From Eutreptiella sp. 'Long Island Sound 2002' (taxonomy: Eukaryota; Protista; Euglenida), in NCBI GenBank assembly GCA_964036045.1, contig OZ038378.1, forward strand, positions 196,850,001-196,914,000: a stretch of DNA of 64,000 bases, in the 5' to 3' direction. Below the pieces are notes generated by a model. That model was not told where the DNA came from, ran no database searches, and saw nothing but the letters and a program-made list of their open reading frames with translations. Shown one piece after another: positions 1 through 64,000 of this stretch. Position 1 is the first letter of the stretch, and each line of letters starts with the position of its first letter. Position numbers and translations under genes: made by a program.

Positions 1-988
1 CTGGGCCCTACTGAGCCACGCATTGAGTGCGACCAAGCCCTGATAAGTTCTGGACGTGAGTGGGGCGAGTCCTACTGAGTGGCGCATTGGACAAGGCCGA
101 TTCCTAACGAGATCCGCAGCCCCTGCCAGGCGTTAGTGGCACGGCTGGCTGCGGATTCTTGGACGCGACTGGACGGACGATGCTCGGTCGATGAGGGGGG
201 CTCGGGACGGAGGCTGTTAGGTCCTCGAGGTCTCGGGGTGGATGCGGCCTCCCTCCCTCACAAGATGGACCCCCAAGAAGATGGATTTCAGAACACCCCC
301 CTCGCCAACGAACAGATCGCAGATATGCCGTTCGGGTCCGTTTCCCCGTCTCCGCACAGAGCACCCCCCTGTCCCCAGGGGGCAGCTGGTAGAGGCCTAC
401 CAGAGCCATCCATGACAGGCTGCTGCACGACGGCAGGGCGCATGGGCACGTCGCTACTCGTGCAGGTCAGGTCAGGTATTGCCAGCCACCGCCGTCCGTC
501 AGCCCCGCTATCAAGCGTCCGACGGCCGGGCGTCTGGCCGAAACACACGCACTCAGAGGCCCTGAGAAGGCACCAGCCGGTAGAGAAGGCACCTGCCCCA
601 GACGGCCGCACCCATCGAGAGACACCCGGGAATTCGCAGACTGTCTCTCTGTAGGCCGACGCCAATGGCGCAGCCGTGCTGTGCCTGAGCGCGTTGTCCA
701 CTTGAGGCCTGTTTTCTGACCACGTTTCTACGAGGGGGACCGGTGGGAGGGGGGCAAAGGCTTGATCTGGGGAACTTGGGATGGCAGTGGTACCTCTACC
801 TCATCCGGATCGCACCGTCCCCCGGGGGGAGCGCCCCGGATTGGCTGGTCCCGGGGCTGGGGGGCCCGCTCCGGCCCATCCGACGCAACAGTGCCACTAG
901 TGCAGTCCACTGCCAAGAGGAGACTCGGGCCCGGTCTCGGGTCCCCAAGAGCGAACACCTCCGCGCGCAAACACACACCCCCACACAC

Positions 989-1794
989 CCGATGTTCACT
1001 CGGCCCCCGGTCACAACCGCGGTCTTCCCCCGGAGGTCTGCCGTCTGCCCCTTCTTCTCCGCATTGAGTGCCTCGCAGGCGGCGCACACGCGCGGCCGCT
1101 CCGCCACCGTCGCCGCCGGGTCGATGCGGCCCTGGCACATGTAGCACCGCGGCAGGAACTCGTTGCCGCGCCGGGACACCCACAAGTCCGTGGTCTTCCA
1201 CCGGACGCCCGGCAGCCCGTCCGCCTCGACGTTGAGCCCGAGCAGCACGTCGATCGACGCGTCGGACGCGGACTGCCGCCCGGCGATGTAGCGGTACCGC
1301 CCGGCCACAAGGTCCGTGTCCGAGGGATTCCACAGGCCAAGGCCCTGCGCGTCCACGCGCGCCCGCAGCCGCTCCCGGTTGGCCTCGTGCAGGGCCATGT
1401 ATTGGTCCAGATGACGCCCGGACTGCAGCCGTTTGGAAAACGGGAGCTCCACTTCGCCGTAGCCGAAATCATCGCCGGCGGTGATGCACGCCTCAAGGGC
1501 CGCGATGCGCCGGGCCGTCTCCTCGTCCAGGGTCTCCGGCAGGTCGCAGCGGGGGCTGTGCCGGCACACTTCGAAGAAGACGGTGCCAAAGCCCCGACGG
1601 CGGTACTTGAGGATCCGAGGGCCGGTCGACCACCGGCGGAGCTTTGCAGGCTCCACGAAGTTGTAGCCCGTTTGCAGGGCGCGGAGCGTGCGGGGGAGAC
1701 CCCAGAGCATGCGCCCGTCATAGCCCAGACAGACACAGTCGAGGTCAAAGAAGTTCAGTACTTCATCCATCCGCTGGTACAGGATGACCATGAC
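989..1794 (-). CDS. NTase-Zn-SDR gene, exon 4 (NTase C-part, CxxC-x16-CxxC ribbon, SDR start DLRGKTAVVTGGRVNIG)
   Basis: Acceptor ccgtag|GTC gives RTVQ-VMVILYQRMDEVLNFFDLDCVCLGYDG. Contains R..KY..RGF, CYMC...CAAC and a TGGxxxIG Rossmann motif. Donor GG|GTGTGT (phase 2); the next exon was not found in the window. Confidence 0.88.
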
Positions 1795-2132
1795 CTACGG
1801 GGCACAGGATGCATCATGTGCGAGACGAGGAGGACTGTTTGATGGACACTGGTGCGTGTGCATGGGTGACGGCAGAAAATTTTCAATCCATGCTCAAACT
1901 GTGAGGTACAACTCCTACTTCCTACTGAATGACTGCCGAACCATATGTTCTGAAGTTCCGATGCCCCGCCGGCGGGCTCGCTACTGGCTGGCCCAGAACT
2001 GGGGTGCCAGGGGTCAGAGTCCCTTTCCTCTAGCACGCAACGAGCACGCAACAATGCGACAAGAGGGCTCGGGGTCTGTGCTCCCACCGCCTCCTACATC
2101 CCATATCTGTACCCCCGTACTCCCGTACCCCC

Positions 2133-2260
2133 AGTGCCACCCTAGTGCCACCCTAGTGCCACCCTAGTGCCACCCTAGTGCCACCCTAGTGCCACTCCAG
2201 TGCCACCCTAGTGCCACCCTAGTGCCACTCCAGTGCCACCCTAGTGCCACCCTAGTGCCA
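2133..2260. repeat. 11-bp minisatellite (AGTGCCACCCT)n, about 11 copies
   Basis: Directly visible tandem array with occasional CTCC variants. Confidence 0.95.
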
Positions 2261-3049
2261 GGAGGCAGGGCAGAGAGGACGGGCTCTGTCTCCCTACCTA
2301 TCTACAGGGTGGGGGAAAGCTTTGTCAGGCTCTGACCTCCATAGGCAGGAGGGCGGGTGGCTCCCCAGAGCCTGGGGAGTCCCAGAGCCAGCCCATGCCT
2401 GGAGATCCTGCATGAGAACGAGGGCGAACGGAAGCGAACGGAGAAATGGGAAACAAACGGGGGTGAGTGGCAAACGGAAGGCAACGGATTGACTGGCACC
2501 CGCAGAGGCGAACATACCCGAAAGAAAGGTGACCGGAATTCATCAAGAAGGTGAGCATAAATCACCGAGAGGAGAATGGAAGGAAACGTTTGGGAGACAA
2601 GAGGAGACATATGGAAGCCAAAAGGGCACAAACACATAGACACACGCGTGTACACGCACAGAGAGAGCGGCACGGAATTTTCTTGCAAACAGGCCAAGCG
2701 GTTTTAGCGTAAGCGACCGGTACGGGGACAGTTGTTTCCATAAACCCGCCTCCTCAGCTTTTGCACAAGCTCCAGCGTAGCCCGTGGGCTCCTGCCTCCG
2801 CGCATGCTCCTCGCACAGTGGACTCGCCCATGGGGGCCTTCACCCCTCCAGGGGGCCACCCACCGGGAGGCCAGAGCCTGCTGAGGAATGCTCACGGGGG
2901 AGCACAGCCACACAGTGGCCCAAAACAGCCCCAACCAGCCCGGCCTGGGGGTCTAGGGCAAAGCTTCCCCCCACCTTGCAGATACCCAGGGGGATGGGGT
3001 CAGCCCATCCCCCCTACCCCCTGTGTGACATTTTGTCACGTTGCTATTT

Positions 3050-3450
3050 CTTTACGGGGCCCTGGGCAGTCACCCGTTCTTCCCTTCGCATGCTGCGGCA
3101 GGTTGATGCGTTCTGTCGGCCGCTGTGGCCTGTGTTCCTGCTGGTGTTGTTTTTGCGTTGGCGGAGCCCTGTAGTTGGCATAGTAGTTGGCATACTGGGG
3201 TTGTGATGATTGCTGCGGGGGTCATTTCTTGGCCTTTGCTGCTCACTCCCCTCCGCATTCTGGTCGTCTACCACCTGCTGCGGGCATGTGGTCTGGTGGG
3301 CTTCTTCACGGGGCCCCAGACAGTCACCTGTTCTTCCCTGCGCGTGCTGTGTTGGGTCGTTGTATTCTAACGGCGGCTGCTGCGGTCTTGTTCCTGCTGG
3401 TGTCGTTTCCGCATCAGCGGAGCCCAGTAGTTGGCACACCGACGTAGCAT
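3050..3450. repeat. Imperfect tandem duplication, period about 250 bp
   Basis: gggccctgggcagtcacccgttcttccc (about 3058) recurs as gggccccagacagtcacctgttcttccc (about 3311); ggagccctgtagttggca recurs as ggagcccagtagttggca. Confidence 0.7.
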
Positions 3451-3768
3451 GCGGACTTAAAGAAACAGCACCTATCCCCCACCCCCTGCCACCGCTGTCA
3501 CCCTGTCTGAGTCGTGACACTCTCATGGTAGCGTTTGGGACCCCCCTCCCCCCCAAAACAGCCTTTTCGGTTAGCCCCTATACCCATACCCCACGGCTCA
3601 AGTCAAGCTGCCCACTGAGTAGAAAGAGCCTTCTGCACGACTTCGCAGCCCCGCCCTTGGTAGAGTGGGGCTCTGGCACACCCCTCCGGTAGTACTGGGA
3701 CTGGCATTTTGCATGGGAGTCTGTGACGGGGACAGTGGCCGTCGCAAGTGGTTTTCCGTTGGCACCCG

Positions 3769-4270
3769 TTTGTGTGTGTGTGCCAAGGCATCGATTCTAT
3801 TCAGCTCAAACTACGAGGTTCAACAGGCCTAAATTCCTGCCACCCCTGCAAACCATAAGTCCATTGTCATGCCTGGAGGGGGGCAGCCCTGACGGGCTCG
3901 GGATCTCCATATGTACAGGAGCTGCCAACACACCATGGCTCCTCACCCTCAAAACCCACAACGAGACAACAAGACACACATTGCATGCATGTGTCTGTGC
4001 ATTTCTCTCCGTGTGTGTGTCGCCCAAATGCTCAAACTGCGAGGTTCAACACCTAAGGCCTACTGCTGCGTGCACAGAAACACGGAGATGGGATGCAGGG
4101 TGAGGTCGCCACAGAGACGCGACACAGACACCACCCCCTCTGCATGTTTGCCATTGCCCCTTGACCCAGTTCCCTACAGCCTGTCGACAGGGCACCAAAA
4201 CATCAAAACTCAGGGTTTGGCCGCTTAGCAGTAGGTCTTAGGTGTTGAATCTCCGCGCGCGCGTGTGTGT
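3769..4270 (+). repeat. Dispersed repeat A, copy 1
   Basis: Near-identical to 7989-8458 in the same orientation, apart from small indels. Confidence 0.9.
4041..4253. mobile_element. MITE-like element with about 26-bp TIR (GAGGTTCAACACCTAAGGCCTACTGC); second copy 8242-8439
   Basis: The right end GCAGTAGGTCTTAGGTGTTGAATCTC is the reverse complement of the left end with 2 mismatches. Confidence 0.7.
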
Positions 4271-4507
4271 GTGAAGGTTGAGTCCCGCCTCATCAAGTCC
4301 CTCGGAGCCGTGCAGAATGCCCACCAGTTGCAGGTGACCCTACGCATGATGTGGCACAAGATTTCCGAGTCGCAACGAGTGCAGCTTTTGGAGGAACTAT
4401 AGGACTGGAGTCACACTTGCGTTTGTTCAGCTCCAATTGGGTTGTCTCAGAAGGATCGGCAACTATTTCTGTCCAACACGCGCGACTTGATTTAGAAGGC
4501 CCCTGAG

Positions 4508-5275
4508 TTGGACTGGTATGAGGTGGTGTTGAGTATTTATTCACTGGGACTTTCAGTTCCAGGAGCTGATCGATATCGGGCCCTTCAAGAGCGTCGACGA
4601 CAAGCAGTCCATGAAGAAGGCTCTTGTGGGACATCACAATGGCCCCGTCCACCTCCAGCAAGATGGCCCTTCGATCGCTGGGGTCTCTTCTCGAAAAGCT
4701 CCTTCAAGCCCCGGAGGCATCTCACTCAGCTCCACCAGCGAACAGCTCGTGGTGACTCACCGAGTAAAGCCCCAGTGAAGGCCAAGTCAGCCACGGCCAC
4801 GGCCAAGCCTACGGATTCGTCGCCGGCAACAAAGGCTGTGCAGGGCATTCCAGCGGCGGCGGTGTAGCCCACGATGACTGTGACTCAACAGCCCCTCCTT
4901 CCAAGCGCGAGCGGCTCCGGCGACCCGACTAGCGTCACCCTACGCACGTGTGGGTTGCCGTCAACCGTTTCGTCCGCGGACTACATGGAGGCTGTCCGCG
5001 GCGCATTCGGCGTCACCCCGAGCCCAGCCCTGACCGATTCCCTCCGCCAACGGGGCTTCTTCCACTTTCAGATCCCACAAGACGTGGCAGCGACCGCATT
5101 TACCGCGGCCGACACTGTGGATTTTTGCCACCAAGCAAGATGGTCGCTGCGGGTGCGGTCCAAGGATCGTGACGGCAAGCCGTACCAGTCTTGGGGCAAG
5201 AGGTCGTCCGACGTGCCTAGCGTGTCCGTGGCCAAAGTGCCCAAGGCTGCGGCTCCGACTTCAACCGTGGTGGCA
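4508..5275 (+). pseudogene. Decayed ORF, possibly LINE ORF1/gag-like, truncated by a repeat
   Basis: Track ORFs 4508..4867 and 4874..5314 are in one frame separated by a TAG. A Lys/Ala/Ser/Thr-rich linker is followed by a globular-looking segment. Identity is inferred only. Confidence 0.3.
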
Positions 5276-6175
5276 CCAAATTTTTGCTTCGGCACCAAGA
5301 ACATTGAAGCTTAAAATTTTTCGGCCTGCCTTCGGCGGGGACCATAGGGGACCGTAGGAGGAGGGGGGTCCCAGCCAAACCTCCCTGGCCCGCCTCGGGG
5401 TAGTCAAGGGACACTTTGGCCCCGCCGTGGGATGGAGCAGGGCACATGGCAAGGACCAGCCGGTGTTGCCAGGGCACAGTGGTGCGCCAAAGGCCCATTC
5501 TTGCTGCAGTGCTGCGAGCAGCCTGTGGTGCCAACGTCCGGGGTGCGCACGGCCCACGACCTGCGAGTGTGGCACCGCTGTGCCCGTCATCGCACGGCAC
5601 ACCCGGAGGGGGGCGGTCATGGAGCGCACAGTGCACACCCTGCGCCGCGGTCGGGCTCGTGGCGCCAGGAATCCTTGGCGTCCAAGACTTTGGTAGCTCC
5701 CTCTCAGCGTAGGGCAGGCGTCAATTGGCAAGGCAGGCGGTAGCGCCAGGGGCAGCCAGTGAAGTGGCCTGTCCGGGGCCTGGAAGGGCAGTGGGTGAGG
5801 CAAAGTAGCCTCCACAGCCCTAGTCCCTCTGCTGTGCCGCACTCACAGGGTTGGCCGAGGGAGTTGGGGTGCAGGCTATCCCGGTCCTGTAACCTCGCAG
5901 CTGCCCCCTCTTTGCGCCAACGCTTGGACCCAAAATACGCCCTTTTAAATATGATGGTCTGAGGCACATGCACCACTACGCGTGCACACACACACACACA
6001 CACAGCACAGAAGCCACCCCCTTTTGTTGCATGTTGCGTGTACGACAATCTCAACCTGGTTCCTGACGCCCATCGACGGGGCACAAGAACTCAAGAGCTC
6101 ATGGTTCAGTTGCTTAGTGGTAGGACGTAGTTGTTGAACCTCGCACTTTGAGCATGATTTGAAAGATTTGGGCGT

Positions 6176-6207
<32 letters not shown>

Positions 6208-6214
6208 GGCACGC
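5273..6214 (-). repeat. Repeat B, inverted copy of 8445-9125 with about 255 bp extra (about 5435-5690)
   Basis: Reverse complement matches 8445-9125; track ORFs 5261..5842(-)/8811..9455(+) and 5759..5962(+)/8691..8894(-) are near-identical. Confidence 0.9.
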
Positions 6215-6219
6215 ACACA

Positions 6220-7100
6220 CTCCCCTGTGTGAAGAGCTCCTTTAGGGCTGCAGCCGCATCCGTTGCCATGGGGCCGTCGAGGCACGAGAAATCGTCCAAA
6301 GTGGGTTGCAGGGTGTTGCCATTGGCAGCCACGGCGGCTGATCGCGGTTGCAGAAGTCGCTTCCAGGCTAGCACGACCTCCTGCCCGCTCCCCGCAGGAG
6401 GCTCATGCTCTGGCATTGTGAGCGGCGGGTCGAGCTTCATTTTGGCAGCCAATGGGGGGAGCAGCTTGACCCACGCGGACGGCTTGACAGGGTAATCAAC
6501 AACACATTCATCGTCGGGGGCTAGCTTTAGGACACACAGCGGGCCAGCCCAACTGCCCTAGACCAGTGGACGTACAGCGCATTCCAGAGAAGAAGGACCC
6601 ACATCTTGGGGACCCGATGCATCTTCGGAGGCGTGTGCCCAGAAATGAGACTGAGGAAGTCCTCAGTGGGCAGACTACCCACATACTGGCCAAACTCGAT
6701 GTTTGGAATGCAGTCGGTGACGCCACCGTGGAACAGGACGGCCCCGTCCCCACTCCATGTTTGGGCTTGCGATCGCACCCTTGTCTGCCACCCCGCGTGC
6801 GTGACGATGTGCAGATGCGGCACCATGGACCGGAAGGTGGCAACCGAGACGGCAGGCAGCATGTCACACCAGAGCGGTTGCCACGCGGCACAGCTGCAGG
6901 CAAGAGCCGACAAGTGCGACACGCGACACACGTCCTTGACCGCAGAGTAGAGTTGCACGGAGAAGAGGAGCTCCCCAGTCTCGGAGTCACAGCCAACACC
7001 AAGCAGTGGATAAACATGAGCAGGCTGCACAGCCCGTGCTTGCTCAGCCTGCAACAGCTCAGCGAAATTGGTGAGCGGCATGGAGATGGGACAAATAAAA
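6220..7100 (-). pseudogene. Frameshifted protein-like fragment of unknown identity inside intron 3
   Basis: Protein-like stretches PLTNFAELLQAEQ...LLLWNALY and DYPVKPSAWVKLLPPLAAKMKLD...ALKELF in different frames. Confidence 0.25.
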
Positions 7101-7988
7101 ATAGACACCCAGAAAGACTGCAAAGGCAATGGGGCCCCACCCCTAGATCGGGCCGACAGAACTGCACGCATTGCGGTAGCCCACCCCAGATCGGGCTGCC
7201 GACGTCACAGGCACATTGCGCACACAACTAGAGTGCAAATCACAACTGCCGCGGTGATGCTACAACAACAATGCGTGTTTTAACTCTTTTTGCAAACACT
7301 AAACAATTTTCAGCACAAGCACAAAATTGACATAGCGGCAAGCAAACAGTAATGCCTCCGGGCCGCACAAGCTCACAACACCTGATGCTAGCGCCCTTGG
7401 CCGCAGGTGACTCCCCGTTATTACCCGCTCCTAAAGTTGTACATCCCCTGTGTGCACAGGGACACATTGCGCTAGTGTGACTAAAAACAGGCACACAACT
7501 GCAAGTGTGAAGCTGTATTCAACGGGTGTATGGCCATGCCAGTGACTTGTCCACGACGCCGCTTGACGCACGGCGTGCCCACTGCTTGTCACGTGCACCA
7601 ATACACAAAGACACATTGGCATGTTCCTCACTATCACGTTCTCCGAAGCTAGCGGCGTGCGCGCAAGTGTGCGAGCAGGTATGCAGAAGTGCAAGTGTCA
7701 AAGGAGCCTACCACTGATCTAGCCGACCCCTCGTCTTGCCCCCGCCCCCGTCCCTCTCCCCGTATCCGTCTCTGCTTGAGGCTGTCGGCAGTGCCGGTTG
7801 TGAGGGGGGGGGGTGTCCACCATCGACGGGGCCACCTCCTTGGTGCGTGTTTGCCGATGGGCCTGTTGCAGCCAATCGGGTCCAAATCCTCCTCCATTAG
7901 CCCCTGTCAACATACCGTTCACACGCAATTTGGGTTCACCGGCACGCCGCGTTGAGGCCGAGGAGGGCATTGGACGGTGGGGGATGCA

Positions 7989-9125
7989 TGCGTGTGTGTG
8001 CCAAGGCATCGATTTTATTCAGCTCAAACTACGAGGTTCAACAGGCCTACAAACCATAAGTCCATTGTCATGCCTGGAGGGGGGCAGCCCTGACGGGCTC
8101 GGGATCTCCATATGTACAGGAGCTGCCAACAAACCACGGCTCCTCACCCTCAAAACCCACAACGAGACAACAAAACACACATTGCATGCATGTGTCTGTG
8201 CATTTCTCTGTGTGTGTGTGTCGCCCAAATGCTCAAACTGCGAGGTTCAACACCTAAGGCCTACTGCTGCGTGCACAGAAACACGGAGATGGGATGCAGG
8301 GTGAGGTCGCCACACAGACGCCACCCCCTCTTGCTGCATGTTTGCCATTGCCCCTTGACCCAGTTCCCTACAGCCTGTCGATAGGGCACCAAAACTCATG
8401 GTTTGGCCGCTTAGCAGGGGGTCTTAGGTGTTGAATCTCTGCGTGTGTGTGTGTGTGCGTGACGCCCAAATCTTTCAAATCATGCTCAAAGTGCGAGGTT
8501 CAACAACTACGTCCTACCACTAAGCGACTGAACCATGAGCTCTTGAGTTCTTGTGCCCCGTCGATGGGCGTCAGGAACCAGGTTGAGATTGTCGTACACA
8601 CAACATGCAACAAAAGGGGGTGGCTTCTGTGCTGTGTGTGTGTGTGTGTGTGCGCGCGCGCGCGGGTGCACGCCTAGTTGTGCATGTGCCTCAGAACATC
8701 ATATTTAAAAGGGCGTATTTTGGGTCCATGCGTTGGCGCAAAGAGGGGGCAGCTGCGAGGTTACAGGACCGGGATAGCCTGCACCCCAACTCCCTCGGCC
8801 AACCCTGTGAGTGCGGCACAGCAGAGGGACTAGGGCTGTGGAGGCTACTTTGCCTCACCCACTGCCCTTCCAGGCCCCGGACAGGCCACTTCACTGGCTG
8901 CCCATGGCGCTACCGCCTGCCTTGCCAATTGACGCCTGCCCTACGCTGAGAGGGAGCTGCCAAAGCCATCCCACGGCGGGGCCAAAGTGTCCCTTGACTA
9001 CCCTGAGGCGGGGGAGGGAAGTTTGGCTGGGACCCCCTTCCTGCTACGGTCCCCCTATGGTCCCCGCCAAAGGCGGGCCGAAAAATTATAAGCTTCAATC
9101 TTCTTGGTGCCGAAGCAAAATTTTG
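7989..9125 (+). repeat. Contiguous repeat A+B, copy 2
   Basis: 7989-8458 matches 3769-4270 directly; 8445-9125 matches 5273-6214 inverted. Confidence 0.9.
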
Positions 9126-9409
9126 GCTGTCAGCCTCAAATATTGGAATGGGCCGAGGGGTGGGGGGAGCAAAGGGGGGGGGGTACCTCCCCCTCCTCCT
9201 ATGGTGTGCAGCTGTTCTAATACATCACTACCCTGCCCTGCACCAAGCCCTCTGGTGGGGCATCCCCCCTCTTGCTCTCATACTGATAGGCGGCCAAGCA
9301 CTGGCCATCAAGCCCTTCACCAGGTGCCCACACTCATCTGCACCCGGGCTGAAGGTGTGCGGATCCGGGGGCCCTGGGTGGGTGGTGCAAGGCCCAGTGG
9401 TGCTGCGCC

Positions 9410-9585
9410 TGCAGAGGCGCCGAAGGCGCTGGAGAAAATTTTTGGTCTAAACTAATTGACACCGAAGGCGCCAGAGAAAATTTTTGTTAGGCCCAAGGCC
9501 CAATCTTTTAAGGGGTGGGGGTGGGGGGGGGGTCCAGGGGGGGGGGTGTGGGACCCCCCCCCCCCCACACCCCCACCCCCACACC
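9410..9585 (+). repeat. Dispersed GGCGCCGAAGGCGCC/AGAAAATTTT poly-G element; related copy about 21840-21990
   Basis: Shared gcgccgaaggc(a/g)ccagagaaa(a)ttttt...ggcccaatctttt...ggtccagggggg core at both sites. Confidence 0.75.
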
Positions 9586-9664
9586 CCCAGTGGCGCCGAG
9601 CTGTTAAACGGAGCCCTGGGGTGGAAGTCAAGCAGACGGGGGGGGGGGGTTCGGCAAGGCATAC

Positions 9665-10201
9665 CTGGACAGTGCGGAAAGGCCAGCCGCCCCAGACGCT
9701 GATCGCATTGGCCGACCGCAGCAGTCGTATGTCGGGGGACCAGGATTCTGCCGTCCCGGACGAACCTTGACTTTCTGAATCGGAACCCCCGGAATCGGAG
9801 TCCGACAAGGCAACACGCCCGTGGCGCTGGTGCAGTCGGGTCACGTTTTGCCGGATCCTCTGCACCGTGCGCCGCAGCAGGTCTTTGCCCTCCTCTTCGC
9901 TTTTGCAGCACACGAAAAGGTCAATGTCAGAGCCCGCAAAGCCCCAGCCGACCTTGTCCCCGTCTGAACCCTGTGGCAGCCACACCTCCGCGGCCACTCG
10001 CCGAGCCTGCTCCAGTTTCTCCGGATCACAGGCGAAATCCAGCACCTGCAGCACGATGTCGTTGACAGAGCCCCAGCGGGTGCGCCGCAGCAGCTCGTGG
10101 CACTGCCCCTCCCACGCGGCTATCGCGTACATGGGGGTAAGATTGGGGTGCTGCCAGAGCTGCGCGCAGGCCAGCACGGCACCGCCGGCGGCAAATACCG
10201 C
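9665..10201 (-). CDS. NTase-Zn-SDR gene, exon 3 (AVFAAGGAVLAC...FAGSDIDLF...GGWPFRTVQ)
   Basis: Acceptor ccttctctcttcag|GCG and donor CAG|GTATGC, phase 0, 179 codons. Contains AGG and GS-DxD nucleotidyltransferase motifs. Confidence 0.88.
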
Positions 10202-11810
10202 CTGAAGAGAGAAGGATGGGTGTGGGGGTGAGGACAGGGATGGGCAGTTGGGGACGGGGAGGACTGCGACGCCCCGTCTTCTGCAGGCTATTGCTTAGTG
10301 AATCCTTGGGGGGGGGGGGGGGGGGGGCTGTTGTTTGGGACCCTGGCCAGCCCTGGCCAACCAACCCTCCCTCCCACATCAGAAAATTTTCCTCCGGCAA
10401 AAAATGAAATCTATTAAAGGGGCCGAAAATTTGAGGCCGATTTGGGTACACAAACTTGATATTTGGCCTCTGACCCACCCACCCAGCCCCCCCCGGGGGT
10501 AGGGTGTCCGCCACACTCAGCAATGGCCTGGTCTTCTGGTGTGTGAATGCTGCCAGGATCAGTCGTGACATCATGTGTCGGGCTGGCCACAGAGAGATGA
10601 ATGAGGGTGGAGGGAGCAGCTACACGACTGCTGCCTTCTCGGGGTTCCCAAAAGGGGGACGCAATAATGTGACTGTCCCGGGGTCAACCGTGTTCGGGTG
10701 GGCATTGGCGGCGTCTGACATGCCGCATCGGAGCCCGCCAGTACAGGGTCGAGGGCAGTAGAGGACACGAAGCAAAATGTTCAGGCATGGCGGTTTCCCG
10801 CCCAAGAGCCTGACAAAAGCGGCCTAACCAAGGGCAAAGCGTGCTTGGCAAGCCGAAGTTCAACTGGAGGACAGCCGCACTAAATACAACAGGTCAGGGC
10901 GCAAGGCGCTTCCTGACGGAACCAGAGGCCTCACCTGAAGTTGCTGAAAAAAGTCAGCCCAGTGTGCTGAGCACAACCTTGATGACTGAGAGAGTGGAGA
11001 GACTCAGCTTTGGATGTCAGGACATGAAGCAAAATGCCTGGAAACACCCCAAGTGCCCGACACCCGTAATATCAACACACCCCCATTGAAAAAAGGATTC
11101 ACAAAAGAAGAATTCACAGCAAATGCATGTTGGCCTATGCCCCCGCCCCTCTGGACTTCCTCCTCCTCGTTGAGGGGTCCAGAACGGCAGAATTTGCGCC
11201 CAGCGCGGTGCGTCCTTTGCCCCATTTGGCCGTGCTCCGTGGCTTGCCACACCACAACCCCGCCCATTGTCTTGCCTGGGAGCGTGCTCCCGCAATGCCC
11301 TGTCTGGCCCCGCTCCCCTCGACCGCTGCACGAGCCAACACTTGTTGCCGGCGCTGACATTGCCACTGCCCCCAAAATCCATGGGGGCTGGGATCCCAGG
11401 ACTTCTGGGTCCTCCGTCACGCTGTGTGCAACCCCAGGCAGCCCTTTGGCCCACGGAGGCGCGTCTGTATGGGAAACCCCCCTGCCAACATGGCGGCCAT
11501 CGCTCCAGTAGATGGCATGATCATGGGCATATCCCATCCTGTCTTGTCCTGTGGCATGATGTGGATCGGAATGGGTGTAGCAGGGGGGGGGGGGAGAAGA
11601 AGGGCTGCGGGGGGCGGGGGTCGTTCGAGCCCCTTCTCCAGATCCCCGCCCCTCGGGGGGGCATGGCTCCCGTGACCAAAACAGGCCCCGGAGGGGGTCC
11701 CCGGGGCGGTCCTGAGGTACCCCAACATATGTAACGATCCCCACCCTGCGCTGATCAGTCTGAGGCATGAATCCTGGAGGGGGGGGGGGGGGGGCATTCT
11801 TCAGAAAAGT

Positions 11811-11978
11811 TGGAGGGGGGGGGGGGCTCCCTCCCAAAACTCTGGCCCTGACTCTGGCCCAGAGGCATTCCCATACCCCGACACCAGCCCCAACCGCATT
11901 TCCAACCGCCAGTAACCGCACCGCAACCGCCATTCAAGTCCCCTGTAACCGCTCCGTAGCTGCACCGGCATTGCCCCC
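11811..11978 (+). repeat. About 168-bp dispersed element, copy in intron 2
   Basis: Nearly identical to 12662-12832. Confidence 0.92.
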
Positions 11979-12277
11979 AGTTCAGGCCGGGCCGCTTCAC
12001 GGCCGAGTTTCTGAGCCATTACTGGCACTTGGACTGCCCTTTAGTAAAGGCTCTGTCACGTGAGCCCCTTTCCGAACCCGTAACGTAAGGGGGCTCGAAC
12101 GACATCCCCCCCGGCAAACCTTTTTCTCGCCTCCCCGGACCAGCACATTGCATTTCCACAGAATCCGTGGCCGTGCTCTGCACTGCAATGGCCCCCTCCG
12201 GCAGTGCGGCGTGGGAATGACAGCAAAGGCAAATCCAGACGGACCAACGCGGACGGAATTCCGGAGGAGGCCCAGAC

Positions 12278-12643
12278 CTGGTCTGGCTGCGTCGCGAGGC
12301 CGAACACCCCCTTCAGCGCGTTGCCTGTGAATTCACGGAAGAAGAACTCAAACCCCCGCAAGTGCGGCATCAGCGAGGAGGCCCCGCTGCCGCAGGGCAT
12401 GCGGGTGGTGAGCGCGGGTCCCGGGTCCCGCAGCGCTTTGATCCGCGGGTGCGCCCCCTCTTCGGCCGACAACGGCCGCTGTGCGACAAAGGCCTCGTGC
12501 AGCGCCCCGTCCGGGGCGTAGAAGGGCTGCAGATTGGGGGCGGGGGGCGGCAGCCCGTTCATGAACGCACAGCGCAGCGCCCAGTCCTCTCGTAGAAGCG
12601 CGGTGTTCAGCACATCCCGCGTCAACAGCGGGTGCCACGGCTC
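12278..12643 (-). CDS. NTase-Zn-SDR gene, exon 2 (EPWHPLL...FREFTGNALKGVFGLATQPDQ)
   Basis: Acceptor ctcgcag|GAG and donor CAG|GTCTGG, both phase 0, 122 codons. The F..FT...LKG segment precedes the AGG motif as in NTase-like domains of fungal and giant-virus ankyrin proteins. Confidence 0.8.
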
Positions 12644-12661
12644 CTGCGAGCAGAGAATCGC

Positions 12662-12832
12662 TGGAGGGGGGGGGGGGGGCCTCCCTCCCAAAACTCTGGC
12701 CCTGACTCTGGCCCAGAGGCATTCCCATACCCCGACACCAGCCCCAACCGCATTTCCAACCGCCAGTAACCGCACCGCAACCGCCATTCAAGTCCCCTGT
12801 AACCGCTCCGTAGCTGCACCGGCATTGCCCCC
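12662..12832 (+). repeat. About 168-bp dispersed element forming most of intron 1
   Basis: Nearly identical to 11811-11978; AATCGC occurs on both sides (possible target-site duplication). Confidence 0.92.
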
Positions 12833-12864
12833 ATAATCGCCCTCCCCTTCGAGCAAATCCCGAC

Positions 12865-13545
12865 CTGCGAGGCCTGTTCCGCAGCCCGCTGCAGGGAGCC
12901 AAAGGGCACGTGGGAGAGCAGGGCCCTGAACATGCGCGGGCTGGCCTCACGGAACCGCTCCCGCAGCGCCGCGCGCCTCAGCCGCCCCGTCGGCCCCACC
13001 ACCTGCTGCGCCGCCCGCCGGGCCTCCCAATCAATGCACACGGCCTCGTGCTCCGCCGCGTGCTGAATGCCCGTGCCCATGGATGGCCGTTGCCCAGCGG
13101 CGGCCTCCAGGGCCTGCCAGTGATCCGCAGGGGCACGGGCTGCGCCTGCGGGGGAGGGCGCGCTGGGGCTCGGTGCCGCGGCAGCGGCAGGGGCCGGGCC
13201 AACCGTCGCGGCGTCAACCGCCGGCACCTGCTGCCCCCCACCCGCGGCGCGCGCGTCCCACAATTCACTGTTGAGCGCGCGCAGTGCCGCCGCGTCCCCC
13301 TCAGACAGGCCGTCCGGCGCCAGACCGGCTGGAATCGCGTCCAAAAGCTGCGCAAACCGCTCCGGGGGGGTCCAGGCAAACCGTCAAAGGGACCGCAGGC
13401 CCCATTTCAGAAGGTGCCGGAGCACCGGCGACCCGGGGGTGATCTCGACGCCCTCCTCGGCAAGACGGGCCTCAAAGGCGGAGGAGAGAGCCGCGCTGCC
13501 CGCAGGTGGACGATCTGAGAGCGCCTCAGACGGCGGCAGGGCCAT
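12865..13545 (-). CDS. NTase-Zn-SDR gene, exon 1 (putative ATG 13545; in-frame TGA at 13386-13384)
   Basis: AG acceptor with pyrimidine run at 13573 (tactcctccgcgcag), ATG 27 nt downstream. Track ORFs 13384..13899 and 12622..13344 share a frame separated only by one TGA. Ends at CAG|GTCGGG, phase 0. Confidence 0.6.
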
Positions 13546-14436
13546 GGAAAGGCAGCGCTGGTCCAACACCGCCTGCGCGGAGGAGTACGTGATAGTGTTG
13601 GTCCGGCATTCCGCCCCTTCTTCGGTACCTTCATCCAGCCGGACGCCTGCCTTTGGAGCTGATCCCCACCCCCCCACAGCGGAAGCAGGCACACAACCAC
13701 CGCAAGGGGGACGTACCCCCCGCACCCCTTGTAACCCCCCCCCCCCCCCACCTAATGTCAGGCCAGTCCCTCGCATGGGGGGGGGGGATGATTGCAAGGG
13801 GGAGGGGGCTATGCGGCCGAATGTGCAAAATGCATTCCCCCAATCAGACACCTGCCGCGGTGCTGCGGGGCGGCGCCTCTCTCCCTGACCCTTGCCCATC
13901 CATCAGGTACATCCCTGTCCTCCGGTCCCACGGGCCCGTCCGATGGGGTGTTGTCGCACGGTGCCCACACGGTACGGCACCGTTCTGATGTTTCCGAAGA
14001 TTGCACCCGGCGTCTCAAATGGAGACTTTCGGAAGGTTGTCGTTACTTCCTGGGGACTTGCCGGGGGTCATTTGGGTGGTTGCTGCTGACTCCTGGTGGC
14101 TTCTGGGCTACAGCCAAGCGGTGGGGCCTTGTCGATGGTCCCCGGACCGTGGCGAAGAGCCCAACACAATGGTTGGTACATGGTGCGCGCGCGGTGCGTG
14201 CAACACCCTCCAATGCCAAGCTCCGCCCCACGCATCCCTGGCCCTGTGGCCCCACTGCATTTCACGCAGGGACACGCTCGGGGGTCACTATGCAGAGCAC
14301 ACGGGGGTATACCGCAGAGCGCGCGCAGGGGGTCACAGCCGCACACAAACAGCAACGCAGAGCGAACAGGGTCGGGCCAGCCCCCCCTCCTCTTCCTCCT
14401 TTCACCTTTCGCTTTTGACTCACTCGTCACAAAGGA

Positions 14437-14581
14437 ATGGCTCCGGACACTGGAACAAGCAACAAGGTTCGGTCATACCTGTCCCACCGCATTCTTTGTG
14501 CCCTAAAGGAAATCCGAGTGGCCAAAAAACTGAAAGATTTTGCACAAGTCAAAGCACTAGAGTCAATGCTCCGTGAAGCTG
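14437..14581 (+). CDS. Candidate first exon of a plus-strand gene (MAPDTGTSNKVRSY...ALESMLREA)
   Basis: Pyrimidine tract and AG at 14433-14434 just before ATG; helical-looking peptide; strong donor G|GTGAGT. Possible later exons at 16889-16983 and near 17900-18300 are speculative. Confidence 0.4.
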
Positions 14582-17500
14582 GTGAGTCTGTGTGCCTGCC
14601 TCTGCATCTATCCAGTGTCATTGTGGTTCCAAACCTCACATCCCTGCAGCAAACGGATCATTGCACTGCCCGCAGTCCGAAACTTTTTGGACAGTTGTCA
14701 CAAAGGTGGTGCTACAATGCACTGAAAACACGGCGATTCCCACATTTCTGTGCCCATCCGCCATTTTACTTTGGATGGGGAGGGGGGCGCCCATATTACG
14801 GCAATCCGCCTTCCCGTGAGAGCCCCCGTCCCGTACAAACCGTTTTCAGATGGGGCAGGTTTGGTGCCAGCGAAAATCTTTCAACCGATGCCGTCGCTCC
14901 ATGACAGTGGCTGAGGATAATGGCCCTGCCTACTGTCAGTACTGCACCATGCAACGCGTCTTACCACATGTAAGCACTCCCAAAGGGAGATGGATCAGGC
15001 ACACAGATTCTAGATGAGTTGCCAACTTCCCCACCACCGAATGGCGTGCATTATGTGCCACAATGTAAGACTTTTGGGAGGGGAGCCCCTCACCCAACCC
15101 TCACCAAAGCAAACTGGCAGATGCCCTATCTCAGTGCATATTTGTGTTGCATCATACAAGGCAATCAATTCAAAGAGGTCACAATGGTACCTGTCGAGGT
15201 ATTGTGATCCAACAGAAATGCCGATGGAATGAAGAAATTTTATTTCTTATCTCCATTAAGAAACAGAACCAGCAACATGTATCACGTCCTCTGTGGTTAC
15301 TAAACACTATCAACCATCAGCCATTCGATTGTGGGTTTGACCCCAACATGGTATCGGTTTGGGAATTCCCAAAGTCACCTACACCAAGGTTGAAGCACGT
15401 GTTGCAGACGTGTCGCGCAACGCTCATCTATTGCCAGATGATTGCCTTTTCAGAACACCAGTAAATAAGTTGTGCAAAGGGCATCAAACATTCTATTATA
15501 TGGTGTGGCATTTGACTTTAGCGAACAAATCAGCTCGTGAGATCCACCTCTGCTGCTGGAATCCGTCCCACATTTACTGGCCTTGCACTGACACCCAAAC
15601 AGTTGTGTGGTGACTATGGTATGTGTACCCTTTGAGTATATGAATCGTGTCTTATCGTGGGCACTTATCTGTCTATTACACTCGTTGATATTCGTGCATC
15701 TTTTGTTGTACCAACAATGCCAATGAACCGTTTTCGAAAACTCATCTGTCACTCTTCCGCTGGGCACAACTGCGCACTGCCTGTACCGCCATACTGTAGA
15801 CTTGAGAGCCTTGATCTCCTGAGAGCAAAAACAACAGAGTGCACCCAAACACAATTTATCCCAAAGAAACGACCTGACACGGTGCCAATGAGTGTCTACA
15901 TGCCAGAAAATGGCATGGACACAGAGGCTCGCCCAACACTCAGTGCAAAAATACCGCCAAATTTTCTCCGGCAAGAGAACCAACTTGGGCAAGCTTTCTC
16001 TGCAACAAACAAGATGAGACTTGGAAGCATCAAGGGACACCACTGTGATGGGTTCCAAGTGTTCTGGTCTCACAAGGTATTCAATACTCAATGCAGCAGT
16101 GTCAGTTGAACGCAAGTCCTACACCGTGCCAACAAGCAGGATCTCCGTAAATTTGGGTAGTACAATAACTTTGCATGGTTGGGGCGTCCAAACCCGGTTG
16201 AATTTGTCATCAGCGCCCGCAACCACACCCCACTGTCTCCCACTGTAATCTCCTCAATACTGCACTGTGCGTGCATTGTGCATGCACCATGCGTGCACTA
16301 GGTGCACACTGTACAAGGACTCGGACTAAACCCGGGGCCAGTAGTCTCCTTGAAGAGCCCCTCAGAATGCTGTCCCTTGTAGGCTGTTCAAGAGGATTTC
16401 GCAGCACACCGTGGCTTTCCTGGAGCACGTTGGTTTACAGTCCTTGTTTGGTGGGGGGCTTTGACTACATCATCATTGTCCGTACTTCGGTCTTGGCACG
16501 ACCCCACTGTATGCGCCACGCATGCACCATGCCAGAGACTCCCCCCAAAGGCCAGTGTATAAGATTAGGGGGCCTCATTCGGCGCTGCAAGTGCCGTGCC
16601 CCACTGCCTCCCACTGAATTCTCCTGCAGACGGATGTTATGCTCAGGCCCAGCCAGCTACAGAGCCATCGTTGCAAAGTGTGCATTGTAGTTCTCTCCTA
16701 AACGATCCAATCCTGCCAAATCTGATCTGCACAGACACAGGGCAATTCCTGGGCCAGCATGCACCCCTAGGAGGGCGGGCTTGGCTCTGGCTATGTCAAA
16801 CACTGGCACCCAAAGATCACTCACTCACATCAAATACGCAATCTTTTGGGGCGATTATCAATAGTGTATAACCTACGACGCCAGTCAGGCAGTTCGGACG
16901 AGGTGGAGGACGTAGACACTGTCGAGTGTCCACTGACAACCGACGTTTCAGCCAGCCTCAGCCTTTGCCAAAGCATCGGGAAGGTCAGGGATACAGAGGC
17001 TTATCATCAGGGAAACAGTAACAACAAAACAGGCTGTGCGGTTGCGGGGCTGGAATGCCCTGGGTATTCTGGTGGCGTGCATAATTTGCAACTCTCTGTG
17101 TATCCGCATAACCTGCAAGCTCACAGTAAGACGTGCAGACACTCATTGCACCATGGTATCTGCAACACTGTTGGCCCCGCATGACAGTGCAGCCTTGAGA
17201 GCAAGGGTGGGTGGGTCAGAGGGCTGACTCAATTGGTAAAATTCAATTTGTCCCTGACAAAATGTTCTGATTTGCGCGGGCAGGTTGACCCAGATCAGCG
17301 GGAGGGAGGCAATAGAGGGAGGCCCCGGTACGCGGTAGGGTGCTATGGGGCACTGGAGGGGCGGGACCAGGGAGCTGTGGAGAGGGGGTGGAGGGGGGGG
17401 GGGGATCGGTGGTGGGGGCCTGGGTGGGGCTCATGTCTGGCTGGGCTCATCCTGGGGACGGTGGAGTAGAGTGATCTTGAATGCTGGCCCCCCATTGAAT

Positions 17501-18309
17501 TCTATCCTCCCGATCCGGAGCCTCCTGGCCCTTTGTTACAGTTTTCACATCATTTGTGACGGAAAGCACCCTCCAAACTTCACGGTCTGGGAGTGACTGA
17601 ATATAAATCTTATCAGCGCTGGCAGGGGAGTGGACGCCACTGGGCATTTGGTGTTGGTTTACGGCACTCACATTGTGCAGTTTGCAGACTATGCGGTCAG
17701 TGCATTGCACAATGCCACCTGCACATGTGCGAGCCCACCAAAAAGCTGTGGTGAGGGAACTTGCAGCTTGGATACGCCCAGACAGGACAGTTGCATCGGT
17801 ATGCCGCAGGATGCCCTCCGTGCTGACAATCATCAAGAGCCGCATGTCGCACGAGTTTCTATGGCCATTTGAAAAGTGCTGTCTCGCTTTGTGTATTTGT
17901 TTGGAGATTCACAGTCTGCCCCTAGCGCCCCCCTTGACCCCGGTGATGAGAGTGAGGTATGTACATACGAAAAGGGTAATTCCCATGAAGACTACTGGAC
18001 TGAAGTCTTCCTGAAGAGGCTTCGGTAGTGGCAGCCTTTGGGCATTGTAGAGAAGGTCACTTCGATTGAAACCCGGTTGCAAGGTTGCACTTTGTGTTTC
18101 ACTTGAACGGCCGAAAAGGGGCAGGGGCGCGAAGGAGAAAATGGCTCTGCCCTCGTTTCACATGGTTAAGGTGAGTGGCTTAGTCGTTGTTCTATTCATT
18201 GATTGCGAGCAGCATAGAATAAGTGCATATATTGATAAGGGTCTTGTCTGCTTGTGTGCACAGTGGTTGGTGATGCAGAGGAGCTAGACGACCCCATGCC
18301 CTGAAACAG

Positions 18310-19560
18310 TCTTTGCCAGCCTTGGTGCCAATCATCTCTCAAGGGATCTGGCCGTCCGAATTCCAGATGCCCCCCGCAGTCTAGTCACGAACCTTGGGGG
18401 CCTCAGTCCCAATGACCTACCCAAGGGCTCTGCCAGCCTGAGAGCCAATAACCTCCTCCAAGGCCTTGCCGGCCTGTCGCCCCATCACGTCCTCAGCCGC
18501 CATGACCCTCTCAAGGGCCCTGCGCGGCTTAAGACCCAAGATCTCACAAGGGCTTGCTAGCCGCAGCCCCCATAACCTCCCCTAGGGCTTTGCCAAGCTC
18601 AGTGCCAATTACCTCATCAACAGCTTTGCAGAGACGCTCGTAACAAGGGAAACTAGTTTTAGGCTGTCAAAGCCCTGACGAGGCCCATGGGGTCTAAAGC
18701 CCTGCAATGCCCCCAAAAGGGCCATGCTAGCACGGCCCATAAGGAGATGTGCAAAGGATGGCAAGCCCCCTGAGTAGGACGTGGGGACGTAGTTGCCTGA
18801 GGAGGTCTTGAAGAGGGCAGACCCCACGGGACGCTGACCCCGAAGGTGCGATGGGCGGTGAGCTGTACAAAACCAAAACGAGAAGATCGCACAAAGGCCC
18901 TCTGCAAAGTGTTCGCGATGTGATGAGCACTGCACTTGTGGTCTGCCGGCTGCTGCCGGACGAGAGCCCACCCCGTCGACGGATGCCCTCGCCCCCATCC
19001 GGACACCAGCATCAACTCTGGCCAAAACGTGTGCATGACTTGTGGAAGGACAAACATCCCCCGGCGCCGGCGGTGATCACTCCAAGTTGACCCGTGCACG
19101 CGGACAAGTGCCCGCCCCGGTAGGGGGCCCGAAGAGGGCGACCCGGGGCGTCGGATTCTGGATTGCGTTGCCGGCTCCGGAGACATTTGTCAGTGCCTCC
19201 GTGGGAGGCGGGTCTAGCAATGGGCGTGAGGGTGGCAACACAGCTCTTGAGGAGGGAAGGAGGAATGAGGCAAGCAAGCCCCCTGAGGATGTCCTGGGGA
19301 CCGACGCTGGCAAGGACCCTACGCAGGCAACGAAGCCTACAAGCCCCTGAGCAGGTGCTGTGGACTGGGGTTGGCAAAGTGCCCAAGGGTGTCGTGGGGA
19401 TTCACACTGTTAACGCCCTTGAGGGGGTCGTGGCGATTGAGGGTGGCACATCCGTGGGCCTGGCATGGGGCCCTTAACGGCCTGAATCCCCATGAACCGC
19501 ACCGCCGCCTCGGTCCCCATGCCCTCCTCAGGGGCCGTGCCGGCCTCATTCCCACGTCTC
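18310..19560. repeat. Degenerate minisatellite, unit about 32 bp (CCTCAGCCCCAATGACCTCCCAAGGG-like), present in both orientations
   Basis: Forward units about 18310-18640; reverse units about 18660-18820 and 19235-19480. Confidence 0.6.
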
Positions 19561-20520
19561 AACACCGGCATCAAGACTCTGAGCACAATCAGCAACAGAA
19601 GGGCCGGTGCTGGTCCAGGACAGGCAGGAGGCACAGGGGCTGAGGACGAAACAATCGTTCGGGATCAGGGCTCTGACACATGGTGTGCCTGCCCACGGGT
19701 ATCCGCAGGTCGACCTCGCAAATACCCCGGGTACCCACTTCAGCACGTCCTGCTCTGACAGTGTTGACCCCTTCCCTCGTGGGGGAGGGGGGGGGGGGGT
19801 CCAGCATCATTGGCGCCAAAATCAGAGGCGATGCTGGTGTCCGGCAAACCAGACGTCGAAGGGCCACGTCCCTGCCACATGTCGCCGGATGCCAGGCCGA
19901 CCCCACGGGACGCTGACCCCGAAGGTGCGATGGCCGGTGAGCTGTACAAAACCAAAACGGGAAGATCGCACAAAGGCCATCTGAAAAGTGTCCGCGATGT
20001 GATGAGCACTGCACTTGTGGTCTGCCGGCTGCTGCCGGACGAGAGCCCACCCCGTTGACGGATGCCCTCGCCCCCATCCGGACACCAGCATCAACTCTGG
20101 GCCAGCTGTGGGGTTTTTGCCGAGCCTGGACGTCGGACCAGCCACAGCAGTCATTCCAGCCTCAATGACAAGCTGTGTGGTTTGCATAATGAAATGTTCC
20201 GACGAAGGGCCAGAAACAGGGCACAAAGGTTGTCCTTCGCGGTGCGGAAGTTGGTGGTCTAGGGCGCAACACATGTATCGGAGGTTGGTTGCAAAGAACA
20301 GGCTGGCCAAAACGTGTGCATGACTTGTGGAAGGACAAACATCCCCCGGCGCCGGCGGTGATCACTCCAAGTTGACCCGTGCACGCGGACAAGTGCCCGC
20401 CCCGGTTAGGGGGCCCGAAGAGGGCGACCCGGGGCGTCGGATTCTGGATTGCGTTGCCGGCTCAGGCGACATTTGTCAGTGCCTCCGTGGGAGGCGGGTC
20501 TAGCAATGGGCGTGAGGGGG
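18827..20520 (+). repeat. Direct duplication of about 410 bp (18827-19235 and 19900-20520; second copy has about 200 bp extra)
   Basis: Near-identical text from ccccacgggacgctgacccc to tagcaatgggcgtgaggg; extra sequence at about 20101-20303. Confidence 0.9.
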
Positions 20521-21071
20521 TGTGGACGTGCTTTGGTCGTCCTGCGATTAGCTTGGGCACTTGCATTTACGTGCCCTTTGCGGTGACGCCGGTGGCCTGG
20601 TGTACCGGCACGCGCGGAGTGAGCACCGGGGCAGATCGGGGGATGAGCCCTTTGTCTGAGAACCCGCCAGCCACACGCCAGCGCACCGGGCGTACTGTTC
20701 AACGGCCAGGCCCGACCTCGGGATCCGACCCACGACCCGCAGTCGGCCTTCGGGGCGTGTTTGGCGCCTCGACTTCGGCCCCGGTGACTCCCGCGCGTCG
20801 TGCGGTGCCGACGCCGGGGTCTTGGCTGAAGGGACGGGCTGCCGTGACCCAAGAAGCCGGAGCCCCTCGGATTGTACGTGGGCAGCCCCCGATGGACGCG
20901 GCGTTCTGAGGGTCTGGGTGCGGGCCATCGATGATGGGCGACGGCAGGAAGGGTAAGAGCGATTCGAGAAGGAAAGAGGGGCAGAGGGACCGGGGGAGGG
21001 GGGGGGGGTTCAGCTCCAGGGGGCCGGAGGGTGATACAGCCCTCTGGCTGGACCTCCCCCCCCCCCAAAAA

Positions 21072-21328
21072 AAAAGGCTCAATTGACGGGCCCCGCAAAA
21101 TCCTCCGGAGACTGACCCATGGGCCCCGGAGGTGACCCGGACCCGAAATTCGGCAAAAAAAAATGAAAATGGGATTTTTGGAATCAGAGCGTCGAGGGGG
21201 TTCAGAAAAATCATCATTTGTCATGTATTTGGGGAAAGAAGTTTGTGACCGTTTTCAATGCTAAAAAAAAAATCAGCCCAAGAGGTCATAACAACTGATT
21301 GATGGTCCTGTCAATTGAGCCCTTTTCC
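21072..21328. mobile_element. MITE family with TIR AAAAGG(G)CTCAATTGAC...GTCAATTGAGCCCTTTT, copy 1
   Basis: Terminal inverted repeat visible; homologous internal sequence at 24323-24522. Confidence 0.75.
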
Positions 21329-21565
21329 CGGGGGCTCTATCGAGCCCCCCCCCCCCCCCCCGGAGTTGAAAACACTTCTCGAGCGGGGGGGGGGGGGGGC
21401 GCTGGGGCGGTCAGGGCCATGGTCAGACTTAACAGAGGGTCAAATGATGTGCTTCGGCACGATGACGAGGACGAGGGATCTTTGGACGCGCGCAAAGGGG
21501 GGGGGGGGTGGCCGGTCTCGCAGAGGGACTTGGGAGGCCACGCGGCAGTGCCTTCGGTCAACCCG

Positions 21566-21708
21566 CATCGGAATTGATGGCCATGATGACGGAGATGTGC
21601 GTGCCATCCGCCGGGCATATGAAGCGCCAGCTTTTGCTGTGCGCCGGATGCAGCTCCCAGCGGCTGCATCCGAAGGCGGGTCGGCAGCAGAAATTGGTGA
21701 CCTGCGGG
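21566..21708 (-). CDS. Candidate exon VTNFCCRPAFGCSRWELHPAHSKSWRFICPADGTHISVIMAINSDAG
   Basis: Good acceptor ccttcccgcag|GTC and GC-rich protein-like frame between repeats; parent gene and 3' boundary unknown (coordinates approximate). Confidence 0.3.
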
Positions 21709-23134
21709 AAGGGCAGCGTGAGGCCCCAGGCGAGCGCTCGGCGAGGCGCCATGTGGGGGCGGAGGGGCCCAGCAGGGCTCCTTTTAAATGGGGGGGGGGT
21801 CCAGGGGTGGGTGGTGTGCCCCCCCCCCCCCCCCCCGCGTTGGCGCTGAGTAAGAAAATTGTTGGTCTCAACAAATTGGCGCCGAAGGCACCAGAGAAAT
21901 TTTTTGATTGGCCGAAGGCCCGGAAGAAAATTTGGCCCAATCTTTTGAGGGGCCGGGGGGGTCCAGGGGGGGTTTGGGGGTGGGGGGGTTGCCGTTGTGA
22001 AAAGAGGCCCTGGGGCCCTGGCAGTCCTGCGCCTGAAAAGGGGGGGGCGGAGCTCGTTTCGAGCCGAGCGCTTCGGTCCGCCCCCGACGGTCCGCCGCCT
22101 CTTTGAGACCCCCAACCCCCGCGTTTGCCACGGGAATTTCACTGCAGTCACCCAAGGGAATGCCTGTTTTGCGGTGCCTGCGGCTCTTGCGGCGCACAAC
22201 TTGCGTAAGTTTGTAAAATCCATCAAAAGTGTCAGTCCACGAAGATGACAGGCATCCGTACATCAACGACGACCCTGTCATGTTCCATCGGTGTGCCCCC
22301 CTCATTCTATGACCCCAAGTGCTATGAACAGTTTGGGACCATTTGGCTCCGTGACGGACCTCTGTAGACGGGGGCCACCACCAATCCTCATGCGCCCTCC
22401 GGCGTCTCAGAGTCCTCCGGAGGTGTGCAAGCGAAGCGCGGAACCAGAGGGCACGCAACCGCCGGCGCAAAAGAGTGCCGACCCACGGCCAGCGGTCCCG
22501 GAACGCAGTGTGCACCAGTGGCCCAGCACGTTTCCTGAGGCTTGGTTCGGGTCCATTTGACATTCACTTCACTTCAGAGGCGGAGGAGGGGTTCCGTTGC
22601 CGGGGAGCATGCGTCGCTGGGGCATATGTACACGCCTGTGTCGATCTTTCTGGTGCAATGGGACCACGGGCAACTGCAATTTGAACGACTCATATGTTCG
22701 GGGCACCGCATCTGATTGGAATTGGCATTGTGGATGGAATACACTGACCTCTGAAGGGCATAGTAGCGGTCTTGTTGGTAGGCTCGATTGAAAAAGGTGC
22801 TGTTGTCTACAAGGCCGGGCACCCGAAGGTGGGACAAGCCAAAGCCAAAGGGCAGGGGGTCATTTGGTTGGAGGAGGGGAGAGGGGGCATTGGGACACAA
22901 GAAGGTTGAACCGTGCGTCACGCAGTCTGCAGCCGCACACGGTGACAGCGCGCGGACTCGCGCACACATACCTCCCTCAAAAGGGCCCTGTCAATGGACA
23001 TCTTCACTTCCAGATCCAAAAGGCCCAGGGTCCAGCCACTGTGGGTCATGCTCAGAGACAGCACCTGCAGTGACGCATCGGAGCAGGACCGTGGCGCTGG
23101 AGTCAACACATTTCGTCTACTGGATGATTCACGG

Positions 23135-23595
23135 TTGAGGTCCAAGACCCCCCACTCCCCCTGAAAATAAGACCCGACCCCCAAAATAAGATCCCCCCAA
23201 AAGTAAGACCCCCCTGAGGGATCAGGACCAACGGACCTCAAAGTAAGACCCCCCTGACAGCACATGCAGGGCAGCAACACATTTGGGTCTAGCACCACTC
23301 ACACAAATCCACAATCATCTGTAACGTATTTGCTGAGATTGGAACCATGAGGTGATAGGTTTTGGCTTTGCTATGAAAGAGGGCAACTGGAAATATGCCT
23401 CTTCACAAACTCCAACTGCAGGTCATCTAAAAGCAGGGACTCAGACATTGTCTGTCTCAGGAAAAGTGACGTGACAGCAAAGTGAAGTGACCCGAAAGTA
23501 AGCCCCCCCGCCCCCCCGAAAGTAAGACCCCCCTTCGGACCCAATACCAGCTGGACCGAAAGTAAGACCCCCAGTCTTACTTTCAGGGGAGGGTT
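23135..23595. repeat. Clustered AAAGTAAGACCCCC motif repeats, likely subterminal repeats of a DNA element
   Basis: Several copies in two clusters (about 23160-23260 and 23510-23575) plus one inverted copy (GTCTTACTTT, about 23575). Confidence 0.6.
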
Positions 23596-24322
23596 TACTG
23601 TCTCCGCCTTGAAGGGGGCAACAGGAACCGTTGTACAACAGGGGCCGTTGTACCATTCACTTTTAATAAGGAATTGGCTGGTTTCAAAGCCTGACGCTCA
23701 GCCGTGTTGAGTGCTACCCTCTCGGTCGCAATGCCCACAACAGTGTTGGGATAGTTGTGGGTCCTGGGTCTTGGTGGGCGGTGGGCAGTGGTCGGGCTTC
23801 GGGCTGGAGGCTGGGCTGCGATTGGGCCTCGAGGCTCAGTTTGGCGGTGGACAGGCACATTTTGAGGAAACTCAAAAAAACTCCCTCCCCTTGTAACCCT
23901 AGGATCGGCACACACAAAACACAGCACTATTTCTAGATTCGACCATGCTCATCGTGTGGTGCAGGGGACAACTCTCAGAATCAAGATTCAGAGCTGGAAT
24001 CCAAGTTTGAGCTGGAGCTTGAGCTTGAGCTCGAGCCTGAAGAAGAGCTGTTTCCCCTGATGATGAACCTGGGCTGTAGATGGAGTCTAGTTCGGAGTCT
24101 GATTCACTATTGATGTGGCCAAAAGGCAAGCCCATTTGCACTCACACATCTGCACACTGTGCCTCAGATTTAGGGCTTGCATATGTACCGATGGACACCA
24201 TCCCCGGTGCAGCGACAGAAAAAGCGCCAGAAAAAGCGCCCGGGAATTGAACCAACAACATCTTGTTTACTGGCCTCTGGGGCAGGCGGGCTTTCACCTG
24301 GCTAGACCCCCCCCCTCCCCCA

Positions 24323-24522
24323 AAAAGGGTTCAATTGACGGAACCCCCAAAATCCTACCAAGACTGACCCCCGGCCTCAGAGGTGACCTAGACCCAAAAA
24401 TTGGCCAAAAATGAAAATGGGAAAGTCATCATTTGCCATGTATTTGGTGAAAAAAAATTGACCATAATAATAATAAGTCCATAATAGTTGATTAATGGTG
24501 CCTGTCAATTGAGCCCTTTTCC
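24323..24522. mobile_element. Same TIR MITE family, copy 2
   Basis: TIR and internal homology with 21072-21328. Confidence 0.75.
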
Positions 24523-25577
24523 CGAACCCCCCCCCCCCACAGCTTTTGGGGGCTCTATCGACCCCCCCCCCCGGAAGTGAAAACCGAGCACCCCCTGCAT
24601 ATACCACTAGGGTACCACAAACCTCTGCACAGTATGCAAACTTTTCGGGCCAATCCATCCACCCATCTCCATACCCAAGCACCCCCCCGGTGGGTAGGAT
24701 ATCTTGCCCACTAAGCAATAGCCTGAATTCCGCGGTGGGTATCCAGATTTTTGGAAACTATCCCAACACTGGCCTGCAGGATGTCTATGCAGTGTGAACC
24801 TGTCGGTGTCCCCACAAGAACAAGCGCTTGCGGCTGATGCACAGTTGTGCACTGACATCATCACAGTTTTATATGAGAAAATAAATGTGAACAACAATCA
24901 AAACTTACCATAGATTTCGGCAGCAACAAAGTGTTTCGGCCCCTGTGGAAGGGCGAAGGCACAGAGGTCAGACGCTGAACGCCAAGTGGACTGCGGCACC
25001 AAAATGCAGTCCATATGCATTGCTGTGACTAGCTGCCCTAATCCCGTCGTACTCCTGCCAATTTGGCGTTTGGACCTTCCTCTGTGACGGCACGGCCTTG
25101 ACTTAAAAGACTTCAATGCACTTGCAATAAAACCTTAAAACCTGTCCCTGCTCTTGGGCTAACATGCGACCACACCAACCGTGCCCTGAAACCAGGCTCG
25201 CATATCCCAGTACAACAATTGAAAAACTGAGTAAGCAGTCGGCTAAACCTGATGGGAAATTGGTAAACTGAGTTAAGTTACTCACTTTAATAAAACTTGA
25301 TTGATTTTTTTGGAATCAACTAAAACTTGAAGGAAAATACAACTTTTCGAAATCAATTTGTTATTCACTTTTACACCAGCTGGTCAAAAATCCTTTTTTT
25401 ATTTTATTTCTGCACCAGTTTGAAGCGATGTCCGGGCTGCAACAGGTTGCTACTTGGCAGTCATTCATGGTAGACGGTCTTTTTTTGAGGACATAGTGCC
25501 CCCAGGTCATTTTGAAGCCAGCGCATTCTTGAATATCGCACCCCGGCCAGGCCAAAGCATCACGCACATGTGTTGCT

Positions 25578-25613
25578 TGTGTGTGTGTGTGTGTGTGTGC
25601 GTGTGTGTGTGTG

Positions 25614-25694
<81 letters not shown>
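25578..25694. repeat. (TG)n microsatellite, about 58 units
   Basis: Directly visible. Others occur near 6180, 31468, 35983 and 50186, with (GA)n at about 42523. Confidence 0.98.
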
Positions 25695-25697
<3 letters not shown>

Positions 25698-26079
25698 ATT
25701 GTTGCGTGGATATCGGAGACACGTCCACAAAACCGGGAATGCAACGTGGCCTGCACTATTCACGCAACAACCACAATCTATCTGGCGGTACTTGCACAGC
25801 GCTATGGACAGCGTGTCCAGACGTTGCATGGCACATCATGAGGCAAGCCACTACATCATTTTGCCTTGTGATGAGCATGGAGGGGATGTGGCACGGCAAG
25901 ACTACTAAAAGCATCCACAATTGTGCTCCACTAAGTACTTGCTCAACTCTAGGACGGCTAGGGCTGGGAAAGCCCACCCATCCACCCACCTATGGAAAGG
26001 GGAAAAGGTCAATCAATAAAATGGGTAAAAACAAGTGAACAAAAAAGGCTTGCTTTGTTATTCAGTAAAACATCTCTAT

Positions 26080-26310
26080 CAGAAAAAATTTACTCAGTTC
26101 TTTCACCGCGAAAAGGAAGGTACGGTCACCTCAAACTTTGTTCAAGCCAATGCCTTGGATCGACCCAGATGGAAGGCAAAGGTCGACTGTCATGGCGAGC
26201 AGAGCCGAAGGCCCTGAACACCTCCCGAACGCTGCGATGGGAACGCTGCTGCTGCGTTTCCGTGCGCCAGCTGTGCAAGGGTACCGACCAACACAAGGAA
26301 GAGACTGCAA
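26080..26310 (+). mobile_element. 3' remnant of an RTE-like non-LTR retrotransposon ORF2
   Basis: ANALDRPRWKAKV then, after an in-frame TGA, AAAAFPCASCARV. This matches the RTE C-terminal A-DR--W motif followed by a CxxC finger. Confidence 0.45.
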
Positions 26311-26529
26311 AATGCGTCGGACGGTTCGTATGTGGGTCCCGGGGCAACGCAGCAGAAACACAGTCTCACAGGCCTACTCGACAGCAGTTGAAATGCAGCG
26401 ACAGCGGTCGCCGTCGCTCTGCCAATGCGCACGCCTCTTTCCAACGCCGCAGGAAGTGTCCAGGATGCGTTGGGACCAGCCATGTATCAGAAAGGGGGGG
26501 GGGCGGGGGGGGTTCTGAAGGGGCGGGCG

Positions 26530-26650
26530 AGGGGGGTTTGGCTGGGACCCCCCTCCTCCTAGGGTCCCTCTATGGTCCCGCCGAAGGCGGACCAAAAATT
26601 GTTAAGCTTAAATCCTCTTGGCGCCGAAGCAAAAATTTGGCTGTCAGGGA
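26530..26650 (+). repeat. Dispersed element also at 5273-5385 (inverted) and 9020-9130
   Basis: tttggctgggacccc...ggcggaccaaaaat...gccgaagcaaaaatttggctgtcag shared among the sites. Confidence 0.8.
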
Positions 26651-27144
26651 GGGGAGGGAGGGTCTCGGGGGAACCGCCCCCCCCCTTCTCCTACGGTGTA
26701 CGGCCGTTCTAATACATCTCTGGTTGGCACCTGCTCCCAAACATTGACAGTGTGACATTGTATCTGCCCCATCTTTACGTGTGGTGGTATCCCCCAGTGC
26801 CTCGCCTATTGTGGGCGTACCTCGGTACGGCACATGGCTGGTCACTGCCTATCGCCGCTGACGGCTCACCTTCGATGCGGAGGACAGGGCCAGAAAAAAG
26901 AGGGTCCGCTCTCAATACTCAGCACCACCAGCGGGGGCACTCAATGCCCCCGCTCTCCGATGGAAGAGTTCCGCGCCTCCGAGCGAACGGAAGCTCTCGG
27001 TGGGCGGCTTTGTTAAGGCTACGCGGCGGAGTGTAACGGCTTCAGCACACCTTTGGGGACTCGTTCGAGTGGCGAGGTGGCGTCGGAGCGTCCAGTGCAG
27101 GGTCCTCAACTCTGAAGAGGAAGGACAACGGGTGCCCGAAACAT

Positions 27145-27665
27145 GTGCCTATGCCATCCATCCTCCTGCCCTTTGCAAGTGGGCACACACAACACCTGAA
27201 CGGGTATTTGTGGGTCTCGGGGCTCTTCGGATCCTGTGGAAACAAAGAAATGCTGCGACTAATGCACAACGAACTGCGTCAGCGGTCCATGGGGATACTG
27301 CCGGGGGACTTCATGGACAAAATGAAGGCCACGCGCAGCGGTACAACGGGGCTGTCGTACGGCGGCGGCTCTAAAGTAGGCCAAAACCAAACGAGTGACA
27401 GTGAGGGACCGTCCAGAGCCAATTCGGACATATGCACGCATGCACGTCCATAATGCGTAGTCCACCAGCGGAACTCCAAATGATGGAGGCAATTCCAGAT
27501 CGGACACAAACAACTCAGCATCACATTCGAGGGAAAGTATTCCCCACAGCTGAGCAGAGCTGGATGCACAACTGCGAGAGCAAATCTATGATCGAGCATG
27601 TGTGCCACCGGCCATTGGTTCACCGGCTGCCTCAGGAAATGGTGGCCAAAACAGGCACCCGGTGA
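27145..27665 (+). pseudogene. Possible decayed Harbinger/ISL2EU-like DDE transposase fragment
   Basis: Frameshifted pieces WVSGLFG...ILPGDFMD and TAEQSWMHNCESKSMIEHV loosely resemble the LxPGDxxMAD and E...RxHVER blocks of DDE_Tnp_4. Confidence 0.25.
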
Positions 27666-28699
27666 CCTGAGGGTGTAAAATAGTCTTCCCGTCCCGATTA
27701 CCATCCCCTCTCTTGGAAGTGGACGAGGAAGGCCCCCCAGCACTCCTCAATCACGAAAATCACCACACATCACACATGTCAGAAAGCAGCACAAAGAAAG
27801 ATTGCAGGTAGACCGAAGAGGAGGGTTACCCATTCCATGCATCGTCACCTTGTCATGTGTGTGCAACAGGCAACATCTCTCGGCCTCATTCAAATGTGCC
27901 AACTTTGTGCGTTATGCCACTTTTTGGGGTTTTTTTACAAGTCTCGCTTCGATGTGTGGAAGTGAGGACATCCCAACCTATTTTGAGGGCGGGAAACATG
28001 TGTTGGAAGGTATTTAGATGGGTAGGAGTGGGGTTCGGGGCCTAGCAAGGGGTTGGAAGGGCGAAAAATACGGCATGACATCATCGCACGCAGATTGCTA
28101 AAAATAGGCAACTTAGGGACAAAATTGGTGACGTCAGCCATTGTTCACCCCTAAAAGAAACTGTGAATGATGAAAATGAGCAAAAGAAAGGGGAATGTTT
28201 CCATCTTCCATGGTATGGGGGAGCTAAAGGGTGGGGAAGGGCTATTTTTAGGGGTAAAAATCCCTTTTTTTTACCACTCTGGGGAAGATCCCATCAAGAG
28301 TGATGTCCTACCCCATTCTTTCAAAAATGTGCCTCGTATAGCTCTTCCACTGTCCCAACCTTCTCCGAAACATAATTTTTTGAATTTCCCACCCCAAATT
28401 GGAGGGGGGGGGCTTTCCCCAAAGTGTACCCGGCAATGGGGGTAGGGGTGCAGTGCAGTGTGTCTGAAACCTGACCAGAAAAGGCAAAAAATATGGATCC
28501 CCACCCCCGAACCCGTACATCTCCGAAACCCCCTTTTCAAGGGCTTGCCGAATATACCACACATACCCCCACCTACAGGACGGGACACTCAGTGGACACA
28601 AATGAGGCAACAAGGACTGCGACCCCCTACAGCACACAAAATTGGCACAATCGGTACCCATGCCGAGAAATATATGAAGGGTATTGCACTTGCCTCCAA

Positions 28700-30145
28700 A
28701 CTAAGAACTGTCCCAATCGGACGGGAGTATATACATGAGTACAAGGACCCCTCACTGGATGTCTTCATGCAATGCCAAAGATGTGCGACCAAGAGCTGAA
28801 TCTCAGCAGCAAAGTATCTACGCATCATCATGAACTCTTTGCCAATGAACTACGGTCTAAAGCCCGATGAAGCGGCCGCTGCGCGCAGAACCATGGCCTG
28901 CACACAATACACCTGGTTGGTGGGCGTGGTGCGTGCTCAGCACAGCACCGCTCCTTGTGCCATGGAGGAAACCTGTGACAGATTCTTGAAAATCACATCC
29001 ATCGTTTCTACCTTCGGGCGGAAATTCAACACTTTGGTTGACATTGTTCTGGGCAGTGTGGCCCCCACCATTAATCAGGTGTGGGTTTGTATGTAAACAG
29101 AATGGTGACCGTTACGTTGAATGGCCATCGGGGGTCTGCACGCTCCACACCCTTGGCAGGGCAGGTAGATCTGTAGGAGGGTGTCTGCACCCGATGCAAT
29201 CGCTGCAGTACTCAGCCTGCGAGATGGCTCGGAAGGCCTCTTTGCAGTGGGGCTGGGGGAGACTTCACATGTCGTAGGTGAACATGATTTGGTTTTGAAT
29301 TTGAGATTCATTGAAAATGCCGACAGCATGAACGAAAAAACTATGCTCTGTGTTTATGTCTTTGTATGTGCGAATGACGGTTGGGTGTTCAAAGGTATCA
29401 TCTCACACATCCTTCTGTGGCTACTTACTGCTTACTCCAGGGCTAGTATTGCTTGTACGGCTGCACACCTTCCAACCAATTTGGGGACTGGTCTCCCTCG
29501 GTGTATGGATGGCAGTGAACTCGTCTCTCTGATGCACTTCAGGCTGAAACAATCAGAATAGAAGGAGGAGTCGGGCGTGAGGTGTTGAGCCCACGTGTTG
29601 AGAGGATTGTGACACGGGGTCAAGTAGTTGCAAGCCTCGTTCCCAGTATCAAGCCCGGTAAACGCGTTGAGGAGGTCGTTGGCTTGGAGATCTAACTTGT
29701 GCCGGGCGAACATGGCTTTCCTCATAGCCACGGGGGGCCCGTATTGGCGGAGGTCCGCCACTCTATGGTTGTCGTTGTACAACGTGAATTTGGCTACCGG
29801 GGTGTCCCAATTGCGTTCCGGGAGACCGCTAAGGTAGGTTGCGAACTCCGTCTTTCCTTGGGACCCATGGAGTGTGGCTTGGAGGGATGGTGTGGAAGCC
29901 GATCCGACGGCACGTCCGCGCAGCAGTCTCTTGCGCACAAAAAAACACAAGGCATCCGCCATTAGATGGGCAAGCCCCGAGGCCTTACATAAATTTGGGC
30001 AGAGATATGGTTGACGGCGGGTATGTCTTTGAGGGCAACCTCTAGTTATGGGCTGCTGACTGCAAGTGTCCGGGAAGAGGCTGAAACAAATGTTGTGGTG
30101 ATGAAGGCCGTGACTGAGAAGACTCAATTTGATATTTTCAACCAC
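28700..30145 (-). pseudogene. Decayed long ORF, possibly the C-terminal part of a non-LTR retrotransposon ORF2
   Basis: Track ORF 29432..30145 plus a downstream frame with scattered nonsense codons (DDTFEH...FNESQIQNQ...PHLINGGGHT). Weak zf-RVT-like resemblance. Confidence 0.3.
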
Positions 30146-30739
30146 TGTGATGCAGTTTTAACTGACATGCAGACCCTCTTCGCTTGCTGAAAAGACGAGA
30201 GCCCACACGTCTCTCTTCTGCCTAACAATCCCCAAACACGTGATGGACAGTTGATGGAAATTCTTGCACTCAGAGGTGCACTGACAGCGGAAACGTCAAA
30301 ATGCCTCATCTCCAGGCAGCCCACACAGCTTGGCATGTGCAAAGCCACAAACCCCACTCTCTAGCGCAGCGCCGAATTTTAGACTGTAGTTTCCTGAACG
30401 ATCACTTTGCCTGACTGTTTTGCTTCCATCCACCAAACCTGTAGAAGACCGTCCTCATACCCCGTCATCACACGGTCCTTCTTGGATGCAGATGAGGATT
30501 CAGGAAGCGTAATCAGCTTCCCTCTTGTTTGGTTCAATGCAACACATCTCAGGACCTACTCACCCACCTCGAAACGCAACCAATTACACCCGGTGCATCA
30601 ACAGCAGATGGTTCAACCCAAAACGACGCTGTTCAGCGTCAACCCTAAGCCACCTTCACGCAGGTTTTGTGCCCGTCCTGAAGAGCAGTGCATGGCACAC
30701 ACAGCACACACACACACACACACACAAACACACATATAC

Positions 30740-30825
30740 CTGAGCTTCCAGTCCCCAAAATGACTCCGTCTCTGTGCCACATTTTGCACACAGTCTTGAA
30801 TTCTGAAATGGAGGCTTGTCTGACC
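30740..30825 (-). CDS. Candidate downstream exon, possibly of the coiled-coil gene; frame unresolved
   Basis: Acceptor ttattcgcag|GG and donor CAG|GTATAT; all three frames open. Confidence 0.35.
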
Positions 30826-31464
30826 CTGCGAATAAGATTGGTGGGGAGAGCATATGCTCAAGCAGATGTGGGGACACGGGTGGTCAAACAGACTTAAAGC
30901 TGAACCTTCACACACACACACACACACACACATTCACACTTCGTCACGACCAAAACAGAAGTGCCAAAAAAGAACAAGTCTCACTCTAGAACAGTTGCTC
31001 CAGAGTACAGGGGATGTAGGCAGCAGCAGGCAACCCACAAACAGAACGAGCTAAAGCTCAGCCCGGACAAACACATACACACAGCTTGCAGGAGGCAAAA
31101 CTGACACAGTACACAATCGGCGATTGGTGCTCTGGGCCCACTGCAACCTGGGTTCACCCAAGTCATCCCTCTCCATCAGCGAGCACCTTGGTGTGACGTC
31201 TCACTGACATCGCCAACTTCTTGGAGGCCGCTGCACCAATGGTCCAATCACTCATACAATACACATGCAAAACAAACACATACACACAATTGTGAGGCCC
31301 CTGATATCACACGGAAAACAAGGTGTTGAGAACAATTGGATGCAACTGAGGGCACTTGATTTCTGAGTGGTCTTGTACGCTCGTCAGTACCACCGACTCT
31401 TCACAAACAAACTGAAAAGGCCATGTGACATAGCTCCTTTCGGGGGAAATAAATATACACTCAG

Positions 31465-31511
<47 letters not shown>

Positions 31512-32128
31512 GACGTGAGGGAAACAAATGAACACCCCCTGCACACACACACATAAACACATGGTGGACGTGACAGACAGGGCACTGGTCAAGGTGGCCT
31601 GAGTGTAATAGATCTCGTCAGGTGCAGTGTCAAAACAAAAGCATGTTCAAACACCGCACTAGGCGCCTGTCCGTAGTGAGGAGAAGCAAGACAATGAGCA
31701 ATGCAGCGGCATAATATACTTTTCTTGGTTACCCCCCCCCCACACACACAAATACAGGATCAACATGTTACATCCCACTCCAGGCCTGCAGGAAAGGTGC
31801 ACAGTGCAACCAGTGAATCTCGTTATACTGGGGCTTCTAGGACCTTTGCTCCAACGCACCAGGCCACATGTGCGCCGCAGGCACCGATTCAACACCTGCA
31901 AGGGCTACATCATGGCTGAAGAGCACCTTTGCACCGGTGCGTGGGGCTGCCCACACCTGTGGCCCAGTGCATAGGGCCACGCTGTGTCTGCTTGCCCCGG
32001 TGCTCTAGCGCACAGGGCCGCTTGTGTAAGTGGCGCCCCACCCCAACCGTGTATTGCAAGGTTAGCAGAAACAAAATGAGGCTCAAGAAAAGAAGGAGCT
32101 TTTACATCATAAATATACATACGGCATA

Positions 32129-32731
32129 TGTTTACTAATGTATCCACCAGGGTGCAGGGTCACCGGGGGGGCTTGGGGTGGGGTGTAGGGACCCCCCCCC
32201 CCCTATTTTGGGGTCGGGAAACACAAAAAAACATGCTTCAAAAGTGAATTGGGTGGTTATTAATGGGTATTTGCCCCTATAAAGGGCTAAAATGGCCAAA
32301 AATAGGGTATGACATCACTGCTGGTAGGATCCTAACCAGAGTACTAAACATAGGTACAATTGTGGTCCAAACCCCTAATACTAGCACCAAATACCCCCAA
32401 TAATAGTTTGAGGGACATGAAAATGGACAGAGGTATGTTAAAAATGCCGAATTACTATGTCATTGGGTGTCGATAGGGGTGGTGTGGGTTATTTTTAGGG
32501 TTTAGTGGTTATTTTTAGTACTCTGGTTAGGATCCTACCAGCAGTGATGTCATACCCTAATTTTAGCCATTTTAGCCCTTTATAGGGGCAAATACCCATT
32601 AATAACCACCCAATTCACTTCTGAAACATGTTTTTTTGTGTTTCCCGACCCCAAAATAGGGGGTCGGGTCCCTACACCCCACCCCAAGCCCCCCCGGTGA
32701 CCCTGCACCCTGGTGGATACATTAGTAAACA
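32129..32731. mobile_element. 603-bp MITE with about 220-bp near-perfect terminal inverted repeats, flanked by TA
   Basis: 32129-32348 is the reverse complement of about 32513-32731; TA on both sides is compatible with a Tc1/mariner-type target duplication. Confidence 0.9.
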
Positions 32732-32760
32732 TACATATATGAGGTGCACACACGTGTGCT

Positions 32761-34143
32761 TTATATGAAGTCGCAAAACACACGCTTGTAGATGAGGTCT
32801 GCCTTCTTATCTGTGTACGTGGGGTGTGCAGAGTGAGGATTGTGCTTGCACATGTTGCGAAGCACGTCCGTGGTCTTTGTGTCCAACTCTTCAATCATTT
32901 TTTTGGCATACTCCAATTTACCACAGGCATCTTTGGGGTAATGCTCCGGAACAAAAAATTCCTTACCACGGATCACCACCTTTGGACGGACCTCATCTAC
33001 AAAAGGCGGCTTGTCAACCACAAGCCGGTCACCCAACGCGAATGCCAATACAATGCATGCCGGTGTGGCAGTAAATTGCACACTCCAGTTGCGCAATGCC
33101 ACACATATGTCCGAGGGACACAAACCGGAAGCATGCAGGGCACACTGATAAACTCCACATTCAGGGCACGTGATGTGGACTGTGTCGTCGCAAAAAAAGC
33201 ATGACAAATGGCTGGGTGAACAATAGGGCTTAGCATACATCCGTGCCAAGGCCCAACTAGGTGTAGTCTCAATAGGGGGGGCATGCGCAGAATTGCGATA
33301 GCGCAAAGCTACCTGTGCAATCTCACGCAACAACCACAATTTGTCTTGTGGAAGTTGGATGCTACCGTTGACAACACGCCTAGACAAAAGGCAATGTAGC
33401 ATCAGAAGGCAGGCAGGATGGCAGCTCACACCGTCTTCTTGATGTAGGAAGGTGGAGTAGAGGGGGGCTATAGCAAAAGCTACACTGCCAAACTCACCCC
33501 AAAACCTGTCCACCTCTTCTGCGGCCTTGGCTCAATGCCTTCTTGTTCGGCAATAAGGTCGACTATGGCCAACTCCTTGGTGTTTGCACCCACTATGTAC
33601 GGCTTGTTACACAGTGGATCGAACACGAGGCACAAGAAAGTGCGTGTTGGGGAAACCAACAACAAGCGCAACACCCAATGTTCATCGCGCACATTATATA
33701 TTTGCGCCGCAAGCAAGGAAGGCGCATAGACCATATCAATGGACGCTGCTTCCAAAGTACGCAGCGCCCATGACTCAGCCAACACCTTCCTACAACCCGA
33801 GGGTGCAGATGACACATTCCACCATGAGTCACGCACAACCCCCAAACCCATAACATCCCAGTCCGCACTCAAAGCTATCCGAGTGAGCCACCAATAATAC
33901 ACAACAATCTCGGCACTATCTGTGACGCAAGATTTTGAGTTTCAAATGGTGTGCCTCCGGCCTATATTGTTGAGACCCCGAACTTGGAACGATCACGTCA
34001 AGTGGACGTTCCCATTCGTCACGGAGCAATGACTCAACATGTTGCAATTGCCGTAGGGCTGTAGGGCTGCCTGGGCCATTAGTAAGGGCATGGCACACGG
34101 CGGCCAAGACATCATCTCCACAAACAGGCCTCGCATTAACCAT
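32761..34143 (-). pseudogene. Frameshifted Ulp1/SENP-like (clan CE, C48) cysteine protease followed by a Cys/His zinc finger
   Basis: EHWVL (His, about 33680), VFDPL (Asp 20 aa later), then in the next frame HQEDGVSC (Gln-x5-Cys, about 33423). Followed by CFFC-x7-CPEC-x4-CALH-x4-C. Confidence 0.6.
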
Positions 34144-34341
34144 TCCAGTCTATGACGGCTGGGTGGTATTGGAGCATGGGGGTGGGGAGACAGTCTCCGT
34201 CGGAGCATTGGGATGGTCGTCCAATTCCTCCATGACTAGAGGCGGGCTGGTAGGAGAGGCATTTGCGGACGTAATCGCGGGGAGGCTGCTGTCGCCATCC
34301 GGGTGTGGAGAGGGGTGGGACAAAGCACACGGGGAGGAGGG

Positions 34342-34527
34342 GGTCCCTAACCCCAACTCGAGGGGCCACGCAACAAAGTGTGGATTGTGAGTCCCTAACC
34401 CCAACTCAAGGGGCCACGCAACAAAGCGTGGATTGTGAGTCCCTGACCCCAACTCTAGGGGCCACACAACAAAGCGTGGATTGTGAGTCCCTAACCCCAA
34501 CTCGAGGGGCCACACAACAAAGCGTGG
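34342..34527. repeat. 48-bp tandem repeat, about 3.8 copies
   Basis: Unit GTCCCTAACCCCAACTCGAGGGGCCACGCAACAAAG(T/C)GTGGATTGTGA, with no spacers. Confidence 0.95.
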
Positions 34528-34559
34528 GAGTAAAAAAAAAGGAAAGAAAGTGGGAGGCA

Positions 34560-35125
34560 AAATTGCATTCTTAGGGATCCCCAACAAAGGGGAGGAAAAT
34601 CACAAGTGTTCCCCAACAAAGGGAAACAAAATTAGAAGTGGCTGCCTCTCGGGGGCCCAAAAAAGGGCGGAAATGCTACATCACCCCTGCATTCTCGGGG
34701 ATCCCCAACATAGGGGAACAAAATCAGAGGTCGCTGCCTCACCCCTACCTTCTCGGGGGCCCAAAAGAGGGCGGAAGTGCTATGTCACCCCCGCGTTCTC
34801 GGGTCCCCTACAAAAGGGGACGGAAACAAAAGTGGCCCACAAAAGGGCGGAAGTGCTATGTCACCCCTGCATTCTCGGGGGTCCCCAAACAAGGGGACAA
34901 AGTCAAAGGTGGCCCTCAAGTGGGCAGAAGTGCTATGTAACCCCTACGTATTCGGGGGTCCCTAAAAAGGGGCCGGGCTCCTAGAAAAAATCTAATAGTG
35001 GGGGTCCTTAAGGGCGGTCCTTAACAAAAAAAAATTGGTCCTAAAGGATCACCCTGCCTCACCAGGCCTGTGGAAAAAAGCCCCTCAGAGCGGGGGACAA
35101 GATCAGAAGTGGCCAACAAGTGGCC
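34560..35125 (+). repeat. Degenerate satellite built on TCACCCCTGCATTCTCGGGG(G)TCCCC / CCCAAAAGAGGGCGGAA units
   Basis: Several diverged units visible. Confidence 0.85.
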
Positions 35126-35979
35126 CGAAAGTTATAACGCCTAGTTCTTTTGTTTTTGGAGGTTCTGAAACCTAGTAAAAACAAAAACCTTTTTTTACTC
35201 GGTTCCCGTCTAGTAAAAACTAGTGAACCTAGTAAATTGTTGCCTAGTAAAAAAATTGAAAATTTTTTTTACTAGGTTTTACTACAGACCCCCATAACCC
35301 TCGTCCCAACCACTTGCATGATGGGCACTACACTGTCATATATGAAGACACCGGTCTGCACGCGGATACACATTTCCAACCACATCACAACGTTTGGTTC
35401 TGTGGGGGCCACTCTGCCCAAACCATTCCCTTCTCCGCACCGCTGTCCATCATAGCTTCTCCTTCAGACTGTTTTCATCAATTCAATATACCTCCGGTTT
35501 GGAACATGCAAGCTAATGGTGCAATCTCACCAATTTGTGGCCCAACAGTTTGGGTTTCAAATGAAGCACGCAATTATTGACAAAAGGCTTGGTTCATGGG
35601 CAACATCAATGCCGTTTTCTGTCCTCTACCTTCTGTTAGACGCACGGCACCTATGTTGCTACAAAGTTCATACAAACACACAGTTCCTGACGATGTCACC
35701 AAAGCAACATCCGGTACATGCCTATGTTCATCTATGGCTCAGTGTGGCGTACGTAGGGATGACCAACGCCTATGTGCAAGTAGACGCTTCGACTTTTCAT
35801 TCTTCGCTACTCACCGCGCAGCTAGCGGATTGGGCTGTTGTATCGGTACAATATCTTGAACACAATTTGGCCCTCTGGAGTCCTGTACCATTACTGTACG
35901 GGCCTTAGGGGCTTCCCAGGGGTGCTGCTTGTGTTTTGGGGCACTCATGGGTGCGGTGACCATGAACGTGGAAGACCAC

Positions 35980-36042
<63 letters not shown>

Positions 36043-37200
36043 GTCACGCAACCAAACATATCGGGGAAAGTAGCGAGGGTGAAGATGGGATAGAGGTATG
36101 GAAGGGAAGACATGGTAGCGAAGAATGCTGCGATGGGTGTGTGGACAAAATATGCTGCTGAGTGTCTGGCACTATGCCCAACAGCAGCAACAATGGGAAC
36201 TACAGCTACAGCGGGGAAGAAAAAGCGATGGATACAAAAAAAGTCAGGCGGTTCAAGGAACAACTCTAGGCGCACTTCAGTTTGCAGCGGAAAAGTGCAC
36301 GCAGATGTCCCCTGAAGGGTCCCTGTGTTCCACTGTGTTCCTTCCTGGCCACTAACCACTGCTTTGGTGCAGTGTGCTTGAAATTCAATTTGGTTCAGCA
36401 ACCGTCCACGTACGGGTGGTGCCTCGGTCTTGTGGCTATCTTGGATCTACAGCCAGCTGCCACCACAAGTATGGGCCATGTCCTGCAATCGTGGGTATGT
36501 TAGGGGGCTGGATTCGGACTTTTTGCAGTTGGTGCAAGTACTCACGCTGCGGGTACCACAGTCGGTGGAGGGGCAGAATGTGCATTTTGGTTGGTTCATG
36601 GTTGGTCTAAGGATGGAGAGACCCATCTCTCGCCTGACCTCCTCTCTTCCGTGTGTCTGACACACGTTTCTTAATACCACACCTAATTTTGTCCAACAGT
36701 TGCACACACGGCCCAGACTACAGCACATATGCTGAGCAGCACAGTGTTCTAGTCACCCTGTGACCGTGGGGATACACACACCCAACAGACAGGAACAGAC
36801 GTACCACAAAAAGATAGGAAGAAGCACTCGGCATCCAACAGTTCTCCCTTGAGGCTTCCTAATGGGTGCAATTTAGTGCACTAAAAGATCTCTGTAGTCT
36901 GCATGAATGGATGTATCCACCCAATCACAAAAACAGACACAACCACACGGGTGACCACTCCACAAGCAGCGGTGGGAGGTTGCGCGTGCACGCACAAATG
37001 GGTGGATGACCGCAGACAAAATACAGGAAATTCAGAATTCCTGGGCGCAAGACACAAATGGCACTGAAGGCATTCAAAAAAATCGTCTGACGCACAGAGT
37101 ACCGGATGCATGCACGGACACAAATGAAGCAGTGTACCAATGTGCATGTCTTGCGCATCGGCGTGCAAAGCCATTTTGGCACTGAAAGGCGATTGTGCAC

Positions 37201-37243
37201 CGCATATGGAATCCATTGACTTCTTCTGCAATTCTGCCACCAT
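37201..37243 (-). CDS. Coiled-coil gene exon (MVAELQKKSMDSIC)
   Basis: ttacag|ATG ... G|GTGCAC, phase 0 to 1. Confidence 0.5.
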
Positions 37244-37394
37244 CTGTAAGCGTACAGAGGATACGTCCACGTGGGATCATTACACTTGGCTCATGGTCAC
37301 AACAGACAGTAGTCCAATGACACGTGATCACATGCGGTAAAAACAGCCGCACTTCAAGCGAAGAGGCTCGCGCGACATGAAGCATAAGCCACAC

Positions 37395-37487
37395 CCGTTG
37401 TGATGCAGACAATTGAGACGCAAGACGGTTCTTGGAGCGCTGCAGGTCATGCTGTTCGGACTGCACTTGCGTGAGCTGCCCCGCAGT
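37395..37487 (-). CDS. Coiled-coil gene exon (TAGQLTQVQSEQHDLQRSKNRLASQLSASQR)
   Basis: cctcag|ACT ... CGG|GTGTGG, phase 0-0, 31 codons. Confidence 0.7.
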
Positions 37488-37666
37488 CTGAGGCACACAG
37501 AGCATAACCCCACGGCATACACAAACACTACAGAGCACGCTCAGTCATGATGCGCACTTGTCCGCAACCACGTCACTCACGATGCGCGGGCAGAACAGAC
37601 AACAGTCAGGTAAAGTGAACAGGCATCACAGACCACGGTCACTCCTAATGCACAGACATCACAGAC

Positions 37667-37771
37667 CAGCTGCCATTTTGTTCTGAGGTCCAGGACTTGA
37701 GTCTGGAGCTGTTTGTTCAATTCAGTGAGCCGCCGGAGCTCCAAGGTGTGCGCCGCGAACTCGTCGGGAAC
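37667..37771 (-). CDS. Coiled-coil gene exon (VPDEFAAHTLELRRLTELNKQLQTQVLDLRTKWQL)
   Basis: ttgcag|GTT ... CTG|GTCTGT, phase 0-0, heptad-like leucines. Confidence 0.75.
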
Positions 37772-39786
37772 CTGCAACACATTCGCAACGCATTCTTGCA
37801 CAGAATTGCGGTGCGCAAAGGCACACCACAACAAGGGCACAACACTCCCATCTGCACTTCTTACTCGGGGATAACGCAATAGGGACACTCAAACTATTGA
37901 AACCGCCCCACAACTACTTGCACCTTTCGTTCCACCCCCGCTTTGGCCCCCCTGAGTGGCCGAAGTTGAAATGAATTCAAACCAACAAGACCAATGTCCA
38001 GATGCTGCGAGCTGTCTCAACGACCATGAGACCAACGAAACTGCCTTCAACTTGCCCACTCTGAACATGTCCTTCTTCCATAAAGTCCAATTGGGACAAA
38101 CCCAAAATCCATACTTCTTGACCCCACTTCAATGCTTTGTTCCGTGGCAAGGGAAAGCCCACATGCCCACTCTGAACATGCCCTTCTTCCACAAAGTCCA
38201 ACTTGTACAAACCCGGATCCATGATTCTTGATGGTTGAAAATGCGCAAAAATGGTTGACAATTCAAATATGCCACAACCTAAATGCTTAGGAAGCTGAAA
38301 AAAAACCCTGGTACGGAACCAAAAACTTGTGGAAAGGGGCCGAAACTAGGGTCCGAGTATTTGCCGACATCCAAAACTTCGCACTGCGTGCACACTACGT
38401 GCATGGCATTCCCCCACTACAGACCCTTGGAGACCTCCTTCACTGGGGGCGGGAGGTGGTCCATCTTCCACGAATGGGGGTAGGAGGATGGACCCGGGGG
38501 TGCTGTATATGGCCATCCAGCATAGCCCCGCTGCTGACCGTCTCGGGATGACGGCATGGTACGTCTTGGCTAGCACGAAGGATCCTTGGCGTTGATAGCC
38601 CGTGAGGTCACCTTCGATTATAGTACTTGGACGTGATACAACACTTGGAGAGGATGCTGCATTGTCCCTCGGCCTTGATCATGATCTTGAGGTCCGACAT
38701 CAGCCACGCTTGCTCAGGGTCCCCGTAATGGGGGGAAAACAACATGGATACATCACCTCTGCTTTCTCGAGGTCCCATGGTGGGGAGAAATCAACCCAGG
38801 AAAGAGTGGATGTGCCCATTGGCAAATAGCACAATTAGTGCAAACTGGAGAAGACATCTTGGACACATGGTAGGCTTAATTTCCCTCAGTACAATTGGTA
38901 CCGTAGCCGTCAGGCCCCAAACGATTCTGCCCTGTGGTTGCACATGCTTAGTATTTGCTTGGCATCTGAACCAACAGACAGTCGCTGCCACGTGGTGCCG
39001 ATCTCGCACATTTTAGCACTGCCAGTTGTCGTTGTTGCAGGAAGCGGCACATCAAACAGCCGTTGTGTAGTGCATCGCGTGCAGTCTGCATTCACTACCA
39101 CATGGACCGAGTCATATCTGTGACAAATATGTACCTCACGAGTACAGCTAACAACATCACCGGTCTGTGGCTGGCCTTATAAATTGTTCACAGTTTGAAA
39201 AGACCTTGATTCTGTGTCACTATGCAAGCCCAGTATCGGGTGGCTCACAGCTCAAGTGCAAAGATCAGGCAGATGATTCTCGTGGCAACACCGGTGTGGC
39301 ACAACACAAGTTGAATGCCTAGATCAGAGCGCAGGGTCTATGTGGAAAAAGCGTGCATCACCTCCTTGGTCCATCACGCTGGAATGCGAAACCCAGTGGC
39401 CCCTGGCGGACTGCAACGGTACGGACTCCAACCACTGGACTGTAACCCTTTCCCCTTTGGGGCCTGCGGCTGGAGGCCTCTCCCTCCTGCCTTCTCTCGA
39501 AACACGGGAAAATGTTCACACAGCCCTTAACATCACACCCACCGATGCACTTCACACGCCCACACAGCAAGTCCCTTCACCCTTGCATTGCCGTGGCGTT
39601 CCATTACCGAATGGTACGGAGGAGTGGCAGGGAGTGGGTGGCCAGCCCTTCTCTTCCTCGCGTGCAGCTGAACCACAGGGTCCTCCGGCGTCCACCACAC
39701 TTTCAGAATAGGGGGCAATGGGTGGCAGTGGGGACCACTCAGGAGGATTCCTAGAGGACCTTTCGAAACACACGCCCTGCAGAAAC

Positions 39787-39901
39787 CTGTTCTCTTGCTT
39801 CCCACGCCTGAATCTTCTTCAGCAGAGCAAACACCTGCTCCTCCCGCTGGGCCACGCCTTCAAGCAGCGCCCCAGGCTCCAATACGTTTCGGGGAAACTT
39901 C
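39787..39901 (-). CDS. Probable coiled-coil gene exon (KFPRNVLEPGALLEGVAQREEQVFALLKKIQAWEAREQ)
   Basis: gtcgcag|G ... CAG|GTTTCT, phase 2 to 0; the upstream partner exon is uncertain. Confidence 0.55.
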
Positions 39902-42521
39902 CTGCGACCAACAACATGAAACGTACGCAGGCTGAATGAGACGGCAAGAGGAAGAAGCAAGCAAAGAGACCAAGATAGTAACACAAAAGCACAGAGGGTG
40001 CAGCAGGAGATGGATGCATTGGCGATGACGGCCCCAGCGCCAGGTGACCAAGCGGGCATGCGAAGATCGAGTGCAGACACAGCGATGGCGCAGAATGACA
40101 GACAGATAAGGAACATGCACAGCATGATCACGACAGAGCACACATATTAAACGAGAAGATGAGAAGGGAAGGTCAGCAACGGTGCCAACAGGAGACAGCA
40201 CAGACAGGTCGTAAAACACGCCAGATGGGTATGGCGGCCGCAAGGGCAATCCTGCAGGAGCAAATGGGTAAGGACAGCAACAGGCACGACAAGGGCGCGT
40301 CCAAGGACTCTCTTCTCTCTCTGCTCGTGCAGCTGCCTCAATCTGAGCCATCTCAGCATCTCCTGTTGCACCATCATTCCAGGTTAGGCCGTGCCATGTG
40401 TCTGTCATGCCACTGAGGGCTACACCTGCGCGCCGCAGGTGCCGCAGGTGCCGCAGGGCAGGAATAATCCTCTTATACTGTAGAAGCAGTGAAACTTGCA
40501 ACAAGAAGGAAAAATTACCACTCCATGACCATTTGGAGTACCTGCCTAAACAAAACCCACTGAGTGAACAGCACAAGGACCGCACTTGAGCCGGGGAAGA
40601 GCTCCGAATGCAGGATCTTCACTGAGCAACCAGCGACATTTGTATAGCGCCTCATCTTGCGAATCTGGCGCTCAAAGCATGGACGTTTGCTGACAGGGAG
40701 GCAAAGAGGAGCCCCTACCTTCTTAGGTAGCAACAAAACCCCTGCCTTCTTGAGCATGACCACATGGCCTAAACTATTTTACTAACCCCTTCAAATGCAC
40801 CAAAATGTAGAGGAAGCAAACTTGGTACCCATAGACCGTGGGCGGAACGGCTACATAGCCTGGCATTCCCCATCACCCCAACCCCAAGCCCCAACACACA
40901 TGGGTTAGCGGGAGGGGGGGGGGGGGGGGCAAAAAAGAAAAAAGAGTCCCTGAGGGACATATTGCGCAGTGCAAAGGGGTGGAGTGTGAAAAAGTAGTTA
41001 ATCCAATAACAATGAATTGCCTGTCTTGTTTGATGTCGGGATGAATCCTAACGCGCGCCGCAGGGCGCACCGCAGGCGCCGCAGGCACCACAGGGGTGTA
41101 GCCCTCACTGCACCGCATCTGCATCGTTTCATTGCCTCATTGCCTCACCTTTTGTTGACTACCTGCTGGCGCTGCATGTTTTAACCACGCAGCATGGGGC
41201 ATGCAATAGACGGGATAGACATCAAAAGTAGATGGCAAAGAAGATGGAGTGGATGGGGTGACGCAGGCAGCAGTATGAGAGCATCTGGATGGTAGATGCA
41301 TGCAAAGGCTATCCCAGCATTGCAGACATTTGTGAGGAGGAAGGCAGAAGCAAAGAGATAACGTTTAATGGTGCAAAGCAGCATGTCGCCTCTGAGCATC
41401 AGCAGCGTCGGTACCACAGCCATCGACGTGGCAAATGATCAGCGCAGGTCAGTGGCAGTGGCAAGTTCAGGTGTTTGCGTCTCAGTGGAGCCCCTGCAGC
41501 CGCTCACTTAGACCGGCCCTAATCATGAAATGTGCCAATGTGTTTTTTGCAGAGAAAGGTAGTAGGGTGGGGGGTCAGTGGGGGGAAAGCTGGTCAGAGT
41601 GGAACATACTGTTGGTCTCTGTCTTGTGTCTCAGATAACTGCAAACAACACCGTCACGTGCAGGCCCGGCCACGTTCTTAGATTCCTATTCCTATTCCTA
41701 GATCATTATTGTTAGACTGACAGCCCCGCACCCCCGTGTTCCCTGTGTGCCCACAGTCTGACGTGCCATAATTTCGCTAGCAATGCGGATGTGGGGGTTG
41801 CTGCTGAAAACTGGCCTGAGTCTGATCCCAAGCTGCGGCGCCTCATGTTCTGTAGACTGCACCCACACAATCAGCTCATCCTGGAATGGAAAGCTTCGCC
41901 TCGGCAACCCCTCCTGTTTCCCCTTACAGTCACGCCACCCTGCCCACATTATGAATCATCACCCCCGACTGGAAGGCTGTTTATGGCAGTGTGCACGGAC
42001 ATGCACGGATGCACTATGTACAAAGAAGCCCTGCGACAGCCCGAGCAGGGGGATGCCATGAATTGATAAATGCACCACGCCTGTTTGGCGGTGGGACACA
42101 ATTTCTGAAAACATCGATTTTTATGGTGCTGGTGGTTGTACAAATTGGCCAAAAATTGGAAAAGAAGGGAAACCGACTGCCATCAACCACACAAACTGTA
42201 GGCTGTTTGAGGCCACGAAAATCTTGCTTTAGGCCTATTTCGCTCCACTTCCAAAGATTTATAGCCTAGTTATTGGGCAGCAAAAGCAAGTGGGAATTCT
42301 AGTTGACTTATCACACAAGTTTTTAAGAGCAACCATAAGAAAACAACAACAAGAAAATCCCAAAAGGGGCCACATTTCTCAGCAACTGTTTTCGCCAGAC
42401 ACCCTCTCTGCTTGCAAAGCAGCTTTGCAGCTTTGTAAGACAGTATACAAACATAGTCTGGCCCAAGTCCTTTTAAAAGTGGTTCACATTGTGGTGCACG
42501 CACCGCACACACCCGCCACCG

Positions 42522-42556
<35 letters not shown>

Positions 42557-45500
42557 CCAATGGCTGACACCTGCTACCAAATCCAAAACACTAAGTTCGA
42601 ATCATGTCCGAAACACTGACATTATGTACAGTCAATCCATTGACGAGTATCAACCTGTGTGAGGTGGAGCAACCTGGTACACCTAGGACCAACCTTCAGC
42701 CTCCCTCTTCACCTGAGACAATAGAAAGTAAGCAACAAAAATTCAGAAACACTCAACATCAGTGAGCAAGACACTAAACAAAATATCGTACAGCATAAAG
42801 CATAGAGGCGCGACACAGTCAGCCAAACGGGAGCGGTTGACATTGCATCCAAACCCGAGCGAGATAAAAAAAAATTACATCCTCGGGCAACACAAACACA
42901 GTACCAAGTTCAGACAGAAAACACTCGAAACATAGACCATACTGCCACACCCGGGCGACGAGCACCCAAACTACCGGCACCTATGCACCTTCAGAACCAC
43001 AGCAACCGATGCAAGGTCCAGAACTCAGAAGTGGTGCCACCGCGAGAAATCATCAGCGAAAGCTGGCAGCCAAAAGGGTGCTATATGTTGGTTGGGATTT
43101 GGTACCAATGCAAAGCCACAAAAGTTGCCTTGACCAAGGGGTGGTTTTGGACCAAGTCGCACCATCAACATTGCCATGACACCAAACCTCATCCCAAGCT
43201 AAATGCCAACGTAGCTAGGGAACTGCATAGTTAGGCCTGAGCAACATAATGAGCACGGGACTTGCTAGGTCCATTGTCTTTGGATTGGGTAGGCAGAGCC
43301 CTCGCTCCTCTGCCAAACCAAAATCGACATTAGTGGTGGTACAAAAATTGGACACTTGGGAGGTGATGTCACCATGTCTTGGTCCAACTATTTGAATTTG
43401 ATGATGATGTGCTGGCCTAGCCAAATTGTAGGAGTGACCCTATTCGCAACGTGAATTATGCTGTCAAAACCAGGGACATCCTTTTGTACACATTCTATCT
43501 CCACATAGTGGGTGCCACGTGCACCCACAACTACCTCAACAATTAGAATTAGATCAACAACATCTTGCATTTTCTTGAGGGCAAAATCAATGTGAATGAA
43601 TATGGACCATACCATGTCTTGTTGAGTTGCCTGTTGCAAATTGTATGGTTGCTTCACTAGAGGGTCTTAACAACCGCTGACGTAGGGCAACACAAGATGT
43701 TTCGCTCCAAACGGGGCTCTTAAGCACAGCTAGTGCCTCTTCCAAGATGTGCAATGGGGTGCTGGCAAAGATCGTAGCAGACACTCCTCAATTTGGTGTG
43801 CCAAGACGCCGTTGTCAAAGTTTTCTTGGTCTTGTCATATGTTGGGTCCCCATTATATTATCATAAGCAGTAGATTACGGGGTAAGAAACAAATGACAAA
43901 ATTATGGCTTTGGCCATGTAAAATTACAGCTCGTATGTATTGTGTGCTGGCAGTCCCGTGTGCGGCGGCTCACTATGCATGGTGCAGCCCCTAACAGTGA
44001 GTGCTCAGTGCTTGTGTGCTGGCTGAATTGGTTTGACACCTTGACACAATGTACTGTGCATAGCACATAGCAGGCTAACACTTTGCACAGAGAAGCGCAG
44101 TGATTGCCGCTGCGGCGTGGCTGCTCTGCCCTGCCCTGCCCTTGCCACCGCCAGTTTTGCATTGTGCCCGCTCGTGCCACATTCCAGTGTATGGTGTGGT
44201 GTGTTGTGCTGTATTCTACCAATGTACTGACAGGTGCTGGTTTGTGCTTGTGTTGTGTTTGTGTTGGATCGTGTGATGTCCCATTCCTTTGTTGTTTTGT
44301 GCCCTGTGGTGGCGAGCTCCAGTACTCCTGCTGCGCTGTCCTATCAGTGCACGAATAGGAACACACAAATTAGCGCAGCGAGATGTTAGAGAGTGGCGTC
44401 AGTACATAGGCAGATGTGTTTAAAAGTGTAAGAGAATGAAAGCGCGCCGCGGAAGCGGGGGAAGGGCAAGGTATGTTTGAAATGAAGCAAAGCCAGTCAC
44501 CAAGCACATCCTTTTGTGGCGTCCCATAGCGGCTATAGGCCAATCTCAAATACAGAGACACAACCTTCACATATCATCCTGTGCCTTCACCACCCGATTG
44601 CGCTCATACATGACATTACCGCTTTCTGTATAGTCCTACAAATTGCTGATTTTAGCACCTAGTTATAGGCGTTGCCGATGTTGCAGTGCCTGGTCCCAGG
44701 AGAGTACATCCACCCTTGTAGTGTGCTGCACAATATCGAGGAGTTGGTCGCATGGCTGCATGTGCAGTGCCGTTAGTTTGCATGAGGGTTCGTCTAACCC
44801 ATACATCAGACGGGGTAGGTAGAGCGAATAGTGAGAGGTCATCCATCACCTCCCTCACCAGGAGTTTGAAAGGATGAAAAGCACTGCACCAAGGACAACC
44901 CCAGGATATCACGAACATGGTTGTGGTTGTGAAGTGTGTTTAAGCACCTCGTCAGTTGCTAAGCAACTAGGCTGTGCAGACAACAGTGGTTGAGAGTTGG
45001 GGTGGACATGTATGGCGATGCGCATGGCCGTTAGAGTGGTGCCCATGCAAGCTCTGGCACATGCTAGTTTATCCTCTTGCATAAAGGGGCACAGCACAAG
45101 GAGGCCTGCGACACGTGTGAGTGCGTCGTAGACGTAACTCGGTTCCTCTTGTGGTGTAGGATTTGTGGCTCTAGGAAGGATGTTGCTATATAGGTCCGCT
45201 CCCAGGCGATTAACAAGCCATGCATTGGTGCATGACCACATGACTGCCTAGCATGGAGACAACAGTGCTCCTCTATCGCCGCTATTGTAGTCCTAGCCTT
45301 GGGGGCTGCAATCATTTATTTGACGGATTGCAGAAATTGTTGCAGGCACTTGACCCGTGACAATGTCAACCCAAAGCATGGCACCGTGAACAAGGGATGA
45401 ACCAGCGCCAGCCAGCATTACAATATGGTCTCAGGTAGCACTGTTGTGAGGTCGTGGTGGAATCTACATACTGTGGTATGCGAATAGTGCGGTGCAGCAT

Positions 45501-45818
45501 CGAGTGTGGTGGGGTATTGTGCTATGGTGTGCTGTGGTGCGATGCGCTGAGATGGGATGCGGGGCTATATGGTGCTGCATAGTGCACCAGCAGTGCCGCG
45601 CTATGATGTGCTCCACCCGCACTTCTGTCTCTGTCCCTGCTGGTGCTGCTACCACGGAGCGTAGCCCTGCTGGGGCTCCACCGATGCCTTTACTGTTGCT
45701 CTCCATGCTTCATTCCCGACCGCTGCCCCATTCTTTCTCGTGCGCACGGCGCTGCCGTTGCCTCTACTCCTCCCTGCCCCTGCCCAGATCCAAAGACTTG
45801 CCTCTGCCGGGCACGCAC

Positions 45819-45965
45819 CTGTGTTTTGAGCTGCTCCACCTGCTGCGTTAGCTCTGCAACCATTTTCTCACAGCCTTGAGCCTTGGCTTCGGAGCTATGG
45901 ATTTGCTGCCGCAGCCCACTCAATTCACTGGTAGCCCTCTCCAAGTCAGTGCTCGCAGCAGCAGT
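45819..45965 (-). CDS. Coiled-coil gene, type-A exon (TAAASTDLERATSELSGLRQQIHSSEAKAQG...EQLKTQ), 147 nt
   Basis: ctgcacag|ACT ... CAG|GTGCGT, phase 0-0. Confidence 0.8.
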
Positions 45966-47499
45966 CTGTGCAGAGGCATGGTGTATGAGCGGGATCTACG
46001 TCAGGCATATACAAAGGCGGGAGTATGCATCCTTTGCAACGCATCAGGCTTCCAGTTGCCCGTCAGTTTGCTGGGAGGCACTGGCAAAAAAAAATCCCAT
46101 GCCAGACCTGTGTTGGGCATGTGCAAAGCACTGGGCATGTGCAATTCAAATCCTTATCCCCCACTATGGGCTCCGCTATCTGCGGCTCCATGAGCATCAA
46201 TTGTTCAGGCATGTTTCTCTAAATACGCGTGAAACGCTGGAAGTCTTTTCTTCTTTTGTGCTGTTTGGCCCCGGACTGAGGCCAGAATATGCGAGCAGGG
46301 GCGCGTACACAAGGGCAGGACCTGAGGCGCAAAGGATGGGCCGGTGGGGATAGCGCTTGAGGAAGGCAATGGGGACCAAAGGTTGTTGTGTTCCAAACGT
46401 TGTGGGAAATTTTTGGATTGTCAACGGGAAGACAGCATCTAGAGCCACAGTAAAGCCTCACTTCATGACCAGAATTGTGAGAAGCAAGTACGTTGTGAAG
46501 CACAATCCATATGTATGTATTGGCTTTGTGAAGTGAAAAACCGCAGAACGCTTGTGTGGGAACAATGCAGAAGTGGGCCATTTACAGGACATGGCGACTC
46601 ATGCCCCTTCAAACCTTCGCCTACGCATAGGCATAGTGGGGCGTGGGCGACGCATTACCGTGGGCACCGCCGAAGGAAGAGAGTGTGCTGGGGCTCAAGG
46701 GGCATGCGGGATGCACGCAGGTGTATATCTCTCGGGGACGGTTGCGATTGTGCCAACACAGTGGGTTTCGGGGGTCGATGTTTGAGATTTTCGTCCATTT
46801 TGGACGGTGCCTGTGTTTCTTGCTGCCTTTTTTTGCCAACAGGCAGCTACCATGTCCAGCCACGTGCTGTCACCTCCCCCGATGCACCACAAAAACCTTT
46901 GGTTCGCACGGTGACAAATTTGCAAAACGCAGTTGCTCCACTACTGCAACATATCACGCAGAGTTGTCGAGAGTGTGGCCAAGGACAAAGCAGATGCGGC
47001 TGTTGCCACCCCCATCAGCCCAATGAAAAGTCCACAGAAAAAGGCTGCGGACAACACGCGCCTGTGGGCCATGCCTCTCAACACAGGGTGGGTGCCAGTC
47101 AAGGCATGCAGGCTGCAGGATTGGAAAATGGAAGAAATATGTTCCAATTCACAAGCAGGAGGATGTGTGCCCCAATGGGGTCCCTACCCTTGCGGAAGGG
47201 GGCAACAATGAGGACGATTCGGATTCAGAATAATCAGTGGTCCCTCGAGCATTGCTCCGTCCTGTGCATCGCCCAATTTGCAGCTCTGTGCTCAAAAATG
47301 CGACCACCTAACGCCCGTTAACCCGTACATTTCTGAAACGGGCTTTTCTCACAGATTTCAAAAAGTATACACATACCCCCCCCCATGGGGAACGAAATTT
47401 GGCGCATCGGACCAAAAGTTCAAAAATCCGAGGAAAAATGCCAAAACCCACCGCGTTGGCGCGTAACGAATGTCCACGAGAGATATGGCACGATCATAC

Positions 47500-47646
47500 C
47501 CCAGCACACAGGTCTTGCCGCTGTTGTTTCAGCTCTGGCAGATCACTTTCCGCATTGGACTGGGCCTGGGGTTCCGCACCGCGCTGCCGCCGCAAGACGT
47601 CCACTTCTTCCAGGGCCTTCTGCAGGGCAATCTGCGCGGCAGCGGC
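47500..47646 (-). CDS. Coiled-coil gene, type-A exon (AAAAQIALQKALEEVDVLRRQ...ELKQQRQDLCAG), 147 nt
   Basis: ccctcag|GCC ... GGG|GTATGA, phase 0-0. Confidence 0.8.
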
Positions 47647-48727
47647 CTGAGGGCAATGCATCATAGTGTGAGGAGCGGATGGTAGCACAGGGTATGGTAG
47701 TGCGGTGACATATTGTGGGATGTGGCAGTGTTCACATGGAGCAGGCATCCAAAGAGATAGGATCGTGGTCTACAGAGGCGGAAGTGACAGGTGGCAGTCT
47801 GGGCCCTGTGCAGGCTCTGCACACGCACACCCATTCAGACAGTACTTGTACGATCTTTGCTGCCTCCACACACCACTTCATCTGGTCCACTGGCAGCACA
47901 ATTGCAGGAGCCGACCCTCAATATGCGACTGCACGAACGTCTCTTTTGTTGATAATACACAACTGCTACAGACCAAATAACCCTCGTTCTTGCCAGAAAC
48001 GGTGACAGCAAAGGGCACCAACAAACACGCAGGACAACCCAGAAGCAATTGCGATAAATTGCAGAAAATGGGGATCTCAATCCCCCACCCCTGCCCTAGA
48101 TAGAGACGACAAACTTAGTACTTGAAATCCCGGCCACAGTTGGACAGGTCACCACCACCCATCGTTCTCATGAAGACCCTTTGGGCATCGGGGTGCATAT
48201 GATAACTGAGGAGTCTATCTCGCGTAACCCATCAAAGTGCCACCCCAGGGAGGTCATGTTGACCGGATGGGTGGGCTTTATATGGCCACATGAGAGCATC
48301 CCTCCACGTGCGCCCACATCAGGTGCCCCAACGGCAGTTTGCGGGTGACCGACTGCAGTTGACATCCAACGGATAGAGTCGGGCGATTTGCCAGGCCGAA
48401 AATCACCACCCGCCGATCGAAGGGTCAAGTCCCAGACTTGACGTTGCTGTCCGCGCTTTGGCCTCGGCTAGCTGCACTTTAGCATGCGCCAGCACGTGTT
48501 GTGCAAGAACCCCCGAGATGGGCCTCGTGGCCTCGAATACCCGCGAACCAACGTTGGTTGACCATCATCAGACGTCGTTGAACCGACAGCCAAGGCGGTT
48601 TGTAGGGGAGGGCCTACGTGCAAAAAGAAAAGAGGGAGAGCGATTCAGCATCGCCCCGATCATGACTATCTTCTGGTCCCAAAACCGGAACCAAAGCACA
48701 AATACACAGACTCCAGGGGAGCAGTAC

Positions 48728-48799
48728 CTCACGTTCCGCATTTTCTGCCCTGGCCTGGAGCTCGGCAGCTTGCGCGCCACTATCCTCTGGGTCACTCTT
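48728..48799 (-). CDS. Coiled-coil gene exon (KSDPEDSGAQAAELQARAENAERE)
   Basis: atctgcag|AAG ... GAG|GTACTG, phase 0-0. Confidence 0.75.
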
Positions 48800-48962
48800 C
48801 TGCAGATGTCGAGTACAGTGGTGGAAAGCGCTGCAACGATCCTCAGCAAAATGGTGACATGGATGACCCTTCCCTGCCAGATACAGATGGTCATGTCTTG
48901 CCTTGCCATGCCCGGCCTGGCCCTGCAAGGCCACGGCCATGCCTTGCACCGCCCTGCCACAC

Positions 48963-49121
48963 CTCAATGCTGATGTTCTGCTGCAGCTTGAGAGCTCGTT
49001 TTTCTGCATCCTCAGCCTTGGCTTCGGCACTGCACACCTGCAAACGCAAGACGTCCATTTCTCGGATGGCCTTTTGCAGTGAAGAGCGCAGCAGACACGA
49101 GGCGCTTTGTGCAGACACATC
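48963..49121 (-). CDS. Coiled-coil gene, type-A exon (DVSAQ...LQKAIREMDVLRLQVCSAEAKAEDAEKRALKLQQNISIE)
   Basis: aattcag|GAT ... GAG|GTGTGG, phase 0-0; similar to 47500-47646 and 45819-45965. Confidence 0.8.
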
Positions 49122-50182
49122 CTGAATTGGACAATGCACCCCACCCAGTGTGCCACCCCAAGCAGTGGGCTCGACGTGATAACAATATTCCATGGACAAG
49201 AGGACGGTGCGGGGTAGCCTTTGCCAACTACCCGATGTGATCACACACACACACACACGCACATACACACACCACCACCGCCGCCGCGTTCTGTGGACGA
49301 ACATAACCAGTCGGGGCTGTGAGAGAAACAACACACACCGCGCATAGCACCGTGCGCTAGTTCTTTGTCGCTATTTTACGCACTTTTCGCAACGCCACAC
49401 CCATCATCGTCAGGGGCGATGGTCTCCAGGTGTGCCTCCCATTGCCGAAGGAGGGGGATGATCGCAAATTTTCGATCCCACTGCCCTCCCACAAGCTCTA
49501 GTTATGCTTTTGGGAGAGCGGTGTGTACAGCCCACCGTGACGAAATGAAAAAACAGTCCATTCATGAAATAGCACCGGGTGTTTGTTTCTCTCTGCCAAG
49601 GGGATAACGGGAAGATCGGAGGAGGTTCACCGCACCCACCACTCCTGGCAGCTGGCACCAGCGGTCCCTTTGTTGCACCATTGCCCCTATTGCCTTAGCC
49701 CCCTGCCACCCCCAACATGTTGCACCGATCCTTAAACGCCTCCCACGCCCTCCCACTGTCGCACCCCACCCCCTGTCGTTCCTGTTCGCCTGCAGTCACC
49801 GTCCCCGCATCCCCTTGCAGAGATATCCTGGGCCCGTTGGCCCCTGGGCTTGCGCTCCTGGTTGGTGGCCCTGCATGATGGCGTCGCTGGGTGACTCTTG
49901 GGGGCCCAAACTAATTCAGACGGATTCGGTTTGCCGGCAGGATCCCAACACGTAGACCCTGTCCCTTTGCACATCTGGAAAGGGGGGGGGGGGGCTAACC
50001 CTGCAGCCCCCCATGAACTATTGCAGTGACCCTGATGTCGCGAACCCCACGTGATTCCTCAAATGTGGAGTGAGCGAACCATCTCAAGCTGAGGACCCCC
50101 ATGGCTTCGCCTCTGATTCCGAAGCCCCAACGTGGCTCGTCGATTGTGTGAGCAGGACATTTCCATCGGTGATCCTCTAATT

Positions 50183-50252
<70 letters not shown>

Positions 50253-50279
50253 GTGGTTTCTCCTTGTGGATCAAGTGTT

Positions 50280-52150
50280 TCTGTTGAGCCCCTGATTGAA
50301 GACCCCATGTGATTGCTCCATAGCAGAGCGAGTTCTACCATCGCAGATTTCATGGTTCAATATCACCCAAATATTTCTCGGGTTTGATAGCAATAGGCAC
50401 CGTTGTCGGCCCCTGGATTCCACGCATGTGCGCACCTACACAAACACACACACACACACACACACACCATGCATGTGCTAGATTTTGGAGCAACTTTTAC
50501 CATTGCAAACTCCTTGATTCCGAATCTCCCAAACGTATCCCATTGTGCGTTCTTTCTCCATTGCAGAGCGAGGTTTTCCATTCCGCCTCTGACCCCCCTA
50601 TTTAAGACCACCCATGCGTCTGCTGCTATCCGAGAGTGAGTGTTACCTTTGCGCAGTCACTCATCCCACATCCCCAAAAATTTGTCTTCAGTGCGACCAT
50701 CTGAGTCTTCTCCATTGTGGAGTGACTTTTTTCATTGGCCCAGTGATTCCACAAACCAAATGTCTCCCTTGCACAGCAGGTTTTTCCTTTGTGGATCCCC
50801 CGATGGAGAGCACCAGTGGGGCATGCAAGTTGCAAGAACCATTTTTGAATGCAGATTCATGGGCTCTGCGGTGGAGCAAACGCAAGGGGAGTGCGGATTC
50901 GAGGTGTTCACCAGGAAACCACTTGTGGCACAATCCAGAAAACTGATGGAAACACTTGGACAGCAATGTTCAAAACAGGGACGCGGGATTAAGGAGTGTG
51001 CAACATTGGAGCACTGAGCAATAGAGCAAACACATGGTTGGTACCAAAATCAAGGGGGCCACTGTGGGAATCCCCACTGTGCTGTGAAGGAATTACAAGG
51101 GGTAGGGTCTGGAGTCTCGGGATGTGCAATGAAAAACTTGCTCTACAATGGAGCACCATTTGTGCAGATGCGGAGTCATGCATGAAGCCAACGTGTGGGG
51201 AACGTGGAAGCGGGGCCTCTGCGATGAAGCGAATGCACAGGGGGTTCGAATTCAGCAGGCTCGCACCTAAACCGTTGTTTGCAATGAACAGGTCCTTCCA
51301 TTGGAGATCCCCTCATCCTCCCCCAGTGCTTCCTCCCTTGCAGAACAAGTTTTTCCGTTGCAAAGCCCCTGATTCTAGGCCCCTGCCCTGGGTCCGCAAG
51401 CCCCAGGCGTTTGTTCCACGCAACTGCTTGCTCCAGTGCAGAGTGTTTGATCCCTGTTTGCTCCATTGCAAAGGGGGGTCTACCATTCACACCCCAATAG
51501 CATTGCCCAAAGGTCTGCTCCAGTGCTGAGCAAGCAAAACCAGTGCAAATCCCCCGATTCCCCATCACCCGTGTCTTTCCTCCATTGCGGAGCGAAGTTT
51601 TCCATCATGCACGCCCTGAGCGAACAGTTGGTTTCAAAATTTGGGGGTCTGCAATGGAACAACTGGTCCAAAATAGACGAAATACCTGCGTGGTGCAAAC
51701 AAAGAAAGGTCTGCCAATGAAGAGAGTGCACTCCATAATGGAGAAAACACTTGGGGTGCGGAATTGAGAGTGTGATTGATGTATTACAAACATGGTAATT
51801 CCTTATCACCCATGCATCCTTTTCTTTGAAGAGCGCCCATACAGTTTCACTTTCTCCATTACGATTTTTTTCGATGTCAGAGCCCCTGATTCCGCATCAC
51901 CCATGAGTGTCCTCCATTGCAGAGTGAGCTTCTCCTTTGCGGACCCCCCCATTTGGCATCCCCCAAATGTTTCATCCATTGTGGAGGGCGTGGTTCCTCT
52001 GCACACACCGCGATTCTGCATCCCCCATGAGAACTGTGCATTGCGGGGCGAAGGGTTTCGTCGCAAATTCCCTCATTCGGCAATCCTCAAGTGTTTGCTC
52101 TGTTGCAGAGCAAGTTTTTGTTCGGGCATCACTCCTATCGCGTTGTGGAT
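50280..52150. repeat. Highly degenerate satellite with CTCCATTG(C/T)(A/G)GAG core, in blocks of alternating orientation
   Basis: Core motif recurs at roughly 50-100 bp spacing; reverse blocks about 50850-51250 and 51640-51760. Confidence 0.6.
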
Positions 52151-52753
52151 TGTAGAATGTGTCGACCTTGTCCTATTCAGTGGACCAGACCGAATCATGC
52201 ATCATCACCCACCCTGCTAATGGCCAGCGGCATAGTCTGCGCCAATCCTGACGGCTGCTGAGATGCATCTTGGCCAAACCACGTGGTGTTTCCCACAGCC
52301 CGAAGACGCCGATAGGGTTGGAAGGTGGGGTCAAATGGATGGGGGTGAGAAGGGGGAGGGGGGTTTCCTTTGAGCAAACAATCGGGGATCAACATGACTG
52401 CGGCCATGTGGCACACCAACCCCTTGACGTGCCATCTTCTTGTTGCGTCCATCTATCTCCCCAACTTGCCCCTGGTCCGTCCACCTGAAGGACCGACCAC
52501 ATTGTCACAACACCCACCTGAGAAGAGCACCACTCTGAATCCCTCCCGTCCCCCCACCACCTAACCCCCCCCCACACCCACCCACCTGACAGCCCTATCT
52601 GGCTCGCTTGACACCACCATATACCTCGACCGACCCAACACCTCCACACGCCTGGTACCCACCGGGCACCTTGCACCACCACCTGCCTAGCCCCCGTACC
52701 TGAGAGCCCAACCCGAATGACACACCACCTACTTGACATCCCCTGTCGGGCAC

Positions 52754-52837
52754 CTGTGCCTCAAATCTCTTCAGTGTATGGCGCAACTTCTCACATTCCT
52801 TCATGGCATCATCCAAACCGACTTCCGCTTGCTGAGC
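52754..52837 (-). CDS. Coiled-coil gene, type-B exon (AQQAEVGLDDAMKECEKLRHTLKRFEAQ), 84 nt
   Basis: ttgcacag|GCT ... CAG|GTGCCC, phase 0-0. Confidence 0.8.
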
Positions 52838-54637
52838 CTGTGCAAATGCAGACTGCAAATTGCAAACTGCACAGGCGGGTCCACCAACAAGAATCACATA
52901 TTCTGCGCTATGATCTAACAGAACACTTCGCAAGAGACCCATTGGACACTGATAAGCTAAATGACGATCAGGTCGTAGTCAGAGAAAGCTGGGACGCACC
53001 TACGTCCCAAAAACCGATGGTGGAACCCCACCCTATTGGTGGCCTCGCCATTTTCCACCCGTGTCAAAATGTGAACCTTGGAAACAAGTGATCAACCGGA
53101 AACCTTCCACGGATAAACAAACGTGTGACCAGTCATTTCAAAACCACGTCTCGATGTGCTCTTTCCAAACCTACTGCACCCAACGTGATTCACAGTCAAA
53201 ACGGAAACTTTTTTGCGCATTGTACTGTGAACGCGTGATGCCAGACTCCCGCCACTTGATTAGCCCAAGGCTGTTCCAGCCCCATACGGGTGTGCCACCG
53301 CAGGGACCCGGTTTGAACGCTCATTTCCAAATAACTGATTCAAAAATATTAAAAGAGCCGAGTCCACCGAAATTGATTCCCAGTCAAAACAGCAAACGCC
53401 GCGCTGCGCACGTGCGTAATGCCAAAGTGAGGTCCCACTACTTGGCCAGCCGAGGGCCATTTCAGCCCCATATGGGTCTGATCTAATCCGCAATGTCTCC
53501 TTCCCACTCTAGGAAACGCTGCTGCAGCATGGTTACGCAGCAATTTTGGCTCCTCCGCGCTGTGGCTTCTCCAACACAGCGTGGGTTATGAAGCAATTCT
53601 GAGGATTTCCCAGAGAAAGAAACAAACAAAATGGCAACATGACCCCCCGCCAGCCAAAGTAGCTATGGGTTCTCCAGAGCAGAAAGGAATCAAAATGGTT
53701 GCATAACCCCTTCCACTTCGGGTTTCCCCAGAGCAAGGGGAAGTCAAGGTGGCTGCCTGACACTGGTCAACTCGGAGTTCCGACGGGGGGGAGAAAGATG
53801 GCCCCGTAACGCTGGCCATGTGGGGTTACCCAGAGCAGGGACTAGTTGGCTGGGCCTGGACGTAGCAAACTATCTTGAGGCCCGGTAGGGGGGGGGGGGG
53901 GTTGGCGAGCAAGCATCACAACGTTGCACTAAGGGTTAACATAAACCATCAGCGGCCTGCGCCCAGACGCTGCGGACTCCTCTTGCTTTCCCCCCAACTT
54001 GGAAGCGACAGGCAAACGCGGTGATGCAGAGGCTACATGTACACCCCAGCGCGGGCATTTTCTGAAATCAAGCATCCATCCTCCCAATTGCTTTTTCTTA
54101 GACCAGCTGAATTGCGATTGCTTTGGCTCTGGTCGTGAAGCCCCCACATGGAACCGGGCCTTTGGTTCATACATCCCACCACTTTCACCCCCTCCACGCC
54201 CGTGCTTGTGGCACCGGGCCTGGCCTGTCCGACAGCGATGATGAGGAAAATTTGGTAGCCCCAGCTACACAAACCACATCGGTGGTGGAGAGCACCAATG
54301 GTGTTGCGAGCAGCCGATGCTGTGCTGCAGAGCACCAACCGCCAGCAAGAAAGGGTGTTCCCTCAAGCGAAATTGAACCAGAGCCTCACACCCGATGTAT
54401 GATTGCAGTGGATCTGTAAGTGACCCCACCAACCAAAGCTGCGGGTTCGGGGTTCACCTGTCCCAACACTGGCTGGGGAGCGTGGGTACACAGATGTGGC
54501 GATACACACATGGCCCCCAGGAGATGCATCCACGCACGCAGCCGCGTACTTGCAGATACCAATGCGCACACCATTGCAGGGACTCACGCCAGGCCGATGA
54601 AAAATCGATGGGTCAAGCGATTGGCAGTGACAGTGAC

Positions 54638-54712
54638 CTGTGCCTCGGATTTTTGAAGCTTTAGGCGCAATTCTTCGCAGTCATATGTGGCGTCGGCTTC
54701 GACCTGCAGCGC
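54638..54712 (-). CDS. Coiled-coil gene, type-B exon (ALQVEADATYDCEELRLKLQKSEAQ), 75 nt
   Basis: catttgcag|GCG ... CAG|GTCACT, phase 0-0. Confidence 0.8.
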
Positions 54713-55777
54713 CTGCAAATGCAAACAGCATGATCATTTGTGTTATGGGCACGCATGTCAGCTCACTTGCAGGAAACAACCTAAGGCGGTAACCTTACCC
54801 TAACCTAAGGCTGCAAGGTTGCTGCATGAGGAGACAATCAAACACAAAAAATCGGAACAGGTGAGATTCGCACTCATGCCGTCCCCTCCTCCTCAAAGGA
54901 GGGGCGGCGCACGTGGACAGTTCACTATTTGTCAATCACCATGCCCCAAAGTGTAAACGCTCAGCACCTATATGCGGTTCTGGGGGGAGCATTGTGCATC
55001 TCTGAGTCTTGCTAATCATTTTGGAGGATGTCCATGCGCGGGTTCAGCATGTTCGTGTGGCGGGCCCCAACTCTGTAACGGATCAAATCAACAATAGAAG
55101 AAAGCGGGTTTTTCTTCCAAAAATTAATGCGGTTTCGCACGGCCATAAACGACCAAACTTCCAATGGGGAGTCGTCGGGAGCCTTGGCTAGAAATGGAGG
55201 TGGGATTCTTGGCTCCTCAGGAAAACTGCATATGAGGCGGTCGATTCATACAAAGTCTAAAGCTCACTCCCCAGTAAAAGTAGTTGCATCGAAAAACAAT
55301 GCCGCCCTCAGCATCGAATTCGGGTCCATGGCACATCCTGAACTCATGCAATCTGCGCCCCTTTTCATCGGGATTTTCGCATCAATCGCTTTTCTTGTTG
55401 TTCAGGCGCTTGTTATTATTATTTATTACCTACTAATGCGAAGGGAAAACCATGCACCGACAAACATCCTTACTCCCGAACCTATCCTTGACTGAAGTCT
55501 TCAGGCCTCCCTGGCAGTTAACTTTGCGGAATATACAACAGAAAGCAGCAAAAAAATACACACGATATTTATTGGTTGTGTCTTTCAGCAAATGCAATGT
55601 ATGAAACAGCACCCGGTCAAAACGTCAAGGAGCAGCAAAACTTTGCTGCAGGCAACAGCTGGGAGTGTACAGCAGATTTCCTTTGCATCAGGCAGCATCC
55701 GCTGCAATGCCAAGCACAGCAAATCACTTTGGCACCCGTATGCTCACCCTGATGTTGCCACACAAATGCATCAAAAC

Positions 55778-55861
55778 CTGTGTCTCAACTATCTGCAGCT
55801 TTTGGCGCAACTCTTCACATTCCTTTGTGGCATCAGCCAGATCTTCCTCCGCCTGGAGCAC
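55778..55861 (-). CDS. Coiled-coil gene, type-B exon (VLQAEEDLADATKECEELRQKLQIVETQ), 84 nt
   Basis: ctcaacag|GTG ... CAG|GTTTTG, phase 0-0. Confidence 0.82.
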
Positions 55862-56378
55862 CTGTTGAGACGCATCGAATGAACTGGGGTATTCGCCTCA
55901 TTCATAGGCTCACTCCAGCCACACTTCCCGCTTTTCGAAAATGCAAAAATGTTCGGGTATTTGGTTCGCAAGCCCAAATGAAATCGCCTGCACGGACCAG
56001 CAATCGTCACAACAAGCAAAACAAAGGCGCAATACAGCACAAGATCCCGAACAACTTTAATCATCGCCTCACGACAGATGGCATCCCATCTATCGAAAGC
56101 ACATCAATCTCTGCTTCTACTGGCTGCAACACTGCTGCCCCATCAGCCACTGAAATACGTATCCCAGATCGCGTATCATCATGTTTTGCATATCTCAATT
56201 GCAGAATTTGCACGCATCTCACAAGCAGAGTGTCCTGGTCACTCCGACCGGGGAAGAGCTATGCTACAGATCACCGTCACTGACCATCCTACCGCTACTG
56301 CAGGAGTTTACTGTCATTGGATCCGTTGCCCCGATGCGCCAGATTCTCCGATGAATGCCTTCCACGCAGGCATCACAC

Positions 56379-56513
56379 CCTAGTCTGCAAATTGTCCGTG
56401 CCTTTCGCCTTCTGCTCCCACTCCTCAGCCTGAATCTCCGCACGCTCCGCTCTAGACCGCCATGTTTCCATTTCTCGGTGGGCAGTGGCGAGCTCTTCCT
56501 CCAGCAATGCAAT
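56379..56513 (-). CDS. Coiled-coil gene exon (IALLEEELATAHREMETWRSRAERAEIQAEEWEQKAKGTDNLQTR)
   Basis: gcttctcag|ATT ... AGG|GTGTGA, phase 0-0. Confidence 0.82.
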
Positions 56514-56774
56514 CTGAGAAGCGCAAACCAAAGGTCGAACCGTAAATCGATGCTCCACGTGACCTTCTACATGAACAATGCACGGGTAGAACAACTTTGG
56601 AGTGGGGAACGGATCGTGTGCACATCCCCCAATACAAAAAGGCCACAAACAAAGCAACATGCATGGCTGGGATCCTGAGATGGCACTCGCCAAGCGGTGA
56701 ACCTCTACAATACCACAAACGGGACGCGCTCCGGCCGAGAACCGAGCAAAAGCAAACAGCAAAAGGCGCCAAAC

Positions 56775-56830
56775 CTTTTGCTCGGCCTCCGACACTTTCT
56801 GTGCCATTTCTTGTACCCGTGTCTCCGCAT
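56775..56830 (-). CDS. Coiled-coil gene exon (DAETRVQEMAQKVSEAEQK)
   Basis: gcttcag|AT ... AAG|GTTTGG, phase 1 to 0, compatible with neighbouring exons. Confidence 0.75.
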
Positions 56831-57226
56831 CTGAAGCATACAGCGAAGGTTCCGGAAACTGTAAAAATATCGGTCCCTGTCTGTCCCGGATTCCTCCTGC
56901 GAGAACTCCCCCGATCACACATACCCTGTATCCCGCAGTCCCCTGTGCCACCACCCTCCCACACCTTCCCTGTGCCTCGAACAAAGAGATCGTTTTGCCA
57001 TTGATTGGATGCTTTGCAACCTCGATGAACGTACGACCACGATGGGATAGGTGTGGAGAAAAGGGGCAGAGGGGCGGTCCACAACGCATGCTTCAGATGA
57101 CGCAGATCTCGGGCGGTCGTTTCGAAGGGTTTCAGTAATTTATCACATCAGCGTCGCTCTTTTACAGAGTCGGTTGCGCTGTTGGGTTTCCATTGGAAAG
57201 GGTCCGCATGCCTGCTCCAAAGCAAC

Positions 57227-57286
57227 CTTCAGCAGATGGGCCTTGGGTTGAACTTGGTTCACCAACAGTTGCGATTGTTGGGCGTA
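57227..57286 (-). CDS. Probable coiled-coil gene exon (VRPTIATVGEPSSTQGPSAE)
   Basis: gtttacag|TA ... G|GTTGCT, phase 1-1 symmetric, so it could be skipped. Confidence 0.5.
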
Positions 57287-57425
57287 CTGTAAACAATGTC
57301 GAAAGAGGAAAACCTGTCATTCTGACCGGTCTTTGTGAAGCGTCTTCTTGGGAGAGGTGAGCGGAGGGCCCTACATTTCTTCCTGTGGCCCCGGTCACAG
57401 CCACCATCTGTTCCGCAGTCCACAC

Positions 57426-57498
57426 CTTCCATTGCCTTCACCGCTTTCAACTGCTGTTGCACAGCGTCCGCTTCTGCAGCCCGGCTGCTCGCAGCTTC
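57426..57498 (-). CDS. Coiled-coil gene exon (EAASSRAAEADAVQQQLKAVKAME)
   Basis: ctcctcag|GAA ... G|GTGTGG, phase 0 to 1. Confidence 0.75.
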
Positions 57499-57996
57499 CT
57501 GAGGAGCATCGTACGTGCGTAGTGGTACCGATAGCTTTTAGCACTCGCAAAACGGATTTCTCGCCACCAAGAGAAAGCCTCCGCGGTCAACACGTCCCTC
57601 CCCCATTCAGCGAGGTCAGACGGAGGGTGTGTGCGCGGGGGGGGGGGGGGCAATTGCCGAGACATCGTCGAAGAAAATACCACAATTGTGGCGCGTGCAA
57701 AGGGCGCAATCACTTTGTTTTGGTAGCGAGGATTTTTTAGCGAGGGAGCACAAAATGACTGCCCCTGGCCCCCTCTGTCCCCGAGGCGTAGAACTGCCCC
57801 CCGTCCTAGCCAATAGAATACTGTTGTAGCACTGAACATTCCGAGCTGGCCGTTTTTTTCTCGTGGGGCAAAGGCCCGAGCATCGGCGAGCCAGGCCCTG
57901 CTACATCAACGCCTCCCAACCGCACGTCGGAGCGGATCTGCACAAAATGTTGCTGCAGATCACGACACGTACACGGCACGCGTGCACACAACAGAC

Positions 57997-58091
57997 CCGA
58001 ATCGACTGCGACGCCTTGTCTTCCGCCAACTGCGCCCGCAATTCCAGCTGCTGAGCACGCACCTCCATGTCCCGCACCTGCTGTACCACGT
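57997..58091 (-). CDS. Coiled-coil gene exon (DVVQQVRDMEVRAQQLELRAQLAEDKASQSIR)
   Basis: ttacatcag|AC ... CGG|GTCTGT, phase 1 to 0. Confidence 0.8.
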
Positions 58092-58599
58092 CTGATGTAA
58101 AACGGAGTGGTTGAGGCCAGGGGGTGAGGGCAGCGGAGGGTGCAGTGTAATCGGCAACTATCTGGGCGAGGGGGACGAGGCAGTCTTTGTGCCCCCAAGC
58201 CAAGTATCGCGTATTTGCGTGCGCAAGCGCAGTGCCATGTCGTGCCCCAGGGCAGCAACCTGTGTTCCTTTCCCTGAGCGGCACCACCATTCTATCTATG
58301 CACCAACACTTGGACGCCTGGAGGCAATGGGCAACAAAGAACTCTGAAGACAGAACTCGTGGGGCTTTGCGTATGATTTGCTTGGGATCAGTGATATGGG
58401 AACATGCACAACATGCTGAAAGAATTGGGGCAACCCCTGGCCCGGGCCTTCACGGCGGAAAACGGCGATGGGCGGAAAAGGCACCTCCGCAAAGACGACA
58501 GCCCACCCCACCGGAGATTGGCGTCTCCCTTGTCTCCCCTTCAGCCAAGGGGGCGATCGATCACACCACTTGTTGACCGGTGAGGAGATGGCACCCCAG

Positions 58600-58770
58600 C
58601 CGCGAAATCCCGACGGTTGGCTGCAGGAAATCCCGACGGTTCGCGCCCGCTGCCGGAAATCCCGACGGTTGGCTGCCGGGAAAATCCTGGCGGTTGGCTG
58701 CCGGTAAACCCCGACGGTTCGCGTTCGCTGCGGGAAACGCCGACGGGTGGCTGCCGGGAAATCCCGGTGT
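58600..58770. repeat. Minisatellite of 21-27-bp GCTGCCGG(G)AAATCCCGACGGTT units, about 7 copies
   Basis: Directly visible tandem units within an intron. Confidence 0.85.
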
Positions 58771-58835
58771 TTGCACTTGGGGTGTGGTTGTGGCCACAAC
58801 CACCTTTACACATCTCAGTGACTTCTCTCTCACAC

Positions 58836-58918
58836 CTGGGCTCCCTCGTCCCTTGTCGTCGCTCCCTTTGTCCGTGATGTCTGCAGGCACGGTGGCGCAA
58901 TCGTTTTGACCTTGTTTG
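58836..58918 (-). CDS. Coiled-coil gene exon (KQGQNDCATVPADITDKGSDDKGRGSP)
   Basis: gtgttcag|C ... G|GTGTGA, phase 2 to 1. Confidence 0.65.
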
Positions 58919-59293
58919 CTGAACACGAAGAAGACACAAGAATTTGGCCGCGGTCCTTTCAACGTAACAACGGAACAATCGACGGTATGTCAGCGTGAAC
59001 ATGCGGCCGGCGGGAGAGAGCGCATCAATGCAGCCGACCAACCCAGGCTCCACGATTCGGTAACCCCCAAGCCCCACGATCCGATGCAACGCTGCCATGT
59101 GCTAATGTGTCACCATCACCACCACCATCGGTGGTGATGGTGAAACATCCCCACCCTCGTGAAAACCTTGGAAATATGGATCGGCCTAGAGAACTAAACG
59201 CGTCCCTGTGTACACCATGCAACTTTGGGGAGTCGGGATTCAAATGCAAGACCACAACCTCCCGAACATTGTAGCGGACATCAGGGCACATAC

Positions 59294-59325
59294 TGCAATC
59301 CGAAAGCGTCCCGGGGCACTCGATC
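59294..59325 (-). CDS. Coiled-coil gene small exon (DRVPRDAFGL)
   Basis: ttctcccacacag|GAT ... CA|GTATGT, phase 0 to 2; bridges the flanking exon phases. Confidence 0.55.
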
Positions 59326-59638
59326 CTGTGTGGGAGAATCGGAGCAAAAGCACGGACCACCGCTGCTCGCATTTAGAAGGGGTGCTGGAGAGCTAGGGGC
59401 TAAAGTGACTTGGCATTGGTGGAAGGGCGGTACATTGCAATTTATACTTTTTGAGGCAACTTCCGATATGCATTTTCCAAAATGCAAAACGCGGCAACTT
59501 GCGTACGTCCTGGGCAATAGCAAGGTGGGTGCCAAAGCTGCCCGTGCCTCGAAATTTAAACATCTCTCGAAGGATTGGCAATGCAAGACCGGTGCACGAA
59601 CACACCGTGTCAAAGTCTACTGCTTCTTCGTCGCACAC

Positions 59639-60028
59639 TTTGCCGTCCTTCCCCACCAATGGTCCTTCGTGTTTGCTTTCATCTCTCTTTCTCTCTTCTT
59701 CCCTCTCCCCCTCTTTCCCCTTGTCCCTCTCTTCCGTCTCCCTCTTTTGTTCCTGCTGCTTCTCCCTCTCTAGAAGCAGCCTTTCCACCTCCTTTTGAAT
59801 TTCACGTTGCTGCTCTTGCTTTGCCACCCACTCCTTATCCTCCTTTTCGCTCACGTGGTCCTTCGTTTTGTCCTTCTCTTTTGTCCTCTCCTTCTCCTTC
59901 TCCTTTTGCTTCTCCTTCTCCTTCTTTTTCTCCTTCGTACTTTTCAGCCTTTGCTTCAACTCTTGTTTCTTGTCATTGAAATATGCCGAGAGCTTGCGTT
60001 TGTCCTTTTGATGTTCCTTGGCAACCTC
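59639..60028 (-). CDS. Coiled-coil gene, Lys/Glu-rich exon (EVAKEHQKDKRK...KEKEKQKEKEKER...)
   Basis: ttttttcatacag|GAG; long open charged frame. Donor at 59639 (AAA|GTGTGC) or 59606 (ACG|GTGTGT). Confidence 0.8.
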
Positions 60029-60110
60029 CTGTATGAAAAAAACATGGACAAGCCATCCCATTCCCTTCCGGCGGGGCCGGAGCCCAAGTATCGTATTCGG
60101 TTATGTTCAC

Positions 60111-60143
60111 TGCGTGCCGATTTTTGTGGCTCCTGTGGTCCTC
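60111..60143 (-). CDS. Probable small exon (EDHRSHKNRHA)
   Basis: ggccgtag|GAG ... GCA|GTGAAC, phase 0-0. Confidence 0.45.
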
Positions 60144-60313
60144 CTACGGCCGTATTTACGGAAGAGAAAGAGGGGCGGGCATGTGCTGAGGGTAACGCAC
60201 TAAGGGCCCCAAAAAGAGTGACGAGACAAAAGGCTTGACCATCGCATGAGGGTCGCTTGGGAAGCTCGTTGCCAGAATGAGGTTGAGGGGACACCAACGA
60301 CACCGTCACGCAC

Positions 60314-60343
60314 CTCTCCGCTTGGACTCGCTTGTGCCATGAG
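60314..60343 (-). CDS. Probable small exon (LMAQASPSGE)
   Basis: Strong acceptor cccctcttctttcctccgtag and donor GAG|GTGCGT, phase 0-0. Confidence 0.6.
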
Positions 60344-60643
60344 CTACGGAGGAAAGAAGAGGGGCATATATTGACCGCACATGAATGACGAGCAGTCTTC
60401 GTGGCGATTAGCGGTGAAGTTTCACCCTCCCCAAAGCCCTCCACAACCGCGCAATCTCCATGATCCACACAACACTACAAAACACCATGCACCTGCCTTA
60501 TACCACAAACAACACTCCACAACCCGCAACAACTCTTTTGTGTACCGTTTCCGCACTATTGCCTAGGAATGCCGCAGTGCATGCAAGGTTTCGCTATTCG
60601 GCTAAGTGTCTATGAACTCGAAGAAGGAGAGAACCGGGCATAC

Positions 60644-60925
60644 CGGCGGGCTATCCGACTGCGGTGTGCTAGATCTTGTGCTTGCAGGGGGAGTCAAGGT
60701 GGGCTCTCTCCCCCGGGGCTCTTGATGCAAAGAAACCGTCGAACTTGCGGAAGCGATTGCCAATGGATGCCCGGCCTCTGAAACCGTGTCTGACGCATTG
60801 CTTGTTTGCAATGAGTTGAGGTCTTCGGCGGATTTCACACGGTGCCCATCCGACTGGCTAAGCTTTTGCGTTTTGAGTTCGGCAACACTTTCCTCCTTCT
60901 GGTTCGAGTTTCCTCCACCATCCAT
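60644..60925 (-). CDS. Coiled-coil gene, 5'-most identified exon (MDGGGNSNQKEESVAELK...QSDSPP)
   Basis: AG two bases before ATG 60925; donor CCG|GTATGC, phase 0. The true start could lie further upstream. Confidence 0.6.
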
Positions 60926-61605
60926 TACTACTACAACATGTGTGGCATTGCTCACACTCGAACGTGTTCCTACACAAAATACGAGCGGTCGGGTAGATGA
61001 TTGACCTTGCTATGTTCGTTCCCGAGCGGCTCGTCTGTGGGCACGATGAAGCAAGCGGAGCATAAGGCAAACAAACGTGGCTTGCGCCCCATACCGGAAA
61101 TAACGAAGGTGCTTGTGAGCGTACAAAGTGTAAGGGCCACGAGGCATGTCTCCGCCCAAGCAGTGCCCAAGCGGAGGAGACAATTGAGGAGTTTGGCCTA
61201 CCCTTTCCTCGTTCTATACGTTTTCGTTTTCAAGACAACATTGCAACCACAGTGGAGACGTCCATAGGGTACATTGGGTTTGGAAGGGCCTCGATTTTCA
61301 AGGCGCGCCTAGATAAAGGTTAGCATTAGGCGAGGGCCCGTTGCATGTACTACATAGTTCAAGGTTTTCTTCATTCCTCAAAAATTCTTGTCGGGGTGAT
61401 TTCATGATCACGCACTAACCTGATAGTGTAGCGACAGTCAGACCGCAACCGTGCCGGGATCACCAGGTATAACGCTGCGAGCATGCGACTTATTGACGTA
61501 GCAACTCATCACTTCCTGTCAATCACTGTTCAGCAAGCAACTCCTCTCGAGTGCGGCAGCAACTTTCGTTCATTTCTGGGAATTTCTTCTCCAAATTCTG
61601 CAGAT

Positions 61606-61784
61606 ATGAGTTTCTCCGGTATTCTCTCACAATACAAGCTTCCATGTGTTGACGATTGTGAAACGTTTTCGGAGCACTCGGAAACGGATCTCGAGGTGAC
61701 ATCAGTATGCTCATCCGAATCGGAAACAACTGCGGACGGCCTTGCGCCCATCAAGCTCCCGAAGGCCTTGCGGGGCTACATAAG
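61606..61784 (+). CDS. CCCH zinc-finger protein gene, exon 1
   Basis: Pyrimidine tract and AG (ttcttctccaaattctgcag|atATG); donor AG|GTTTGC at phase 2 matches the next exon. Confidence 0.65.
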
Positions 61785-62085
61785 GTTTGCCGACGCCACG
61801 CAAAATGCCTTGCAAGAGCATGCCTACCACCAACCGTTTTCGTTGATTGTGGTCCTCGTGGCCCCACATCACGTCAAGAATACGAATATCCGGCTTTTCA
61901 TCGTTCCATGTCACAATACGCAACATTCAACCATTCAGTTCAACCATCGGGTGGTATGGAGATATCATTCTTATTCTAAAGCTTGAATATCGTCATGGAT
62001 GTATCGATGGTCCGGCTCATTTGCCGTTGTCGAAATCCCCAAGGCCCGATCAACTATTGACCGTCACGCCACGTTCCTACTTTAG

Positions 62086-62469
62086 GTATATCGTCATCCT
62101 GCATCCCGAAGACCACAAGCCGTATAGCATCGGTGTGAAATACCTTTGTCACACGGAGGGCGCTCAAAGCCTCTTGGCTTATTTGACACGGAACGTGAAC
62201 CGCAAGCACAAGAAACATGTGCACTCATGGTTGTGCCAATCAAGCGCGGACGGCTCTCGGTGTGACCTCGGGCGTCGATGCCCAAACATCCACATCACGG
62301 AGGAGGGCTACAACGGAAGACGCCATTGGTTGCGTCCGATGAAGGTGATCCGGGGTTTGGATGTGTCCGGGCTTGACAAGGAGTCCCTCTCGACCTCATG
62401 CGATTTGGATTCCAACACGCATCGCACGAGTACCGTGAGCGAAGACTCCGAAAGTGACTCGGACATGCA
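62086..62469 (+). CDS. CCCH zinc-finger protein gene, exon 2 (C-x8-C-x5-C-x3-H: CQSSADGSRCDLGRRCPNIH)
   Basis: Acceptor ctacttttag|G, phase 2, with an exact CCCH spacing. The 3' donor (62469, CA|GTATGC) and later exons are uncertain. Confidence 0.8.
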
Positions 62470-64000
62470 GTATGCATTTTGCCGAGGCGTTGTTTCCCGT
62501 TTGTCACGCACGGATACGCTTTGTTTTTCGTGCTACTCGACTTGCCGCATGGTTTCCCGCGGTGCGCCCTCCTGCTCTCCGACACGGTGCTTTCGCCGCA
62601 ATGTAGAGACAACAGACACATTCACCAAGGCAAGTTACGACGAGGGAATCCCCTAAGGAAAATACACAACCCACACAACTTCTTCACGTCCCATGGCAAA
62701 AGAATCGTTGTATTGCGCACTTTCTTGACACAATTCCGATACCGCCCAAGGCTTGTCACAAGTGGCATTCCATGCTCCCCGAGTGTTCGCGGGCTAAACA
62801 TCTACTTGTGCGAGGGGCGTGCTACCAATCCAAAACAAATTTTGGATGGTGTTCACGTGGTTGAACTCTTCACCGAATCACTACTGCACCAAACAATGTG
62901 ACGCAAGTTGCTTGTTCGTAGCCTCGGTCTCTCAGTCATCCGACATTCCGAGTCACCATCAACGCGTAAATGAGACAAGTTGCACTACGAAATGTGCTGG
63001 CAAACCGTCAGTGGTTGTCGTGGGCATTTGTTATGGATGTTATGTGTTTCGGAATCTCGTGGTCACCGAGTGTGTTTTTGAATCTTTGTGCGTGACACCA
63101 AGGGTTCTCCCCTTTACCATCAAATCCTAGCATTCCGAAACGAATACTATTGCGGAGGCCCTCCCGGAGGCCACAGCCGGATTTGCGCCTTGTCATGCCC
63201 CCCTTCACGGCCTTACCGGCATCAATGCTTGCTCAATGTAGAGCAATTTGGTTTACACAACACAGCTGCATGTTAGAGGCAGCCTACGAAACTGTGACGT
63301 CAATACAACCACTAGTTGCAGGTGAAGCGTTGGGTTGGGGACGGCTCGTTGCGATTTCAGAACTGGTTTTTCATTCCAAAGACTTCCTTTGGTGCTTGCT
63401 GCTGCAGCCTCACGTGAGGCCAAGCTTGTACAAATGTGGACCCGATGCATGAACATATTTGGTATGATGGTTCGGGGTAGCAAGGGACTTTTGTGTAGAA
63501 TCTTACAACCCCCCAGGTTACAGGTGGGGGGGTTGGGGGGGTTATTATCTTTGCGGGAAGCCCAAAGCCCTCAGCTTCAACTTGTGGGCCACCGTCAGAT
63601 CCTAGCGGTATGGTCATCCAACGATTCGCGGAGTTAGAGGAACAAGCAAGCGATCGGCTTAATGGTTTGCGTTTAACAATTTCATGAATTCTCGAGTGCA
63701 AGGGCGGCTTACCGTGCGCAACACGATCCTATCACCTGACATTACGTGTTGGACAGGCACGCCAGTCTGAGGAGCGACACTTCTTGCAGCACCATGGATG
63801 GTTGGAGGTGTGCGCACCGCGAGGTACCGGAGCGCGTTGTCGGGAGCCGCATGTGCATGGCGTTGTTTTTGACAATTGATTCATCGTCGACCCCAAGTCC
63901 TTTGTGTTCGCTTCTGACAGGCACGCCAGCTTCGCGAGCGAAAGTGCCCCCAATCCTGTACAATTCTTAGACTTGAGGTGTGCCTCGTTTGGCTATTGCT

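Follow-up and report, generated by a model that had tools for sequence, protein, structure and literature searches.

The DNA analysed here is best explained by a genuine five-exon gene of an uncharacterised family that joins a nucleotidyltransferase (NTase), a C4 zinc ribbon and an SDR oxidoreductase, with an open reading frame that is broken in this copy by an in-frame TGA; we put the probability of this reading at roughly 0.7. The gene lies on the minus strand at the left edge of the window, by which we mean the whole stretch of 64,000 nucleotides from the euglenid Eutreptiella sp. 'Long Island Sound 2002' (assembly GCA_964036045.1, contig OZ038378.1, positions 196,850,001 to 196,914,000).

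Gene structure

Four exons were read from the window, and a fifth was located outside it, 1.4 kb leftward of exon 4. All features are on the minus strand.

13545-12865, minus strand: exon 1, start ATG at 13545, 227 codons, N-terminal helical region
13386-13384, minus strand: in-frame TGA, codon 54 of the model
12864-12644, minus strand: intron 1, 221 nt
12643-12278, minus strand: exon 2, 122 codons, helical region before the NTase core
12277-10202, minus strand: intron 2, 2,076 nt
10201-9665, minus strand: exon 3, 179 codons, first half of the NTase core with a helical insert
9664-1795, minus strand: intron 3, 7,870 nt, repeat-filled
1794-989, minus strand: exon 4, 268 codons plus 2 nt, second NTase half, linker, zinc ribbon, SDR strand 1 and Gly-rich loop
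988-1 in the window, minus strand: intron 4, 1,385 nt in total, extending 397 nt beyond the left edge to exon 5
G000:C1:196848385-196849603 (L004:9603-8385; window -397 to -1615), minus strand: exon 5, 406 codons, TAA stop, rest of the SDR

All four introns have GT..AG boundaries and compatible phases, and exons 1-4 contribute 227 + 122 + 179 + 268 codons plus 2 nt to a complete gene of 1,203 codons. An earlier note on this DNA had joined these four exons in frame into about 796 codons. Its boundaries, phases and count hold, and every motif it quoted is present where it was placed, but the TGA breaks the frame and the gene continues past 989, since the fifth exon, beyond the window, finishes the SDR. 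The exon 1 donor reads CAG/GTCGGG (12865/12864); intron 3 has the donor GTATGC and the acceptor CCCCGTAG, and intron 4 the donor G/GTGTGTGG (989/988) and the acceptor GTGTTAG/G (L004:9604/9603), a split Gly codon being completed across the latter junction. Intron 3 carries an inverted repeat (arms 5314-6197 and 8440-9087) and a direct repeat (3845-4123 and 8046-8324); dispersed repeats of ~140 nt occur inside intron 4.

Each of the five exons aligns from end to end with P0001, a dinoflagellate orthologue derived from cDNA; their order is kept and no gaps occur at the junctions. The coding sequence of P0001 is intronless on 3.5-kb RNA-derived contigs. Exon 1 aligns with residues 8-180 and is followed gaplessly, at residues 180/181, by exon 2 (residues 181-301, 59% identity, E 2e-44), exon 3 (303-466, 44%, E 2e-45), exon 4 (467-734, 71%) and exon 5 (736-1109, 53%), and the N-terminal 'LSDRPP' of exon 1 is also found in Gymnodinium smaydae P0290. 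Exon 4 alone, used as a query, yielded 711 database matches at E<=1e-3 (top 1.7e-130), a homology signal that is, as judged from sequence, far beyond chance. On such comparative evidence, the five-exon structure is a genuine nuclear gene of the euglenid, predicted to be spliced and expressed.

In-frame TGA in exon 1

Apart from the TGA at codon 54, the frame of exon 1 is open. The stop lies inside conserved coding sequence: homology to orthologues continues on both sides, and 9 orthologues have R or K at the aligned position (RSL[R/K]QLSW), so that the full protein may not come from this copy. A single further copy was found, on ENA contig ctg10578_34x_l, with no difference over 3,516 nt; it comes from the same sequence data and is not independent evidence for the TGA. 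An unlikely but serious alternative is that this copy is a young pseudogene or null allele, in which a CGA- or AGA-type Arg codon mutated to TGA and from which no full-length protein is made. Besides the conservation around the stop, this alternative draws on the single-copy status of the gene in the assembly, on the conserved WTPPERF...LRALNSELW block, which a start at the next in-frame ATG would drop, and on the finding that the protein collection searched held no Euglena transcript-derived product of the gene. However, the TGA is the sole lesion in 1,203 codons; the four introns keep canonical boundaries, the catalytic and near-invariant residues are all retained and GC3 of the exons is 0.77-0.88. 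The same picture would also arise from an error at one base or from allelic variation in a polyploid genome.

Nucleotidyltransferase domain

The motifs of the first domain are spread over three exons:

12331-12308, minus strand: FTGNALKG, exon 2
10192-10175, minus strand: AAGGAV, the hG[GS] motif, exon 3
9934-9914, minus strand: GSDIDLF, the DxD carboxylates, exon 3
1752-1714, minus strand: FFDLDCVCLGYDG, exon 4, second half of the NTase
1608-1588, minus strand: KYRRRGF, within RILKYRRRGF, exon 4

Both Asp residues of GSDIDLF are invariant in 46 of 46 aligned family members. The Asp pairs of SDIDLF and FDLD, together with YDG, an R, an N and RxxKYxxRG, are at least 90% conserved across the family and all occur in the exons of the window, where 14 of 14 near-invariant family residues are found. 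ESM features of exon 3 point to an NTP_transf_2/MTPAP-like domain. Fold predictions were made on a dinoflagellate orthologue, not on the euglenid protein, and the AlphaFold2 model of its residues 97-660 (pLDDT 86, pTM 0.88) recovers a Pol-beta-type NTase. With this model, ranks 1-9 of a VIA-align search were all class II A- or CCA-adding enzymes, bacterial poly(A) polymerase or TENT5, led by 3wfo_A (Z 9.3, rmsd 3.9, 186 aligned), and unrelated entries reached Z<=5.1; Foldseek matched the same families weakly. The CCA/poly(A)-polymerase-like character that had been attributed to this block is thereby borne out, as is its occurrence in giant-virus ankyrin/BTB proteins, 46 of which match it in BFVD at E<=1e-3.

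The best solved matches (3wfo, A-adding; 3h37 and 1miv, CCA-adding; 3aql; 9kma; TENT5/FAM46 6jyj) span Z 9.3-6.9 over 166-214 aligned residues (Z 9.3-7 for the class II A-/CCA-adding enzymes) at only 8-14% identity. The strand-hG[GS]-helix followed by a DxD strand is held in common. In contrast to the class II enzymes, the family has an ~80-residue insertion between GG and DxD, a conserved FDLD...YDG...RxxKYxxRGF block of its own in place of motifs B-E, and no recognised tRNA-binding body or tail. Precomputed Pfam annotation assigns the orthologues' first domain to Gad2 (PF26128), and each of the 12 different family members consulted carries this assignment; profile searches of the window's own exons with PHROGs and a Pfam set that does not include PF26128 gave no match. 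Gad2, the phage Gabija anti-defence protein 2, is a stand-alone protein of roughly 400 aa that was predicted with AlphaFold2 to be a nucleotidyltransferase of unknown substrate and shown genetically to block Gabija (bioRxiv 10.1101/2023.05.01.538930). Here, by contrast, the domain is part of a 1,200-aa eukaryotic protein and fused to an SDR, and a tblastn search of phage genomes recovered no direct sequence link. As modelled, the first catalytic block is a Pol-beta-superfamily nucleotidyltransferase of the Gad2/class II CCA-adding-enzyme type, with its predicted catalytic carboxylates intact.

Zinc ribbon and SDR domain

The second module begins at the end of exon 4 and continues in exon 5, which carries the motifs TTRFP, NNAAQT, VVNVTS and HPHTNMAK.

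1146-1075, minus strand: CYMC-x16-CAAC, C4 zinc ribbon, exon 4
ending at 989, minus strand: DLRGKTAVVTGGRVNIG, exon 4
1029-989, minus strand: GKTAVVTGGRVNIG, SDR strand 1 and Gly-rich loop, exon 4

Exon 5 matches adh_short above the gathering score (4.6e-10), and the structural model of the SDR superposes on classical SDRs (4z0t, 1cyd carbonyl reductase, 1sny sniffer, 3wxb) with Z 22-24 over about 230 residues. It shares with them the Rossmann fold, the Gly-rich loop, NNAx, Ser and Lys, and its AKAALNM helix resembles the sniffer-type SKAALNM; it departs from them in the 100-190-residue insertion between strand 4 and helix E, in the added N-terminal zinc ribbon and in a Thr, flanked by two invariant His, at the place of the catalytic Tyr. 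The earlier note had proposed seeking YxxxK by leftward extension of the contig; exon 5 was indeed found there, but with HPHTNMAK instead of YxxxK. We conclude that the SDR is of the classical fold with a family-specific insertion and probably binds NADP(H).

As the earlier note had stated, the zinc ribbon and TGGRxxIG form the N-terminus of an SDR subfamily found stand-alone in bacteria and fungi, a conserved module known from thousands of proteins in bacteria and from some in fungi. Those from Gemmata, Archangium, Acrocarpospora, Luteibacter and Gaertneriomyces ('SDR family NAD(P)-dependent oxidoreductase') are 40-50% identical to exon 5, likewise have the zinc ribbon directly before TGGRxKIG, and share TTRFP, NNA[AC]QT, the insert (D.R..NSW) and HPHTNMAKA[AS]LN. 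A short, different helical N-terminus replaces the NTase, and no member has been characterised. No conservation was found in the gene neighbourhoods of the bacterial stand-alone SDR.

Lacking the canonical Tyr, the domain is not assured of redox catalysis. NAD(P)(H)-sensing or scaffolding Rossmann modules are exemplified by NmrA/HSCARG-type proteins, and a non-catalytic SDR half that regulates the nucleotidyltransferase in such a manner is a minority reading that nevertheless deserves weight: Thr replaces the Tyr of YxxxK in 117 of the 119 family members examined, and HMM alignments to solved SDRs put Thr or His at this site. Yet Asn (LVNA), Ser (VNVTS) and Lys are all retained, His could stand in for Tyr as acid/base, the invariance of H-P-H-T-N-M-A-K from bacteria to eukaryotes exceeds what cofactor binding alone needs, and the bacterial stand-alone modules have no partner domain to regulate.

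Proposed function

The NTase domain would take a nucleoside monophosphate from an NTP and attach it to a hydroxyl acceptor, most likely the 3' end of RNA or of a nucleotide, which is favoured because every solved structural neighbour acts in this way. The attached zinc ribbon-SDR module would bind NADP(H) and either oxidise or reduce the same substrate, through His/Thr/Lys rather than Tyr/Lys chemistry, or gate the transferase according to redox state. We infer that the two activities are coupled, and hold the mechanism as a whole only tentatively, at somewhat worse than even odds.

The earlier note had instead suggested an activate-then-reduce enzyme. Carboxylic acid reductases and NRPS terminal reductases provide models for such a scheme, in which the first domain would adenylylate a carboxylate-type substrate and the SDR would reduce the activated intermediate. 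We consider it improbable: it has in its favour the domain order only, with an SDR placed after a nucleotide-using domain, but the exons of the window and nine full-length orthologues contain neither an ANL (AMP-binding) adenylation domain nor a phosphopantetheine carrier domain, and the SDR is of the classical type, not the extended R-domain type, and is without Tyr. Pol-beta NTase chemistry targets hydroxyls, and these enzymes are not known to form acyl-adenylates.

Distribution of the fusion

The domain order, namely N-terminal helical region, NTase, ~120-residue linker, zinc ribbon and SDR, recurs in at least 45 of the top 100 representative clusters, so the novelty that the earlier note had implied for the fusion does not stand. 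Deposited fusion proteins, with precomputed Pfam Gad2 and adh_short, come from Durusdinium, Cladocopium, Effrenium, Symbiodinium, Chromera, Didymoeca, Vannella and Dinochytrium; the carriers comprise dinoflagellates, Chromera, a choanoflagellate, an amoebozoan and a chytrid, all annotated "uncharacterized". Consistent with the earlier note, the literature searched contained no characterised protein of this architecture. That two neighbouring genes were wrongly joined over long introns is effectively refuted: the 7.9 kb and 2.1 kb introns are full of repeats and the protein collection searched yielded no transcript-derived product from the organism itself, but the single uninterrupted exon 4 runs from the C-terminal half of the NTase through the zinc ribbon to the Gly-rich loop of the SDR, thereby covering both enzymes, and in cDNA-derived orthologues the domains follow in this order without interruption or gaps at the junctions.

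The closest counterparts are eukaryotic 'R665-like' proteins of about 1,000-1,150 aa with the same full architecture: Durusdinium trenchii CAK9037845.1/CAK9038648.1/CAK9067020.1, Cladocopium goreaui (P0283), Symbiodinium natans (P0289), Effrenium voratum CAJ1461232-4, Gymnodinium smaydae EP00928_P055223, Chromera velia Cvel_22669 and Didymoeca costata EP00039_P015395. All five exons align with them in collinear order (44-75% identity per exon), and the shared motifs include CxxC..CxxC, TGGRVNIG and HPHTNMAK. There is no difference in kind, the gene described here being an orthologue, although it belongs to a euglenid rather than an alveolate, has a longer low-complexity SDR insert and contains the in-frame TGA. 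The gene is therefore an ordinary member of an uncharacterised eukaryotic family, the fusion being already known from deposited sequences. Its nearest relatives are found in dinoflagellates, yet its host is a euglenid, which hints at horizontal transfer of the gene.

A single polypeptide encoded by five exons

We show that the gene under study encodes one polypeptide with two intact-looking active-site scaffolds, a nucleotidyltransferase (NTase) and, after a C4 zinc ribbon, an SDR oxidoreductase, which are jointly conserved across distant eukaryotes. Similarity searches were run exon by exon, and folds were examined on the cDNA-derived dinoflagellate orthologue P0001, with its intronless locus, as a proxy. 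In a HMMER search against 1.84 billion representatives, exon 4 gave 711 matches at E<=1e-3, the best of which was P0001 (1.7e-130, 71% identity across all 268 residues). The contigs that carry the P0001 locus are 3.5 kb long and were assembled from sequencing runs, and the 90% cluster of this protein includes three proteins of Durusdinium trenchii. Exons 1-5 align to P0001 in order, and the junctions are gapless.

Exons of the window gene and the residues of orthologue P0001 to which they align (L004, DNA fetched to the left of the window)
Exon 1: 13545-12865, minus strand; open segment with canonical splice signals; P0001 residues 40-180
Exon 2: 12643-12278, minus strand; open segment with canonical splice signals; P0001 residues 181-301
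Exon 3: 10201-9665, minus strand; open segment with canonical splice signals; P0001 residues 303-466
Exon 4: 1794-989, minus strand; canonical splice signals, 3' end formed by two bases of a Gly codon; P0001 residues 467-734
Exon 5: L004:9603-8385, left of the window, minus strand; 406 codons ending in TAA, acceptor GTGTTAG followed by G at L004:9604/9603; P0001 residues 736-1109

The earlier note had described four GT-AG exons joined in frame over about 796 codons. Read directly from the sequence, the splice signals (donors GTCGGG, GTCTGG, GTATGC and GTGTGT; acceptors CTCGCAG, TCTTCAG and CCCGTAG) and the exon phases (0/0/0) confirm this structure, exons 1-4 totalling 796 codons plus 2 nt, and every motif quoted in that note lies where it had been placed. 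The four exons are thus real, but the gene runs beyond 989 into a fifth exon outside the window, the acceptor of which completes the Gly codon split at the end of exon 4. Exon 5 reads YATALRLLRLGAEVVVTTRFP ... NNAAQT ... VVNVTS ... HPHTNMAKASLNM. The full model comprises 3,609 nt (1,203 codons) and is interrupted by four introns (221, 2,076, 7,870 and 1,385 nt), and GC3 of the exons is 0.77-0.88 versus an intron GC of ~0.59. At the sensitivity used, the gene is present in one copy in the 2.28-Gb assembly. Exon 4 alone encodes the C-terminal half of the NTase, the zinc ribbon, and strand 1 and the Gly-rich loop of the SDR, so that a mis-join of two genes is impossible. When P0001 and exon 4 served as queries in word searches, the matches were confined to dinoflagellate proteins and genome-called ORFs, with no transcript-derived protein from the source organism among them.

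The earlier reading of the four exons as joined in frame overlooked an in-frame TGA (13386-13384), codon 54 of the frame opened by the proposed ATG at 13545. This start is supported by the N-terminal 'LSDRPP' common to the window gene and the protein of Gymnodinium smaydae. A local alignment with X for the stop continues straight through the TGA, and in a ten-sequence alignment the corresponding column holds R or K in the nine orthologues (RSL[R/K]QLSW versus RSL-stop-RFAW). Selenocysteine at this codon is disfavoured, given that the orthologues have Arg or Lys there and none has Cys, as is a short intron removing the TGA, because the alignment is gapless across the stop. The sole other contig with the TGA is identical over 3,516 nt and hence not independent. 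The TGA can still be read as a nonsense change of one base, as an allele or as a base error; the gene is otherwise undamaged.

Introns 3 and 4 of the gene contain repeats. Intron 3 (1795-9664, 7.9 kb) contains an inverted repeat, the arms of which (~5314-6197 and 8440-9087) are 82-98% complementary, together with a direct repeat of 279 nt (3845-4123 and 8046-8324, 97%); these are probably nested transposon insertions. In intron 4, adjacent units of ~125-145 nt at window positions 463-605 and 759-884 are dispersed over many contigs (at least 77 copies, 76-95% identity) and are often adjacent elsewhere too, which marks them as a SINE-like element; further along the same intron, L004:9700-9800 (window about -300 to -200) is occupied by a long purine microsatellite of the (GGGA)n type and, after it, a run of G. 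Several exons are flanked by C- or G-homopolymer runs. The gene and its introns (window 1-14000) have a GC content of 58-68%, against ~46-57% across most of 14001-64000, with a local rise to ~0.60-0.63 at 18-22 kb; the other 50 kb of the window showed no long conserved ORF.

A class II-like nucleotidyltransferase domain

The N-terminal half displays the hallmarks of a nucleotidyltransferase. The hG[GS] motif is represented by AAGGAV (10192-10175), which in the orthologue model corresponds to a strand (206-210) followed by a helix (212-218), and the metal-binding carboxylate pair [DE]h[DE]h by GSDIDLF (9934-9914), both Asp residues of which are kept in 46 of 46 aligned members as well as in window exon 3. 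An invariant FDLD (block 1752-1714) offers two candidates for the third carboxylate on the neighbouring strand. The near-invariant positions of the family (alignment A1, 48 members), namely D.D of SDIDLF, Q, D.D of FDLD, DG of YDG, R, N and R..KY..RG, are all found in window exons 3 and 4.

The fold model of orthologue residues 97-660 was obtained with a pLDDT of 86 and a pTM of 0.88. When compared by VIA-align with 48,161 PDB representatives, it matched at ranks 1-9 solely class II A-/CCA-adding enzymes, bacterial poly(A) polymerase and TENT5B (Z 9.3-5.4), led by 3wfo_A (Z 9.3, rmsd 3.9, 186 aligned), 3h37 (8.6), 3aql (8.4), 4wby (8.0) and 9kma (7.6), with unrelated helical matches at Z<=5.1. 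Foldseek returned the same NTase families weakly (E about 0.1), and neither exon 3 nor exon 4 matched a PDB entry by sequence. Among predicted viral structures there were 46 matches at E<=1e-3, to giant-virus ankyrin, BTB and VWFA proteins, and giant-virus CCA-adding enzymes matched the NTase model at about 1e-5. ESM-Atlas features of exon 3 fall into NTP_transf_2/MTPAP-like clusters (score 0.91), which we treat as a lead. Neither exons 1-4 nor the NTase region of the orthologue had a usable match in local Pfam, NCBIfam or PHROGs.

The structural ranks and the conserved carboxylates bear out the CCA/poly(A)-polymerase-like NTase recognized in the earlier note, and the modelled fold supports assignment of the first domain to the Pol-beta superfamily, as a class II CCA/PAP-like enzyme. 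The family has a conserved block of its own, which differs in sequence from class II motifs B-E (RRD, EDxxR, nucleotide selection). The same NTase-like domain also occurs in P0141 (1,632 aa), P0090 and P0126, in the arrangements WGR + PARP_reg + PARP catalytic + domain + HMG box, and BTB_2 + domain.

A zinc-ribbon SDR with a modified active site

The earlier note had recognized the zinc ribbon and TGGR..IG as the N-terminus of an SDR known from stand-alone bacterial and fungal proteins and proposed extending the sequence leftwards to find the YxxxK region. Exon 5 supplies the remainder of the SDR, with adh_short (PF00106) scoring 39.8 bits against a gathering cut-off of 26.6 (E 4.6e-10), although HPHTNMAK takes the place of YxxxK. 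Among the candidates scored, exon 5 matched 4,478 proteins at E<=1e-5, most of them stand-alone 'SDR family NAD(P)-dependent oxidoreductase' proteins of 430-545 aa from bacteria (Gemmata, Archangium, Acrocarpospora, Luteibacter, Acidobacteria) and a chytrid.

The Gly-rich loop and the NNAG motif are present as variants, TGGRVNIG at the end of exon 4 (ending at 989) and NNAAQT in exon 5, and the catalytic Asn, Ser and Lys are all in place (LVNAMAPF, VVNVTS and the K of NMAK). The canonical catalytic Tyr is absent: in HPHTNMAK, position K-4 is Thr and positions K-5 and K-7 are His, and profile alignments to solved SDRs (3rkr, 3wxb) align the Tyr position with either the K-4 Thr or the K-5 His, the second of the two. 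Among the relatives listed, 117 of 119 share the HPHTNMAK motif. A model of orthologue residues 661-1109 (pLDDT 77) matches classical SDRs with Z of 22-24 over ~230 residues. By published SDR cofactor rules, the Arg of the Gly-rich loop and the TTR that follows strand 2 suggest that the cofactor would be NADP(H).

The window gene carries CYMC-x16-CAAC 23 residues ahead of the TGG of TGGRVNIG, and all features of the Zn-ribbon SDR subfamily are present (CxxC-x14-20-CxxC within ~45 residues before TGGRxKIG, HPHTNMAKA[AS]LN and the D.R..NSW insert). Among the matches listed, 104 of 120 have CxxC-x14-20-CxxC just ahead of TGGRxKIG. The invariants of the SDR alignment A2 (TRFP, N.AxQT, H-P-H-x-N-M-A-K-A-x-L-N-M, E-G-F and D-x-G-W) and its conserved insertion, D.R..NSW ... 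E..E...N...P, are all found in exon 5. The SDR half hence belongs to a very large subfamily that extends from bacteria to eukaryotes.

No partner gene is common to the three bacterial neighbourhoods of stand-alone SDRs. In one of them (L017, Acrocarpospora), the stand-alone Zn-ribbon SDR opens a cluster whose other genes, all on the same strand, encode LRR, ankyrin, AAA_5 (MoxR-like) and VWA/DUF2201 proteins; in giant viruses, ankyrin and VWA domains also occur in fusions with the NTase-like domain. A scan of IMG/VR with the SDR alignment uncovered nine viral contigs (L018-L026) with an HPHTNMAK-type Zn-ribbon SDR, at least three of them named GVMAG and others up to 0.6 Mb. No NTase half was recognizable on these nine contigs, and the SDRs of L024, L025 and L026 have an N-terminal extension of ~330 aa in which no similarity to the NTase exons was detected.

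Distribution and possible transfer among protists

The earlier note knew of no characterized protein with this architecture, which implied that the fusion was novel, but it has already been deposited from many protists. At least 45 clusters (~900-1,300 aa) among the top 100 exon-4 representatives repeat this domain order, in which the NTase is followed by an optional zinc ribbon and then by an SDR with H.HTNMAK. Named members come from dinoflagellates (Durusdinium, Cladocopium, Breviolum, Effrenium, Symbiodinium and Gymnodinium smaydae), Chromera velia, the choanoflagellate Didymoeca costata, Vannella and the chytrid Dinochytrium, and some are annotated as 'Uncharacterized protein R665', a name taken from a mimivirus protein. 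The architecture is therefore common rather than new, and by sequence the window gene is a further orthologue of an existing family.

For each exon, the nearest relatives are dinoflagellate proteins (44-75% identity). In separate quick maximum-likelihood searches without bootstraps, the exon-4 and exon-5 regions both placed the window gene in a clade with Gymnodinium and Symbiodiniaceae (SH-aLRT 94 and 99), with Chromera and the choanoflagellate outside it. This conflict with the species tree suggests horizontal gene transfer, which may have been a protist-to-protist event between dinoflagellates and euglenids, in either direction. A dinoflagellate origin of the contig is ruled out by 0 copies of the dinoflagellate spliced leader versus 3,309 of the 24-nt Euglena spliced-leader sequence; the reversed Euglena control gave 0 copies in the genome. 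The 3,309 exact copies, spread along the contig and other contigs, lie far above the expectation for SL-RNA genes alone.

Discussion

We tentatively favour, with a probability of about 0.35, a coupled transferase and redox action on the end of a nucleic acid or nucleotide. The first domain would use an NTP and Mg2+ to nucleotidylate a hydroxyl, most probably the 3' end of an RNA or nucleotide, because all its solved neighbours act in this way. The Zn-ribbon SDR would bind NADP(H) and either carry out a redox step by His/Thr/Lys or sense the redox state. The combination of HPHTNMAK with a built-in zinc ribbon implies chemistry or regulation undescribed for SDRs, and a purely regulatory role of the SDR half is a somewhat weaker contender, which we regard as rather unlikely. 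The activate-then-reduce scheme of the earlier note, read as activation of an acid followed by its reduction, is very improbable, given that the defining ANL adenylation and phosphopantetheine carrier domains are absent: neither the exons nor the nine full-length orthologues scanned gave an AMP-binding or PP-binding match.

Precomputed Pfam matches assign the NTase half to Gad2 (PF26128) at E<=1e-5 in all 12 members looked up (P0001, P0011, P0126 and nine others), BTB-fused ones included. Gad2 is a phage protein of ~400 aa that blocks the Gabija defence and is predicted by AlphaFold2 to be an NTase (10.1101/2023.05.01.538930); the 2026 reviews give no mechanism for it. The link rests on these precomputed matches, since no match emerged when the NTase region and two short family members were compared by tblastn with 50,697 phage genomes. 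Given that Gabija is bacterial, a Gabija-inhibition phenotype would be unexpected in a eukaryote. As a speculative extension, which we consider improbable in its entirety, the Gad2-type NTase-Zn-ribbon-SDR might be the eukaryotic and giant-virus counterpart of the phage anti-defence enzyme, a conflict or stress system that would modify the 3' end of an RNA or nucleotide by nucleotidylation and then by a redox reaction at an unprecedented His-based SDR site, and that would move horizontally among protists, here between dinoflagellates and euglenids.

Collectively, the NTase domain ties phage Gad2 to many eukaryotic and giant-virus proteins, including SDR, BTB, ankyrin, VWA and PARP/WGR/HMG fusions, and the window gene provides a concrete candidate case for gene transfer between protists. 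The literature searched contained neither a paper on the fusion nor a characterized member of this large and conserved family, for which one solved substrate would annotate thousands of proteins.
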